64,000 nt of DNA. It comes from Acidobacteriota bacterium. GTDB taxonomy: Bacteria > Acidobacteriota > UBA890 > WLXD01. The position numbers and the translations under genes were made by a program. Positions 1-64,000 of the stretch are shown piece after piece. The notes beneath the pieces are model-generated. The model made no database searches and was not told the DNA's origin. It worked only from the letters and a program-made list of their open reading frames with translations. The number at the start of each line of letters is the position of its first letter. Position 1 is the stretch's first letter. The stretch is taken from positions 288,001 through 352,000 of the forward strand of contig CBDBHB010000008.1 of NCBI GenBank assembly GCA_965205505.1, read 5' to 3'.

Positions 1-120
1 TCTTCTCGGGTTCTGTGCCTCGCAAACCTTTGCCCTGGCGTCCGACAAAGGGCAAGGTGAGCCCGGCACGTAGTGATCGCCAACCCGAGAATACGTCTAC
101 GAATTCCTTCTGGAGGCGAA

Positions 121-450
121 ATGGCGTACGTCTATCTAGCCATCGCAATCGTGGCCGAGGTGTTCGGAACCACCTCGTTGAAGGCATCTGAGGAGTTCAC
201 GCGACTGGCGCCCAGCCTGGCCGTGGCGACTGGCTATAGTGTCTCCTTCTACTTCCTCTCGTTGGTCCTGCGGAGCATCCCGCTGGGGGTCACGTACGCG
301 GTGTGGTCCGGGATGGGCGTTGTACTGGTGGCGATCGCGGGGGCGGTCGTCTACAAGGAGGTTCCGGATGCCCCCGCCCTGCTCGGCATGACGATGATCG
401 TCGGCGGCGTAGTCGTCATGAACCTGTTTTCGAAGACCGTGATCCACTGA
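121..450 (+). CDS. SMR family multidrug efflux transporter (EmrE/QacE type)
   Basis: 109 aa, 4 TM; YLAIAIVAEVFGTTSLKASEEFTR with the conserved TM1 Glu; YAVWSG motif; GGAGG RBS before ATG 121. Confidence 0.92.
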   Translation: MAYVYLAIAIVAEVFGTTSLKASEEFTRLAPSLAVATGYSVSFYFLSLVLRSIPLGVTYAVWSGMGVVLVAIAGAVVYKEVPDAPALLGMTMIVGGVVVMNLFSKTVIH

Positions 451-462
451 CGCGGCGGCAGG

Positions 463-1503
463 TCAGCGGACTGTCAAGGGCTTCGATACGCGTTCCGCGA
501 ACATCTCGATGAAGCGCGGCCAATCGAGATCGTACTGAACCTCCATGCGCTGAGCTCCCTCTGCTCCCGGCCAGATGCGATCGCCTCCGACCGAGGTGCC
601 ATAGCTGATTCCGCGATTGATATCGACATCGACAAGAAGCTCACGCGTGGTTACCAGCGACGGATCGATCAGGCTCGCCACCGCCACCTGGTCGTACATT
701 AACCACACCGTCGACGGATGCTCCTCGAAGATCGGCCCCATCTCGCGGCGAAGCAGCCTCGTGATCGGCGTGTCGGAGGCTACGACGCGTTCGTAAGCAT
801 CTCGATCAAACGAGGTCTTGCGCGACACGTTCAGCGGCGACAGAACGGTAGGGATCCCCGCGCGCAGCACCGCGCGGGCCGCTTCTGGATCGACCCAGAA
901 GTTGAACTCGGCGTTCGGCGTGACGTTGCCGTGCCCGTCGGGAAGGGTGGCGACGGCGCCTCCCATGATGACCAGCTTCTTCACGTGCCGCGCGAAGTCC
1001 GCGTCCTGTCGTATGGCGATTGCCACGTTGGTCAGCGGGCCGATGGCCAGGATGGTGATTCCCCCGGGCTGCTGGCGCACCGTCGCGAGCATGAACTCGA
1101 CCGCACCGGTGACTTCCAGGGTCTTCGCGGCGAAGCCTCCGGACGGCTCGCGGGGCGCATCGTTCGACCACCACTCCCCGTGGTTCTGGGTCGCGTAGTC
1201 CGACTTCTCGTGCACGAGCGGCATATCGGCGCCGGAGTAGACGGGAATGTCGGTACGCGCCGCGATCTCGAGCAGTCGCAGCACGTCGGCGTTTGCCTGC
1301 TCGAGCGAGAAATTCCCCGCCACCGTGGTGATGCCAACGATCTCCAACTCCGGAGACTGCAACGCCAGCAGCAACGCCATGCCATCGTCCTGTGGCGGCA
1401 TGGCGAAATCGGTGTCGAAGATCACCCGGTGCGATTGAGCGGAGACAACCTCGGCTACCAGCAACGCCATCGTGACAACGACGCTGAGACCAACCACACG
1501 CAC
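463..1503 (-). CDS. Nucleoside hydrolase (inosine/uridine-preferring family) with signal peptide
   Basis: VIFDTD...QDDGMAL, GITTVAGN, GPLTN, MGG, AEFNFWVDPEAA motifs; hydrophobic N-terminus ending VSA. Confidence 0.92.
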   Translation of the reverse strand: MRVVGLSVVVTMALLVAEVVSAQSHRVIFDTDFAMPPQDDGMALLLALQSPELEIVGITTVAGNFSLEQANADVLRLLEIAARTDIPVYSGADMPLVHEKSDYATQNHGEWWSNDAPREPSGGFAAKTLEVTGAVEFMLATVRQQPGGITILAIGPLTNVAIAIRQDADFARHVKKLVIMGGAVATLPDGHGNVTPNAEFNFWVDPEAARAVLRAGIPTVLSPLNVSRKTSFDRDAYERVVASDTPITRLLRREMGPIFEEHPSTVWLMYDQVAVASLIDPSLVTTRELLVDVDINRGISYGTSVGGDRIWPGAEGAQRMEVQYDLDWPRFIEMFAERVSKPLTVR

Positions 1504-1507
1504 GTCG

Positions 1508-3208
1508 CTACATCCTTGAACCGGTCAGGGTCACATCGGCTAGCGACCAAATCTGGTTGAACCTGTCGAGCTCGTCGGCAGCGTCCTTACCCTGCGCCTC
1601 GAGGCTCTGGACGAGCCCGAACATCGACCAGCCGTTGCGCGGGTAAACAGCCAGATCGTCGCGATAGACTTGCTCGGCTGCGATCACGTCTCCCGCAGCC
1701 AGCAGTGCCCGGCCGAGCGACTGTCTGGTCGGGTAGTACCAGAACGGTGGCTCCATATACGGCAGCTCGTCCTGTGCGCCGACGGCGCGCTCGAAGTGTC
1801 TGATCGCCACGTCGAGGTCGCCCTCCGCCATGGCGATGTCGCCGAGAACCAGAGCGTCGGCGATCGACAGCAATATGCTGGCCGGATAGTCGGCCGAGTC
1901 GATCTGGTGGATCTTGTCAGTCTGCTGCAGCTGTACGAGGGTTAGCCGCTCGTCCCTCGCCGCTTCTAAGTTCCCCTGCGCCGCATAGGCAGTGGCGCGC
2001 GCGTAACGCCAGATTGCGTTCGAGAAATCGAGGTGCTCGGCTGGTTGGGGCTCGTTCAATACCTCGTCCCATCGTCCGAATCGCGTCAGCGCGAGCATCG
2101 GGATGGTATGAAAGAACTCCACGCCCGGGAACTCCTCGATCATCTCCAGCCGGATGTTGGCGGCCACCCGCCGGCCCGCGTCGATGGCTACCTCGCTGCG
2201 TCCTTCCATGGTCGAGGCGGCCCATAGGAAGTGAATGTTGTGGGGGTAGTACGCGGCCGGGTAGAAACCCTGAGCATTGCACGCGGCAATGTAGGCCTCG
2301 TCCACGGCTGCGGCGCGCACGTTCACCTCGGAAGCATCATGGTAGCGACCCACGCGCCAGTAAATGTGCGCCGGCATGTGCACGAGGTGCCCGGCTCCCG
2401 GCACCAACTCGGCCAATATGTCGGCGCCCGGCTCGGCGCGCTCGGGAGCGGATGAAGCCTCGACCGCGTGGATATATAGATGTATCGCCAGTGGGTGATC
2501 CGGGGTGCGCGCCAGTACCGTTTCCAACACGCTGATCACCTCCACCGTCTCGGGCTTCGGGCTCTCCGGGTCGAGCCAGTAGTCCCAAGGCATGTTGTTC
2601 ATCAGCGACTCAGCGAACAGCGCCGCCAGGTCATCGTCGTCGGGATACTTCTGATGCAGCTGGCGCATGGCACCGGCGTATGCCAGATCGAGCGGTCCCC
2701 GCTCGGTCGTCGGGTCGCCGTTGTAGCGAACCGCGAGCGCATCGATGAGATCCTGCTCCTTCGGCGTCGCGCTGCCGTACCTAGCAACCGCCTCCTGGAT
2801 CGCTGCGTGGGCGGCGAGGCGATCTTCGTCGGCCATCACGACCTTTCCATTGAAGGTCACGTTGATGTTCGGACCCAGTGCCAGCGCCTCCCCCCAGTAG
2901 CACATGGCGCAGTCGTCATCGAGGCGCTGCGCGGCTTGAAACGACCGCACCGACTCCGCGTGGTTGAAGGCGAAGTCGATCACCAGCCCCTGGTTGAAGT
3001 AGCGCTGGGCGTCGGGGTCGTTGGTCGTGATCGGGTGATTGTGGTCGCCCATGCCATCGAACAGCGGCGCCCCGGCGCGAGCCGCGAGCGTGTTGCGCTC
3101 GGCGCGAGCCAGCTCCGGATCCGGCGCCTGGTTTCCCGAGCAGGCGGATGACAAGAGCGAACCAAGCATGGCCGCAGACAACAGAACTCGAGACGACCTC
3201 ATGACCAC
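1508..3208 (-). CDS. TPR-repeat lipoprotein
   Basis: Lipobox-like LSSAC; AQRYFNQG..FAFNHAE, HLYIHAVE, GHLVHMPAHIY motifs of a conserved TPR family; start may be ATG 3202. Confidence 0.82.
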   Translation of the reverse strand: MVMRSSRVLLSAAMLGSLLSSACSGNQAPDPELARAERNTLAARAGAPLFDGMGDHNHPITTNDPDAQRYFNQGLVIDFAFNHAESVRSFQAAQRLDDDCAMCYWGEALALGPNINVTFNGKVVMADEDRLAAHAAIQEAVARYGSATPKEQDLIDALAVRYNGDPTTERGPLDLAYAGAMRQLHQKYPDDDDLAALFAESLMNNMPWDYWLDPESPKPETVEVISVLETVLARTPDHPLAIHLYIHAVEASSAPERAEPGADILAELVPGAGHLVHMPAHIYWRVGRYHDASEVNVRAAAVDEAYIAACNAQGFYPAAYYPHNIHFLWAASTMEGRSEVAIDAGRRVAANIRLEMIEEFPGVEFFHTIPMLALTRFGRWDEVLNEPQPAEHLDFSNAIWRYARATAYAAQGNLEAARDERLTLVQLQQTDKIHQIDSADYPASILLSIADALVLGDIAMAEGDLDVAIRHFERAVGAQDELPYMEPPFWYYPTRQSLGRALLAAGDVIAAEQVYRDDLAVYPRNGWSMFGLVQSLEAQGKDAADELDRFNQIWSLADVTLTGSRM

Positions 3209-3266
3209 CCCCCCTCGGCTGGCGTTGCGGGGACCCGTACGCGGGTTCGGCTACTCTGTCGGCAGA

Positions 3267-3467
3267 CTAGTCCGCGCGGCGCATCGAATCCAATCCGGCG
3301 CCACATCGCACAGGGGAGCTCGCCAATACCACCCCGCCAGCCGCTACAACGACGGCTGTCGCGCCGATCGCCCCGCCGAGGCTGACCGCGCCCAACGCCA
3401 CGACTACGAATACGCCATGGCGCATGACGCGTTCCCGTTTGGCACCGCGCACCATACGCCGGCTCAA
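3267..3467 (-). CDS. Possible small hydrophobic protein
   Basis: 66-aa ORF overlapping the stop of the upstream gene by 4 nt; long hydrophobic stretch; fills the intergenic gap. Confidence 0.3.
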   Translation of the reverse strand: MSRRMVRGAKRERVMRHGVFVVVALGAVSLGGAIGATAVVVAAGGVVLASSPVRCGAGLDSMRRAD

Positions 3468-5158
3468 CCTCTTCCTGCTTGCCGCAGCTGACGCGTCTCG
3501 GCCTCGTTCAGCAGCATCGTTTTCGCGTCGATCACCACGCGGTAATCATCGCGAGCTCGATCTAGCGACACGTAGCCATTGCGCACGTCCTCGAGCACGC
3601 GGGCGGGGTCGCGCTTCTCGGGCGGACCGTAGCCGCCACCACCGGGCAACTCCAGCGTGACCTCCGTGCCGGGCTCCAACTGCGCGCGGATCTTCGGATA
3701 TACCGATACGTCGTTGTTCGCGTACACGGCACCCGCGGCACCTGGTCGCCCGCCGGCCAGACCCGGGGCCGGGAACTGTACGCGCTCGTAGAGGCCCGAG
3801 AACATGTAGGGGCGATCGGTGCGTACAGCGATCTGCATCACCTGTCCGAGGCCGCCGCGAAACCGCCCTGGTCCGCCGGAGTCGCGTATCAGCGCACGCT
3901 GCGTGAGCATCACCGGCGAGACCGACTCGATGACCTCCACCGGCACACCGGCGATGCCGCTCGGGAAGGCGGTGGCTGACAGGCCGTCGCGATCGGCCAT
4001 GGCGCCGGTACCGCCGGAGGAAAACCAAACATAGCTGAACGGCTCATCGGTGCGCGTATCGTGCCCGAAGATCTGCGTGTCCCAAAGGCTGTCGAAGCCC
4101 GGCGCCGAGATGTGGTCGGGGAGCACGTCCGCCAGTGCGATAAAGATGGCGCCGGGCAAGTAGTGGCCGATCAGATGTCGCCCACCGATGGCCGCCGGGA
4201 ACTGGGCGTTGAGGATGCACCCGGCTGGTGCGGTCACCCCCACCGGCCGGAAGCTCCCCTCGTTGTTGGGCACGTCAGGCGCGATCGCGCACTTCACGCC
4301 GTAGGTGGTATAGGCGTGACTGTAGTTAAACGCTACGTTGATACCCCAGCTGACCTCGGGCGAGGTTCCGACGTAGTCGACCTGCAGAGAGTCCCCGTCG
4401 ACGACGACCGTGGTGCAGATGCGGATCGGCTCCTCGAACCCGTCGCACATCACCTCCGAGCGATACTCGCCGTCGGGGATCGTCGCAATGCGCTCGCGCA
4501 TAGCCGCCTCGGAGCGCTCGACAACCAGATCCGACAGAGCCTCGATGTCGGGAAGGTCAAACTCCGCCAGGCTCTTGAGGAGCTGATCGCCTCCTACCTC
4601 ATTCGCCACTACCTGAGCGTGAATGTCGCCGAGCACCTCGTCGGGGGTACGTACGTTGGCGCGGAGAAGGGCCAGCAGCGTGTCGTTCGGCAACCCTGCG
4701 TCGTGCAATTTCATGATCGGGATGAAGATCCCCTCCTCGTACACCTGGCGGGAGTCGGCAGACAGGCCACGGCCTCCGATGTCGAGCGCGTGGCAGGTAT
4801 TCCCAAAAAAGGCGACGACGCGCGATCGGTGGAAGATCGGCGTAATGACCGTGATGTCGTTGAGCTGCGAGGCCGTCTTCCAGGGATCATTGGTGGCCAG
4901 CACGTCGCCGGGCTGCAGCGAATCAATGGGGAAGGCGCCGAGGAAGTGGCCCATGCTCGTAGCCATGGAGTTGATGTGCCCGGGGGTCCCGGTCACCGCC
5001 TGGGCAATCATGCGGCCACGGCGATCGAAGATGCCTGCCGACAGGTCACCGGCCTCGCGCAGCACCGAGGTAAACGAGGTGCGCATCAGGGCCGCCGCCT
5101 GCTCGTTGACCACGCCGACGAGGCGATTCCACAGCACGTCGAGAAGGATGGCATCCAT
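3464..5158 (-). CDS. Hydantoinase B/oxoprolinase family protein
   Basis: RTSFTSVLREAGDLSAG, NDPW, EEGIFIP, DSGGPGRFRGGLG, PGGGGYG motifs; start set at MDAILL. Confidence 0.93.
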   Translation of the reverse strand: MDAILLDVLWNRLVGVVNEQAAALMRTSFTSVLREAGDLSAGIFDRRGRMIAQAVTGTPGHINSMATSMGHFLGAFPIDSLQPGDVLATNDPWKTASQLNDITVITPIFHRSRVVAFFGNTCHALDIGGRGLSADSRQVYEEGIFIPIMKLHDAGLPNDTLLALLRANVRTPDEVLGDIHAQVVANEVGGDQLLKSLAEFDLPDIEALSDLVVERSEAAMRERIATIPDGEYRSEVMCDGFEEPIRICTTVVVDGDSLQVDYVGTSPEVSWGINVAFNYSHAYTTYGVKCAIAPDVPNNEGSFRPVGVTAPAGCILNAQFPAAIGGRHLIGHYLPGAIFIALADVLPDHISAPGFDSLWDTQIFGHDTRTDEPFSYVWFSSGGTGAMADRDGLSATAFPSGIAGVPVEVIESVSPVMLTQRALIRDSGGPGRFRGGLGQVMQIAVRTDRPYMFSGLYERVQFPAPGLAGGRPGAAGAVYANNDVSVYPKIRAQLEPGTEVTLELPGGGGYGPPEKRDPARVLEDVRNGYVSLDRARDDYRVVIDAKTMLLNEAETRQLRQAGRG

Positions 5159-5198
5159 CAGCCTACCCCCACTGCCGCTCTCTGCGGCTGAGCTGGTC

Positions 5199-7298
5199 TC
5201 ATGACAGCTCCACCACGAGATTGAGCGACTCGTCCACATGGGCACGGGTGTCGGGTCCGAGCACGGCGGTCGACTCGCGCTCCTCCACCACTGCCGGGCC
5301 GTCGAATCGTGCTCCGACCGCCAGCGCGTAGCGATCGTATACGGGCACCGACAGGAGGCCGGATTCCTCGGGGAGGTAAATCGGCCGGTGCCCCTTGATC
5401 GGACTCACTGCTTGAGCAGAGCTCCCCGGCTGATCGACCGCGTCGGTCGGTGCTTCGGGTAAGTGCAGCTCGGGCAGCGGGCCGACGCACGACACGCGCC
5501 AACTCACCACCTCGATCTCCGGACCGGGAGGAGTGCGCCCGTAGATCGACTCATACTCGGTCTCGAAAGCAGCCCTGATCTCCGGTTCGCTAGCATGGCC
5601 CAGATTGTCGCCCGGAACGGGGATGCGCATCTCGTGCCCCTGTAGGCTGTAGCGAAGGTCGGCCCAGCGTCGAACCGAGATCTGCTCCGCCGGCAGCGTC
5701 GCCTCGAGAACCGAACGGCCCTCGTGCTCCATCTCCGCCAGGCAGTCGGTGACCGCCGACCAGTCAAGCGCTGCCAGCTTGCCGGGCAACGTGCGCACCG
5801 ACTCGGTCGACAGTGGAGCGGCCAGGAAGCCGACCGCCGAGGTCACCCCGGCGCCACGCGGGCAGACAAACCGCGGACAACCAAGAATCCGCGCTACCCG
5901 GTCGGCGTGTACGGGGCCAGCGCCCCCGAACGCGAACAGCGGAAACCGACGCAAGTCCTTGCCCCGCTCTACCGCGTGCACCCGGGCCGCCGCTGCCATG
6001 CTCTCGTTGACCACCTGGTGGATTCCCCAGGCGGCGCGCAATGGGTCCAGATCGAGCGGCTCGGCGACATGCGCGGCGATGGCGTCGTGAGCAGCTGCGC
6101 GATCGAGCGTCATGGCGCCGCCTAGGAAGAAGTCTGGGTCGAGATAGCCGAGGACGAGGTCGGCGTCGGTCACCGTGGGCGCAGTGCCGCCGCGGCCGTA
6201 ACAGGCAGGACCGGGATCCGACCCGGCGCTGTCTGGGCCTACCGCCAGCAGGCCCAGAGAGCTCAGCCTTGCGATACTGCCGCCGCCTGCTCCGATCTCG
6301 ATCATCTCGATAACCGGCGCCTTGATCGGCAGGCCGCTGCCGCGCTTGAAAAGATAGACACGCGCAACCTCGAACTCCCGGGTGATCAGCGGCTCGCCCG
6401 CCTCGATCACACCCGCCTTCGCGGTCGTACCACCCATGTCGAACGACAGCAGATCCGGCTGCCCCATGCGCTCACCGTAGTAGGCGGCCGCCAGCGCCCC
6501 GGCCGCGGGTCCCGACTCGACGATATGAATCGGCAGCCGGCAAGCCAGATCGACCGTACAAATACCGCCGTTGGATTGCATGACGAACAGCGTCCCGACG
6601 ATACCGAGCTCCCGTAACCGCTCGACCAGACGGTTGAGGTAGCTTTCCGCCAACCGCTGGATAAAGACGTTGGCCACGGTCGTCGAAGTGCGTTCGTACT
6701 CACGAATCTCCGGTGCCACATCGCACGACAACGAGCAGGCGATCTCGGGGGCGCGCTCGCGCAGCAGCTGCCCGATCGCCCGCTCGTGATCCGAGTTCGC
6801 GTAGCCGTGCAGCAGGCAAACCGCTACCGCCTCGACCGACTGCGCGCGCAGCTCGTCGACAACTCGCGCCGCCCCATCGAGATCGAGCGCCCGACGAACG
6901 GAACCGTCCTCGAGCACGCGCTCATCGACCTCGTAGCGAAGATAGCGAGGCACCAGAGGGGCCGCCCGCTCCAGCCGCAGATCGTACATGTCGTAGCGAT
7001 GTTCGCGGGCGATCTCCAGAGCATCGCGGAACCCGGCGGTCGTGATGAGGGCGGTCCGCGCCCCCTTGCGCTCGATCAGCGCGTTGGCGAACAGCGTCGT
7101 GCCATGAACGACGTGCGAGATTTCCTCGGCCGGCACCCCGGTAGCACTCAGCAGCGCCTCTATCCCCTCTCCCGCAGCGCGGGCCGGGTCGGTCGAGGTG
7201 GTCAGCACCTTCACCACTTCGAAGACCGTTCCGGCGTCGTCGACCAGCACCAGATCGGTGAAGGTGCCGCCGATGTCGACTCCGATCCGGTAGCTCAT
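5199..7298 (-). CDS. Hydantoinase A/oxoprolinase family protein
   Basis: GVDIGGTFTD, HGTT, EYERTSTT, SGPAAG, DMGGTT, GAGGGS, PGPACYG motifs. Confidence 0.95.
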   Translation of the reverse strand: MSYRIGVDIGGTFTDLVLVDDAGTVFEVVKVLTTSTDPARAAGEGIEALLSATGVPAEEISHVVHGTTLFANALIERKGARTALITTAGFRDALEIAREHRYDMYDLRLERAAPLVPRYLRYEVDERVLEDGSVRRALDLDGAARVVDELRAQSVEAVAVCLLHGYANSDHERAIGQLLRERAPEIACSLSCDVAPEIREYERTSTTVANVFIQRLAESYLNRLVERLRELGIVGTLFVMQSNGGICTVDLACRLPIHIVESGPAAGALAAAYYGERMGQPDLLSFDMGGTTAKAGVIEAGEPLITREFEVARVYLFKRGSGLPIKAPVIEMIEIGAGGGSIARLSSLGLLAVGPDSAGSDPGPACYGRGGTAPTVTDADLVLGYLDPDFFLGGAMTLDRAAAHDAIAAHVAEPLDLDPLRAAWGIHQVVNESMAAAARVHAVERGKDLRRFPLFAFGGAGPVHADRVARILGCPRFVCPRGAGVTSAVGFLAAPLSTESVRTLPGKLAALDWSAVTDCLAEMEHEGRSVLEATLPAEQISVRRWADLRYSLQGHEMRIPVPGDNLGHASEPEIRAAFETEYESIYGRTPPGPEIEVVSWRVSCVGPLPELHLPEAPTDAVDQPGSSAQAVSPIKGHRPIYLPEESGLLSVPVYDRYALAVGARFDGPAVVEERESTAVLGPDTRAHVDESLNLVVELS

Positions 7299-7516
7299 CG
7301 GGAGCCGGGAGTCTCGTACGCGCATGCATCTTGGCCGCCGCACTTCGGCCTCTCGGCGTTGTCGATGCCGGTTGCTCCGCAGAAGGAGTGTGCGCTGAAG
7401 AAGCTGTTGTCGAACACGTGATCATGTTACCCGGGCAAGCAACCAGCATGATTGCACATGCTCGCCTGCAGCGACGGAGCCCCTGTGCGACGGCGTCGGG
7501 GTCAGGACCGTCGCTT

Positions 7517-10500
7517 CTATTGGTCGCCGCGCCCGGCACGTAGCGGCCGAGGACGGACGGTTGCCAGGCGCACACCGGCGCCTGTCTCACCCTCGAGACG
7601 GTACAGCTCGTACTCGGCGTCGGCGATGAAGCGGACCGAGGCCATCAGGTAGCCGAAGCCCATCCATGTTTCCAGATCGAGCCAGTCACCCTGCGCTGTC
7701 TCGTCCATGGCCTCGGTACCGCCCGAGAAGATCGTCGGGTTGACGAGCTGCTGCGCACGGGCCAGCGACGCAGCGCCGTTGCGGCGCTCGTTGTAGATCG
7801 CCGTGTCGTTGTAGATGTCGAGATTGTAGACATGCGGTTGCCAGCGGATCGTCCAGCGCTCGTAGCGATCGTAGATACGCAGGTTCGTGGCACGTGACTC
7901 GGCGTCGCGCGATACCTCCTCGGCGATGTAGTCGAGCATGGCCCGTGCCGCGTCGCGGTAGTCGCTCAGTCGCGGATCCTCTGGGACCCTCACGCTCGTG
8001 TACCAGCCGCGCGGAATCCAGTACGAACGGAACGACTTGGGGTTGTAGTTGGCGAACTGGTGCACCCACTCGTGTGAGGGGTAGCCATGCGGATTCAGTC
8101 GGATGTCGGCAAGCCAGCGAGCGCTGACGTCGCGCAGCACATGCGCTTCGGTAACCAGGGTGTCCGGCTCGTTGGCTTGACCTGGGACGTCGGGCCCGAG
8201 GGCCCTGTAGCGCCCGGCGTGCAGGCAATGGGTCGGCGTGAGCTTTTGAAGCTCGTAGGCGAGCGCCGCGCCGTCGGGGTTGACGACCGGCTGGATCACG
8301 ACGTTCATGCCGTTCAGGTAGCGACGGTAGCTCGGATCAGTGGCCAGCAGCTCGGCGAGCCGGAGGATGTGCGACGTCGACGAGACTTCGTTGGCATGTT
8401 GCCTCCCGACGATCGAAAGCACCGGCTTCCAGGCGTTGAGCTTCGCCTGCGACACCAGGTCGGCCTCCATCGGTAGCCGGATCTCCATCACGGACACCGG
8501 GCGGCCCTGGTACGAATGACCGGCCACATACGTGGTCACCGCGTCGAGCGTGCCCAACTGGTGTGCAATGCGCTCGCTCTCGTCCGGGCTGATCACATGA
8601 TCCCAGGTAACGACTGGCCCTCCCGTCGACGGGTACGGCTCGACAACCGTTGCAGGCTCCGCCACGTCCGGCGAAGCAAAAGTGCGCTCGCTCAGCGCCC
8701 CCTCCGCCTCGATGCGCACCGACACCTGCTCGACGCCGTCGAACGCGAAGACGTCGGCGAAAAGGCCGTCGGCACGCAGCCGCTCCAGGTTGCTGAGCAA
8801 CGCGGCGAGCCGTGCGAGCTCGTCGTCGTCGTCGAGCTGCACCAGAATGCCGATGCGCTCGAGCGTGTCGGCGCCCGACTCGACGTCGACAGCGTAGAGG
8901 TAGGGCTCCGGGATCTCGATGGGTGTGAGGGTGCGCGTTTCGGTCTCCCCGCCGGTCTCCTCATCCTCATCCTCGGCGGAAGGCTCGGCTTCGGACTCTG
9001 CGGTCTCGCCCTCGGCGGCACCATCGCCCTCGTCGTCCGTTTCGCGATAACGCACTACGAGTTTCGCCTCTTTAGAGGCGAAGCCCGCGTACGAGATCTT
9101 CAACGCCGGCGCCTGACCGCGACGCTCGGGGTGAATCCACGGCAGCACGTTACCCGCCGCCAGTGAGCGCGAGACCGACTCCTCGCCCGAAGCCTGTAAC
9201 GCCACCTCGTAGAAGAAGTCGAGCGCATCGAAGTAGAAGTCGTCGTGTAGCGACTCGAGAACCGACACGTGCTCCTCATCCACACCAAGACGGAAATCGG
9301 GCTCGGAGGCCTGCAAATCGATCCGTAGCGTGTGAAAGAAGGGGGCCTTGTCGGCGGTCGGCCGGTTGCCGGTAGTTTTCTTGATGTGCTCGTACACGCG
9401 GTCGAGCGTGTCGCTTTGGAAGTAATCCCAGATGCGGTCCGAGTCGGTGGGAATGCGCTCGTCGACGACGACGTTGTCGCCGACGCGCGCGGTCAACCAA
9501 CCGGTGGCCACAGTCACAGTGGCGTAATCCTGGAAGGCATCGAAGTAGGGACGCTCGTAGGCGTGGGGTGAGAACGATTCCTGCAACAGGATCGAGCCGG
9601 CCGCGTCGCGGGCCGTCGCCGTGTAGATGTCGTCGCCCGCGTCGTCGAGACGAAAGGAGAAGGCGTCCAGCGGCAGGCCCATTGAGCCCGCCAGCACATC
9701 GTCGGCGGGATACAGCTCGTTGAGCCATCGCTCGGTTCGTTCTGAAAGCGTTCTTTGGTGTCCGGGTCGACGGGGAACGGTTTCCAGGCGATGTCCAGCG
9801 CCGCGACGCTCTGCCCCGCCAGGGCAGGAGCGACGCGATCCATGAGCCATGACAGACCCTGCTTGTATGCCGACAGCACTCTGATATCGCCGGGCTCGCC
9901 GCCCGCAGCGCTGATCTCCGCACGCACCTGGTCGGCCAGCTCAGCACGCAGCTCCGGCGCCTCACTCACGCGGGCCTCCAGCGACACCGTGTCGCCCGGC
10001 TGGATCGCAGACACGACCTGCTCACGGAACACACGTCGGAGATGGTCGACCTCCCACTCGATCTCGGGCTCGTCGGTGAAGACTTCCTCAGGATCCATCC
10101 GCGCCCGGCTGCCGACCTCGACGTCCGTAACAGCGAGCCGGCTGGCGATCTGCGACAACACCCAATCGTCGAACTCCGGCGACGCCTCCTCGAAGAACGC
10201 CTCTACCGATACGGACTCGAGCTCCTTGTCCTCGAGGTCTGCGAGGATGCCCTCGAGCTCTTCTGCTGCAAGTGCCGCTTGCGCCGCCGTAGTTCGCGCC
10301 GACAAGAGACGGCGCACGGTGTTCTTGACGGTGTCGAGGCTCGCCTCGCCCAGCCCTGTGCTCCAGACGTGCGGCGCTCGCCGCGCCAGGTAGGCCGACG
10401 CTGCCTCCTCACCGGCACGATCGCCACCGTGCACAACGACGGCCGAGTTGGCATTGAAGGCTTCCGGCACCATCTCGACCCTGCCCAGACCGGCGCGCGG

Positions 10501-11880
10501 GACCGCGCCACGCAGCTTGCCCTGACGCTTCAGCTCACGCACGTAGCGATTGTTGCGCCCCATCAACACGAGGGGCCTGGTCTCCTCGTCGGGCTTCTCC
10601 AGCTGACTATCGAATCCCACCAGCGGGAAGGTGAGCCCGGTCGACTCGAGCCCGATGCGCGCGGCGAGCTCGGCAACACCGACGGCCGCGTAGTCGGCCT
10701 CCCGCACCCGCGCCGCCGGGATGACGATCATGGTGTCGGAGTCGTCCGGAACCTGATCGCCGTCGTCATCAGCAAGGAGTCCGTCCCGGGCAGTAAAGAG
10801 CTCCGTCAGGTCGAACGTCCGGCCACGTGCAGGTCCGCGCGGCGCGCCGGCGGGCGGGCCGGGAGGACCTCGCCGACGCGCCCGGCTCGACTCGCTGGTC
10901 TGGAAGCGCTGCGCCACCACGCGCGGCGGATTGAGGACACGACCGGGGACGCCGCGACGCGGCAGCTCGACATCGGCGCCGCCGTCGCCGAGGCGCACCA
11001 CGAGGCTACGAACACTGGCATAGCTGAGCCGGTCGGAATCGAGGCCCTGCAGATGACGGGCCCGTAGCCGCTCGAGCTCTCGGCGGGCCGTTGCGGCGTT
11101 CACACCCGCGTCAATGGTCATGACGAGACGTGCTGCCTCGGCGGCTCCTGTGGCGTATACCACCTCGTCGAAGGAGATCGATCCGGCCTCGACCGCCACT
11201 CCTTGATCCGCGAGCCAGCTCACCGCCTGGGCAGCGATCCGCCCATACATGTCGCCGTTCTGACGCCCGATCACCCTCCAGGTGTACGGGCTGCGGGAAG
11301 CAAAGGCCTCGGCGGCTAACTGCGTACCTTCGGGGTCCTTGCCGGCGATAACGACGAGGCTGTCGATGCGCGTGACGAGCCCCTCACCCTCTCCGAGCCG
11401 CGCGATCCGTGTGGCGACGCTCTCTGGTATTCCGGGGTGATCCCCGATGAGAAAGACCAGGCCAGTCGAGCCTGGGCTGGGGACGTTGCCCTGGGCTACG
11501 AGCGGGAAGCTGAGGCCAGCAGTCTCCAAGCCGAGCCGCGCGGCAACCGCAGCAGCAGCGGCAACCTCGCCGGAAGCCGGCTCGTCAGGAAGGAGGATCC
11601 GAGCGGAAACGAAGTCGACCTGATCGTCGCCGTTGCGATCCTGCAGTGCTAATCCGGGCTCGAACACAGCGGCGATGCCCCCGACCACCGTCGTTTGCGC
11701 CACGGCTTCAACCACCACCGCAGCGGACGTATGAGGAGGAACTCCGGCCATGACCGTCGGACCCGCCACGAACATGAGGAACAGGAGAGCCATGGGCCTG
11801 GTCTTCGTGTGCTCCCCCCGCCGACGCGCTCTGAGCCAGACCTTCACCCGCAATTCCCCAGATGGACGCTGTCGGGTCAC
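7517..11880 (-). CDS. Large secreted M14 zinc carboxypeptidase-domain protein, frameshifted near 9735
   Basis: Two track ORFs join as ...KERFQNEP/RWLNELYP...; C-terminal M14 motifs GRQHANE, NPDG, HAGRY, NPHGYP; duplicated N-terminal module with DRNGDDQVD and DDDGDQVPD; AGGAGG RBS before GTG 11880. Confidence 0.82.
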
Positions 11881-12006
11881 CCTACCCTCCTAAGTGTCGG
11901 AGAATACGCACGGCTGCGAACACCGAGACACTGCTTTCTCCAGGGCTCCCTGTCCAGTCGCCTAGCGATCAAGGTTCGCGACGTCAGATCGAGGCTCCGC
12001 CTGAGG

Positions 12007-15000
12007 CTACCAGTCGAACGAACGCGTGACCTTGAGGGTGAGCGAGCGGTCGTGGCGTCCGAAGCGGAGCCCATCGTAGGCGCCCGCCTGACGGTAGACG
12101 AGATAGATATCGTCGCCGATACGGTAGATGTAGCGCAGCCGGGCGAACACCGAGAGCCCGTTTGAAACGTTGCCGTACTGCACCAGCCCGTCGGTGAGCC
12201 AGCGATCCGAAAAGCTGTAGCTGGCACGCGCGTTGAGCACGTTGCTCGTGAAGCTGCCACCCGGCAGGTCGATCTTGTTGTAGCTGAAGGTGGGGGCGAT
12301 GAGCAGCCTCTCGCTGAGGCGAAACGTCAGCCCGGGCGACACCGTGACAATCGTACCGTCGTAGAACTCCCCGATATTTGCGTCGCCGCTCACGCTGATC
12401 CAGCGACCGCCAAAGGTGAAATAGAAAAGGTACAGGGTGTCGAATGTGTACTCGCCCGGCGCAATCGTCACGTCGGGGTGGATCTGGAAGGGAAAGTCGA
12501 GCCGCTCGAACGTGTTCGAGTAATAGGCGCCTATGCCGTCCCCCGACTCGGTGTTGAGGAAGCCGCCGTACCACGACTCGCGGCTGACGAGGTCGCCCCT
12601 GGTGTCGTGGAAGGTCGTGTAGTTGATATCGAAGTTCACCGACCGCAGCCAGGAGATATCGGGCCGTGGATTCCACGCGCCGCGGAAGGCTCGCTGCACG
12701 ACGTCGTCGCGCAGGACGAAGCCCAGATCGCTGCGGAAGTCGGGGTCGACGCGGATGACGTCGAAGCTGGCGCGCCACAGATCGCTCTGCCAGCCGACGC
12801 CGAACTGACCGGCGAACTTACCTTCCTCGACATCGTCGTCGCTAGCCCGGGCGCCGAAAGCGGAGATGTTGAGGTTGTCGAAGAAGGTAAAGCTGGCGTC
12901 GGCGCCGACAACCGTGTTGGTGGCCCCGTCCGGACCTTCGACGTTGGTTACCAGCGCACCCACGCTCGACCGGGCCAGCACGTCCTGACGCCAGCGCAAT
13001 GCCGTGAACCCCTGTCCGGTGCCAAACCCGGAGTCGTCCGTACGGACGTGGAGGAAGCCAACGCTGCCGCCGCCGATCTTGCCGGTCATCTTAGTGCCGA
13101 AGTCGATCGGGATCGGGACGCCCGAGGGCGACAGCCCGATGTTGCGCGAGTGGAAAAGCCGCAGCAACGGCGCGCCGAAGCCACCTCCACCGCTCGGCCC
13201 GAAACTGAAGTTGTTGGCGCCCTCGAGGAAGAAGTCGCGCTTCTCCGGGAAGAATAGTGAGAACCGCGTCAGGTTGACGCGCTGGTCGTCAAGCTCGACC
13301 TCGGCGAAATCGGTGTTGTAGGTCAGGTCAGCGGTCAAGTTCGAGGTGAGCTGAATCTTGAGATCGTCGATGCCGAACTGCTCGTCGACGTCGTTCGTAC
13401 GGCCGGGATCCTCGAAGAGCGAGGTAGCTGTGCCAAGGAAGTACGGCCGCAGCCGGAACCGCTGGGTCACCGAGAGATTCTGGAAGCCGCGCAGGTCGCC
13501 GGCCTGCGACACGGCGATGAAACGGAAGTCGCGCCGGTAATTGCTCCAGGCAACCTGCTCGTTCTTGCGGCGGATCTGGCGCTCGAAATCGACGCCCCAA
13601 TCGGCCAGGCCGGTGGAGAAGCGCAAGATCCTGAGAGGAATCACCAGCTCCGCCTCCCAGCCGCGTGAGGTGACTTGCGCGGCCGCCTCCCAAGCCTCGT
13701 CCCATTCGGAGTTGATCTGACTTTCGTTGCGGATGGTGGCGTCATAGCGAGCACCCAGCGGATTGACCGTGAACAGGAAGGCGCTGCGTCCGTCGTGGAA
13801 GGTATCCAGCACGACGCTGAACGTGTCATCCGAGCCGCCGCCACCTCCACCGCCGCCGAAAAACCCTCCGCCGCCGCCAAGCGCGTCGCGTCGCAGCTCA
13901 CTGGCAAGAATACCGCTCGGGTTCGTGTCGTAGGCGATCAGCCCGACGTAAAGGTTCTGGTCGTCGTACAGAATGCGCACCTCGGTGCGCTCGGACGCCG
14001 GCTGTCCTTCCCGCGGCTCGCGTTGCAGGAAGTCGGTGGCGACGTCGGCCAGGGCCCAACTGGCGTCGTCGACGATGCCGTCCATCACCGGAGCCTCAAC
14101 GGTACGTGTCACGGTCAGGTCGGGCGCCACACCGGGTGCTCGCGCCGATCGGGGTCGCGCCACTCCGAACGCCATCTCAGGAGCGCTGGGTGTGGGAATG
14201 CCGGTGTCTCCCGGGGCAGTCGAAAGCCTGGGAACGACGGCCGCCAAACTCCTTGGTCCCGTCGGGCGCCTGATGGAGTCGCTGGGAATGCTCGGCTGTA
14301 CTAGGAGGTACCCGGGACGGGGCGGCCCGACCGGCGGGTCGCTCGCAACGAACGGAGCTGGTGCCAGCGGCGGCACACGACCGGGATCCATGACCGGAGC
14401 ACCGGCGACCCGAACCGGAGTGTTCAGCGCATTCGTCACCACCATACGAACCGGGATGTATCTCCTCGGTGCCCGCGCAACCACGCTCAGAGGCGCTCGA
14501 CGGCCGCCGCCAGCCCCGGTCCCGGTCGGCCGCACCCTCGACGAACTGGCACGCGTGCTCGGTGCCACCATGCGGACCGGAATCGCACGCCGCCCGGCCA
14601 CCCGCTGCGTCGCGGGGGCCTCGGTCTTGGCCGAGTCGTCCGTGGCCAGCTCAAGCTTGGCGGATTCTGGCCTGGCCCGTTTTGGCCGCCCGGGTTCCCC
14701 CTTGGCAGATGCAGCTCGGGCGGACTGAGCCTGGCGCTTGCCTCCTCCGGAACCAGAGCCAGACGGGGTCGAAGCCTGCAGACGCGGACCCGCTCCGACC
14801 ACCAGCGCAATGCAGACGACAAGAACGAGTCTGGGCTTGTGCACGACGAGAGATTTCCGGGACCGTGTGGCGGCGACGAGGCTCTGCGTCACTACACTAC
14901 ATCGCGGGTGTGAGGGCACACACGACCTCATCTCGAGCGAAGAGCGAGCGGACGGCCAGATGCGGCCCCACTTGACCGCTGGGCTGCGGAGGCGGAATGT

Positions 15001-15171
15001 GCGAAGGGTCCGTAGTGTCCTCCGTCGTGCTTTCCGTCGGGTATGGTGAAGGCGGTCACTGGCTGCGTCGCGGTGGCACTCTGGTCGCTGCGACCAGGCA
15101 CCACTTACCCGGAGACGAAGGACCCTGACTTTTATCTCGAGCGAGGCATCGACGTCGATCGGAAGCTCCAC
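12007..15171 (-). CDS. CBM9-like + DUF5916 beta-barrel-type protein with long Pro/Arg/Ala-rich N-terminus (start uncertain, probably near 14900)
   Basis: PVMDGIVDDASW, TEVRILYD, LDTFHD, NPLG, YNTDFAEVELD, LFFPEKRDFFLEG motifs. Confidence 0.82.
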   Translation of the reverse strand: MELPIDVDASLEIKVRVLRLRVSGAWSQRPECHRDAASDRLHHTRRKARRRTLRTLRTFRLRSPAVKWGRIWPSARSSLEMRSCVPSHPRCSVVTQSLVAATRSRKSLVVHKPRLVLVVCIALVVGAGPRLQASTPSGSGSGGGKRQAQSARAASAKGEPGRPKRARPESAKLELATDDSAKTEAPATQRVAGRRAIPVRMVAPSTRASSSRVRPTGTGAGGGRRAPLSVVARAPRRYIPVRMVVTNALNTPVRVAGAPVMDPGRVPPLAPAPFVASDPPVGPPRPGYLLVQPSIPSDSIRRPTGPRSLAAVVPRLSTAPGDTGIPTPSAPEMAFGVARPRSARAPGVAPDLTVTRTVEAPVMDGIVDDASWALADVATDFLQREPREGQPASERTEVRILYDDQNLYVGLIAYDTNPSGILASELRRDALGGGGGFFGGGGGGGGSDDTFSVVLDTFHDGRSAFLFTVNPLGARYDATIRNESQINSEWDEAWEAAAQVTSRGWEAELVIPLRILRFSTGLADWGVDFERQIRRKNEQVAWSNYRRDFRFIAVSQAGDLRGFQNLSVTQRFRLRPYFLGTATSLFEDPGRTNDVDEQFGIDDLKIQLTSNLTADLTYNTDFAEVELDDQRVNLTRFSLFFPEKRDFFLEGANNFSFGPSGGGGFGAPLLRLFHSRNIGLSPSGVPIPIDFGTKMTGKIGGGSVGFLHVRTDDSGFGTGQGFTALRWRQDVLARSSVGALVTNVEGPDGATNTVVGADASFTFFDNLNISAFGARASDDDVEEGKFAGQFGVGWQSDLWRASFDVIRVDPDFRSDLGFVLRDDVVQRAFRGAWNPRPDISWLRSVNFDINYTTFHDTRGDLVSRESWYGGFLNTESGDGIGAYYSNTFERLDFPFQIHPDVTIAPGEYTFDTLYLFYFTFGGRWISVSGDANIGEFYDGTIVTVSPGLTFRLSERLLIAPTFSYNKIDLPGGSFTSNVLNARASYSFSDRWLTDGLVQYGNVSNGLSVFARLRYIYRIGDDIYLVYRQAGAYDGLRFGRHDRSLTLKVTRSFDW

Positions 15172-15451
15172 GAGCTACTGGTGAGGAACGGGCTCGACAA
15201 TCCTGAGCGACGAGGGGCTCGACCATGTGGCCGGGTACGCTCAGGGCGTCAGCCTGTTCCTTACCTTCGTTCTCGGCGATCCGACGCTCGTCGATAGGGC
15301 TCACGACCGGGGCCTCGCCGTTCACGCCTGGCAGGCATTCGAGGCGTTTCCACCGAGCGATTTCATTGATGAAGCGGCCTACATTCGGCACCTTCTGAAC
15401 GACATCGGGCTCGACGCCCTCTTCGTTCACGATCCCGGACTCTGTCCATGA
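15100..15451 (+). pseudogene. Glycerophosphodiester phosphodiesterase remnant
   Basis: YPETKDPDFY..GIDVDRKL in one frame and LVDRAHDRGLAVHAW...GLDALFVHDP in another; N-terminal catalytic part is absent. Confidence 0.6.
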
Positions 15452-15551
15452 GCCTCGAGGGTACCGGAGAGGCGACCGCCTGAAACGCCGCTTGCATGGC
15501 CTTCCAACGGGAGCAGTACTCGTTTTTGTTCACCCGTTTTGGGAGGTAAGA

Positions 15552-15875
15552 ATGGGCCAAGCTTCTTGGGAGCGCGGGATCCGAGAATCCAAGCGCCGTG
15601 CTGCTAGCTGTTTTCTCGTACTTCTACTGAGCCTCGTGGTTCTGTCTGTACCCGCGACGTCCTCGCTGGCGGGCACAGAATTGGCGCCGACGATGATTGC
15701 CAACGAGCAAAGCAGCTTGTTCTGGGTCGGGCTCGCTTACCTGACGGAGGACCGACGGGCGAGCGCCATGGTGGGCGTCGTGGGTGCGGTCCAGACGTCG
15801 ATCAACTCGGCGATCATCGGAGCCGTCTTCGGCGGCCCGGCGGGTTTCGCCGCGGGCGTGGGTTACGGGCTCTAG
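15552..15875 (+). CDS. Putative head-to-tail cyclized bacteriocin/RiPP precursor
   Basis: GGAGGT RBS; 107 aa; basic n-region plus hydrophobic h-region ending SLA, then a Gly/Ala-rich hydrophobic C-terminal core; first gene of a SpoIIM-Yip1-ABC operon. Confidence 0.7.
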   Translation: MGQASWERGIRESKRRAASCFLVLLLSLVVLSVPATSSLAGTELAPTMIANEQSSLFWVGLAYLTEDRRASAMVGVVGAVQTSINSAIIGAVFGGPAGFAAGVGYGL

Positions 15876-15904
15876 CAGGCCGTGGTGAAAGTGTGGTGGG
15901 TCTG
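15872..15904 (+). repeat. Isolated terminal repeat of the MITE-like family
   Basis: CTAGCAGGCCGTGGTGAAAGTGTGGTGGGTCTG, identical to 19380-19412; its TAG is the precursor stop codon. Confidence 0.9.
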
Positions 15905-15963
15905 TAACAGATCCGACTCAGGGGCGGAGCTCATCACCTGTGAGCCCGCCCCGAGGAGATTCC

Positions 15964-16560
15964 ATGGGGTGGCGTGGAACTCTAACTACAACAGCGAGAT
16001 CGTTGACCATGCCTGCAGTGACTGCGGCGCTACTCTGGGGAGCGTCAGCGACCGTCGGGGCAGGTCTCCTCATTGACTCGATCCCGATGGCTCAGAGCTC
16101 CGATTCAGCCACCGTGCTCGGCTTAGAGCGAGCCACCGTGTCGTTCCGGGTGATCCTGAAGCGCAACTTGTGGGTCTTCGGGATCAATATCGCAGGTGTG
16201 GCCAGTTTGGGAATCAGCACCCTTGGCTCTGTCGTTGCGAACGGGCTTCAAACAGGCATGGCGCTTGCCCAGGCGCACCGAGAAAATGTCGGCCTTCGGT
16301 CACTCGTCGCAGTGACTCTTCCCCATAGCCTCGAGCTTGTCGCGCTGTGGCTTTCAGCAGCTGTCGGGTTCCTCGGCCCTCGCCTGACGATGTCGTTTGT
16401 GAACAACAGCGAGCTGCCAACCTCACCCACGCCACAAACTCTTGCCCTGGTCGTGCTCGCACTGGCGGGGCTGATAGTCACGGCGGCCGCCTTGGAGGTA
16501 GGCGTGTCGTTGCCCGTAGCGGAGCTTCTTCGAAGCGCGGCGTCCGGGATCGGCTGGTGA
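15964..16560 (+). CDS. Stage II sporulation protein M (SpoIIM/DUF95) family membrane protein
   Basis: ILKRNLWV..G..SLG....NGLQTG and TLPHSLEL.ALWLSAAVG, C-terminal AAALE; GAGGAG RBS before ATG 15964. Confidence 0.82.
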   Translation: MGWRGTLTTTARSLTMPAVTAALLWGASATVGAGLLIDSIPMAQSSDSATVLGLERATVSFRVILKRNLWVFGINIAGVASLGISTLGSVVANGLQTGMALAQAHRENVGLRSLVAVTLPHSLELVALWLSAAVGFLGPRLTMSFVNNSELPTSPTPQTLALVVLALAGLIVTAAALEVGVSLPVAELLRSAASGIGW

Positions 16561-17114
16561 CTTTCGACGACGGGACCGACAGATTGCTATCCACACTCCT
16601 CGTTGTTGGCACAGCGCTCGTACAAGGTCAGATCTCAGCGACCGTCGCCAGCAGTGTCACCACTGTCGTGATTCCGGCCTGGGCGGCGCTCTTCGCGGGC
16701 TTCAACGGACTGATGACATGCGCTCTGGCGATCGTTTTCTGGCTACTCATAACCACCATCGCTCACATCATCTGCCTGGTCATGGATGGCCGCGGCGCTT
16801 ACGGTCGTTTCGTAGTATGCGCTGGCTACGGTTATCTCCCCTACTTCCTGACGACACTGATCACACTCGTGGCGGTGATCGACATCTCACCTCAGATCTC
16901 TGCGGCCCTAGAGTCGGGTGAGATGATCGGGGCTCCGTTACGCGCGCGGCTACGTTGGTACGGAGCACTCAACAACGCGGCGCAGGTGCTGTTGTTCGGC
17001 TGGGTGATAGCCGCGGCGCGGCGCGTCCACGGCGTCACGATGATTACGGGCGTGGTGAGCGTGCTGGTACCTGTCGGGGCTGTCCTTCTGGCCCGTGGCG
17101 TGCTCATCGCATGA
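16557..17114 (+). CDS. Yip1-like membrane protein
   Basis: About 5 TM; HIICLVMDGRGAYGRF...GYGYLP and RRVHGV pattern typical of Yip1; GTGA and ATGA overlaps with both neighbours. Confidence 0.72.
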   Translation: MTFDDGTDRLLSTLLVVGTALVQGQISATVASSVTTVVIPAWAALFAGFNGLMTCALAIVFWLLITTIAHIICLVMDGRGAYGRFVVCAGYGYLPYFLTTLITLVAVIDISPQISAALESGEMIGAPLRARLRWYGALNNAAQVLLFGWVIAAARRVHGVTMITGVVSVLVPVGAVLLARGVLIA

Positions 17115-17824
17115 GCGTCATCGCTCGGGCAGACACGACGCTTCGCTGTACGGACCTATCTCGGACCTATTGCAGGCGAGAGGTACTGCGCATCGACGAT
17201 CTGGTTATCAAGCCTGGCGAACGGGTCGCCGTCGTTGGTCCGAACGGCGCCGGGAAGACCACCTGGCTGCGGATACTCCTCGATCTGGTCCGACCAACCA
17301 GCGGAACAACCACCTTTGGTCTTCTCTCGCCGGAGCAGGCACGGCGCCAAGGCCTGGTAAGCGGGTACCTGGGCGAGGATTTTCTGATCCCCTATCTGAC
17401 GGCGGAGGAGTACCTGGCGTTCGTCGGCCGGTCCTTCGGATTGAGGACGGATGAGATTTCCACCGCCAGACAAGAGCTCGACGACCTCATCGGCTTCGTC
17501 GGGTCGACGAAGCTGATCCGCCAGCTCTCCACCGGTATGGGCCAGAAAATCGGCATCGCTGGTGCGCTGTTGGCTAACTCGCCGATCCTGATACTCGACG
17601 AGCCGTTTGCCAACCTTGATCCGCCATCTTGCTTGTCACTCATACGCCAGCTCAAGACACGCCACGCATCAGCGCACGCCACGCACATCGTGTCGAGCCA
17701 CAACCTCGAGTACGTTGCCGACATCGCAGACCGCGTCCTCCTGTTGGAGGAAGGTCGCATTACCTGGGACGAGACCGAGCACACCCAAGCCAGCTTGCGC
17801 CGGCACTTCATCCGGAACGCCTAG
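17111..17824 (+). CDS. ABC transporter ATP-binding protein
   Basis: Walker A GPNGAGKT, signature LSTGM, Walker B ILILDEP, H-loop SSH. Confidence 0.95.
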   Translation: MSVIARADTTLRCTDLSRTYCRREVLRIDDLVIKPGERVAVVGPNGAGKTTWLRILLDLVRPTSGTTTFGLLSPEQARRQGLVSGYLGEDFLIPYLTAEEYLAFVGRSFGLRTDEISTARQELDDLIGFVGSTKLIRQLSTGMGQKIGIAGALLANSPILILDEPFANLDPPSCLSLIRQLKTRHASAHATHIVSSHNLEYVADIADRVLLLEEGRITWDETEHTQASLRRHFIRNA

Positions 17825-17870
17825 CAGGCCGTGGTGAAAGGGTGGTGGGTCTGGCGACAGCGTCTTGCGA
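17821..17870 (+). repeat. Terminal fragment of the MITE-like family
   Basis: CTAGCAGGCCGTGGTGAAAGGGTGGTGGGTCTGGCGACAGCGTCTTGCGA matches the reverse complement of the right end at 19609-19658; TAG is the ATPase stop. Confidence 0.88.
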
Positions 17871-19357
17871 GGCGATGGTTGATCGAATCGCTCCTGCGGC
17901 ACGAGGCTACTCGTATTCGCCGAGGCGTCGGTTTCAACGCAATACGCCTCGTCATCCGGATCGGCCTGGCCGCGCTGCTGCTTCCACTCGTCGGGATGTG
18001 CTTCGCACTGGGGCTGGTGTGGGTTAAGGCGACATCTGAGCTTGGAATCGACGGAATCGCGTTTCTTTCCAAGTACGCCCTACCGTTCTTGACGATCTTG
18101 ACAACCGTTCGTGTGGCCTTCGACCGCGGCGTCGCACTCAACCCGCTTCCATATGTGGCATTGGCCCATTCGCGCCGCAGTTTGACGGGATTCGTGATCG
18201 TCCGATCACTGTTCAACAGGTACGCGTTGATTGTCTGTCTGTTCGCCGGCGGTTTGCTGATTGCGCCCCAGCTGGCAACGGGGAGCAGTCGGCAGGTGCC
18301 ACCGAGCTGGTTCATTGCGCTGGCCACAATCTGGATCGTTGGCGATCTCGCTGTGCACACACTGAGAACATGGCTCTTTCGGAGGTCCGTCGGCTACGTG
18401 ATTCTTACGGGGCTGGGTCTCGCGGCGGCATCGCTGGGCTGGCTATCGAATCTCTCGAGCGCCTACTTTGCCTGGGCAGAGACATCTCCAACGGCGGCAA
18501 TCTCAACGGGGCTCGCGGCCCTGGGCGCAGCTGTTTGGGCGGCGTACCTGAGCCTTGCAGAGTCGACCTATCTGGATACCGTAGCCATGACCGACGGTCG
18601 GCGGCCGTGGCCCTTCGCGGTTCATTTGTTGAGATCGGCCAACCCCGCAACTCGCTCCGCAGCGCTCTTGCTCTGCCTGCTTGCCCGGGTTCCCAAGGCC
18701 CGGACCACCATACTGGGCGGCGCCGTGATGACCGGAGCCGCTGTCTTCATCTATTGGCTCAACCCCGGCTACGGCGACAACAAGCTCATCGGCATGGGCG
18801 TCCTCGCAGGGTTCTACAGCAGCGGCAGCTTGGCCTTTTTCGTCGGGCAGCTGGGATTGAGCTGGCAGAGCAGCTTCTATGACCTTCTGGCGTACGCCGA
18901 GCGCGACGAGCGCGACGTCATCCGCGGGCAAATCGTGAGCCTTCGATCACTCGTGCTCATGCAGTACGCGCTCGCAGCGCTCCTGTTCACCGCAATCATC
19001 GACGGTGGACTCTTCGTCGTGACCAGCTTCGCGATCTTCAATATTGGCTGTGTGCCCCCGGTTTGTGTGTGGATCTCCCTCAGCAACTCTCGGCGAATCG
19101 ACCCCTACGAATCTTCTTTCTTCTCCCAGGAAGGAAGCTCCAGCGCCGTTGAATCGTCGCTGGGGACCGCTGTTCTCGTAGCGATTCCGCTTCTGCTGAG
19201 CTTCGCGGCGATCTCTTCGGAGATCGGGGGCCTCGTTGCCATCGCCGCCGCAGGCGCCGCCGGTATCGCCATAGGCCCCGCGATTGAACGGCGCCTCGCA
19301 TCGCTCTACAGGTCGCGGCGACACGTCCTCGCCCACCAGCTGAGACAGCGTTCCTGA
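17831..19357 (+). CDS. Polytopic ABC permease, DUF5687-like
   Basis: About 12 TM in two halves; NPLPYVAL..SR, GQLGLSWQSSFY, FNIG, RRID..ESSFFSQEG resemble DUF5687; real start may be TTG 17879 because 17831 lies in the repeat. Confidence 0.72.
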   Translation: MVKGWWVWRQRLARRWLIESLLRHEATRIRRGVGFNAIRLVIRIGLAALLLPLVGMCFALGLVWVKATSELGIDGIAFLSKYALPFLTILTTVRVAFDRGVALNPLPYVALAHSRRSLTGFVIVRSLFNRYALIVCLFAGGLLIAPQLATGSSRQVPPSWFIALATIWIVGDLAVHTLRTWLFRRSVGYVILTGLGLAAASLGWLSNLSSAYFAWAETSPTAAISTGLAALGAAVWAAYLSLAESTYLDTVAMTDGRRPWPFAVHLLRSANPATRSAALLLCLLARVPKARTTILGGAVMTGAAVFIYWLNPGYGDNKLIGMGVLAGFYSSGSLAFFVGQLGLSWQSSFYDLLAYAERDERDVIRGQIVSLRSLVLMQYALAALLFTAIIDGGLFVVTSFAIFNIGCVPPVCVWISLSNSRRIDPYESSFFSQEGSSSAVESSLGTAVLVAIPLLLSFAAISSEIGGLVAIAAAGAAGIAIGPAIERRLASLYRSRRHVLAHQLRQRS

Positions 19358-19379
19358 GACGGGCGCTCGCCCGACCCCC

Positions 19380-19658
19380 CTAGCAGGCCGTGGTGAAAGT
19401 GTGGTGGGTCTGGTTACGGCGAGTTGGGGCCAGGTGCAAGGCGGCCTGACACAGGCGATGCCCTAGCCATCGTCGAGGAAGGCCAACGCCGCAAATGGCC
19501 CCAAATCGCCGTAACCCTTCGGGCAACAGGGGGTTGCGCGCGTATGCTGCGTCGTTCCTCGTCAACGATGGGGTTACCATCGTCTCCTCCTCTCTCCTTG
19601 CCTCCACTTCGCAAGTCCCTGTCGCCAGACCCACCACACTTTCACCACGGCCTGCTAG
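19380..19658. mobile_element. 279-bp MITE-like element
   Basis: Perfect 34-bp terminal inverted repeats including CTAG at both ends; nested internal inverted repeats; no transposase; lies between convergent genes. Confidence 0.85.
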
Positions 19659-19663
19659 TGTCC

Positions 19664-21004
19664 TTACTCAGGACGCTTTTCTCGAAGCCGCCTTCGGACG
19701 TCCTCGTAGTAGGGCTCGTTCTTCTGCGCGATGACGATCTGATGCCCATCCGGATCGGAGATGGTGAAGAAGTGCAGCCACGGCCGAATCTCGACCTCGT
19801 TGGGCTCGGGTACGAGGCCGTTCGCCGTCGCTCTCGCGAAGTGCCTCTCGACATCGTCCACCATGAAGTAGTGGCGCACACCGCCTCCGTAAACTGGCTC
19901 GGCGTCGTCCGATGTGGTCAGCGCGAGGCGTCGTCCCGCGCTCAGAAGCTCTGCATACTCGGGAGAATAGGGTCTGTCCCACGACAGCTCGTAGCTGTCT
20001 TCCTGGTAGTCGTAGTAGTACTGATGTTCGAAGCCGAGGCTCTCGTAGAAGGTCGTGCTCTTTCGAACGTCGGTTACGTAGAGGGCAGTGAGGGTCTCTC
20101 CGGTGAAATCGGCGGGGGGCGTTGCGGGCCCGCCGCAACTTGTCAGCAGGGCCGGCAACGCGACCACCTGAAGGAGCGAGAACCGGAGGGCCGATGAAGC
20201 CCCGCTGGCGCCTTGTTGACGAGTCGTGCTAGCCGCCAACGGCGAGTCCGAGGCGCGGGATACGAGCGCGATGGCCAGGCTGATCGGGATCGCTCCCAAG
20301 AGCAGGTTCCATGCCTGCGGCTGTCCGAATAGCAGCCCCCGCGAGCCGAGCTCAGCGATGACGCCGGCGGTCCACATGGTAGCCACGACCAACGGCAGGT
20401 GCGCGGCGCAACGCACGGCGCGATCGGCGCGGACTAGGCGCACAACAAAAACGACGGCCGCCAAGACGGAAAACAGATTGGCGATCAGCAGCACGAGTCC
20501 GCCGATGATCTGCAACGTCGCCTGCGGAACCATGCCTGCGATCGCCGCCACCAGCCAGGCAACGGCCGGCGGCGCATAGAGCGCGACCCGGACAACTCGT
20601 GCCACCGACCCGCCGCTCGGAAAGATCAGCGCAAGGTGCAAGAATGCGGCCTCGGCCAGTGCACTGAATCCCAGGTACACGAAGAGGAGGCTGAGCTCGA
20701 TCCCGGCGTGCGCGGCGCCGATGGTTCCACCCCAGTGGATTCCACCACCCACGCCGTACAGCAGTAGGACGACCGTGAATCGTCCGGGACGCAGCCTCCA
20801 CGCCGCCGCCCCGCACACCAGAAACAGCACTCCCAGCAAGGTGATCGGCAGACGAAGGCTGTCGGGTATGCTGACCAGCGAGGACGGCCACAGCAGTGCC
20901 GTCGCCCGCCAGAGCAAAACGGCGACCGTCGCCAAGACGACCCATCTCCGGCCTTCGTAGCCGGTTTCAACAGCAGAACGACTCATTCCATGGTCCTCAC
21001 TCAT
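19664..21004 (-). CDS. Multi-TM membrane domain fused to a C-terminal VOC/glyoxalase domain
   Basis: About 8 hydrophobic helices, then LLTSC and ALYVTDVRKSTTFYESLGF, YFMVDDV, FTISDPDGH. Confidence 0.75.
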   Translation of the reverse strand: MSEDHGMSRSAVETGYEGRRWVVLATVAVLLWRATALLWPSSLVSIPDSLRLPITLLGVLFLVCGAAAWRLRPGRFTVVLLLYGVGGGIHWGGTIGAAHAGIELSLLFVYLGFSALAEAAFLHLALIFPSGGSVARVVRVALYAPPAVAWLVAAIAGMVPQATLQIIGGLVLLIANLFSVLAAVVFVVRLVRADRAVRCAAHLPLVVATMWTAGVIAELGSRGLLFGQPQAWNLLLGAIPISLAIALVSRASDSPLAASTTRQQGASGASSALRFSLLQVVALPALLTSCGGPATPPADFTGETLTALYVTDVRKSTTFYESLGFEHQYYYDYQEDSYELSWDRPYSPEYAELLSAGRRLALTTSDDAEPVYGGGVRHYFMVDDVERHFARATANGLVPEPNEVEIRPWLHFFTISDPDGHQIVIAQKNEPYYEDVRRRLREKRPE

Positions 21005-21026
21005 CCGGCGAGTGTGGACGATCAGC

Positions 21027-21044
21027 GCTGAACAGGGGCTGAAC
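21027..21044 (-). promoter_or_regulatory. OmpR/PhoP-type direct-repeat binding box
   Basis: GTTCAGC-N4-GTTCAGC (11-bp period) just upstream of ATG 21004 and next to an OmpR-family two-component system. Confidence 0.6.
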
Positions 21045-21078
21045 GCGCTGCCGAGCGCACGCTGAGGGTGCCAGCGCT

Positions 21079-22065
21079 CTATGCGGTACCTGTTGCGGGC
21101 AATTCGAGGGTCACCTGCAGGCCGCGCTTCGCTGACCCGTCCAGCCTCAGCCCGCCGCCGTATAGCTCGACCAGGGCCTTGACGATCCGAAGCCCGACGC
21201 CACGACGCCGGCTGTGCGCCGACTCGGGTTGCCCGGTGGCCAATATCTGGTCTCGCACCGCTTCGCTGAGCCCCGGTCCGTCGTCCTCGACGACGATGAG
21301 CAACCTGTCCTCGGCGGCATGCGCCCGCACCTCGACGCTACCTCGACACCACTTGCAAGCGTTCTCGAGCACGTTGCCGAGCATCTCCTCGAGATCTTCC
21401 GGATTGCCATGAAAGTTCAGGTCCGGAGGCACCTCGCAACGAATCTCGAGCCGGCGGCCGACGTGCAGCTGGCGCATCGCACGCACCAGCCGATCGACGC
21501 TCGGAGCGACGGGACAGGACCCTGTGGGGGGCTGGGCGAGCCGGGCCGCGGCGGCACTGGCCCTGGACAAGTGCAGCGTCACTCGGTCGCTCATTGCCTC
21601 GACCTGTTCGCGCAGGCCCTCGGCTGCGGGGTGGTCGTCCTTTCGCAGCCGCTCGATCTCGTTGGTGAGAATTGTCAGCGGCGTCTTCAGGCCATGCGCC
21701 AAGCTGTCTGCTTCCAGGTGCGATCGCCGAAGGGCCTCTTGATTGCGCCGCAACAGGTCGTTGACCTCGTCCACCAGGGGATGCACCTCTGCCGGATACT
21801 CGCCTTCGAGCCGGGCAGCCGATCCGTCCCGCACCGGCGCCAGGCGCTGGCCCAGTCGAGTCAGTGGAAGGAGGCTCGCGGCGACCCGGAGGGCACCGCC
21901 CAGCATCAAGCCGAACGCCAGCAGGCAGATAACGCCGACCCAAAAGCCTTCGACTTCCAGAAAACCCACGGCGCCGAGCGCCAAGGCGCCGACGGCCCAC
22001 AGCAGGCCACCGGAAATGATCGCGGAACGGAGTGTGGTGGCGCGCGTCAGGCTCCTCACGTTCAC
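21079..22065 (-). CDS. Sensor histidine kinase (PhoQ-like), no periplasmic domain
   Basis: H-box LAHGLKTPL, N-box NVLENACK, EDDGPG, GVGL; two adjacent TM helices. Confidence 0.92.
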   Translation of the reverse strand: MNVRSLTRATTLRSAIISGGLLWAVGALALGAVGFLEVEGFWVGVICLLAFGLMLGGALRVAASLLPLTRLGQRLAPVRDGSAARLEGEYPAEVHPLVDEVNDLLRRNQEALRRSHLEADSLAHGLKTPLTILTNEIERLRKDDHPAAEGLREQVEAMSDRVTLHLSRASAAAARLAQPPTGSCPVAPSVDRLVRAMRQLHVGRRLEIRCEVPPDLNFHGNPEDLEEMLGNVLENACKWCRGSVEVRAHAAEDRLLIVVEDDGPGLSEAVRDQILATGQPESAHSRRRGVGLRIVKALVELYGGGLRLDGSAKRGLQVTLELPATGTA

Positions 22066-22769
22066 ACCGTGCGGCCTCGAGCGAGTCCAGCGCCCGGGTG
22101 GTCAGAACCCGTCTGCTCGGGCACTTGATAGCCCAGGCCACTCAGCGTGCGGATCAGATCGCGGCCCAGCTTCCGGCGCAGCCGGGCGATGAACACCTCG
22201 ATGGTGTTGGAGTCGCGCTCCCAATCCTGCGCGTAGACATGCTCGACGAGCTCCGACACCGACACCACCCGGCCCTGATTGTGCAGCAGGTAGCGCAGCA
22301 CCTTGAGCTCGTACGCGGTCAGATGAACGCGCTCGCCTTCGAGCCTGACCTTGAGCGACCCCGTATCGAGAGTCACAGCCCCGTGCCGGAGCACCGGCGA
22401 CGCACGTCCTGCAGAACGTCGCAGTAGCGCCCGTAACCTCGCGAGAAGCTCCTCCATGCGAAACGGCTTGGGGAGGTAGTCGTCCGCACCCGCGTCTATC
22501 CCCGCCACTCTCTCGTACCATCGGCCGCGCACGGTGAGCACGAGGACCGGTGTTGCCACTCCCTCCGCGCGCAGCTTCTCGAGCACCTGCAGGCCATCGA
22601 TTCCTGGAAGCCCCAAATCCAGGACGATCGCGTCGTGGGTCTGCATGCAGGCTAGCTCGAGTGCCTCCTCGCCGTTCGACGCGAGATCGACCGAATAGCC
22701 CCCCGACCGAATGTCCTCCGCCAGCTGCCTGGCGAGATCGGCCTCATCCTCAACAACGAGTACCCGCAT
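22062..22769 (-). CDS. OmpR/PhoP-family response regulator
   Basis: VLVVEDE, LDLGLP, GADDYLPKPF, wHTH SNTIEVFIARLRRKL. Confidence 0.95.
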   Translation of the reverse strand: MRVLVVEDEADLARQLAEDIRSGGYSVDLASNGEEALELACMQTHDAIVLDLGLPGIDGLQVLEKLRAEGVATPVLVLTVRGRWYERVAGIDAGADDYLPKPFRMEELLARLRALLRRSAGRASPVLRHGAVTLDTGSLKVRLEGERVHLTAYELKVLRYLLHNQGRVVSVSELVEHVYAQDWERDSNTIEVFIARLRRKLGRDLIRTLSGLGYQVPEQTGSDHPGAGLARGRTV

Positions 22770-22828
22770 ACGGTCGGCTCCCGGAGCCTATTCTACGAGC
22801 AGGCCGTCGGTTGTTCTTCCGGTTGCGC

Positions 22829-22870
22829 TACCTCACCTGGTGAGGTATGTTCGCCTCACTTGGTTAGGTA
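22829..22870. promoter_or_regulatory. Tandem palindromic operators, probably PadR boxes
   Basis: Perfect palindrome TACCTCACC-T-GGTGAGGTA (22829-22847) and imperfect copy CGCCTCACTTGGTTAGGTA (22852-22870) upstream of padR. Confidence 0.65.
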
Positions 22871-22897
22871 AGAAAGAACCCCGCCGGAGTAGCTCCC

Positions 22898-23215
22898 TTG
22901 AGCCTGTTGCAAGGAACGCTCGACATCTTGATTCTGACCGCTGTGCGCAGCACCCCGTTGCATGGCTACGCAATCGCCCAAGAGATCGGCTCACGAACGG
23001 CCGGTGAGATCGAGGTAGAAGACGCGGCGCTCTACAAGGCACTGCATCGTTTGGAGGCTCGTGCGCTCATCGATGCCGAATGGGGCATGTCGGAGTCACG
23101 TCGCCGCGCCAAGTTTTACCGAATAACGCCGCAAGGCGCCGAAGTTCTGGAGTCCGAAACCGACGCTTGGCAGCGCTACGTTGACGCCGTCGCCAAGGTC
23201 ATCGATCCCCAGTAG
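22898..23215 (+). CDS. PadR family transcriptional regulator (acidobacterial type)
   Basis: LLQGTLDILIL, HGYAI, LYKALHRLE, EWGMSE.RRRAKFY. Confidence 0.93.
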   Translation: MSLLQGTLDILILTAVRSTPLHGYAIAQEIGSRTAGEIEVEDAALYKALHRLEARALIDAEWGMSESRRRAKFYRITPQGAEVLESETDAWQRYVDAVAKVIDPQ

Positions 23216-23219
23216 CACC

Positions 23220-25899
23220 ATGAATGACCCGCGGCCTCGCGACGCGGTCGACGAGGAGCTCGAGTTCCACCTCGCCCGCCGTGCCGAAGAGCACGAGCGC
23301 CACGGCCTGTCCCCTAAGGAAGCGCGCCGCCGTGCGCTGCGCGCCTTCGGCGACCTCGAGGGTACCCGCCGTTACTGCCGCCGCCACTCGCGCCGCTCGT
23401 GGCGCCGACGCAGGACACGTCAAATGTTCGAACACTCGGTTCAGGACGTGAAGTTCGCGCTTTGCCAGATGCAGCGGAGCCCGACCACCGTGGCGGTCAT
23501 CGTCGCAACCCTGGCACTTGGGATCGGGGCGAACACGGCGATCTTCAGCCTCGTGCAAGCAACATTGCTGCAGGCCACTCCGGTCGAGGATCCGGGCACC
23601 CTCGTGGCCCTGTGGACCACCTGCCGGCGGGGCGATCCACGCTGCTCCTCCTCATACCCCGACATCGTCGACTACCGAGAGCGATCGTCGACTCTCACAG
23701 ATCTCGGCGCGTACACGATGGAACGCGCGAGCCTGGGCGACGACGCTGGGAGCCGCGTGGTTACAGTGCAGCTGTCGACCGGGAACCTCTTTCCGTTGCT
23801 CGGCGTCGTACCCAGGCTGGGGCGACTGCTATCACCGAGCGACGATGTGCCTGGTGGAGCGGCCGTTGCGGTACTGTCATACGACCTGTGGCGTGATCAC
23901 TTTGCCGCCAACAACACCGTCGTCGGCCGTACCGTCCGCCTGAACGGCAACCCGTTCGAAGTTATCGGCGTGGGGCCCCAGAGCTTCCGCGGTATCACCG
24001 TCGGCGACGGCCCCGACATCTATATTCCGTTGCTGGTGGGCCCGAGCATGGCCTCCGGCTTCGTGGTGGACGACTCGCGCTTCAGCCGGCGTAATTCTCG
24101 TTGGATCGGTCAGCTGGTGGGACGCATGGCTCCCGACTCGACCCTCGAGCAGGTGCGCAGCGAGATGTCAGCCATCTCGGATCAGCTCGCCGCCGAAGAC
24201 CCGGACGCGCGGGGACCGCGCCGAATAACCGTAGATCACGCCCATCGGCTGATCTTGCCGATCGCCAGCGAGGCTAGCTTCTCGCGTTTTCTGCTGCTGT
24301 TGTTGGTTGTCGTCGGCCTGACCCTGCTCCTCGCCTGTGCCAATCTCGCCAACCTACAACTCGCTCGCGCTGCGAACCGGCGACAGGAATTGGCCATCCG
24401 CGCCGCCATCGGTGCGGGACGCGGTCGGTTGATCCGTCAGACGCTCACCGAAAGCCTGGTGCTGTCCATGCTCGGCGGCATCGCCGGCTTGGCGCTCGGA
24501 CCGTTCCTGCTGGTTGCCCTTGCCGGCTACCAACTTCCGGGACGAATCGATATCGCTGGTCTTCAGGCCGGCCTCAACGTGCCCGTGCTCCTGTTCACGT
24601 TCGCCCTCGCTGTGACGACGGGCATGCTTTTCGGCATCGGACCGGCAGTGAGCAGCGGCAGAAGCAACAGCATGCAGGCGCTGGCCGCCGGTGTGCGCAC
24701 GACCACGCTGCGTTCTGCGTGGGTTCGAGGCGGGTTAGTCGCAGTACAGGTCGGCGTATCGCTGGTTCTGCTGGTGGGTGCCACCCTCTTCTTGCGGGCG
24801 TTGCAAGCCGGGCTCAATGTTGATCTCGGCTTCCTTGGCGACAATGATCTGGTGCTCACGACCATCGATCTGTCGCTGTTGCAGTATGGGGCCGGGGATG
24901 CTGAGGCGCTGCTGCAGGAAGATCGAGCAGAGGATGATCACCACCCCCGGAGTCGTCTCCTTTGCGGCCGCCGCACGGGTACCGTTGATGACCGGAGGCA
25001 CGGCTACCATGCTCGACTCGGTCGTCGACTACCAACCCGCAGCAGACGAAGAGCTGCGGCTCGAGTACAACGTCGTCACGCCAGATTTCTTCACCGCTCT
25101 CGGACTGCCGCTGGTAGCCGGGCGTGTGTTCGAACAGGGCGACCTGGTGGAGGGCGCTCCCGTTGCGCTGGTGATCAATCAGGACATGGCCGACAGATGG
25201 TGGCCGGGACGTTCTGCTGTCGGCGGCACGATGCGGTTCTTCGGCGGCGAGCAGAGCGCAAGAGTCGTGGGGATCGCGACCAACACCAAGTGGGACGACG
25301 GCATGCTCACCGACGACTATCCGTTCGCCTACATGCCGATGACCGGAAGCCGAGCGGCGGATCGGCCGATTACCCTGCTAGTGCGCACCCAGCGCGCAGA
25401 GACCACCATGGCAACGCTCCGACAACAGCTACTGGAGCTCGACAGCGACATGCCCATCCTGCAGGCATCGACCTTCGATTCTCTCCGGCAGACAGTGCTG
25501 ATGCCGCAACGTATGGGAGCAGCACTGCTGGGCGTCTTTGCGCTGTTGGCGCTGCTGCTGTCGGCGGTCGGGATCTACGGGGTGGTCGGACACAGCGTCA
25601 GCCAACGTACCCGCGAGATCGGTATCCGCATGGCGTTGGGTGCGGATCGACATCGCATCGTCGGGATGGTGGCGCGTGGCGTGTTCGTTCCAGTGGTCGC
25701 CGGAGTCGCTGCCGGACTTGGCGGCGCCCTGCTGCTTTCCGGCGCGGTGCGCTCGTTCCTCTACGGGGTAAGCCCCGCCGATCCGATGTCGTTTGTCCTC
25801 GTCGTCGCCGTACTTGCCTCCATCACCGCACTGGCGGCTTGGCTGCCGGCGCGCCGAGCGGCACGAGTCGACCCCGTCCGGGCACTGAATCTGGATTGA
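23220..25899 (+). CDS. ADOP-type duplicated orphan ABC permease (MacB/FtsX), frameshifted near 24918
   Basis: DEELEFHL, TLALGIGANTAIFS, LACANLANL, RRQELAIRAAIGA, then in a second frame GIYGVV...RTREIGIRMALGA, PARRAARVDP. Confidence 0.9.
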
Positions 25900-26108
25900 T
25901 CGCTGGATCTTCGAGATCAGCGCTGCTCGCCCGTCCCAATCTCTGCCGAAGACCCATATCGGCCCAGCCTTCCGTGTGGCGGCGGGACCGGCCGCCTCGG
26001 GCGTCGGCCCTCATCGACGATGCTCATTGACACGAGGCCCGGCACTACGTGTACGGTGACGATCTGGAGGCGACGCCTTGAGGCGCTTCCCGCAAACGGA
26101 GGAAGCCC

Positions 26109-27419
26109 ATGGGTCAGGACAGCTTGACGATCACCGACAACCGCACCGGAAAAATCTTCGAGATACCCATCCACTATGGGACCTATGCTACCTACGGAGC
26201 GACCATCAACGCCTCCGATCTGCGCCAGATCAAGGCCTCCGAAGATGACTTCGGGCTCCTCACATACGATCCGGGTTTCGGCAACACCGCTTCTTGTCGT
26301 AGCACGATCACCTTCATCGACGGTGAGCAGGGGATCCTGCGTTACCGGGGCTATCCCATCGATGAGCTAGCGAGCGAGAGCACGTACCTCGAGACCGCCT
26401 ACCTGCTACTGAATGGCGAGCTGCCTACCAACAAAGAGCTCGACGAGTGGATCTGGGACATTACCCACCACACGATGCTGCACGAGAACATCAAGAAATT
26501 CATCGATGGCTTCCGCTACGACGCCCACCCGATGGGAATGCTGGTTAGCACGGTCGGCGCCCTCTCTACGTTCTACCCGGGAGCCAAGGACGTCTTTGAC
26601 GAAGCGGCTCGCCAGAAACAGATCTCGAGACTCATCGCCAAAATACCGACCCTGGCGGCCTTTGCCTACCGACACAGCCGCGGCCTTCCGTACGCCTACC
26701 CCGACAACGACCTCTCCTACGTCGGCAACTTCCTCGGCATGATGTTCAACGTCGCCGACGCCAAGTTCGAACCGGATCCGATCCTGGAGAAGGCAGTGGA
26801 AGTGCTCTTCATCCTGCACGCTGATCACGAGCAGAACTGCAGCACCAGCGCCATGCGCGGTGTGGGAAGTTCTCAATCCGACCCCTTCTCTGCCACGGCA
26901 GCGGCAGCGGCGGCGCTTTACGGACCTCTTCACGGCGGCGCCAACGAATCGGTTCTACGCATGCTGAGTCAGATCGGTGCGCGGGAGAACGTTGCCGCTT
27001 TCGTCGAGAAGGTGAAAACGGGTGACGCTGGGCGCCTGATGGGGTTCGGTCACCGCGTCTACAAGAACTACGACCCGCGAGCCGCGGTGATCAAGACGCT
27101 AGCTCACCAGGTCTTCGCGGTCACCGGCGTGAACCCTCTGCTGGAGATCGCGTTAGAACTGGAGCGGATCGCTCTGGAGGACGACTATTTCATCTCCCGT
27201 AAGCTCTATCCCAATGTCGATTTCTACTCCGGCATCATTTACCAGGCGATGGGGTTTCCGACGGCGATGTTTCCGGTGCTGTTCGCCATCCCACGCACCG
27301 CCGGTTGGCTGGCCCAATGGCAGGAGATGCTGCTGGATTCCGACCAGAGGATCGCGCGTCCACGGCAAGTCTACGCAGGGCTCGATCAGCGAGCCTTCGT
27401 TCCTGTCGATCAACGATGA
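26109..27419 (+). CDS. gltA: Citrate synthase
   Basis: YDPGF.NTASC, GILRYRGYPI, LHADHEQNCST, GPLHGGANE, MGFGHRVYK, YPNVDFYSG. Confidence 0.97.
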   Translation: MGQDSLTITDNRTGKIFEIPIHYGTYATYGATINASDLRQIKASEDDFGLLTYDPGFGNTASCRSTITFIDGEQGILRYRGYPIDELASESTYLETAYLLLNGELPTNKELDEWIWDITHHTMLHENIKKFIDGFRYDAHPMGMLVSTVGALSTFYPGAKDVFDEAARQKQISRLIAKIPTLAAFAYRHSRGLPYAYPDNDLSYVGNFLGMMFNVADAKFEPDPILEKAVEVLFILHADHEQNCSTSAMRGVGSSQSDPFSATAAAAAALYGPLHGGANESVLRMLSQIGARENVAAFVEKVKTGDAGRLMGFGHRVYKNYDPRAAVIKTLAHQVFAVTGVNPLLEIALELERIALEDDYFISRKLYPNVDFYSGIIYQAMGFPTAMFPVLFAIPRTAGWLAQWQEMLLDSDQRIARPRQVYAGLDQRAFVPVDQR

Positions 27420-27768
27420 GTCGGCTTCGATTCAAACGTCTGACCGCAGCGGTGCGCTCGCAGCGGTAGAGCCCAGCTGAGCCACTCATCCACGCTCGAA
27501 GTCGGCTCGAGATGAGGCTTGCTGAGCGTTGATTCTGAACAGGATGCTCCGGCTCCGATAGGCATGGTTCGATGTCGATCCCTGCGCTGCTGAGGGCGTA
27601 CCTGGCCGCCGTAGTCCGCTCCAGACCGGCCCGTCTCCGCCCCGCAGTTCTGGATATGGACCCCTCTTGCCAGACGCCCGGACTCTCAGTAGCATCCGGG
27701 TCCGCCGGGAGTTCCCCCGCCCGATCCGGTCCCCTCTGCGAACCCTATCTCTGCGCTAGCCAACACCG

Positions 27769-30212
27769 ATGAGTCGCACCCGCCAAAGCACGAACGCGCC
27801 TTCGTTCGGTGTGGTGCAGACCACGCGCCGCTTGCGGTGTCGGCGACTGCGGCTAGCGTGCTTGGTGATACTCGGCCTATTGGCGCCGGGGGTCGGTGCC
27901 GGGCTGGCCTCGGGGCAAGAGCTCCGAGAACGGTTGATCGCAGGGCGCCCCGTGATGACGACGGGCCGCGCGGCGGCGCTGGTTTGGCGATCTACCGATG
28001 GCCCGGTGGGCGCCGGCGTGTATGCGGCCGTGCCACCAGAGATGCCCGCGCAACGCCTTGGTCCGGCGGCGTCCGGTGACGACGGCCAACCGGCGGGCGC
28101 CGCTCGAGCCGATGGGTCGACCTGGGTCATCGCGTCGCGCTCTGGCCCCTCGCGAAGCCGGCTCTGGGCGCAACAGTTTGACGGAGCGCGCTGGCTAGCG
28201 ACCGAGCGTGGTCCTTCGGCTGGACAATACAATCGCCACCCAGCGCTGGCCTCCGGCGGCGAGGCTATGTGGGCAGTGTGGATTGCGTCCGAGGATGTCG
28301 GCAGCAGCGGGCGCGCGGGGCTCTACGCCTCGCGCCGAGCGGGTGACGGCTGGACCGCGCCCGAGCGTTTGCCGCAACCGAGCGGGGAGCCCATGGCGCC
28401 GGCGATTGCCGTCGACGATGGCGGGTTGCCAGCTGTCGCCTGGGCCGCCGATGACGGTGGACACGCCGAGATCTGGGTCAGCTGGCGCGGACCAGCAGGG
28501 TGGAGTAATCCGCGTGCGCTGACCGACGACGAAACGCCCGATGTCTCGCCGAGCATCGCCGTGAGTGGCGATCGCTGGGTCATCGCGTGGAGCTCTTTCA
28601 GGCAGCACAGCTACTGGACGGAAGCTGCCGTCGGGCATCCCCGGCGAGGATGGGAAACGCCCCGTAGAATCTCACGCCGCGCTGGCAGCTCTCCGGTGGC
28701 GCTGGCCAGCGAGGGGCAGTTGAGTTTGGTTTGGGTGGAGCCCGAGAACTCTCCAGCATCGACGCGAAGCATCCTGCGGTGGAGTCGCCTTGTCGAGGAT
28801 TCGTGGCAACGGCCCCGCGATCTAGTGCTGTCTGCCAACGCCAATATTGCCGCCGCAGCCAGTGCCGACGGCCGACTCCGTTTGGGATGGACGAACCTGC
28901 GCGGTGGCGTGACTGTGGCCGAGAGTGCCGGCGCCCTGTTCCGAGATCGCGCGCCTGAGCTTCAGGTAGTCCTTGGGCTGACCGACGATGCGGCGCCAGT
29001 GAGCTCGTTCCCACCACCGCTCGTGCCCAAGATCTCCTCGGCAAACCGCTGGCTGGCTTTCGGCGACAGCATCACCGAGGGCTACACGTTCATCGGTGGC
29101 ATACCCGTAATCGATCCGGGCTACCCAGCAAACCTTCAGTGGCGGCTCGGTGCAGCGCTCCCGGGGGGGCTCAAGTCTTCAACCGCGGGGTCGGCGGCGA
29201 GATGACGCCAGCCGGCCTGAACCGCTTCGCTGGAACGCTCTCTGGCACCGCTGCCAATGGCGCGGTAATCATGGAAGGAACGAACGACGTCAGCCAGGGG
29301 CTCGCCGCTTCGCTGACGGCGTTCAATCTCCAGCAAATGGCGACCCTCGCCGTGGGGTTCGGAGCAACGACCCTGATCGCGAACGTCCTGCCGCGCGACG
29401 AACAAGGCTTCGGCGGCAGCGACAACGCCGCCACAAACGTTCTCAATGCCCGGATCCCCGCGGCGGCGGCCGCCGCAGGTGCGAGCTTGGTAGATGCGCA
29501 CGGCCCGTTCGTGGGGCGCGGTGATCTGTTCGCCGATCACACACACCCGACACCCGGCGGCTACGATTTTCTCGGCGGCCTGGTGTTCAACGCAATCAAT
29601 GCGCTGCCGGCGGAGGGCGCTGATAGCGCAACGACGGCCCCGGGTTCCCCCGGACAGCTGCAAGTGGTGGTCAACAACTCGACCGTAACCATGAGCTGGA
29701 ACGCGCCCGCCTCCGGAGGTACGCCGACCTCCTATCGGATCCAGGCGGGCTCCGTTCCCTTCGGCAACGATCTCGCAGACTTCAATACCGGTAATTCCAG
29801 CACGTCGTTCACGGCCACGAATGTTGGCAACGCGACCTTCAACATCACCGTGAGGGCGGTCAACGTGGTCGGCACGAGCGCGCAGTCCGATAACGTAGTA
29901 GTCACCGTTGGCGGTGGCACGAACGTATGCACGGCGACGGCCGGTGTACTGGGCGGCCTTACCGCATCATCCAACGGCTCCAGAGTAACCCTTAGGTGGA
30001 CGCCAGGGCCCGGTCAGAACGCCACTTCGTACAGGATCGAAGCGGGATCGGCGGCGGGGCAGTCCAACCTGGCCATCATCAACACCGGCAACTCGGCCAC
30101 CACATTCGTGGCCGACGGGGTCGCATCCGGCACGTATTTTGTGCGGGTGCGCGCCATCAACGCATGCGGGATCAGCGCTGCATCGGGGGAGGCGATCCTC
30201 ATCGTCTCCTGA
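27769..30212 (+). CDS. Secreted protein: beta-repeat domain + SGNH/GDSL hydrolase + two fibronectin type III domains; frameshift in G7 run 29163-29169
   Basis: FGDSIT in frame 1; NRGVGG, EGTND, DHTHP in frame 2; two Fn3 repeats ending VRAVN and VRAIN. Confidence 0.8.
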
Positions 30213-30547
30213 CGCTATTCCGCTGCGAACGCCCCAATCGCGGGCGTGCTCGGCGAACTCGAGCAGCGGTGGGATCGTCCCCAGAACAGCGAACCCGGCG
30301 GCCAGGGCCACGACAGTGGGGCGGAGCTCGCTGACGCCCTCGCCCTGGAGGGCGGGAAGTCCGACGATGCCGACGGCCAGCGGCGTACCGCTGGATTCCT
30401 CTCCGGGCTGATAGACGGCGTAGCGGAGACCGGTCTGCATTCCGAAGCGGGCGTCCAGCCAACCCCACGTAGCTGTGAGCGCCAGAGCGATGAGGAATGC
30501 GCCGAGCGTCCAACGGCGGCCCCGGGTCGACCAGAAGAACATCGGGT

Positions 30548-31621
30548 TCATCCTACCGGCCTGCGCCGGCGGGATCCGTGATCGCTCGGAAAGACACGCC
30601 CCGCCTGGGGGATCGACGCATCCTCGAGAACCAGCGGGATGACGGTGGCTGCGATCGGTCGTAGCCGCCCTCCACCCGCGGGCTGATGGATGTAGAGCCG
30701 GTCGATACGATCGGCAGTCTCGGGCTTGTCGGCGGTTCCACGAAACAACGGTGACCAAGTGATGCCAGGAGTCTGAACCGGATCCCGATGCAACTGGCGA
30801 AAAGCATCGGCGAACCCTGCATCCGACATCGCTCGACTCACCGGAAGGTCGAGCGCCCGACGGAACCGGAAGACCTTCGCCGCGTCGACGGTCCAATCCA
30901 GGTGTGATGGAGAGTTCCAGTCACCGCCGACGAGCACCGGCACGTCGGCCGCCATGTGGCCCGAAGCGTCCAGGTGTTCGAGGATCGCCGTTGCCTGTCG
31001 CAGCCGCCCGGACCGCTCGGCCTCGTCCTTCAGCAGCGACTCGTCGGACACGTCGGGCTCGTCGCGCAGGTGATACGGCATGTACACGGCGGAGTCGATC
31101 CAGATCGAGTATACGACGAGCGCGCGTCCCCGATCGTCGACGATACGCGCACCGACGCCATGCCAATCATGGTGGAAAAACGTCTCCTCGATCTCGAACC
31201 GCGTAAGCACGCAGAGGTGTCGGCTTCCTCCCTGCCAGGCCTTCCAACCGAGCTCGGTCGCCAGCCAGCGACCGAGCGTCGGCCGACCACCGTCGATGTC
31301 GTAGCTCTCTTGCAGCAGCACAACGTCGGGTTGCACCGAACGGACAACGGCGAGAGTCTTCTCAGGCCCTCGCGTGAACCCGTTCGCGCCGCGCTGGACA
31401 TTCCACACCAACACACGCAAATCACCTTGGCGCGGAACCCTGGCGAGCATCTCGACCGCGGTGTCTGCTTGCCCGCCGGATCCATCGCGCGCAACGGCGG
31501 CGACGGCGACCAGCGCGAGCAACGTGCCCGGGACGATGATCGATCGGCTGAGCATCTTCACGTACCCTTCGTGGAGGATGAAAGCTGTGCCCGAATGGTA
31601 GCGTCCCACGTTATCAATCAC
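30548..31621 (-). CDS. Secreted endonuclease/exonuclease/phosphatase family protein
   Basis: WNV, LLQES, GGDWNSPSHLDW, RIDRLY, PSDH motifs; real start likely near MLSRS; C-terminus after PSDH looks clipped. Confidence 0.85.
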   Translation of the reverse strand: MIDNVGRYHSGTAFILHEGYVKMLSRSIIVPGTLLALVAVAAVARDGSGGQADTAVEMLARVPRQGDLRVLVWNVQRGANGFTRGPEKTLAVVRSVQPDVVLLQESYDIDGGRPTLGRWLATELGWKAWQGGSRHLCVLTRFEIEETFFHHDWHGVGARIVDDRGRALVVYSIWIDSAVYMPYHLRDEPDVSDESLLKDEAERSGRLRQATAILEHLDASGHMAADVPVLVGGDWNSPSHLDWTVDAAKVFRFRRALDLPVSRAMSDAGFADAFRQLHRDPVQTPGITWSPLFRGTADKPETADRIDRLYIHQPAGGGRLRPIAATVIPLVLEDASIPQAGRVFPSDHGSRRRRPVG

Positions 31622-31641
31622 CCCGATGCCGGAGAACCCAC

Positions 31642-32928
31642 ATGCGCCGAGGCAAGAAGCTGACCCGTGTCTTAACCGCCATGCCCGCGTGGCTCTGCGT
31701 TACGGCGGTTCTGATGACCGGCTGCGCCGCTCCGGACGATGGCGGGGGCGCGGCGGTAACCGCGTTCCATGGAGCGCGCCTGATCACGGGAGATGGCGCA
31801 GTGATCGAGGACGCGGTGTTCCTGGTGGAGAACGACCGTTTCACGGACGTCGGCACGCCGGCGGACGTCGAGATTCCCACCGGTGCCACCCGTGTCGATC
31901 TCAGCGGCAACACCGTCATGCCAGCGATCGTCAACGCGCACATGCACTTGGCACCCGAGCGATCCGAACGCACCTCTCAGCTCCAGCACGTGGCGTACTA
32001 CGGGGCCGGCGCCGTCGTCAGCCTCGGCCACGACAGCGGTGACGCGCCGTTCGAGATGCGGGACGAGATCGTGCCCGACGGCGCCCGGTCTCGTACCGCC
32101 GGGCGAGGGATCACGTCGCCGGAGCCCGGGCGGTCGGAAGTCCCCTTCTGGGTTACCTCCGAGGAAGAGGCGCGCGCCGCCGTGCAGGAGCTGGCCGCCC
32201 AAGAGGTCGATATCGTCAAGATATGGGTCGATGATCGCAGCGGCCAATACGACAAGCTCTCCCCCGCCCTCTACGGTGCGATCATCGACGAAGCCCACCA
32301 GCACGGGTTGATGGTCACCGCTCACGTCTTCACCCTCGAGGATGCAAAGGGCCTCCTTCGCGCCGGGGTCGATGTGTTTGCCCACGGCATCCGTGACCTG
32401 GACGTCGACGACGAGCTGGTGGCGCTCTGGACCGAGCGTCCGAACGTGGTCCTGGTACCGAATCTCCCTAGCCCGGGAGTGGCGCTCGACCTCGAGTGGT
32501 TGAGCGGAACGGTACCGTCGGCCGAGTTGCAGCAGATGCAGGCAGCTTCCGTAGATCGCCCAGCTGCCCAGGAGGCTTTCGGGATTCAGGGCCGGAATCT
32601 GGCAAGGCTCAGCGCCGTCGGCGTGAAGATCGCGTTCGGCACCGATGGGAGTGCCGCGTGGGCGCCCCACCAGGAGATGGAGGACATGGTGAGGTCGGGA
32701 CTGTCCACCGCCGACGTCATCGTGGCGGCCACCAGCAGCTCCGCAGAGCTCATGGGTTGGGATGATCTAGGAACAGTGGCGGCCGGAAAGAGCGCCGACT
32801 TCATCGTCCTGGACGCCAACCCCCTCGAGGACATCACCCACACAAGGCGGATCTCATCGGTTTACCTGCGCGGCGCGCAGATCGACCGGCAGTCGATCGG
32901 GACGCGTCTCAGGAGCGAGACGCCTTAG
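31642..32928 (+). CDS. Amidohydrolase family lipoprotein
   Basis: LMTGC lipobox; NAHMH, IVK, TAH, FAHG, FGTD, GKSADFIVLDANPL. Confidence 0.9.
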   Translation: MRRGKKLTRVLTAMPAWLCVTAVLMTGCAAPDDGGGAAVTAFHGARLITGDGAVIEDAVFLVENDRFTDVGTPADVEIPTGATRVDLSGNTVMPAIVNAHMHLAPERSERTSQLQHVAYYGAGAVVSLGHDSGDAPFEMRDEIVPDGARSRTAGRGITSPEPGRSEVPFWVTSEEEARAAVQELAAQEVDIVKIWVDDRSGQYDKLSPALYGAIIDEAHQHGLMVTAHVFTLEDAKGLLRAGVDVFAHGIRDLDVDDELVALWTERPNVVLVPNLPSPGVALDLEWLSGTVPSAELQQMQAASVDRPAAQEAFGIQGRNLARLSAVGVKIAFGTDGSAAWAPHQEMEDMVRSGLSTADVIVAATSSSAELMGWDDLGTVAAGKSADFIVLDANPLEDITHTRRISSVYLRGAQIDRQSIGTRLRSETP

Positions 32929-32997
32929 CAGGCCGCCTTGCATCTGGCCCCAACTCGCCGTAACCAGACCCACCACACTTTCACAGCGGCCTGCTAG
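32925..32997. repeat. 73-bp internally deleted derivative of the MITE-like element
   Basis: Reverse complement of 19380-19448; TAGCAGGCCGC...GCGGCCTGCTAG ends; TAG is the amidohydrolase stop. Confidence 0.85.
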
Positions 32998-33160
32998 GCT
33001 AGCATCACCACCGGCATGGACGAAAACCTAACCACAGCGACCCGGATGTCCGTTGGTGCCCGAGGCCCTGCGGTGCCGAGCTTCCGGATAAGATGTGCCG
33101 CCGATGCACGAGCCTTCCACCGGTCAATGCCACGAGAGGACGCACTTGACGCGAGCGAGA

Positions 33161-33538
33161 ATGAAACGACCGGCAGCTTTGCTGGGTCTAGCCGTGCTGC
33201 TCCCGCAGCTCACCGGGTGCTACAACACTCAGGTGCTCCGAGTGGCACCACCCTCGGCCGAGGATTCCCAACAAATCAGCAACGTTGTGGGGGTCACCAC
33301 GATCGAGAACCAGGAGGTGTCCTTCGTACGATCTGGTGAGGTTCGGGACGAGACCGTGTACGGCACGATCGAAACCAGCTCCGCCACGGGGACCGTCCTG
33401 ACGCCCTACGAGATCGCAGTGTCACAGGTTGCACGTCTGTGGCTGGAAGAAAGAGAGCTTGAATGGGCCCGCCTGCTTACGGGCATCGCTGTAATAGCCG
33501 GCGCGGTCCTTGCGGTCTTGATCGATCCTGTCGATTGA
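33161..33538 (+). CDS. Hypothetical lipoprotein with C-terminal TM helix
   Basis: MKR + hydrophobic stretch + LTGC; C-terminal LLTGIAVIAGAVLAVLI. Confidence 0.65.
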   Translation: MKRPAALLGLAVLLPQLTGCYNTQVLRVAPPSAEDSQQISNVVGVTTIENQEVSFVRSGEVRDETVYGTIETSSATGTVLTPYEIAVSQVARLWLEERELEWARLLTGIAVIAGAVLAVLIDPVD

Positions 33539-33799
33539 GCCGTGTCCCGCGCTTGTCGAGAGCGTCGGCGAGGCTGGCCGCCATTACCCTGGCGGCGCTG
33601 TGCATCGCAGCGTGGCCCCAGCCGGCGCCAGCTGCTGACGAAAGGCGCGCATATACGGTCTTGGAGGATCGATACTGAGGTGGCTAGCCGGCTGACGGAT
33701 CGCCGGATCATGTCCTCGCTCGCGCGAGTGCCCGAGTGGGCCGGCTCTTCGGAGAAAACTACGCTTTCCTGGCGATCGAGACCGATGCGAGCAACCTGG

Positions 33800-33978
33800 C
33801 TGCGGGCGATGTCACGGAGATCGAAGGAACCGACGTGACGTTGGCGACGCCAGCGGGCGAGGAGCGCATCGGTATCGACGATGTCTTCGTCTTCATCGGG
33901 GGCGAGCTCCCTTTCCCGCTGTTACAGCGTATCGGGATCCGCTTCGGCGGCGACGACGCCACACCGGACAATCGCTGA
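33800..33978 (+). pseudogene. C-terminal remnant of a thioredoxin-reductase-like FAD oxidoreductase
   Basis: VTEIEGTDVTL...DDVFVFIGGELPFPLLQRIGI with no N-terminal domains. Confidence 0.5.
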
Positions 33979-34023
33979 GGCGCCGACTGCGACGCAGCCA
34001 GCGTGTCATTACCCCGAAATCAT

Positions 34024-34051
34024 TTAGCAGAGTTCTTCAGCACCCTGCTAG
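34024..34051. repeat. 28-bp minimal remnant of the MITE-like family (52-kb subtype)
   Basis: TTAGCAG+AGTTCTTCAGCACCCTGCTAG, matching 52208-52228; supplies the stop of the minus-strand gene. Confidence 0.75.
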
Positions 34052-35062
34052 AGGAACGCGTTGAGGCGAATCCGTTGGCTGAACTGAGGTCGGTCCTGCC
34101 TACGTGCCGATTGCACGTCGCGCTCGCAGGTGTGGACGGCAATCGTGTCTGCACCGGTGACGCTCGCGCTGGCACCCCAACGGAGACTTGCCCCTCTCGC
34201 GCATCTGAGGCGCAACCTGTCGAGCTTTACCAGCAGGCGGTCGCCGGGCGCGTTCATGTCGAGGTGATACACGTCGACCAGGTCGCGGAGCGAGGGGGCG
34301 GACCTCGGTCGAGTACTGCGGAAATGCCGACGACGACGCACCGAGATCGCACTCTGCGCCAGTCCGACGAAAAACACCTTTCCGCGAGTGTCCGACAGCA
34401 GGGAGATGCTGTTCGGGTAGCCGATCCAATCACTCGCGTCCACACGCCTGTTGTAGATCCCGTGCAGCCAGAACATGCACAACGGATCGCCGAGAACGAG
34501 ATTCGGCGGTTGTTCGGTACACCTCTACGATATCGCCTCTCGGGTGCGTGACCGCGGCCAGCACGTAATACTCGCCGGTATTGTCGTGTGTTGTCGTAAC
34601 TCCCACGCAGTAGGGCTTCCTCGACATGCGCAAGCTGCGAACAACTCGGAGCGCATTGTTGACGTCGCGAAACTGCACCTCGTAGTCGGTCCCCCTGTTT
34701 GGGTAGGTGGGGACCGCCACGTAGTGACCGATCGCCTGAATGCCTCCGGGGTGGCCATTGGTCGCCAGGGGCACAGCCGGATCTTGCACAACATACAGCG
34801 CGTCGTCGACGCGGCGCGCCGTGAAGAGGTTGCCGCCCTTCACACTGGTCGATAGCACCAGCCGGTCGCCGCATGTGGTCACCCCCTGCAAATGCTTGGT
34901 CTTCAGCACCTTCCCGGAGGCGGGAATCTGGGATCCACCAGACCGTGCTCTGACCTCCACGTTGGTTCGCGCGCCGAGCTTGCGGAGGGCAGGAACGATC
35001 GCGGGCGCGCCGGTGGTGGTGGCCGTGAGCTTCGGGTTCTTCTCTCGAATCGGTATCGGCAT
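34048..35062 (-). CDS. Hypothetical protein, frameshifted near 34497
   Basis: ORFs 34430-35062 and 34048-34482 join as ...TAESR/LGDPLCMFWLHG; HLQG and HPGGIQAIG motifs; AGGAG RBS. Confidence 0.6.
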
Positions 35063-35215
35063 AGCGTGTCTCCTGGCAGCTCCTCACAGACAGGAGGCGT
35101 CGCATCGTCATCCAGGTCACCGTCGATCACCGTGTAGGCGAGCCCCTCCTCGACCACGAGTTCCTCGGAAGACGTTTCTAGGTTCGTGACAGCGTGCAGG
35201 GTAGCGGCAGTCCGT

Positions 35216-36148
35216 CTACCAGCTGACGTACTTGTACATCAGTCGGATCAGCTTGTAGCCCTCGGTCATGTTGCGAGCCGTGTACTCGACGGTCGTACCG
35301 TCGACGCGTTGCATGTCGGGCACCGCCTGCAGGATGTCGGCGCGGGTGGTGGTCGCGAAGCGCACTCGGACAACCGTAGGCTCGTCGGGAACGAGGGGGG
35401 ACATCGAAGATAGGTTGGCGAGCGCGTCGAGGGTTGCAACGCGGAGCCTCTCGCGAACCACCGCCGGGTGATCGAGGCGCGCCACTTGAGCGCCGATCGC
35501 CTCCTTGGTGGCCACGGTGCGGGTGCCCGGGCCGACCAAACTCGAGAACTGCCTGGTGAAGACGAGATCGCCCGAAGCCACAATCACCGGGACCCCGTGG
35601 GAGCCAGCGTAGTAGGCGTTCATGCCGCCTTCTCCCACTTCGACCCCGTTAACCCACAACCCCTTGACCGAGCCCGATCCCGTGTGGGCGAGGAAGCCCC
35701 CTTCGGTGCGCGCCCGGGCGTGATAACCGATGAAGATCGCCGCGTCGAACGAGCCGTCGAGCCCCTGCACCATGCCGAGCGGCTTGTTGTTGCCTTGAAT
35801 GTATTCGACGCGCGGATCGAGACTCATGTGGAGCAGGTTCTGCATGCTGCCATGTGAATCGTTGACCAGGATCTCGGCCGGCCCATGCTCGAAGATCGCC
35901 GCAGCAACGGTGTTGATCTCTTCGGTCATGAGCTCCTGACCGAGCCCGTAGCCCCTGCTTCCGGCGCTGGTCATGGCGCTCGTGCCGATGCCGCCGATCC
36001 CCTCCATATCGACTGAGATGAAGACCTTGAGCGATGCTTGCGCTCCGACTGCCGCACCTGAATAGGCGGCAGCCAGCAGCGCAACCGCGAGCGCGATCCG
36101 GGTCGTGCGCACCCCAGTGCTTTGCCTCATGTCGTCGCTCTCCTCCAT
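35216..36148 (-). CDS. M55 family D-aminopeptidase (DppA-like) with signal peptide
   Basis: FISVDMEG, VNDSHG, GYHAR, LAHT, SGD motifs. Confidence 0.92.
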   Translation of the reverse strand: MEESDDMRQSTGVRTTRIALAVALLAAAYSGAAVGAQASLKVFISVDMEGIGGIGTSAMTSAGSRGYGLGQELMTEEINTVAAAIFEHGPAEILVNDSHGSMQNLLHMSLDPRVEYIQGNNKPLGMVQGLDGSFDAAIFIGYHARARTEGGFLAHTGSGSVKGLWVNGVEVGEGGMNAYYAGSHGVPVIVASGDLVFTRQFSSLVGPGTRTVATKEAIGAQVARLDHPAVVRERLRVATLDALANLSSMSPLVPDEPTVVRVRFATTTRADILQAVPDMQRVDGTTVEYTARNMTEGYKLIRLMYKYVSW

Positions 36149-36192
36149 GTGATCGGATCCGCGGTCATGGGCCGCGACCCTGTCAAGTTCAC

Positions 36193-38592
36193 CTACGCGC
36201 CCGCGGCCTCGAGCGCGGCGAGCACACGCTCGTCTCGAAAGGGCGCTCGGCGAAGACGGACGCCGGTCGCATCGTGGATGGCGTTGGCGACCGCCGCGAC
36301 CATCGGTTTGCAGACCGCCTCGCCGGCTCCGTAGGGCGGCAGATCAGACCGGTCCGGATTGGGATCACCGTTGACCAGCACCACCTCAATCTCGTCCGGC
36401 GTGTCGGTGTGCCTGAGGCTTGGATGAGACAACCAGTCCACGCTCGTGACCTTTTCGGTGTCGAACTGCACCTCCTCATGGAGCGCACGGCTAAGCGAGT
36501 GCAACATCCCACACTCGATCGTGCGACGCAGACCCTCTGGGTTGACGACCAACCCGCAGTCGTGTGCGCAGACGAGCCGCTTCACCCACACGTGTCCCGT
36601 CTCACGATTCACCTCGACCTCGGCAATCTCGGCGACGATCGTCTGGCTACGGAAGGAGTACGCGATCCCGCGTCCCGTCAGAATCGTTCCCGTTCCACGC
36701 AGTTTCGGCGAAGGCCGCGTGTCCCAGCCATAGGCAGCAGCAGCCGCACGAACTACCGCGACCGAGCGCGCCCGTCTGAACCCGCTGTCATCGTCGGTGC
36801 TGCCGCTGAGCAGATTCAGCCGGAACTCGACCGGGTCGGCGTTGGTCGCTGCCGCCAGCTCGTCGATGAACGATTCGGAGGCAAACGTGACTTGCGGTCC
36901 GTTGGGATCCCGGAGGTTGCCGGTTCGAAGCGGCGTTTCCCAAATCAAGGGAAGCCGAACTACTTGAGCCGTCGTGCGCCGGTGCGGAATGGCATACATC
37001 TCGGACGGCGTCGAAGCGCGACCCCTGTTCGGCGTTGCGAGCCGCGTCCCCATGAGTTGTGAGATCAAGACCGTCTCGACCTCGTTGTACCCGACGTGGT
37101 TGTAGTCGGCACTTTGCGCGTCGTACTCCAATGCGACCAGCTTGCCCTGAGTGTCGAGTGCTGCACGCAACCTGAACGTGAACGCCGGCCCCTTCGTATC
37201 CCAGGCCGTTTCCTCGTCCCTCATCCACTGCATGCGAACCGGCCGGCCGATCTCTTTGGCCAGGAATGCGGCCTCGAAGCCCGCATCGTCGGCGGCCGTT
37301 CGGCCGTACGCTTGGGAACCTTCCATCCAGACGACGCGCACCCGGTCCCTGGGCATGCCGAGGAACTCGGCGATGCCGTTCCGCATGCCGTAGGACTTCA
37401 TGTCGTTGGAGTAGATCGTCATCTGATCGTCGGACGGGTCGGCCAGAGCATGAGCTGGACCGAAGGCCGTGTGTCCCTGGAACGGGAAGTCGTACTCGGC
37501 CTCGATTAGCTGTGCGGCGCCGGCGAGCGCCGCTTCGGGATTTCCCACCACGTCCGGATCGTTGCTCGAGGTGGGCGTCGCGCTGCGCATATATGCATAC
37601 AATTCGTCGGACGTCGGGAACGGCGCGGCCGGCGGTTTGTCCCAGTCCGCCTGCAGCCGTCTTGCGGCGTCGATCGCCTGCTCTTCCCGCTCGCAAACCA
37701 CCGCCACGTAGTTACCCCTGCTGACCACTCGGATGAATCCCGGCAGGTCTGTTACGGACGACTCATCGATGCCGCGCAGTGCGGCGCCCACAACCGGCGG
37801 CCTGACGTTGCGCGCATGAACCATCCCGGGCAGCGTGACATCCACTGCCCAGGTCAACGACCCGTCTACCTTCGGGGGAATGTCGTAGCGCTGCGGCGAT
37901 TGGCCGACGATCCGGAGATCCTCCACCGGCTTGACGTCAGCCAGTCCTGAGATCGCGTTGACATCGCGTCCCGTCAGCGTGACATTGAACCGCCGCTCGC
38001 CGACCAAATCCGCGTAGGTGACCGTCTTGGAGGCGTCTGATCTCAACGCGATCACCGCATCACTGACGTCGAGCTGCTCGACCGGCACCTCGAACCGCTC
38101 GGAAGCCAGTTCCAGCAGGACGCGCCGGGCCTCGGCGGCGACACGCCGCATCGGCCAGCCGTCTCTCTGTATCGCATCAGATCCGCCCGAGCCGCCCTGG
38201 TCGGGCGTGACGTCGGTGCTACCCATGACGAGGCTGGTTTTGTCGTACGCGATATCCAGCTCGTCGGACATCATCTGCCGAAATGCCGTTCCGGTGCCTT
38301 GACCACAATCCGTCTTTCCTACGTAGAAAGTCGCTGTGTTGTCGCCATGAATCACGACCCAGGTATCGAGCTGCATGAAGTCGGGGTCGGGATAGGGGCC
38401 CACCGCCTGGGCCAGGGCTGATTCGCCGCCGCCGGCCACCGCCGTGAGTGAGTCGGCGCCCGTGACCGCCGTCGCGCTGAAGCTCACGACAAGAGCGCCC
38501 GAAGTCTTGAGGAAGTCCCTCCGAGAGGTCGAAGGGCTCAGGTTCTCCAATACGTCTTTGACGGCTTTCGGAACGTTCGTGAAGATTGTCAT
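36193..38592 (-). CDS. Tat-exported molybdopterin oxidoreductase large subunit (xanthine oxidase family, IorB/nicotinate dehydrogenase-like)
   Basis: SRRDFLK; GKTDCGQG, QGGSGGS, ESFIDELA, AHDCG, GAGE motifs. Confidence 0.9.
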   Translation of the reverse strand: MTIFTNVPKAVKDVLENLSPSTSRRDFLKTSGALVVSFSATAVTGADSLTAVAGGGESALAQAVGPYPDPDFMQLDTWVVIHGDNTATFYVGKTDCGQGTGTAFRQMMSDELDIAYDKTSLVMGSTDVTPDQGGSGGSDAIQRDGWPMRRVAAEARRVLLELASERFEVPVEQLDVSDAVIALRSDASKTVTYADLVGERRFNVTLTGRDVNAISGLADVKPVEDLRIVGQSPQRYDIPPKVDGSLTWAVDVTLPGMVHARNVRPPVVGAALRGIDESSVTDLPGFIRVVSRGNYVAVVCEREEQAIDAARRLQADWDKPPAAPFPTSDELYAYMRSATPTSSNDPDVVGNPEAALAGAAQLIEAEYDFPFQGHTAFGPAHALADPSDDQMTIYSNDMKSYGMRNGIAEFLGMPRDRVRVVWMEGSQAYGRTAADDAGFEAAFLAKEIGRPVRMQWMRDEETAWDTKGPAFTFRLRAALDTQGKLVALEYDAQSADYNHVGYNEVETVLISQLMGTRLATPNRGRASTPSEMYAIPHRRTTAQVVRLPLIWETPLRTGNLRDPNGPQVTFASESFIDELAAATNADPVEFRLNLLSGSTDDDSGFRRARSVAVVRAAAAAYGWDTRPSPKLRGTGTILTGRGIAYSFRSQTIVAEIAEVEVNRETGHVWVKRLVCAHDCGLVVNPEGLRRTIECGMLHSLSRALHEEVQFDTEKVTSVDWLSHPSLRHTDTPDEIEVVLVNGDPNPDRSDLPPYGAGEAVCKPMVAAVANAIHDATGVRLRRAPFRDERVLAALEAAGA

Positions 38593-39101
38593 CCGACCAC
38601 CTCAGGCGCGATGGCCGGTCCGCTGGTCGGTCCGCCGGACGGGGCCCCGCGCGCGACACGCTTGATCGCCGCTTGGACCCGGTAATACGTCATGCACCGA
38701 CACAGGGCTAGGGCCATCCCCTGGCGAATCTCGGCATCCGTCGGATTCGGATTTCGGTCCAGCAGGGCCTTGGCGGTCATGATCTGCCCGTTCTGGCAGA
38801 AGCCGCACTGCGGAACCTGCTCGTCGATCCACGCCTGTTGCACAGGATCCAGCGTCCCGTTCTTGGCGAGGCCTTCGAGCGTCGTTATCTCGCCGCTGAC
38901 CCGAGACGTGAGCGTGACACACGACCGAGTCGCCACGCCATCGATGATCACCGTGCACGCCCCGCACTGCCCGAGCCCACACCCGAACCGCGGCCCCCGC
39001 AAGCCGAGATCGTTTCGCAGGACATAGAGCAGCCGAGTCGACGGATCGATGTCCACCGTGTGTGTTGCACCGTTCACATGCAATGTGACGTTGCTCATCA
39101 T
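38589..39101 (-). CDS. (2Fe-2S)-binding small subunit of the molybdo-oxidoreductase
   Basis: FGCGLGQCGAC, QCGFCQNG, LCRC. Confidence 0.94.
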   Translation of the reverse strand: MMSNVTLHVNGATHTVDIDPSTRLLYVLRNDLGLRGPRFGCGLGQCGACTVIIDGVATRSCVTLTSRVSGEITTLEGLAKNGTLDPVQQAWIDEQVPQCGFCQNGQIMTAKALLDRNPNPTDAEIRQGMALALCRCMTYYRVQAAIKRVARGAPSGGPTSGPAIAPEVVG

Positions 39102-39357
39102 CCATGCTCCTGGGCGTAGTATTTCATTGCTCTCTGCGAGCATCTTAGCGAAATAGCGGCGCTGCTTGGAGGCCCGCCGAAGCCGGCTCTCTTTTTTCGC
39201 GTGTGCCCGCCAGGCAGCTAGCGTCTCAGCCGAGTCTCGCGAAATGGCTACTCCCTTGGACCCTCGCCGGCTCCGGCGATAGGCTTCAGGCACTCACGAC
39301 AGCACCGCTGCACGTGGACCGACAACCCCGTCGGCGCCACCGCTCAAGGAGAACACC

Positions 39358-39937
39358 ATGAGGTTGATGCGCGTTCCCGTCATACCAGTCGCCGTCGCCT
39401 TGGCGGCCCTACTTGTGGCGGTTCCGAGCGGTGGAGAAGTCGTGCCTGAGGATTCCGCACCGCAGGTGGTCAACGTCTACGCGTCGAACCCGGCGTCGGA
39501 GATTTCCGCGCCGACCGCGCACATTAACTCTGCACAGGTTGGCTGGGAGAACGTCGGCGCCATCACGCGCTGGAATACGGTCATTGGCGGCGACTCGATT
39601 CCCGACGACGACATGCAGGTAGGCCTCTGGGAGCTTGCGCCGCGGGCGATCTACGCCGGTCACGTTCACCCGGTACCGGAATTCTACGTCGTCCTCGACG
39701 GGCAAGCGGAGTGGACCCTCGGCACCGACACCTTCGTCGCCGAGCCGGGCGAGGTGGTCTACATCGCCCCGAATACGATGCACCGGATGGTGAACCTGAC
39801 AGACGATCTGGTGCGGGCGGTCTGGGGCCGCTGGGCTCCCGACGGCGACCGCAGCGTGTTCGAGGGCGAGTTATCGGTTCGTGGAGCCGATTCCGGAACA
39901 ACCGCCCGAGGCAGTGTTCCCGGAGTCTGGGCAGTAG
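39358..39937 (+). CDS. Secreted cupin-domain protein; probable frameshift near 39871
   Basis: Signal peptide; HVHPVPEFY and PNTMH cupin motifs; a shifted frame gives YRFVEPIPEQPPEAVFPESGQ-stop and removes the overlap with the next gene. Confidence 0.75.
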
Positions 39938-40007
39938 GCTGCGCTATCGATGGCAAAGCTGTCTCGATGCAGGGGTCGTTCGATGCCCGGCGAGGACTGC
40001 AGCACTC

Positions 40008-40589
40008 CTATCCGCCGGGAAGCTGCCAGTTCCTTACTGCGTCGAGCGGGCGAATCAGCATCAGGATGTTGAGCAGCAGGCTGTCGCGGATCCACAAGAT
40101 CAGCAGGGCTTCGATAGCGAAGAAGCCACCGACGGAGGCCCAGGTCGGGATCGCGGCAGCCAGCGCGTAGCCGATGCCGCACGCGGCGATATCAGCCAGC
40201 GAGTTGACGATGCTGTCGCCGTAGTAGTCGAGCGAGATCGTCGATTCGCGATAGCAATCGATCATGTATGGCGTGTTCTCGAAGACCTCCCAGACGGTCT
40301 CGACTCCCAGCGTCACGACGAAGCGCCCGGCGTGCGACAGCCTCGTGCCGACGATCAGCCACAGCAGCCCGTAGAACGCCACCCCGTGGAGTACATGCGT
40401 CAGCGTGTAGGGGTCGGCAAGATGCTGCGAGTTGTGCATGCTCCAGATGTCGGCCGAGAACAGCTGCGCTTGTCCGCCCTCGCACCAGACGACCCGCCCC
40501 ATGGCGCCGAGCGCCAGGGCGGCGCCGACGAAAAGCGATGCCACTGCTACCACCTTGGACAAGGTGACGTCGGCGTGGAGCTTGCGCAT
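40008..40589 (-). CDS. DUF2585 (UPF0314) family membrane protein
   Basis: MGR...C, HNSQHLADPYT.THVLHG, WEVFENT, YYGDSIVNS, IRDSLLLNILML. Confidence 0.88.
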   Translation of the reverse strand: MRKLHADVTLSKVVAVASLFVGAALALGAMGRVVWCEGGQAQLFSADIWSMHNSQHLADPYTLTHVLHGVAFYGLLWLIVGTRLSHAGRFVVTLGVETVWEVFENTPYMIDCYRESTISLDYYGDSIVNSLADIAACGIGYALAAAIPTWASVGGFFAIEALLILWIRDSLLLNILMLIRPLDAVRNWQLPGG

Positions 40590-40676
40590 TGACTCACCGG
40601 AATCGGTTGCAGTCACCGTGACGCGAGGTTCCGGCTGATCTTACGATGGGCTTCACGCGCTCATTCTGGTAGCGCC

Positions 40677-42451
40677 ATGAAACCCGGCACTCGACTAGGC
40701 CACTACGAGATCCTCGCTCCGCTCGGTGTAGGCGGCATGGGCCAGGTGTACCGGCTACCGGGACCATCTACAACCCGTTCTTTTCTCCGGACGGTCAATG
40801 GGTAGGGTTCACGGATAACGGCGAACGGGAGCTGAGAAAGGTACCCGTCGGCGGAGGCTCTCCGGTGACCATTGCGTCGCTGGGAGGGCGTGGCGGCCGA
40901 TGTTCGGCCAGCTGGAGCGCTGACGATTGGATCTTCTATACGCCTGGTCTGCACAGCGCCCTGTTCCGTGTGCCGGCAGCCGGTGGGGATCCCGAGCGGT
41001 TGACCACCCTTGATGCCGCACGAGGTGAGCTCACCCACCGTTTCCCGCAGGCGCTACCGGGCAGCAATGCCGTGTTGTTCACCTCCCACACCGCGCTCAC
41101 GGGGCTCGAGAACGGCAATATCGAGGTACTGGATCTGCAGACAGGGCAAAGGAAGGTACTGCTGCGCGGGGGCTTCGATGCCCGCTACGTACCCACCGGG
41201 CATCTGGTGTACGCGCGGCAGGGAGCCTTGCACGCCGTACCTTTCGACCTGGGACGGCTAGAGGTGCAAGGCTCCGACACACTCATCGTGCAATCGCTCC
41301 GCACGATCGACGCACCGAGACGGTCGGGGCCACCGTTCAGCTTCGCCCAAACGGGAGCGCTCTTTTATCTGAGCGAGGAGAGTGCCGCTCGGCAGTATCC
41401 GGTCGTATGGGTCGATCGCCAGGGCAACGCAACCCCGCTGTGGGATGAACCCGGCCTCTATGGCGATCCAACTCTGTCGCCAGACGGCACACGCTTGGCC
41501 GTCAGACTCATGCGCGACGACAACGTGGATGTGTGGATCTACGACATGGAACGGGATGTTCCGAGCCGGCTGACGTTTGCCGAAGCCATGGATGTTGTTC
41601 CTGTCTGGTCGCCGGACGGGCAGTTTCTCGTCTTCGGCTCGGATCGGAGCGGGCCGCTGAATACGTATCGGATTCGCGCCGACGGCTCGGGACAGGCTGA
41701 GGTGCTGATTGAGGGCGAGCAGAACAACTGGCCGATGTCGTGGTCTGACGACGGCAGGTTCCTCGCCTATGGCACACCGAGTGAGGCTGACCTTGGCGCT
41801 GACGTTTGGGTGCTGCCGGTGAACGGCGGCCGAGAACCGCACGCCCTCCTCAACACCAGCGCCGCCGAGCAGCGGGCCGACCTGTCGCCTAACGGTCGCT
41901 GGATTGCGTACGAATCCAATGAGTCGGGGGAAGTATGGGAGGTTTACGTGCGGCCTTTCCCCGAAGGGCCCGGCAAGTGGCAGCTTTCGAGCACCGGAGG
42001 TGGCCAACCCAAATGGTCAGCCGATGGACGTGAGGTTTTTTACCTCAGCGAGACCGGGGTCATGGCGGTTGCGGTAGAGACGGAGGGCGACTCTTTCAGC
42101 CATGGCCGAGCCGAGCAGCTCTTCGAGGGAACCGCCATCGGTGGGTTTCTCGGGGCACCGCTCGGGGACGCCTACCTTCGCAGCTATGACGTCGCAGCCG
42201 ACGGGCAGCGTTTCGTGATGCTCCCCAACCAGAGCCAGACGAGAAGCGGCAATGTGACGCTGGTCACCAACTGGTTCGAGGAGCTGAAGCGGCTCGTGCC
42301 GACGGCCCCACCCCACCCTGCTCCCGCAGCTAGCGAACGCGCGCGATTCGCTCCTCCGTCGGGAAGCGATGGAATTTCTGGACATCGTGGCCGGGTACGC
42401 CACGATCGGGTGAGCCTGCCAGCTCGATCGGATCGGCGAGTACCAAGTTGA
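40677..42451 (+). pseudogene. Ser/Thr kinase N-terminal stub joined to TolB/PD40 propeller; kinase domain deleted
   Basis: MKPGTRLGHYEILAPLGVGGMGQVYR then directly NPFFSPDGQW and multiple SPDG repeats, ending in NWFEELKRLVP typical of kinase-TolB proteins. Confidence 0.8.
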
Positions 42452-42558
42452 GCGATTCTCTGCGCGGCGAATAGCGTCGGCAGGCCACCCGAAAGCATTG
42501 GTACCCGACTCCGAATCCGGTGGGCTTACGCTCGCGAGGGTTCGAGTCCAGATGACGG

Positions 42559-44514
42559 TCAGCAAGAAACGCAGTTGTGGTTGTTCTCCGCGCCCAGGCT
42601 CTCGAGCAGCGCCAAGGTGGCCGGGAAGGGCTGGATGCGCTGAACAGGGCCGTTCGCCATGTCGGCGGTAGTCTGGCCCTTGCGACTCACGGCGGCGACG
42701 TCGGCGCCGTGCGACACGAGATAGCGCACCATGTCCAGGTCGCCGCGCGCCGCCGCATGGTGCAGTGGCGTGTAGGCGTTATGGTCGCGCGCGTTGATGT
42801 CGGCCCCCATCTCTTCGATCAGATACTTCACCGCCGCCATCCAGCCGTCCGGTACGTGGCGGTGTTGGTTAGCGGCGAACCCCTCGCCGTAGCCGATACC
42901 GGAAGCTGCGTGGATCGGATAGGCCGCCGGCCCGCCGATCTCGACCGGCTGCAGCCCGGAGTGGTCCTCCTCGTCTCCCTGCGGCCGGCGGTTGCCGCCG
43001 CGGCGGCGGCGCCCCGGTAACTTGCGCGTCGGGGTGCTCGGGTCGGCGCCGTGAGCCACCAGGAGCTTCATCGCGTCGACGTCGGTGGCGTAGGCGGCCC
43101 GCCAGAACGGCGTGGCGCCGGTCGTGTCCGTCAGCAGATCGAAGTTGAAGCCGCCGTACCACAAGTGCTTCTTCAGCCGCACGTTAGGGTCGGCCCCGGC
43201 GGTCAGCAACGCTTCCATCAGCTCCAGGTAGGTGGCCTGCTGCTGCTTGGCCGCATTCTGCGGCGGGTAGGACGACTTCTGTATCCAGCGCGCGTTGAGC
43301 GCCAGGTAAAGCGGCGTAGCACCGTTCTCGCTCGCCAGCTGGGGATTCGCACCGGCCTCCAACAGGATCAGCGCCAGATCGAAGTGACCGTTCAAGATAG
43401 AGATCAGCAACGAGCTGGTCTGGTCCCCGTCGCTCACCTGGTTGATATCCGCCCCGGCCTCGAGCAACGCCAGTACCGTATCTGTGTAGCCCTCGCGAGC
43501 GGCGTAATGCAGCGCGGTCAACCCTCCGTGAGCGAACACGAGGTCGAAGAAGGATGGCCGCTCCGCGGGCTCCTTCTTACCTTCCTCTTCTTCGGACTCG
43601 CCTTCGCCCTCACCCTCGCTTTCGGCTCCCTCCTTGGGCTCCCCACCTTGGACAGTTTCCTCGCCTTCGACGGCCTCCTCGCCTTGGACAGTTTCCTCGC
43701 CCTCGGCGGTCCCGTCACCCTCCGCAGTCTCCTCCTCCTCGGCGCTCTCCTCCCTCGTTTCTTCGCTCTCTTCGCCCTCCTCAGCTTCCTCGCTCTCCTT
43801 GGCTTCGGCTGCTGCCTGCTCCTCCTCCTCGAGGGCGCGGAGCGCGGCTTTCTGCCGGGCTCGGCGACGCACCTCGTCGCGGTCCCACCCACCGCGCTCG
43901 ACGATATCGACGACCGAGCTCGTCACCGCAGGGTCAGCGCCGCCCTGCAACAACAGGTTCACCGCGGCGACCCGACCCGTGGCCGCCGCGAACATCAGCG
44001 GAGTCTGCCTCCAGGCGGCCTCGCCGGCGTCGATGTCGGCGCCATGATGGAGCAAGAGCGCGATGGCCTCGGTGTTGCCGATCTCGGCGGCGAAGTGGAG
44101 GGGGCGTGCCCCCCCAGCGGCCGTCGGCGCGTTGGGGTCGGCGCCGGCCTCCAGCAACGTCGCCATCACCGTCACGCTGCCCGCACGGCTGGCGAGATGG
44201 AGGGGCTCATAGTTGCCGTTTCGCGTCCCCGCCTTCAGGTTGGCACCGGCGTAGACGAGCATCTCGGCGAGCTCGTCCGCGTCGTTGAGGGCTGCCCAGT
44301 GGAGGGCCGTCATCCCATCTGCCTGTGCAGCGTTGACGTCTGCTCCGCTCCTCAGCAGGGAGCGAGCGGTCTCCGTGTCGCCGCGCATGGCGGCGTCGGC
44401 AACGAGCGAGTCCTCGGGGCTCGCTCGCAGCAGGGTCGGCGCCCCGAGGGCCAGCAGCAGGACGAGGCACCAAATGCGGGCGTCAGTGGCGGCCGTTCGT
44501 ACGGATCGCGACAT
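42559..44514 (-). CDS. Secreted ankyrin-repeat protein with Glu-rich insertion
   Basis: GMTALHWA, PLHLAS, TPLMFAA, TALHYAA, TPLHHAA; C-terminal NNHNCVSC. Confidence 0.92.
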   Translation of the reverse strand: MSRSVRTAATDARIWCLVLLLALGAPTLLRASPEDSLVADAAMRGDTETARSLLRSGADVNAAQADGMTALHWAALNDADELAEMLVYAGANLKAGTRNGNYEPLHLASRAGSVTVMATLLEAGADPNAPTAAGGARPLHFAAEIGNTEAIALLLHHGADIDAGEAAWRQTPLMFAAATGRVAAVNLLLQGGADPAVTSSVVDIVERGGWDRDEVRRRARQKAALRALEEEEQAAAEAKESEEAEEGEESEETREESAEEEETAEGDGTAEGEETVQGEEAVEGEETVQGGEPKEGAESEGEGEGESEEEEGKKEPAERPSFFDLVFAHGGLTALHYAAREGYTDTVLALLEAGADINQVSDGDQTSSLLISILNGHFDLALILLEAGANPQLASENGATPLYLALNARWIQKSSYPPQNAAKQQQATYLELMEALLTAGADPNVRLKKHLWYGGFNFDLLTDTTGATPFWRAAYATDVDAMKLLVAHGADPSTPTRKLPGRRRRGGNRRPQGDEEDHSGLQPVEIGGPAAYPIHAASGIGYGEGFAANQHRHVPDGWMAAVKYLIEEMGADINARDHNAYTPLHHAAARGDLDMVRYLVSHGADVAAVSRKGQTTADMANGPVQRIQPFPATLALLESLGAENNHNCVSC

Positions 44515-44549
44515 CGTCCCTCGTTCCTCCTTCGAGCTGGTGAGGACGC

Positions 44550-45935
44550 TCAGCCGCTCAACGCGAACGGCGCGGAGCTGTTCCCGAAGCTCCGCATGTC
44601 GTCGAGCCCGAGGGCGTGCAGCAGGCTGAGTATGACGTTGGCCATGGGAGTTCCATCCGGAGCCCGCAGGTGCAGGTTCCCTTCGAGACGACCCTTCGCG
44701 CCGCCGACGATGAAGAGCGGGCACCGCTTGTGGTTGTGGACGTTGGGATCTCCCATCGGAGAGCCGTAGATGACCATGCTCTTGTCCAGCAGGGTCGCGT
44801 CACCCTCCGTCAGGCTTTGCAGCTTCTCGAGCAGGTACGGGATCAGGCTGAGGTGGTAGCGGTTGATCAGCGCAAAGTCGTCGATGTTCTTCTCCACGCC
44901 GCCGTGATGGGAGGCCGGGTGAAACGGCTTGTTCACGCCGCTCGAGGGATAGACCCTCCCCGAGACATCCCGCCCCAGCTTGAACGAGAACGTACGCGTG
45001 ATATCGGCGGCGAAGGCTAGCGCCTGCAGATCGAACATCAGCCGGACGTGATCGCCGAAGGAGTCGGGCACCCCGGCCGGAGCTTCGGGGAGTTGCCGCA
45101 GCTCGCCGCTGGTGTTGTGCTCCTCGATCTTCTGGATGCGCCGCTCGACCTCACGAATGTTGTCCAGGTAGCGGTCCAGTCGGCGGCGGTCCTCGGGTCC
45201 GACCTCCGCCCTCAGGTAAGCGGCTTCACGTGCGATCCAGTCCAGGATGCTGGCCTTGCTGCGCCGCCGGGCGGCGCGTTCCTCCGGCGTTCCTCCGGCG
45301 CCGAACAGTCGATCAAACACCGTCCGCGGGTCCCGGATCATCGGCAGCGGCTCGGTCGGAGAAGCCCAGCTGATGGTGTCGGAGTAGACGCAGGCGTATC
45401 CGTAGGTGCAGGAGCCCGCCTGATCGACGTTCTCGACGCACAGTTGCATCGCGGGGACCGGCGTGTCCTGGCCAAAGCGCTGCGCGTACAGTTGGTCGAG
45501 CGAGGTGCCGACCTCGACGTCAGATCCTTCGGTCTGGCGCGGGTGAGCTTGGGTCAGGAAACAAGCGCTCGAGCGATAGTGGTCGCCGCCGATCTCTTTG
45601 GGTATGATCGCTTCCGCCGGCTCGACGTCGGTATTGCTGACGATCGTCAGCTGGTCGCGGAAAGGCTCCAGCGATCGCAACGCGCTGGAGCTCAGGTCGA
45701 ACTCCCGGCCTTCCTCTGCCGGCGACCAGTAGTTCTTGGTGGCGCCGTACTCGGTGCTCCCGGCAGCACCGTGGACCATCTCGAGGCAGATCAGGCGGAC
45801 CGGATCGAGATCCTTCGAAACCTTGGCCCAGACGGTTCCCGCCGGAACCATTGAGTCCAGGAACGGCAACGCCACCGTCGCTCCGACCCCCCGCAGGACA
45901 GTGCGCCGCGGAATCCGCTTTCCGGTGATGTACAT
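44550..45935 (-). CDS. DUF1552 domain protein (Tat-like signal)
   Basis: PRRTVLRGVGATVALPFLDSM, GGDH, SLDQ, HPASHH, TLLD, GNLH. Confidence 0.88.
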   Translation of the reverse strand: MYITGKRIPRRTVLRGVGATVALPFLDSMVPAGTVWAKVSKDLDPVRLICLEMVHGAAGSTEYGATKNYWSPAEEGREFDLSSSALRSLEPFRDQLTIVSNTDVEPAEAIIPKEIGGDHYRSSACFLTQAHPRQTEGSDVEVGTSLDQLYAQRFGQDTPVPAMQLCVENVDQAGSCTYGYACVYSDTISWASPTEPLPMIRDPRTVFDRLFGAGGTPEERAARRRSKASILDWIAREAAYLRAEVGPEDRRRLDRYLDNIREVERRIQKIEEHNTSGELRQLPEAPAGVPDSFGDHVRLMFDLQALAFAADITRTFSFKLGRDVSGRVYPSSGVNKPFHPASHHGGVEKNIDDFALINRYHLSLIPYLLEKLQSLTEGDATLLDKSMVIYGSPMGDPNVHNHKRCPLFIVGGAKGRLEGNLHLRAPDGTPMANVILSLLHALGLDDMRSFGNSSAPFALSG

Positions 45936-45954
45936 CAGTCCTCCTCGAAGCTGT

Positions 45955-48411
45955 TCATCGACTCCCGCGACGCGGATCGTCAACCGTCGAGTCGCCTCGG
46001 CGAAGCTGTTCGTTGCTCTGGAACGCGACGCTCTTCACCACCCCCAACACCAGAGATGACAAGCGGTTTCCGTCGCTAGCCGCGTCTCGGACGATCCTGC
46101 GAACTGCCGGCATATCAGCGTACTCCACGCGCCTACCCAAGCCATAGGCCATCAGGTTTTCCGTGAAGCTCGTGATCAGGGCGTCGGAGTACTGCAGCAA
46201 CGCCTGCCGCAGATCCTCGGGACCATTGATGGAGCTGCCATCATAGAGCTGACCCGCCGCGTCGACGATGGCCCAGTTGTCCTTGATACGCCAGGCCCCG
46301 GTGACGTCGAAGTTCTCCAGCGCCAGGCCAATCGGATCGATGACGCGGTGGCAGGAGGCGCACGCGGGGTCGCGGCGATGCCGCTCCATCCGCTCACTCA
46401 CCTTGAGGAAGCGGCCATCGGCCGCCTCGTCGGTCTCCTCCAGGGCGGGCACGTTGGGAGGAGGAGGCGGCGGCGGGCTCCCCAGCAGCACCTCCATCAC
46501 CCATTTGCCGCGCAGCACCGGCGAGGTGCGGTTGCCGTGCGAGGTCAGTGTCAGCACGCTTCCATGGCCCAAGATGCCCCGGCGCTCGCTGCTTACCAGG
46601 GGTACACGGCGAAACTGATCCCCGATTACTCCCGGTATGCCGTAGTGCTCGGCCAGGGCCTCGTTGACGAAGGTGTAGTCGGCCGTTAGCAACTCCAGGA
46701 TGCTGCGCTCCTCCTGGAGCAGGCTGTGGAAGAGCAGCTCGGTCTCGCGGCGCATCGCGTCGGCCAGCTGCTGATCGTAGTCCGGGAACATCAGGGAGTC
46801 CGGGTGCACCCGGTCCTGCGCCGACAAACGCAGCCACTGCGCCGCGAAACGGGTGGCGAGGGCCTCGGCACGAGGATCGGCGAGCATCCGGCGGACCTGA
46901 CGCTCGAGTATCGCGGGATCGGAGAGCTGCCCCTCGCGGGCCAGGCCGCTGAGCTCGTCATCCGGCGGAGATGCCCAGAGGAAGAAGGAGAGGCGGGTCG
47001 CCAAGGCGATGTCGCTGATCCTCGTGCCACCAAGGCTGCCGGCGTCGCCCTGCTCCGCCGGCTCTTCGATCCGGAAGACGAAGTGCAGGCTCGCCAGGAT
47101 CGCCTCCAGAGCGGAGCGGATCCCGACCTCGAAGCCTCCCTCGGCGGCCCCCATCTCGTAGAAGGACATCAGTGGCTCGAGATCCCTGTCGGTCAGCGGC
47201 CGCCGGTACGCATCGGCTGCGAGCCGGCCGATGATCTCCTGCGCGCAGGCGGCCTCTTCGTCGGGCACGGTCGGCCGGCAGCTGAAGATGCGCTCGCGGA
47301 TCGCGTTGGCAGAGATGCCGGTCGCGTTGTAAGGCCCCGCCACCGACAGGACTCGCAGGTGGGGTAGCGAGGTAAGTCCAAACACCAGGCCGGTGTCCTT
47401 GTCGGCCAGGCTCCATCTGTGCGGCGAGAGCACATCGGCCACCGGTCCCTCGAACTTGCGGACGAACGCCGCCGTGAGGCGCCGCGGCCCACCTCGGATG
47501 ACGATCGGGGCCGTCTTGATGCTCTCGTTGTCTGCGTCCATCCTGCGATCGATGTTCAGCAACGCCACCCGCTCCCCGTCGACCGAGATCTCGATCTGCT
47601 CGTCGTGGTAGGTGGTCTTGCCGAAGATGAAGGCGACCGGCGCGTCCTGGAAGGCCAGCGTGAAGACGTACTCCCCGTCGGCTGGAAAGTTGTGGATGAC
47701 CGAGAGCCCGCCGCGCGTGCCGAACGGAGCGCCTTCGACCCGCTCGGCCTGAGACACATACCGCAGAAGCCTGTAGTTGGTCTCGCCGGCGCTCGCCGTC
47801 GGGTCGCCGACCGCCAGCCTGCTGATCTCGCTGGCGGCGCTGAGATAGCCCTCCATCACCGTGGTCGAAACGCTCTGGACGTCGGCGATGTTGTCGAACC
47901 CGGCGCTCATCGTGTCCGGGGCCAGGTAGACGGTCGCATCGATCTCGATCCCCAACAGGGCGTGCACGGAGCGCTCGTACTCGGTTCGGTTGAGCCTCTG
48001 GAAGGTCCGACCGCCAGGGCGCGGGCTGGTATCGCTGGCCGTGTCGAGGCGTGACGACAGCGCCGCTGTCAGCGCGTTCACGCTGTCGTGATCGGGCCGT
48101 CGCGACAGCGGTGGCGGCATCATTCCGGCCTGCAGCTTGCGAATGATCTTCTCCGCCAACTCCCGGCTCTCGGCGGCGGCCGTAACGTCAAACCCCTCCA
48201 GCGTCAGGCCGCCACGCAGGGTGTCGTCGTTGTGGCAGCGAATACAGTAGCGACCGATCACGACGTTGTGCGCGGAGGCACTCGGATCCGCCGCTGCCTG
48301 CGTCGAGAGCTCGATAGGGCGCCTGTAAGCACTGACAGCCGAGCCCGTTCGCGCCGCCAAGGTGAGGCACAGAAGTCCGGCCACAAGGGCGAGTAACTTG
48401 GAGCCTCGCAT
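45955..48411 (-). CDS. DUF1587/1595/1592/1588/1585 cytochrome c-type protein
   Basis: CIRCH and CASCH heme motifs, MPP, RLNRTEY, GFDN, LATRLSFFLW, TSPVLRGKW. Confidence 0.9.
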   Translation of the reverse strand: MRGSKLLALVAGLLCLTLAARTGSAVSAYRRPIELSTQAAADPSASAHNVVIGRYCIRCHNDDTLRGGLTLEGFDVTAAAESRELAEKIIRKLQAGMMPPPLSRRPDHDSVNALTAALSSRLDTASDTSPRPGGRTFQRLNRTEYERSVHALLGIEIDATVYLAPDTMSAGFDNIADVQSVSTTVMEGYLSAASEISRLAVGDPTASAGETNYRLLRYVSQAERVEGAPFGTRGGLSVIHNFPADGEYVFTLAFQDAPVAFIFGKTTYHDEQIEISVDGERVALLNIDRRMDADNESIKTAPIVIRGGPRRLTAAFVRKFEGPVADVLSPHRWSLADKDTGLVFGLTSLPHLRVLSVAGPYNATGISANAIRERIFSCRPTVPDEEAACAQEIIGRLAADAYRRPLTDRDLEPLMSFYEMGAAEGGFEVGIRSALEAILASLHFVFRIEEPAEQGDAGSLGGTRISDIALATRLSFFLWASPPDDELSGLAREGQLSDPAILERQVRRMLADPRAEALATRFAAQWLRLSAQDRVHPDSLMFPDYDQQLADAMRRETELLFHSLLQEERSILELLTADYTFVNEALAEHYGIPGVIGDQFRRVPLVSSERRGILGHGSVLTLTSHGNRTSPVLRGKWVMEVLLGSPPPPPPPNVPALEETDEAADGRFLKVSERMERHRRDPACASCHRVIDPIGLALENFDVTGAWRIKDNWAIVDAAGQLYDGSSINGPEDLRQALLQYSDALITSFTENLMAYGLGRRVEYADMPAVRRIVRDAASDGNRLSSLVLGVVKSVAFQSNEQLRRGDSTVDDPRRGSR

Positions 48412-48432
48412 CGTTCTTCTCCACCCTGCACG

Positions 48433-48478
48433 AGCGACCTGGTACGGCACACAAGCGACCTGGTACGGCCAGATTATA
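48433..48478 (-). promoter_or_regulatory. TATAAT -10 box followed by a 16-bp direct repeat
   Basis: AGCGACCTGGTACGGC at 48433 and 48454 (21-bp period); minus-strand TATAAT at 48473-48478. Confidence 0.5.
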
Positions 48479-48541
48479 CCGTGGGAGCGGGCGCAGACGA
48501 TGAGCTGGGCAACCCGACGTGCGCGAACTCGATCGGAGCGG

Positions 48542-49390
48542 TTACTCGTTGGTGCTGGTCTCGCCGACCATTCGCAGGATCGCCTCGACGGTCTCGTTGA
48601 CGCGAATGTCGACCAGCTCTCGTCCGTGCGCGATCGCCCGCTCTTTGGGCATGATGCTGATGCCGTTGATGGAGGCTTTGTTGGCGGCGACGCGCTGGTC
48701 GTAGCGCACGGCCTGGGGGTCGACGGTCATGATGATCGAAGTAACGCTGTAGTCATCGTGGATCCCTTCCGGCACTTCTGCCTTGCCAGCGACCTGCTCG
48801 ACCGCTGCTTCCGCCACATACCAGCTGTCGTAGTACTCGCGCACGAAATGAATGGCGGTCTCGCCACCGTTCCAGGCGTCGGTCAGCTCTTCGGCAACTT
48901 CCTCGAGGCCGCGCTGGTTGCCGCCGCTGTCGCCGATCAAGATGATGTTGCGGAAGCCCTGGTGCTTCAGACTCGTAGCCACGTCGGCCAGGATCGCCTT
49001 GTAGGTCTCCATGCGCACCCGGATCGAGCCTGGATAGCGGGGGTTTTCCGGATCGCCGGGCTCATAGCGCACGGTCGGGGCGATCAGGGCGTTGCCCAGC
49101 TTGCGTGCGATGGGTTCCGCCGTTGCGCGCAGTACGTAGTCATGCTTGGCGGCCAGTACGTAAGGACCGTTCTGTTCGAGGCTTCCGGCAGCCACGATGA
49201 CCGTTGTCTTGCCGTCGGCAATCGCATCGCGCACTTCCATCCACGTCATTTCTTCGATCCACACGGTGTCGAGCGCGTCGATCGGTCGGGGCGTGTTGAC
49301 GTCCAGCCGCCGACGCCCTCCATCTTGCGCCATGAGCGGCGCCGCTATGGCGAGGACCAGGACCACGGCGAGCACACTTGAATCTCTCAT
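48542..49390 (-). CDS. Creatininase family protein with signal peptide
   Basis: EEMTWMEV, GSLEQNGP, PGSI, GDSGGN, GIHD. Confidence 0.88.
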   Translation of the reverse strand: MRDSSVLAVVLVLAIAAPLMAQDGGRRRLDVNTPRPIDALDTVWIEEMTWMEVRDAIADGKTTVIVAAGSLEQNGPYVLAAKHDYVLRATAEPIARKLGNALIAPTVRYEPGDPENPRYPGSIRVRMETYKAILADVATSLKHQGFRNIILIGDSGGNQRGLEEVAEELTDAWNGGETAIHFVREYYDSWYVAEAAVEQVAGKAEVPEGIHDDYSVTSIIMTVDPQAVRYDQRVAANKASINGISIMPKERAIAHGRELVDIRVNETVEAILRMVGETSTNE

Positions 49391-49655
49391 CAGTCGAAAC
49401 CTCCCGGTGGCGCAGTCATGCGGCCCAGACGGCGGCTCACTGGCTGCAATGCGATATCGCAAGACTGTACTCATCGGTGACGCCGAGCGACAGGCGTTCT
49501 GTGGATCCGTTCAGCGTGTTTGCGGCCTTCGTCGGGCTCAACAACTCGCTCTGGGCCCCGCTGCCCATGCCCATGAAGTAAGTTCCTATACTTGTTACAG
49601 CTTTCTTGATCGGGCCCGCCTTCCGAGTGCAGGTCTCGAGACAGGACCGGAACGA

Positions 49656-51062
49656 ATGACCGAACTGGGTAGCTTCGATACCGGCATCATCTTCGTCTAC
49701 TTTCTACTGCTGCTTGGCATCGGTTTCTATGTCAACCGTCGGCAAGAGAGCGTCGAAGACTATTTCATTGGCGGCGGCAGAACAGGCACCTTCTCCATCG
49801 CCTGCCTGTGGGTTGCCTCTTGGGTAGGTGGCGCAGCCATCGTTGGCGGTACGGCCAAGGCTTTCGAGGTCGGCATCTCTTCAGGCTGGTACACGATGTC
49901 GATGTTTGTCGGTTGCCTGCTGTTCGGATTGTTCTTCGCCAAACGGGTAAAGCGCGCCGGCCTACAGGAGAAGATGCTGACGTATCCCGACTTCATCGAA
50001 TCGCGATATGACAGCCGCACACGAATCGTCGCAACGATCACGACCGTCGTCGCATACATTGCGTTTGCCGCGGGGCAGCTGGCGGCAGCCGCAGCGATCC
50101 TCCAAACCCTACTGGGTTGGGATTACACCGCTACCTTGCTGCTGGCCAGTAGCATCATCGTGGTGTACACGGCCACCGGCGGGTTTCTCGCCGTTACCTA
50201 CACCGACTGGGTACAGCTCCTGTTGCTGTACGTCGGCGTGGTGTTCATCGGCATCCCGGTAGCCATCAGCAAAGGGGGCACCTGGGCGGCGTTCACGACG
50301 GGTCTGCCTGATGTCTACTTCGATCTTGGTGGCTGGGGATGGCCAACGATTCTCGCCATGGCTGTTTCGATTCCCCTGAGCTTTTTTGTGGCCATGGACA
50401 GCTACACGCGGACCTTCTCCGCGAGAAGCGAAGAGACCGCACGTCGCGGCGCCCTACTTGCCGCGGCCTTCCTCGTGCCGTTTGCCTTCGCCGCAGTCTG
50501 GCTCGGCATGACTTCTGCCATCCTTTATCCGGGCGCGGAGAGCAGCGGCATCCTCTCCACCTTCATCCTGCAGGAGTTCCCGACGGGGCTGAAGGGCCTG
50601 GCGCTCGTCGGGATTCTCGCTGCGCTGATGTCGACCGCCGACATCTGCATTCTTACTGCATCGGCGAATATCACCTGCGATGTTTACAAGCGGTACGTGA
50701 ATCCGGAGATCGCCCCGACCAAGCTGCTCCGTATGAGCATGGGCGCGTCGCTTGTCATCGGCACTCTGGCCGTTCTGATGGCCTGGGGCATGCGAGACGT
50801 CATCGACATCTTGTTGCTCGCCTTCACGGTCAATTCTGCCGGCCTATTCATTCCGACCCTGGCGATGGTGTACATGTCTGGCGTCAGCAAAGGCGCCGCC
50901 TTCTGGAGCATCACGCTGTCTCTGACTACGGTGCTGACTCTGTATATCGGTTCGTTTCTCAGCGACCTCGGTGTGTTTTCCATCGACCCGCTATGGCCGG
51001 GGCTCGCGGTCTCAATCGTCGTGTTCGTTGCAATGAACATGAAAGAGATGAAGTCTGCATGA
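49656..51062 (+). CDS. Sodium:solute symporter
   Basis: EDYFIGG, ASWVGG, YTATGGFLAVTYTD, LAALMSTAD; about 13 TM. Confidence 0.92.
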   Translation: MTELGSFDTGIIFVYFLLLLGIGFYVNRRQESVEDYFIGGGRTGTFSIACLWVASWVGGAAIVGGTAKAFEVGISSGWYTMSMFVGCLLFGLFFAKRVKRAGLQEKMLTYPDFIESRYDSRTRIVATITTVVAYIAFAAGQLAAAAAILQTLLGWDYTATLLLASSIIVVYTATGGFLAVTYTDWVQLLLLYVGVVFIGIPVAISKGGTWAAFTTGLPDVYFDLGGWGWPTILAMAVSIPLSFFVAMDSYTRTFSARSEETARRGALLAAAFLVPFAFAAVWLGMTSAILYPGAESSGILSTFILQEFPTGLKGLALVGILAALMSTADICILTASANITCDVYKRYVNPEIAPTKLLRMSMGASLVIGTLAVLMAWGMRDVIDILLLAFTVNSAGLFIPTLAMVYMSGVSKGAAFWSITLSLTTVLTLYIGSFLSDLGVFSIDPLWPGLAVSIVVFVAMNMKEMKSA

Positions 51063-51184
51063 CGGGCTAGCCACGCGCCGCGTCACGGCAGTCGAACGAA
51101 TTGCTCAGGAGTGTCTCGAGGCCGTCCCGCAGAGCGGGGTTGCAGTAGTGCTCCTGATCATAAGTACGGTGACGTTTGTGGCGC

Positions 51185-51290
51185 GCGCGACCGGGGCGAA
51201 TTGTAGGAGCGGCGACGAGGGCGATGCTGGGTGTATCGTCGAGGCGCCGCGACGCCCAAGGTGGCCGGTCCCGCGGCCACCCGGAGGGCA
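51185..51290 (+). repeat. Degenerate internal module of the MITE-like family
   Basis: GCGACGAGGGCGATGCTGGGTGTATCGTCGAGG...ACGCCCAAGGTGGCC resembles the reverse complement of about 52105-52165. Confidence 0.5.
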
Positions 51291-51398
51291 GGAGCGATAG
51301 GCTTCAGGCGCTCACCCAACCCCCTCTGGAGTGCGTAGAGCACTCAGGAAAACGGGGCACCGCGAACGACGGGGAATGGGAACCCGGAGGAGCAACCG

Positions 51399-51951
51399 AT
51401 GGCGAGATGGAGTTTCGAACCAGGTCACACGGCCGCCGAGTTCTGCGTTCGGCACATGATGGTGACTTGGGTACGCGGAGCGTTCAAAGACGTGCATGGA
51501 ACCCTCGAGTTCGACCCCGATGATCAACGGAAGGGTGCGGTTGAGATCGAGATCGACGCCAGGCTCGTATGGAGTGGCGAGGCGGATCGCGACGCCCACC
51601 TGAAGAACGCCGACTTTCTCGACGCTGACAACCACCCCCACATCACTTTCAGAGGCGAAACGACTGAGAGCATTGGGCCTGACCGGTTCAAAGTCACCGG
51701 CGACCTCACCATTCGAGGAGTGGCGCGTCGGGCGGAGCTCGACGTTTCATTTCTCGGCCACTGGGACACGCCGTGGTGGGAGGACGGCGAGGACAAGGGG
51801 CCCAAGCGGCGTGCCGGCTTCCAGGCTACCACCGAGATCAACCGCCACGATTACGGCGTAAGCTGGAACGGCGATCTTGAACGCGGTGGCGTCGTCGTAG
51901 GGGATCGCGTGTTCATCACCCATCGACGCAGAGGCCATACTCGACGATTAG
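51399..51951 (+). CDS. YceI family protein; frameshift near 51920
   Basis: HTAAEF.VRHMM, RDAHLK.ADFLD, GDLTIRG, INRHDYG; the shifted frame ends IDAEAILDD-stop. Confidence 0.9.
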
Positions 51952-52228
51952 CAGGGTGCTGAAAAAACTCTGGTGGGTCTGGCGCGTGGGTCTTGCTGGC
52001 GAGATCAAGGAAGAGCGACGATGGCGATGCCAGGGGGCATCGTCGAGGAGCTCTGACGCTGAGATCGTCGGCAACCCCCACGCGCCCTACGGGTTACGGC
52101 GTCGTGGGGCCACCTGCGGCGTTGGCCCTCCTGGACGATACAACGAGCATCGCCTGCGTCGCGCCGCCTTGCATCTGGCCCCACGACGCCGTAACCAGAC
52201 CCACCAGAGTTCTTCAGCACCCTGCTAG
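51948..52228. mobile_element. 281-bp MITE-like element (second subtype, opposite orientation)
   Basis: TIR TAGCAGGGTGCTGAA...ACTCTGGTGGGTCTGG and its reverse complement; internal sequence homologous to 19380-19658; between convergent genes. Confidence 0.82.
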
Positions 52229-52240
52229 AGCACCGACCTC

Positions 52241-52732
52241 CTAACCTCCCGACCGCTCACGGGCTGCAGTCGCCCGCACATCCTCGACCGCTGATTCGGG
52301 ATGGCCCAATGAGCGCAGACCCTTGATGATGTGGCCGAGGTATCTCTCGGAAGGCGCTTGATACAGCTTCGGTTTCGGAACGACGTAAACCTCGGCGTCG
52401 AGTGCGCCGTCAGGGCATTCCAGTGTGATGGTGCAACGGACGCCACGTTGCCGTGCGTTCTTGTCCGACCCGAGTTCTACCTCATCCATCCTGACGATCT
52501 GGGCGTGTTCGATCTGATGCACGGCGCCATAGACCTTGTCGCCAGGCGAGGTCTCGATAATCGCGCCGCCTCCGCCCTCCGACGTTACCTCGCCTGAAAA
52601 TCTGAGCGCGTATCCGTGTAGGATGACGCGCTTCCGACCCAAGAACTCACAAACGCGAGCCCTGAACCTGTCAGGGTCGAGATTCGAGCCATAGGAGAAA
52701 TACCAGACGGTGTCGTCGCTTGGTGCAGGCAC
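52241..52732 (-). CDS. Gamma-glutamylcyclotransferase family protein
   Basis: YFSYGSNL, VYG, MDEVE, PSERYL..I.KG. Confidence 0.88.
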   Translation of the reverse strand: MPAPSDDTVWYFSYGSNLDPDRFRARVCEFLGRKRVILHGYALRFSGEVTSEGGGGAIIETSPGDKVYGAVHQIEHAQIVRMDEVELGSDKNARQRGVRCTITLECPDGALDAEVYVVPKPKLYQAPSERYLGHIIKGLRSLGHPESAVEDVRATAARERSGG

Positions 52733-52898
52733 ATCCCATCCTTGGTTGGTGCAGGAATCAGTTCACCCCGTTACATTGTCCACTGTTTACTTTGTGTTGT
52801 TTCAAAGTGTGGCCCGCTAACCCGTGGCCACGATCATCTACCTCAGCAGCCCTGTGCGATGCCTTGCGCTTGAAATCCTTCGGTTCGAAACTGCATAG

Positions 52899-53356
52899 GT
52901 GAGCAGCCACCGAGAACCCATCGCAGCGCCTCCAATGATTTTCCTCGCGTCGACGATAGCTGGGGGCGTCGCGGAATTCTTCTATCGAACCTCGGCCATC
53001 CCCGGCTCAATCCGGTACTTTGCCGGCAGCGTGCTCATTGCTGGCGGTGTCTTGTTGATCCGCGGGTCCATGGGCGAGATCACGAAAGCTGGTACCACCT
53101 ACGTGCCCTGGGCACGCCCACGAAGTTGGTGACCTCCGGACCGTATCGGGTCTCGCGTAATCCCGGTTATCTGGGGCTCGTCCTGATCCAGTTCGGTCTT
53201 GCCGCCTTGTCCAACAGCTTGTGGCTTGTCGCCGCTACTGTGCCAGCCGTGCTCCTCACCCACTTCGGCGTGATCCTCCGCGAGGAGGAGAAGCTCGGGC
53301 GAGAGCTCGGGGAGGCATACCAGCGCTATAGATCGTCCGTCCGACGGTGGATCTGA
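52899..53356 (+). CDS. Isoprenylcysteine carboxylmethyltransferase family protein; frameshift near 53115
   Basis: APPMIF, AGT..., then LVTSGPYRVSRNPGYLG, EEEKL, YRSSVRRWI. Confidence 0.85.
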
Positions 53357-53484
53357 GCCTCTCCGCAGAGAATCCCTGTGTCCCGCGTGCGGAAGTGACC
53401 GAGCCAGTCGGTGAAGGTTAGCTCAGGATGCGGACGCGGCAACGGCTGGGTCAGCGGCGACATGACGACCGCCGCACGAGAGGA

Positions 53485-53799
53485 CTAGACATCTTCGACC
53501 AGAACCAGGCGCACGACTGGCGTCACGGAACGCGCCTTGTGAGCGCTCGATGGACCAGCCGGAATGAAGATGCCTGAGCCTTCTGGATACGAAACCACCC
53601 GGTCTCGAAAGTCCACCTCGAGTTCACCGGCCAGCACCAAGCCCACATGGCCCTTCTCACACCAGTCCGGCTCTCTGAACTCCGAAGTGAACTCGACTAG
53701 ACGAATTTGTTTTGATCCTTCGTGATGCGATTTGGAGCGCGCACCCGGCAACGGCGAGTGCCACTCGATAGAGTCGAAGTCAACTTTGAATAGAGGCAT
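53485..53799 (-). CDS. Small cupin-fold protein
   Basis: IRLVEF, WCEKGHVGLVLAGEL, AHK. Confidence 0.7.
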   Translation of the reverse strand: MPLFKVDFDSIEWHSPLPGARSKSHHEGSKQIRLVEFTSEFREPDWCEKGHVGLVLAGELEVDFRDRVVSYPEGSGIFIPAGPSSAHKARSVTPVVRLVLVEDV

Positions 53800-54069
53800 G
53801 ACTCATTGCTCCAATGGCTGAGAAAAGAGTCGTGGTAACCGACCCGGGTGGATCAAAGAATGGTGTTGCTTTACGAGCCGTAGAGCCGGTCTTCGTGAAC
53901 GCTCGCCGACGGCGGCACGACGACACCTTCCGTGGACCCTTGCACCCTTCGACGATAGGCTTCACGCGCTCACTCACCTCCCTCTTTGGTAGCACCATGG
54001 AACCCCGCACCAAACTAGGCCGGCTCTCCAAGAACCGCGTCGCCCAAACAACGTGAATCGGGAGATGCA

Positions 54070-55125
54070 ATGAGCCGACGCCGTTGGTGGGTCGGATCTG
54101 CGGTCGTCGCGGTGCTGGCGATGGCAGTGGCGGCGGTCGCAGCGGGAGGACCCGCCGCGCTGGCGTCGCGCCTCATCGACCTGCCGGTGCTGATCCGTGG
54201 CCGGCTGGTGGCGGCGCCCAGCGGCGAGGAGCTCGCCGTACCCGTCGCCGTCGAGCAGCACGCCGAGGAGCTCGTCGGAGGCATCGACGGCTTTATCGTC
54301 TGGTCGAGCAACCGCGACGGTAATCACGAGCTGTACCGCATGGATCTTTCGGGGCGACAGATCCGCCGGCTCACCGAGCATCCCCACGTCGATTACTACG
54401 GCCGCATATCGCCCGACGGCAGGCGCATCGTCTTCATGCGTAGCCGTCCCCGCCGCTTGTCCGTGCGGGAGGCGGGCGGCTGGGAGATCTGGATCATGGA
54501 TGCCGGGGGAGGCGGCGCGCGACGTATCGCAGAGGAGGGCTACCGACCGGGTTGGAGCGCCGATGGCGGTGCCGTGCACTACATGCGCGACCGCTCCGGG
54601 TATCGGGTCGATATGGAGACGGGGGCGACGAAGAAGCTGTTCGACTTTCCCGACGCACTGCCGGAGATCCGCTACGGCGGCGTCTATATCAGCCCGGACG
54701 CCAGCCGCATCACGGCCGCGTTTCCTGGCGGCGGGACTCGTATCTTCGAACTTCCTGGGTTTCAGGAGCACGTTCTCGACGATCACCAGTCGTGCCAGGG
54801 TCTGTGGGCTCCGGGCCTGGGCGGCGTGGTGTGGATCCAGTCCAGCGGGGCGGGGGGTAACCGGGTGATGCGGGCCGCCCCCGACGGTTCTGATCAACAA
54901 GTGCTCATCGACCTGCGCGGTAGCCATGCTCACGAATACTTCCCCAGCGTCGGTCCCGACGGACGGTGGCTTGCCTGGGGCGCCACCGCCGCCGGGCACG
55001 AGCACGACCGGGCCGACTACGAGATCTTCCTGTGGGAGATCGGCACCGAGGCAGAGACCACGCTGCGCCTGACCTACCACACCGGTAACGACATGTGGCC
55101 CGACGTGTGGGTTCGCACGGACTGA
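54070..55125 (+). CDS. TolB-like/PD40 repeat protein
   Basis: N-terminal anchor; SNRDGNHELY, SPDGRRIVF, GPDGRWLAW. Confidence 0.85.
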   Translation: MSRRRWWVGSAVVAVLAMAVAAVAAGGPAALASRLIDLPVLIRGRLVAAPSGEELAVPVAVEQHAEELVGGIDGFIVWSSNRDGNHELYRMDLSGRQIRRLTEHPHVDYYGRISPDGRRIVFMRSRPRRLSVREAGGWEIWIMDAGGGGARRIAEEGYRPGWSADGGAVHYMRDRSGYRVDMETGATKKLFDFPDALPEIRYGGVYISPDASRITAAFPGGGTRIFELPGFQEHVLDDHQSCQGLWAPGLGGVVWIQSSGAGGNRVMRAAPDGSDQQVLIDLRGSHAHEYFPSVGPDGRWLAWGATAAGHEHDRADYEIFLWEIGTEAETTLRLTYHTGNDMWPDVWVRTD

Positions 55126-55225
55126 CGGTCTCCGGACGGCCGAATACTCAACGCCTCACGCACCGACCTAACGCCGATGGTGCCCGCCTACGAGTCACGC
55201 CGGGAATTCGCAGATAGGTCGTGTC

Positions 55226-55256
55226 GGCACTGTCAAGTTAAAAACTTGACAGTACA
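55226..55256. mobile_element. Fused IS6-like terminal inverted repeats (footprint)
   Basis: GGCACTGTCAAGTT-AAA-AACTTGACAGTACA with perfect 11-bp arms; a second CGGCACTGTCAAGTT at 56486. Confidence 0.5.
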
Positions 55257-55406
55257 CTGGAGCGCGCTGTGGAGAGAAACGACCACCCAGCGCCAGTGCG
55301 ACAGATCGGCTGCCACGCGGCCTGCGAAATCCGCAGTGGTCTCCAAGCAGAGCACCGCTTCGTGGGTCTCATCGGTTCTGAGGTACCGAGCCATCGCGCG
55401 GGGATG

Positions 55407-56263
55407 CTATCGGTTAGCCAGATGGTCGTACACTTCGTCTGGCGGGACGCCCCTGCCCAACGCGTTCTGGATGCCTGAAAGGAGATCGCTAAGCCCCTGG
55501 TGCCCTGACAGAACCAGACGCTTGGAGTCCTCGAAGGCTCGCACAAACTCCTCCGGCGAGGCCCTGCTATCTCGCATGGTCACGTAGACCAAGTCCAGAA
55601 GGCGATCTAAGCTCGCTGAGCGCCCTGGCTCCTCGACGCTGTAGACATCGGCGACGAAGCTGGCGACCTCAAGATGTCCGACCTTAGTGATCGTCGACAA
55701 CGTCGCGACCCCTCGCAGAGCCGATTCCATCATTTCGAGCTTCACGTTCCGGAAGGCCAAGCGCCGGAGGACCTCAGCCACCTCTACCGGACCTAAGGCT
55801 CCCCGGCCATCCACACGACCGATGCGTCGAAGTTCGGTCTCGATCCGCTTCGTGTTTTAGAGTTCCGCGACACCGATGAGGCAGCATGCAGATACAGATC
55901 CTCGACAGTCGCTGCGATCCGGATGCTGGCGATGAGCAGGACCGCCAGTGAAAAAACGGTCCACGCTCCAGCAAAGATGACGAAGCGCCCAGCCGTCCAC
56001 TCCACGGAGAAGACTGTGAGTAGACCGGCCACCAGTGCGAGCGCTGCTTCTCCATAGTTACTGGTAGAGGCATAGACGACGATCGAGGTCCCGAGCACGA
56101 GAAGTACGGCGATCACCATCATCGCATTGGACGAAGTCGCGGCAACCGCAATAGCAACAGTGGCGAGTAGGAGAGCAACTACCACGATGAACGGCACGAT
56201 CCGGTTCGCGGCTTGCAGTGCTCCTCGAAGGGACCGGAGAACGCTGGATGTGGTTTCCAGCAA
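55407..56263 (-). CDS. Hypothetical membrane protein (4 TM + soluble domain); frameshift near 55858
   Basis: ORFs 55793-56263 and 55407-55814 join through NTKRIETELRRIGRVDGRG. Confidence 0.6.
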
Positions 56264-56627
56264 CTGTCCTTCTTCAGTCAGAGGTCACCTCCCCTCGGCT
56301 TGGCGGCCTGACGATCTCGCCAGGGGCAGCGTCTGCAGCTTAGGCAATCTGGCCAGGCAGCGCCAAGGCACTCGGTGGAAGGAAACTGACAGCCGCGCAT
56401 GTTGCCCGGTACCGCCGCCGGCAATGCCGACTCGGCTGCGATATGCCCCTCCTGGCTCCGTAGCGCGTTTTCCGAAGGCTGCGCGCGGCACTGTCAAGTT
56501 CGACGGGGGCCGACGGATCCGTAGCGCCGTCAGCCGAGTCTCGCGAGCCATCCCTGCCCCTTCCGTTGGATCTCGCCGACTCTGACGATACGCTTCAGCC
56601 GCTCACTCCCACCCCTCTAGTAGCGCC

Positions 56628-56820
56628 ATGGAAGCCGGCACCAAACTGGGCCATTACGAGATTACCGTGCAGCTCGGTGCTGGCGGCATGGGCGAGGTCT
56701 ATCTCGCCCAGGACACTCGCCTGGGCCGCAAGGTGGCCATCAAGGTGCTGCCCGCCGAGTTCGCCTCCGACCCCGAACGCCTCGCCCGCTTCGAGCAGGA
56801 GGCTCGAGCTGCCGCCGCCC
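56628..56820 (+). pseudogene. Truncated Ser/Thr protein kinase (subdomains I-III only)
   Basis: [26 protein letters not shown], then homology ends. Confidence 0.85.
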
Positions 56821-56865
56821 ACCACTTCTCGTTGACCCGCGTACGTACTCCCGCACCGCGACGGC

Positions 56866-57576
56866 TCAGGATCGCTTGGACGCGGGCTTGGCGGCCTCGG
56901 CGCGATATGTGCCGCTAGTAGCGCCGTTGTCCGTACCCTCCTCTTCTCCCGTTTCGATGCACATGAATGTGCCCGAGAGCCTCGCTGAGCGGACGACGTA
57001 GCTGGAGCCTCCTTCCTTGACCGACCCTCCTCCACCAGCGTTGAACTCGCAGTTCTCAGCCCCCGAGGAGTACGTTCCCTGCAGGTAGATCGAGAAATGA
57101 CTCTGCGTCGCGGTAGCTCTGACGCTGGCCTCTATGGTTGTCAGGCTCCTGGCCCCCGACACGATGCAAGGTACCGGAGCTCCAGTCTTATTGAACGGTA
57201 TCCGGACCGTCGCACGACAGACCAAACGGGTATCGCCCCCGGAGAGGTTGACGTCGATGTTCCATGTGAAGACGGTGGTCTCGTCGGGCAAGGCAGGCAG
57301 CGCGACGTCCACGGCCAATGTGTCCGTGCCCACGGGCACGCTGACGATCTTGAGCACCGGTGGTCGCCCAGGTACGTTGATCGACAGCCCATAATCGCCC
57401 GGCAACAAGAAGAACTTGCCGCCCGCTGGTTGGGTAAAGACGAAGAACCCGAAAAAGGGGTCGGTGTTGTAGGCCGTAATCGTTCCTTCTGTCACAGGCT
57501 CCCCGGACGCCGTCCTCAGGTCGACCTCTACGGCGCGAAAGCCCTCCTCCGGTTTGAACCACTCCTCCGAGCACAC
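56866..57576 (-). CDS. Hypothetical beta-rich protein, possibly a C-terminal fragment
   Basis: 236-aa ORF with [14 protein letters not shown] (carboxypeptidase-regulatory-like strand pattern); no clear start. Confidence 0.4.
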
Positions 57577-57677
57577 CCATACTTATGTAGGGGCCGTTGG
57601 GAAATCCGGCGCATGGGTCGGGTTTACCTCGTACAGAGTCCCGAACGCGAAGGGGTGCTCGGCGTAGGAGGTCGTTC

Positions 57678-58337
57678 TCACCGCTCACGAAGAGGCCCGG
57701 GGCAACGGAAGCTGCTGCATCCCCCAACTCCTCGAAGTCTCCCGTGAAGAACGACGAGGATGGCCCGGCCCCCGAGTTCGGGCTCGTAATCGCTGCCCAC
57801 GTCAAGGAAGCGTCTGCCTGCCTGATCCTCATAGATCGATACGGCAATCACCTCCACGGGCAAGCCATTCTCGATCAGGAACTCCATCGCCGATTCCGTG
57901 CGTCCATCGAAGTCCCGCGCCACCAGGACAAGGCGGGGAGTCTTGCTCAGCGTCAATGGAGTCGCGGACTCAGTGAATTCCTGCCAGTCCGTGAAGAACG
58001 CTGCCGGACCACCCTGATACAGGCCCGACAACTCGTCGAGACTCGTGGTCCGTGCCCAGCCGGCGTACTCCAGACATTGGGCGAGTTGCCGTCGATCGAG
58101 ATCCCGCTTGACCTCGATCACGACTACGTCTGCCTTCTGGTCGAGCGCAACGACGTCCGGGCGACCGCCGTTCGTAAGACTGGCCTGTCGAGCCACCGGA
58201 AACAGCGTGTCGCCAGTGAACTCATCGAGGTTCGCCCAGAGAAGATCCTCGATCAGGCTCTCGTAGAGTTCACGCCCGCCGCGAAGCTGCCGGAACGGCA
58301 CGAGCTCCTTGTTATCGTCGATCTCAAACAGCGGCAT
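57678..58337 (-). CDS. NucS-like PD-(D/E)xK nuclease domain protein, probably C-terminally truncated
   Basis: E..IEDLL, RPDVVALD, VIEVKR, QCLEYA. Confidence 0.78.
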   Translation of the reverse strand: MPLFEIDDNKELVPFRQLRGGRELYESLIEDLLWANLDEFTGDTLFPVARQASLTNGGRPDVVALDQKADVVVIEVKRDLDRRQLAQCLEYAGWARTTSLDELSGLYQGGPAAFFTDWQEFTESATPLTLSKTPRLVLVARDFDGRTESAMEFLIENGLPVEVIAVSIYEDQAGRRFLDVGSDYEPELGGRAILVVLHGRLRGVGGCSSFRCPGPLRER

Positions 58338-59011
58338 GGCGAACCTGTTGTCGGAGTGGCATCGGGCGCACGATGACCCGTACCGAGGGTTTCCAGAGGC
58401 CATCTTAGTTGACCCGGGCGGGGTGCACGGCCTTGTCTACGCGGCGAACGTCTGGAGGGACGAGCTGAGCGGCCGTCTGGGCCCCGTGTGCGGCGGCAGC
58501 ATACATCGGATCGCCACTAACCCAAGCAAGGCAAAGAGCCCGCACGCGCAGACGTGCAAGACCTCTCTTGGTGTGTGCTACCGAGAGGCTCGTGTGTCCC
58601 AAGCCGTCGTCATGCCTGTGTCCCGGCGTCCATGCTTCTTTCTTGTGGGTGAGCCGAATTGCGGCAAGAGCCGCTCGTGGCCTCTCGGCTCCTGGAGGAC
58701 TGCAGAGGCTCTGGCAGCGGTGTGTCATCGGCAAACTCTTCCCCGAATACAGCGATCCCAGGAGACGTTCGGAGTCGTCACCCTAGATGGATGTCGAAAA
58801 CTGCGCTTCTCCTCGCCCTCGTCGTGCGCATTGTCGAGTAGCGTCGCCTCGATCAGCTGCGGCGCCTCGGCCGTATGCCGCCGGTGGCCCATCCTATCCA
58901 AGACCGGCAGGAACATCATGATCGCCGTGCCGAGCAAGGCGGCGGCGGGGTTAAGGTGTTGAGGGAAGAAGGGTCAGGTATAGGAACGACGAAATAGGGT
59001 TTGGACTCCAG

Positions 59012-59774
59012 ATGATCGACCCGGACGACATTCCCAGGACGGCCATCGAACAGGTCGTCATGATGGAAGGCATCCTAATAGCGGCTGCCACAGGCGGTTC
59101 ACCGACAACCACATCTACGCTCACCTGCGCCGGCAATTCATGGCCGATCCCGTGATCCGCGACCTGCTTCCCTAGTTCGTTCGCACCTATCGCAACCTCA
59201 GCGCCTTCTGGCCCTACATTAAGCATAAGGCAGGCACCTACGCGGAGCGGCGGCAGATCATCAGCGAGGCTTTCACGCCCCTGATGGATCACCTTGAGGG
59301 CCGGAACAGCACGCCCGGTGACCAGGTTGCATCCGACGCCCTGAAAAGGTTCGACGCGGACCGAGTTCATGCCGTGTGGCAGAAGGCGCTGGCCCGACGC
59401 ACTACCGATCCTGAAGGCGCAATAACTATCGCTCGGACGCTGCTTGAGACGGTGACGAAGCGCATCCCTCGACGAGATGGGTGAGACCTACTCAGACAAA
59501 GACGATCTGCCGAAGCTCTATTCGAATGCCGCGAGGGCGCTCAATCTCGCCCGTCAGCACACGGGGGAGCCGATCAAGGCGATCCTCGGCAGCGCCATGA
59601 CTCTGGTGAACGGCATCGGTTACATTGCGTAACCGTCTGTCCGACTCCCACGGGCGGGGCGTCAAACTTCCGGTGAAGCCGTCACCACGCCATGCCAGCC
59701 TCGCTGTCAATATGGCGGGGACGATTGCGTCCTTTCTCGTCGAGACCTACCTTGAAGGGCATTCGCGATCATAG
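59012..59774 (+). pseudogene. Abortive infection family (Abi C-terminal domain) gene, disrupted
   Basis: Piecewise translation WQKALARRTTDPEGAITIARTLLETV, DDLPKLY, LRNRLSDSHGRG, PRHASLAVN; at least three frameshifts and an in-frame TAG near 59173. Confidence 0.8.
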
Positions 59775-60457
59775 CTCGACCGTGCGCATGCGCTTGGTCA
59801 AGTCGATGCTATTGGACACGTCGTCCCGCAGCAGGAACCTGTGGCTGCTGGTGTGGGCGATGTGGATGGAGCTGTCACGAGCGACGGCAGCGCCTATGCC
59901 GCTACGTGGTGCCACGATGCCGCTGCTAATCGAGAAGTTCGCGGAGGCGTTGACCGCCCGCTAGGGGGGCCGAGAACCCCGCTTCCGTCCGACCGTCGCT
60001 CAGACGCCGTCAAGCAAGCTAGCCACCTCGGGAACTGTCGCGGATAGTGATTACGAATCAGTTCCGACACGGCAGCGCCGCCGCAGATCCCCTGAACCCC
60101 CGCTGAAGCGCGCACGCCACCACTCCTTGCCAACGCAGCGTCTCGACATCCGTGCACGGAATGCACGGGCAACGACGTGGCCACTGGTCTGGCGTTGGAG
60201 GTGGCCGGTGACTCCACTCGGTTCGTGAACCTGGCGCAATACCGCGCATCGAGCCCTCGACAGGTACTTCCTCGCGCCGCGGGCCCGTCCGCGTCTACGG
60301 TGACAGGGTTCCTTCTCCGATCCCCCCGGCCCACGGGCTAGAAGCCTGGTTCATCTGCAGAGGCTCCGCCGGACCGGCAAGATGCACTATGTGACGACGG
60401 GCTAAGCACCACAGCGATGTAGCGTAGCGTCGGTTCCCGCACTATAGCTCTGCAACC

Positions 60458-61957
60458 ATGACGAGAATCGGGATTTGCCTGGTCGTCGTATCACTAGCGC
60501 TCGTGTCGCCATCGGGCAACGCCGCTGGGCAGCACGATGCCAGACACCGCCTGATCGGATCCGGCGAGCTGATCGTGCCGGCCGGTCGGGGACGATGGCA
60601 GGGTTACACGTCGGAGCTGTCGCCCGAACAGCGTGCCACGCTTGGCTCCGACATCACCGTGGCCGAGTACGCGAGGGTCCACGCTGCGCTCGACGCGTAC
60701 GAGCGCACCTACGGGTTGCCGCCGGCAACCAAAACTGACATCTCGACCCGCTACCCCTTTTACCCGCAGGCCGGGGTGCACGAAGGCGACCTGTTCTTTT
60801 CTGGCTTCGTCGACCTGGACCCGACTCAAGGAGATGCCGCCATCTTGGATTGGAATTGCACCGACTACACCTATGATGGGCACCAGGGACACGACTCTGA
60901 CGTGCGGAGCTTCGCGTTCCAGGACATCGGGGTGCCGATCTACGCCGCGCTGGACGGACGCGTGGTCGCTGCTCAGGACGGTAATCCCGACCGCTCGACG
61001 ACGCTGACGTACAAGCCCGCCAACTACGTCATCATCAGCCACGGAGGCGGTCAGCTGTCGCTGTACTGGCACATGCGCAAAGGCAGCGTCGCGGTCAAGA
61101 TGGGCGATGACGTCGTGGCCGGGCAGAGCATCGGCATGACGGCCTCGAGCGGCTACAGTACCGGACCGCACCTGCACTTCGAGACCTGGGTGAAGCGGTT
61201 TGTCATCGAGCCGTTCGCAGGCCGCTGCAACCCGGGCGCCAGCGGCTTCGTCAAGCAGCTCAAGTTCAAGCGCAACACCTACCTGTTCGACGCCGGGATC
61301 ACCCACGAAGAGCTCCGTACGCTAACCGATGACGAGCTGCCGCCCGAGCAACTGCCCTCGTCGGGCCAGTTTCAGACCGACGATGAGTGGCTCTACATCT
61401 GGTTCCTGCTGCAGAACCTACCGGCTAACAGCATCCAGCGGGTGGTGTTCCGGCGGCCCAACAACTCCGTCGCGTTCGACACTGGCGCGCGTGAGCTCGG
61501 CAACATCGATTCTCTCCACTACAGCTGGTGGAGGCAGCGCTGGATCGTCAACGGCATGCGCGTCTTCACCGGCACCTGGAAACTCGAGCTGCACGTCAAC
61601 GGCAAGAAGCTCGCCACGATGCCCTACGAGGTCATGACCAAGCGGGATCCCGAACTGAACCGGGCGCCGGTGGCGCTCAAGAGGGTCAGGTTTCGCAACA
61701 AGCCGAAGGCCCGCAGAGTGCCGTTGTGCGAGATCAAGCACCCGCTGGTGACCGACGACCCGGACTACGACGTCGTCTCGTACCGGTACGTATGGAAGGT
61801 CGACGGCAGGGTTGTGCGGGACGTCACCATCGCAGCGCACTCCGACGCCCTCGCCACCGACCTGTTCGCCAAGGGCGACCGCCTGGAGTGTACCGTGACG
61901 CCGACGGACGGCGATCTGCAGTCGCCCAGCAAGTCGGTTCGCTCCAAGGTGAGGTAG
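60458..61957 (+). CDS. Secreted M23 family metallopeptidase with C-terminal Ig-like domains
   Basis: Signal peptide; HQGHD, YWHM, GPHLHFE. Confidence 0.9.
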   Translation: MTRIGICLVVVSLALVSPSGNAAGQHDARHRLIGSGELIVPAGRGRWQGYTSELSPEQRATLGSDITVAEYARVHAALDAYERTYGLPPATKTDISTRYPFYPQAGVHEGDLFFSGFVDLDPTQGDAAILDWNCTDYTYDGHQGHDSDVRSFAFQDIGVPIYAALDGRVVAAQDGNPDRSTTLTYKPANYVIISHGGGQLSLYWHMRKGSVAVKMGDDVVAGQSIGMTASSGYSTGPHLHFETWVKRFVIEPFAGRCNPGASGFVKQLKFKRNTYLFDAGITHEELRTLTDDELPPEQLPSSGQFQTDDEWLYIWFLLQNLPANSIQRVVFRRPNNSVAFDTGARELGNIDSLHYSWWRQRWIVNGMRVFTGTWKLELHVNGKKLATMPYEVMTKRDPELNRAPVALKRVRFRNKPKARRVPLCEIKHPLVTDDPDYDVVSYRYVWKVDGRVVRDVTIAAHSDALATDLFAKGDRLECTVTPTDGDLQSPSKSVRSKVR

Positions 61958-62201
61958 GCGAACGCGCGAAGGAACGCGTCCTGGAGCGAAAGCCTGGGAG
62001 CACCCCGGCCAGAAAGAAGGCTGGAACCGTCGACGGAAGAGGATTACCTCGGAGAATCGCACCAGGCTCAGCCCTGTTGACACCGGACCAGCGACGAAAT
62101 GTTAGATGGATGTTAGATCGCTGAACGTTCAGCTTGGAACGTGAGTGTCGAGATCCGGCCTTTTGTCGGTTGGATCTCCCTTGTACAGAGCAGCTTACAA
62201 G

Positions 62202-62263
62202 TAGTGCCCAAGGAGGGACTTGAACCCCCACGGGCCGAAGCCCGCTAGGTCCTGAACCTAGTG
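62202..62263 (-). tRNA. 3' fragment of tRNA-Leu(CAG), probable att site
   Basis: Anticodon arm CTAGG-TTCAGGA-CCTAG, variable arm CGGGC-TTCG-GCCCG, T-loop GTTCAAGTCC, acceptor 3' strand; D-arm and 5' acceptor strand absent. Confidence 0.8.
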
Positions 62264-62492
62264 AGAGGGCGCGGGCGCGGGCGGTTCCCTGCTCGGTGTC
62301 TCGACGACTGCGTGCACGGAACACACAGGCAACGACGTGGCCACCGGTCCGGCACCTAGAGCAAGGCTTTAGCTGCGCGAGCCGATGGCCGGACGGGATA
62401 AGCTCGAAACCTTGGGCAAGGTGTCACGGGCTCGCGCGGCGACACCTCAAGGTCCCAGTGGACTCCGAGCACACGGTACACGCGGAGGTAAC

Positions 62493-64000
62493 ATGAGCGA
62501 AGGTGGGCACAAGAAACACGGGGATGACGGGCGGATCAAGGTCAGCCGTCGCGACTTTGCCAAGACCTCAGTGGCGGCGGGTGCCGCGGCGGTCGCGCTG
62601 CCCGGTGCCGTGCGCGCGGAGACATCGAAGAGCGCCAAGCTGGCCTCGCTCCGCTCGAGAGCGGTGGAGAATCGGCCTGCCGCGCGCCGGATCACGCCGC
62701 CGCGGCAGGCCGTCGGATACGGCGGCAGCGGTGCTGCACGCAACGACGGCAAAGCCTCCAAAACGGAGAAGGTGTATCCGGGCGGCTGGCAACCGGGCAC
62801 CACGATCCCGGCAGAGTACTACCTCCAAGAGGAGCACTACCTACGCGACGAGGCGTTCCTCAAAGAGAACCTGTGGCTGTTCGCCGATCACGTCGACCGG
62901 ATCCCGAACCCCGGCGACTACTTCGTGTACCAGTTCGGTCGTGCCGAGAGCGTCATCATAGTGCGCAACCCGGCAGGCGAGATCAAAGCGTTCCACAACG
63001 TCTGCCGCCACCGCGGCTCGCGCCTTTGTCGTCACGATGCCGACCCGATCCCCGACGATCCGCGCCTGTCAGTCAAGCAGCTCGGGCAGATGGGCAACAG
63101 CCCGGTGTTTCGCTGCCCGTATCACGCCTGGACGTACGACACGGACGGCACCCTGATCCACGCTTACGGCATGCAGGAGGACTTCGATCCGGCCGACAAC
63201 GGCCTCGTTCCGTGCCACCTGCGGGTGTCCGAGGGCATGATCTTCGTGCATCTGACGCAGGCGTTGGAACCACCCGACTTCGACGAGCAGGTCGGTAACG
63301 ATATCCATCCGGTGCTCAGCTACTACGGCAGCGCCGAGCTGAAGGTCGCGGTTCGCGAGCAGTATCCGATCCACGGTAACTGGAAGCTGGCGCTGGAGAA
63401 CTTCCTTGAGTGCTACCACTGTGGCCCGTCGCACAGGTCGCTGGTCACGACGCACAACTGGGACCAGGAGATGCCGCGCAGGCATCGCACCCAGCGTAAC
63501 GCGCAGGTGGCCGAGTGGGTCACGCAGGAGGGCAAGCGCGTCATCTCCAACGATGGCGGCATGGGCGGCGCGGAGTACGAGTCGAGCATGGGCGGCAGTC
63601 TGAACCCCGGCTTCATGACCGGCTCACTGGACGGCAAGCCGGTGGCGCCGCTGCTGCCGAATATCAAGGAGTGGACGTACGGCACGCGCGTCACCGGCAC
63701 ACGGTGGTCGCAGTTCTACGTGCAGGCTTACGACGACCATCTGGGCATCGCTCGCTTCACGCCGCGCGATCCCGAGCACACCGACTGCGAGCTGATCTGG
63801 CTAGTGCACCCGGACGCCGTCGAGGGCCACGACTACGATCCCGAGAGGGTCAAGGCCCTGTGGCACATCACCATCCAGGAGGACATCTGGGTGGTGGAGA
63901 ACAACCACGCCGGGGTTCGCTCTGGAGCCTACGGAGCTGGGCGCTACGCCCGCAGCGAGGGTGGCCCGAGGGGCTTCATCAGGTGGTACATGAACCAGCT
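62493..64000 (+). CDS. Rieske non-heme iron oxygenase alpha subunit with Tat signal (runs off the window)
   Basis: Own translation: GGAGGT RBS; SRRDFAK; CRH...CPYH Rieske motif; NWKLALENFLECYHCGPSH iron site; QED. Confidence 0.9.
   Translation, partial: MSEGGHKKHGDDGRIKVSRRDFAKTSVAAGAAAVALPGAVRAETSKSAKLASLRSRAVENRPAARRITPPRQAVGYGGSGAARNDGKASKTEKVYPGGWQPGTTIPAEYYLQEEHYLRDEAFLKENLWLFADHVDRIPNPGDYFVYQFGRAESVIIVRNPAGEIKAFHNVCRHRGSRLCRHDADPIPDDPRLSVKQLGQMGNSPVFRCPYHAWTYDTDGTLIHAYGMQEDFDPADNGLVPCHLRVSEGMIFVHLTQALEPPDFDEQVGNDIHPVLSYYGSAELKVAVREQYPIHGNWKLALENFLECYHCGPSHRSLVTTHNWDQEMPRRHRTQRNAQVAEWVTQEGKRVISNDGGMGGAEYESSMGGSLNPGFMTGSLDGKPVAPLLPNIKEWTYGTRVTGTRWSQFYVQAYDDHLGIARFTPRDPEHTDCELIWLVHPDAVEGHDYDPERVKALWHITIQEDIWVVENNHAGVRSGAYGAGRYARSEGGPRGFIRWYMNQ

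What the first reader, a model, noticed from the sequence alone, without database searches (positions are those of the whole stretch)
15552..19357. Candidate head-to-tail cyclized bacteriocin/RiPP operon in an apparently diderm host
Seen: five co-oriented genes, three translationally coupled: small hydrophobic precursor, SpoIIM/DUF95 protein, Yip1-like protein, ABC ATPase, large permease. Codons look less GC-biased than the flanks, and a broken GDPD gene and a MITE bound the block. Known: precursor + DUF95/SpoIIM + ATPase + membrane proteins, often with Yip1, is the signature of circular bacteriocin clusters such as AS-48, circularin A and gassericin A, characterised in Bacillota. Inference: a Gram-negative version using a DUF5687-like permease, which would also suggest a function for that DUF. 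No small cationic immunity gene is visible.
Basis: partly seen in the sequence, partly recalled or inferred. Interest (0 to 1): 0.92.

Follow-up and report, generated by a model that had tools for sequence, protein, structure and literature searches.

The report
SpoIIM-linked secreted peptide operon, Acidobacteriota
A real five-gene operon pairs a new family of small, glycine-rich secreted peptides with the membrane protein that defines circular bacteriocin clusters, so it is a good but unproven candidate for such a peptide in Gram-negative bacteria.

Summary
Five co-oriented genes at 15552-19357 encode a 107-aa peptide, a SpoIIM/DUF95 protein (34 bits, cut-off 26.9), a 185-aa membrane protein that misses the Yip1 cut-off (24-26 bits vs 28.6), an ABC ATPase and a divergent DUF5687 permease (96.8 bits).

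The peptide is a real gene. It defines an uncurated family of 20 small proteins: a signal-like N-terminus, a variable linker, and a 48-55-aa hydrophobic Gly/Ala-rich core that always ends at the protein's last residue. In three unrelated lineages (this Acidobacteriota genus and two Bacteroidota genomes) a short SpoIIM and a 181-185-aa membrane protein follow the peptide directly.

Two annotated circular-bacteriocin clusters on Bacillota plasmids have the same five kinds of part. Their SpoIIMs match this family's at hhalign probability 97.3%.

The peptide matches no known precursor family. The two Bacteroidota loci have no ABC genes next to the module. DUF5687 with its ATPase is a separate, common Bacteroidota module that was recruited here. 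Cyclisation is untested because the structure tools were off.

Verdict: a new variant of a known kind. Circular-bacteriocin-type locus about 0.45; actual cyclisation about 0.3-0.35.

The parts
15227..15451 (+). Remnant (C-terminal 74 aa) of a glycerophosphodiester phosphodiesterase gene; left border of the block
   Evidence: Pfam GDPD 22.8 bits, profile positions 186-243 only. G004 has an intact 338-aa GDPD at the same place, 152 bits.
15552..15875 (+). Precursor-like small protein, 107 aa. It has a signal-like N-terminus (about residues 1-40), a variable linker, and a conserved Gly/Ala-rich hydrophobic core (residues 58-107) that ends ...GYGL-stop.
   Evidence: Four full-length close homologues and one 60-aa truncated gene call of the G001 copy. 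14 distant small proteins found by profile search. No Pfam or NCBIfam family. dN/dS against G004 is 0.25.
15872..15904 (+). Solo copy of the MITE terminal repeat; its CTAG supplies the peptide gene's stop codon
   Evidence: Absent at this junction in G004.
15964..16560 (+). Short SpoIIM/DUF95-family membrane protein. The likely start is ATG 15964, behind GAGGAG. The longest ORF starts at GTG 15940.
   Evidence: PF01944 34 bits, above the 26.9 cut-off. hhalign 97.3% to the SpoIIMs of two annotated circular-bacteriocin clusters. It is the only SpoIIM in the genome.
16557..17114 (+). 185-aa membrane protein with 4-5 hydrophobic segments; Yip1-like but below the cut-off
   Evidence: PF04893 24.2-25.6 bits, below the 28.6 cut-off. 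GTGA overlap with the SpoIIM stop. Crude count of 4 hydrophobic segments.
17111..17824 (+). ABC transporter ATPase, 237 aa
   Evidence: ABC_tran 78 bits. ATGA overlap with the upstream stop. 35-39% identical to ATPases that sit beside DUF5687 in Bacteroidota, against 28-30% to bacteriocin-cluster ATPases.
17821..17870 (+). Second solo copy of the MITE terminal repeat. It gives the ATPase its TAG stop and separates it from the permease start.
   Evidence: Absent in G004, where the two genes overlap.
17831..19357 (+). Divergent DUF5687 permease with about 11 hydrophobic segments. The start is uncertain: GTG 17831 lies inside the repeat, and TTG 17879 corresponds to the G004 start.
   Evidence: PF18940 96.8 bits, profile positions 15-483 of 484..
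19380..19658 (.). Complete 279-bp MITE; right border of the block
   Evidence: 47-nt inverted ends. 35 such pairs at 246-nt spacing in the genome.

Best explanation
The operon makes and handles a small membrane-active peptide by the same logic as circular-bacteriocin clusters of Bacillota, using a new precursor family found so far only in diderm bacteria.

Proposed steps:
1. The 107-aa product is targeted to the inner membrane by its signal-like N-terminus (inferred).
2. The N-terminal 40-57 residues are removed (inferred).
3. The remaining 50-67-aa hydrophobic Gly/Ala-rich core is matured with the help of the short SpoIIM protein and the 185-aa membrane protein. This may include joining its invariant C-terminal end to the new N-terminus (inferred, untested).
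4. The ATPase and DUF5687 permease, a transporter module recruited from elsewhere, expel the peptide or protect the producer (inferred).

Shown: the genes, their families, their coupling, the conservation of the peptide, and the peptide-SpoIIM linkage across phyla. Not shown: cleavage, cyclisation, export and antibacterial activity.
For: 1.

2. The peptide is a conserved gene.
- Four full-length close homologues were found, plus a 60-aa truncated gene call of the G001 copy.
- 14 of the 18 profile hits are small proteins (75-105 aa) that align through to the last profile position.
- All 20 aligned members end at the same column, 16 of them in GL.
- 19 of 20 have a positively charged, then hydrophobic, N-terminus. 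Their cores are 48-55 aa, net charge -3 to +3, 15-30% Gly.

3. In 3 of 3 independent lineages the peptide gene is directly followed by a short SpoIIM and then a 181-185-aa multi-pass membrane protein. The SpoIIMs score 34, 57 and 66 bits.

4. SpoIIM is present only where the cluster is: G000, G001 and G004 among 11 genomes of the taxonomic family. G000 has only this one copy.

5. An HMM of this SpoIIM subfamily scores a circularin-type cluster's SpoIIM at 53.7 bits over its full length. It scores SpoIIM-family proteins of the same phylum at 25.6 and 16.5 bits. hhalign gives 97.3% to two bacteriocin-cluster SpoIIMs.

6. Two annotated clusters show the same parts list.
- C. perfringens plasmid: precursor 67 aa, 188-aa membrane protein, 525-aa membrane protein, SpoIIM 172 aa, ATPase 237 aa.
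- B. thuringiensis pYGD30: precursor 99 aa, Yip1 209 aa, 572-aa membrane protein, ATPase, SpoIIM.
- The B. thuringiensis precursor also begins with a charged, then hydrophobic, signal-like leader.

7. The literature criteria are met: precursor, DUF95 protein and ATP-binding protein; N-terminal extension only; group ii peptides have long leaders, low charge and high hydrophobicity (PMC8534725 and PMC6131525, passages).

8. The distribution is patchy, like an accessory trait.
- 3 of 41 relatives carry the permease.
- The peptide profile hit 2 of 401 and 1 of 301 Bacteroidota genomes. These counts include the seed genomes, and one of the two hits in the first count was weak.
- IS elements flank the Balneolales copy.

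9. All five genes are under purifying selection (dN/dS 0.24-0.47 against G004).
Against: - The peptide matches no circular-bacteriocin precursor family. 0 of 18 members hit PF09221 or PF12173 at E up to 1. There was no NCBIfam hit and no solved circular bacteriocin at E up to 10. hhalign to two real precursors gave 5.3% and 1.6%.
- The conserved core (48-55 aa) is shorter than the cores of the two comparators (61-63 aa by their Pfam matches).
- The two Bacteroidota loci have no ATPase beside the module. Their genomes have no DUF5687. This breaks the 'always an ATP-binding protein' rule.
- In G001 and in a metagenome contig, the ATPase and half the permease are deleted while the peptide and SpoIIM genes remain intact.
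- There is no small cationic immunity gene.
- The Yip1 assignment is below its cut-off. The third protein shows no detectable similarity to its positional counterparts.
- SpoIIM-family proteins also occur outside bacteriocin clusters. 6 of 14 control genomes have them, including archaea.
- The language-model look-alikes that named cyclic bacteriocin clusters scored only 0.76-0.80, a level that chance often reaches.
Confidence: 0.45

Rival explanations
1. The peptide is linear and Sec-exported. Signal peptidase releases a 60-67-aa glycine-zipper peptide that acts on membranes as a linear bacteriocin or toxin. SpoIIM, the 185-aa protein and the ABC/DUF5687 pair only protect the producer or clear the peptide from its membrane. 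Nothing is cyclised.
For: - 19 of 20 members have a classical charged, then hydrophobic, N-terminus, and the window's ends in SLA|G (sequence).
- The modules in L031 and L032 have no dedicated exporter, as expected if Sec does the export.
- There is weak resemblance to Gly-zipper families: 3 of 18 members hit PF13441, best E 0.074.
- The unrelated Chthoniobacteraceae hit that shares the motif is a Gly-zipper protein.
- According to the literature read here, loss of the DUF95 gene in leucocyclicin Q did not stop cyclisation (PMC6131525 and PMC7132975, passages). SpoIIM therefore need not be a cyclase.
Against: - The strict linkage to a bacteriocin-type SpoIIM and the exact, invariant C-terminal end in 20 of 20 members are not required by this model.
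- No Gly-zipper family reaches significance.
Confidence: 0.28
2. It is not an antagonistic peptide. The small protein is a structural or regulatory inner-membrane or envelope component that works with SpoIIM and the 185-aa protein. The ABC/DUF5687 pair is an unrelated transporter that happens to lie in the same operon in this genus.
For: - DUF5687 plus ATPase is an independent module: 46 of 301 Bacteroidota genomes, 24 of 24 loci without a peptide or SpoIIM, and variable flanks.
- The peptide and SpoIIM genes persist after the transporter was lost in G001.
- SpoIIM-family proteins have non-bacteriocin roles in many organisms (controls).
- No immunity gene is present.
Against: - Extreme rarity and patchiness, with IS flanks, fit an accessory competitive trait better than a housekeeping role.
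- In G004 all five genes are tightly coupled, with an ATPase/permease overlap.
- The variable linker followed by an invariant core looks like a processed precursor.
Confidence: 0.2
3. The cluster is a decaying remnant and is no longer functional in this genome.
For: - Two repeat insertions lie at gene junctions, and one displaces the permease start.
- A neighbouring gene is broken.
- A relative carries a large internal deletion.
- No sigma-70-like promoter was found.
Against: - All five reading frames are intact.
- dN/dS is 0.24-0.47.
- The repeats fall between genes and keep the stop codons in place.
Confidence: 0.07

Closest known systems
Head-to-tail cyclised (circular) bacteriocin gene clusters of Bacillota. 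Examples fetched here: the circularin A/uberolysin-type cluster on C. perfringens plasmid NZ_CP102303.1 and the uberolysin/carnocyclin-type cluster on B. thuringiensis pYGD30.
   Same: - The parts list is the same: a small precursor with an N-terminal extension only, a short SpoIIM/DUF95 protein (hhalign 97.3%), a multi-pass membrane protein of about 185-210 aa, a 237-238-aa ABC ATPase, and a 490-570-aa polytopic membrane protein.
- The leader can be long and signal-like.
- The core is hydrophobic and near-neutral, like group ii peptides (PMC6131525).
   Different: - The precursor is unrelated in sequence, and its conserved core is shorter.
- The large membrane protein is a DUF5687 member, with no similarity to the counterparts.
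- The ATPase is closer to DUF5687-linked ATPases.
- There is no small cationic immunity gene.
- The hosts are diderm (Acidobacteriota, Bacteroidota).
- Family members exist with no ABC genes at all.
DUF5687 (PF18940) plus ABC ATPase gene pair of Bacteroidota
   Same: The permease matches the family over its whole length (96.8 bits). As in 24 of 24 Bacteroidota loci, it is adjacent to an ATPase that is 34-40% identical to the window's.
   Different: - Typical members score 300-650 bits; this one is divergent.
- The gene order is reversed: here the ATPase comes first.
- Only here is the pair joined to a peptide/SpoIIM module.
- The family is very rare in the window's own phylum: 3 of 301 genomes over the cut-off, all in one genus.
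Glycine-zipper small membrane and outer-membrane proteins (PF13441, PF13488)
   Same: A signal peptide followed by a Gly-rich hydrophobic segment with GxxxG spacing.
   Different: No member reaches significance (best E 0.074). Those families are not linked to SpoIIM.
Sec-dependent linear class II bacteriocins (recalled from general knowledge, not from a call)
   Same: A small hydrophobic peptide behind a Sec-type signal, with no dedicated exporter needed.
   Different: As far as recalled, those clusters lack SpoIIM. No sequence relation was tested beyond Pfam and NCBIfam.

Membership tests
Circular (head-to-tail cyclised) bacteriocin cluster | SpoIIM/DUF95 membrane protein encoded in the cluster (the class-defining gene) | tested here: met
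   PF01944 34 bits, above the 26.9 cut-off. hhalign 97.3% to the SpoIIMs of two annotated clusters.
Circular (head-to-tail cyclised) bacteriocin cluster | ATP-binding protein, with a membrane partner, in the cluster | tested here: met
   Met in the window and in G004. Not met in the related loci L031 and L032. Deleted in G001 and L037.
Circular (head-to-tail cyclised) bacteriocin cluster | Small precursor with an N-terminal leader (2-48 aa) and no C-terminal extension | tested here: met
   107 aa. All 20 family members end at the same alignment column. The N-terminal part before the conserved core is 21-57 aa. The true cleavage site is unknown.
Circular (head-to-tail cyclised) bacteriocin cluster | Precursor belongs to a known circular-bacteriocin family (PF09221, PF12173, NCBIfam models) | tested here: not met
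   0 of 18 members at E up to 1. No solved-structure relative. hhalign 5.3% and 1.6% to two real precursors.
Circular (head-to-tail cyclised) bacteriocin cluster | Small cationic hydrophobic immunity protein | tested here: not met
   No ORF, and no space for one, between the five genes.
Circular (head-to-tail cyclised) bacteriocin cluster | Peptide bond between the first and last residue of the core | not testable with these tools
   Needs mass spectrometry.
Circular (head-to-tail cyclised) bacteriocin cluster | Compact 4-5-helix fold with the two ends adjacent | not tested
DUF5687 (PF18940) | Full-length match above the curated cut-off | tested here: met
   96.8 bits against a cut-off of 33; profile positions 15-483 of 484.
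Yip1 (PF04893) | Match above the curated cut-off | tested here: not met
   24.2 and 25.6 bits, below 28.6. hhalign to a true Yip1 from a bacteriocin cluster gave 0.1%.
Glycine-zipper families (PF13441, PF13488) | Significant profile match | tested here: not met
   Best E 0.074 among 18 members.
Known anti-phage defence systems (PADLOC) | Match of the specific components | tested here: not met
   Only generic ATPase matches for the ABC protein; 0 families for the other four proteins.

The most novel reading that the evidence does not exclude
A previously unrecognised family of head-to-tail cyclised membrane peptides made by diderm bacteria (Acidobacteriota and Bacteroidota, including an oral Segatella species). 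The leader is a Sec-type signal. The only conserved partners are a short SpoIIM and one small multi-pass membrane protein. If true, the transporter-free Bacteroidota module would be the smallest natural set of genes that can cyclise such a peptide, and would narrow the long-sought cyclase to those two proteins.
Probability: 0.3. Interest if true: 0.85.

Novelty: new variant of a known kind. Interest (0 to 1): 0.62.

Why it matters
Genome-mining studies place circular bacteriocins almost entirely in Bacillota:
- 6,925 predicted precursors in Firmicutes, 2 in Actinobacteria and 1 in Thermotogae (PMC8534725, passages).
- One predicted cluster in a Gram-negative Novosphingobium (PMC5695211, passages).

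The enzyme that closes the ring is still unknown (PMC6131525 and PMC8659200, passages).

A conserved SpoIIM-linked peptide family in two diderm phyla, with versions that lack any ABC transporter, gives a new and simpler system in which to test what SpoIIM does. It may also be a new peptide scaffold.

The work also shows that DUF5687 is the membrane partner of an ABC ATPase (24 of 24 loci). That is a modest step for this family of unknown function.

Tried and rejected
- Structure prediction of the peptide and a peptide-SpoIIM complex test were not available. No fold evidence exists either way.
- The ESM Atlas did not hold the window's peptide. For the homologue P0010 the best hits scored 0.76-0.80. 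Among them were a cluster named 'class IIc cyclic bacteriocin family' (PF12173 on 44% of members) and a PF09221 cluster. Scores this low are often reached by chance, so this is a lead only.
- PF12173 was sought in 301 genomes and hit none, and no control genome rang. That sample turned out to be Bacteroidota rather than Bacillota, so it gave no comparator sequences.
- The first metagenome scan found 0 relatives among 594 pattern matches. The second found one contig, L037, with the same deleted form as G001.
One of these (L034, Chthoniobacteraceae) is a Gly-zipper/DUF2934 protein and was dropped as not a family member.
- Three of the 18 profile hits were left out of the family: P0006 (1012 aa), P0018 (222 aa) and P0020 (163 aa). 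They are not small proteins, and for two of them the match does not reach the profile's C-terminal core. P0020 looks like a fragment of a transporter permease.
- P0005 (60 aa) was left out of the later alignments. It is a truncated gene call of the G001 copy, which reads through all 107 residues.
- Plasmid searches with the peptide P0010 and with the window's own SpoIIM found nothing.
- No Rfam family, no sigma-70-like promoter, and no more terminator-like sites than in shuffles.
- No RNA holder was listed among the sequencing runs. 20 rows from 9 studies hold the stretch or part of it as DNA or as unknown kind.
- A Zn-ribbon small protein like those of L031 and L032 was not found in G000.
- The idea that the module also occurs in Bacillota was rejected. 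The record titled 'Paenibacillus sp.' has 32 SusD matches and no Spo0A, and it is sampled with the Balneolales phylum.
- Supplementary tables of the mining papers were closed. They may list Gram-negative clusters that I could not see.
- 'Not in print' rests on these searches: DUF5687 in 0 papers; 'head-to-tail cyclized' + Acidobacteria + 'biosynthetic gene cluster' in 0 papers; and the listings.

Full report
**What is there.**
The + strand between 15552 and 19357 carries five consecutive ORFs.
- By Pfam they are: a 107-aa protein with no family; a SpoIIM/DUF95 protein (34 bits, cut-off 26.9); a membrane protein with a sub-threshold Yip1 match (24.2 bits, cut-off 28.6; 25.6 bits for the 185-aa form); an ABC ATPase (78 bits); and a DUF5687 protein matched over profile positions 15-483 of 484 (96.8 bits, cut-off 33).
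- The SpoIIM stop overlaps the next start (GTGA, 16557-16560). That gene's stop overlaps the ATPase start (ATGA, 17111-17114).
- On the left lies the C-terminal remnant of a GDPD gene. The same-genus genome G004 has the intact 338-aa gene there (152 bits).
- On the right lies a 279-bp MITE (19380-19658).

- The MITE's 33-nt end sequence occurs 163 times in the 5.98-Mb genome at up to 2 mismatches, against 0 for the reversed control.
- At up to 3 mismatches there are 190 copies: 52 inverted pairs, 35 of them at exactly 246-nt spacing, and 86 solo ends.
- Two solo ends sit inside the operon, at 15872-15904 and 17821-17870. Their CTAG supplies the stop codons of the peptide and ATPase genes.
- G004 lacks both. 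There the ATPase and permease genes overlap.
- The permease start in the window is therefore uncertain: GTG 17831 lies inside the repeat, and TTG 17879 is equivalent to the G004 start.
- All frames are intact. dN/dS against G004 is 0.24-0.47 for the five genes.
- The cluster is only mildly AT-shifted: 61.9% GC against 64.3%, the 8th percentile.

**The small ORF is a gene and defines a family.**
- A word-indexed search found four full-length close homologues of 107 aa (100, 88, 64 and 64% identity). It also found a 60-aa gene call labelled Acidobacteriota.
- The last 50 residues are nearly invariant, while the region before them varies.
- A profile search of 1.84 billion representatives gave 18 hits at E up to 0.001. 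Fourteen are small proteins (75-105 aa) that align through to the final profile position. Three larger proteins were set aside, and one hit was the close homologue.
- With two more members translated from loci, the family has 20 members.
  - All end at the same alignment column, 16 of them in GL.
  - 19 of 20 begin with a positively charged, then hydrophobic, stretch.
  - The conserved core runs from an aromatic residue (W/Y/F-x-G-x-x-Y) to the end. It is 48-55 aa, with net charge -3 to +3, 15-30% Gly and GRAVY 0.7-1.2.
- No Pfam or NCBIfam model describes it. No solved structure is related by sequence.

**The linkage that matters.**
Loci for distant members could be fetched in only two further lineages.
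- In a Balneolales MAG and in a MAG titled Paenibacillus sp., the peptide gene is followed at once by a short SpoIIM (66 and 57 bits) and then a 181-185-aa membrane protein.
- The 'Paenibacillus' genome has 32 SusD matches and no Spo0A, and it is sampled with the Balneolales phylum. It is a Bacteroidota genome with a doubtful title.
- Another member is named from Segatella (Prevotella) salivae.
- A short SpoIIM (P0063) and a peptide of the P0010 cluster (P0036) share the same longest-contig length, 198,051. This is a hint only.
- All hosts that could be placed are therefore diderm.
- The third proteins share size, position and 4-5 hydrophobic segments but no detectable sequence similarity.
- Both Bacteroidota loci also carry a small Zn-ribbon protein with two hydrophobic segments. 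None was found in the window's genome.

**Relation to circular-bacteriocin systems.**
- Typical clusters add an ABC membrane partner and a small cationic immunity protein. Precursors carry only an N-terminal extension of 2-48 residues. Group ii peptides have long leaders, low charge and high hydrophobicity (PMC6131525).
- Yip1 proteins are common in these clusters (PMC8659200).
- The Balneolales SpoIIM, used as a query against 72,556 plasmids, hit only two C. perfringens plasmids. There the SpoIIM lies in an annotated circularin A/uberolysin cluster: precursor 67 aa (PF09221, 44.5 bits), 188-aa and 525-aa membrane proteins, SpoIIM 172 aa, ATPase 237 aa, and a 64-aa protein.
- A B. thuringiensis plasmid cluster has: precursor 99 aa, Yip1 209 aa (68 bits), a 572-aa membrane protein, an ATPase, SpoIIM, and then an S2P protease and a second transporter. 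Its precursor starts with a charged, then hydrophobic, leader.
- The SpoIIM profile of the new family matches both cluster SpoIIMs at hhalign probability 97.3% over 156-166 columns.
- An HMM of the family scores the C. perfringens SpoIIM at 53.7 bits. It scores the longer SpoIIM-family proteins of the window's own phylum at 25.6 and 16.5 bits.
- The parts list and the signature protein therefore agree with the known class.

**What does not agree.**
- The peptide shows no homology to the two real precursors (hhalign 5.3% and 1.6%).
- The large membrane proteins are unrelated.
- The window's ATPase is closer to ATPases that accompany DUF5687 in Bacteroidota (35-39% identity) than to the cluster ATPases (28-30%).
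- DUF5687 is common in Bacteroidota: 46 of 301 genomes over the cut-off.
  - In 24 of 24 loci it is followed directly by an ATPase gene, with variable flanks and no peptide or SpoIIM.
  - Four divergent DUF5687 loci with wider flanks also lack them.
- In the window's phylum, DUF5687 was found over the cut-off in 3 of 301 genomes, all in one genus.
- The two Bacteroidota genomes that carry the peptide module have no DUF5687 and no ATPase beside the module.
- In G001 and a matching metagenome contig, the stretch from mid-third-gene to mid-permease is deleted, while the peptide and SpoIIM genes stay intact.
- The operon is therefore a joint of two modules. Only the peptide/SpoIIM/small-membrane-protein module is the conserved unit.

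**Distribution.**
- The cluster is in 3 of 41 relatives searched: G000, G004, and G001 in its deleted form.
- SpoIIM in the window's taxonomic family occurs only in those three genomes.
- The peptide profile hit 2 of 401 and 1 of 301 Bacteroidota genomes. These counts include the seed genomes, and one of the two hits in the first count was weak.
- IS genes flank the Balneolales copy.
- This is the pattern of a rare accessory trait.

**Reading.**
- Most likely (about 0.45): a circular-bacteriocin-type production locus with a new precursor family adapted to diderm cells.
- I put actual ring closure at about 0.3-0.35, because nothing here tests it.
- The main rival (about 0.28): a linear, Sec-exported glycine-zipper peptide, with the membrane proteins serving as protection.
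- A non-antagonistic envelope role (about 0.2) and decay (about 0.07) remain possible.
The decisive computations and the mass-spectrometry test remain to be done.

Noticed in passing
window 19380-19658; also 15872-15904, 17821-17870, 32965-32997; genome-wide in G000: A 279-bp MITE with 47-nt inverted ends is very abundant in this genome. At up to 3 mismatches there are 190 end copies: 35 pairs at 246-nt spacing and 86 solo ends. The end begins with CTAG, so solo copies can supply stop codons to upstream genes, as happens twice in this operon.
   Followed up: partly
window 12007-15171 (- strand): The DUF5916 protein next to the cluster belongs to a large paralogous expansion. There are 17-23 matches per genome in four same-genus genomes.
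   Followed up: no
L031 (JAMPHR010000003.1) / G302: The record is titled 'MAG: Paenibacillus sp.', but the genome has 32 SusD-family matches and no Spo0A, and it is sampled with the Balneolales phylum. It is a Bacteroidota genome with a doubtful title.
   Followed up: yes
L031 6654-6983 and L032 5560-5850: Both Bacteroidota peptide/SpoIIM modules carry a small protein (109 and 96 aa) with an N-terminal CxxC...CxxC zinc-ribbon motif and two hydrophobic segments. It has no Pfam family. It may be an immunity or regulatory component. None was found in G000.
   Followed up: partly
window 19664-21004 (- strand): This is a polytopic membrane protein with a C-terminal glyoxalase/bleomycin-resistance domain (39 bits). 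The G004 orthologue matches only residues 1-347 and seems to lack that domain.
   Followed up: no
G558:C1:3077944-3085035 (L065): Four tandem DUF5687 paralogues in one Bacteroidota genome, with one ATPase homologue lying between them and a second elsewhere in the locus.
   Followed up: no
L076 4842-5894: The B. thuringiensis circular-bacteriocin cluster carries a site-2 protease family gene directly after SpoIIM. This is a candidate leader peptidase in that system. No counterpart is present in the window.
   Followed up: no
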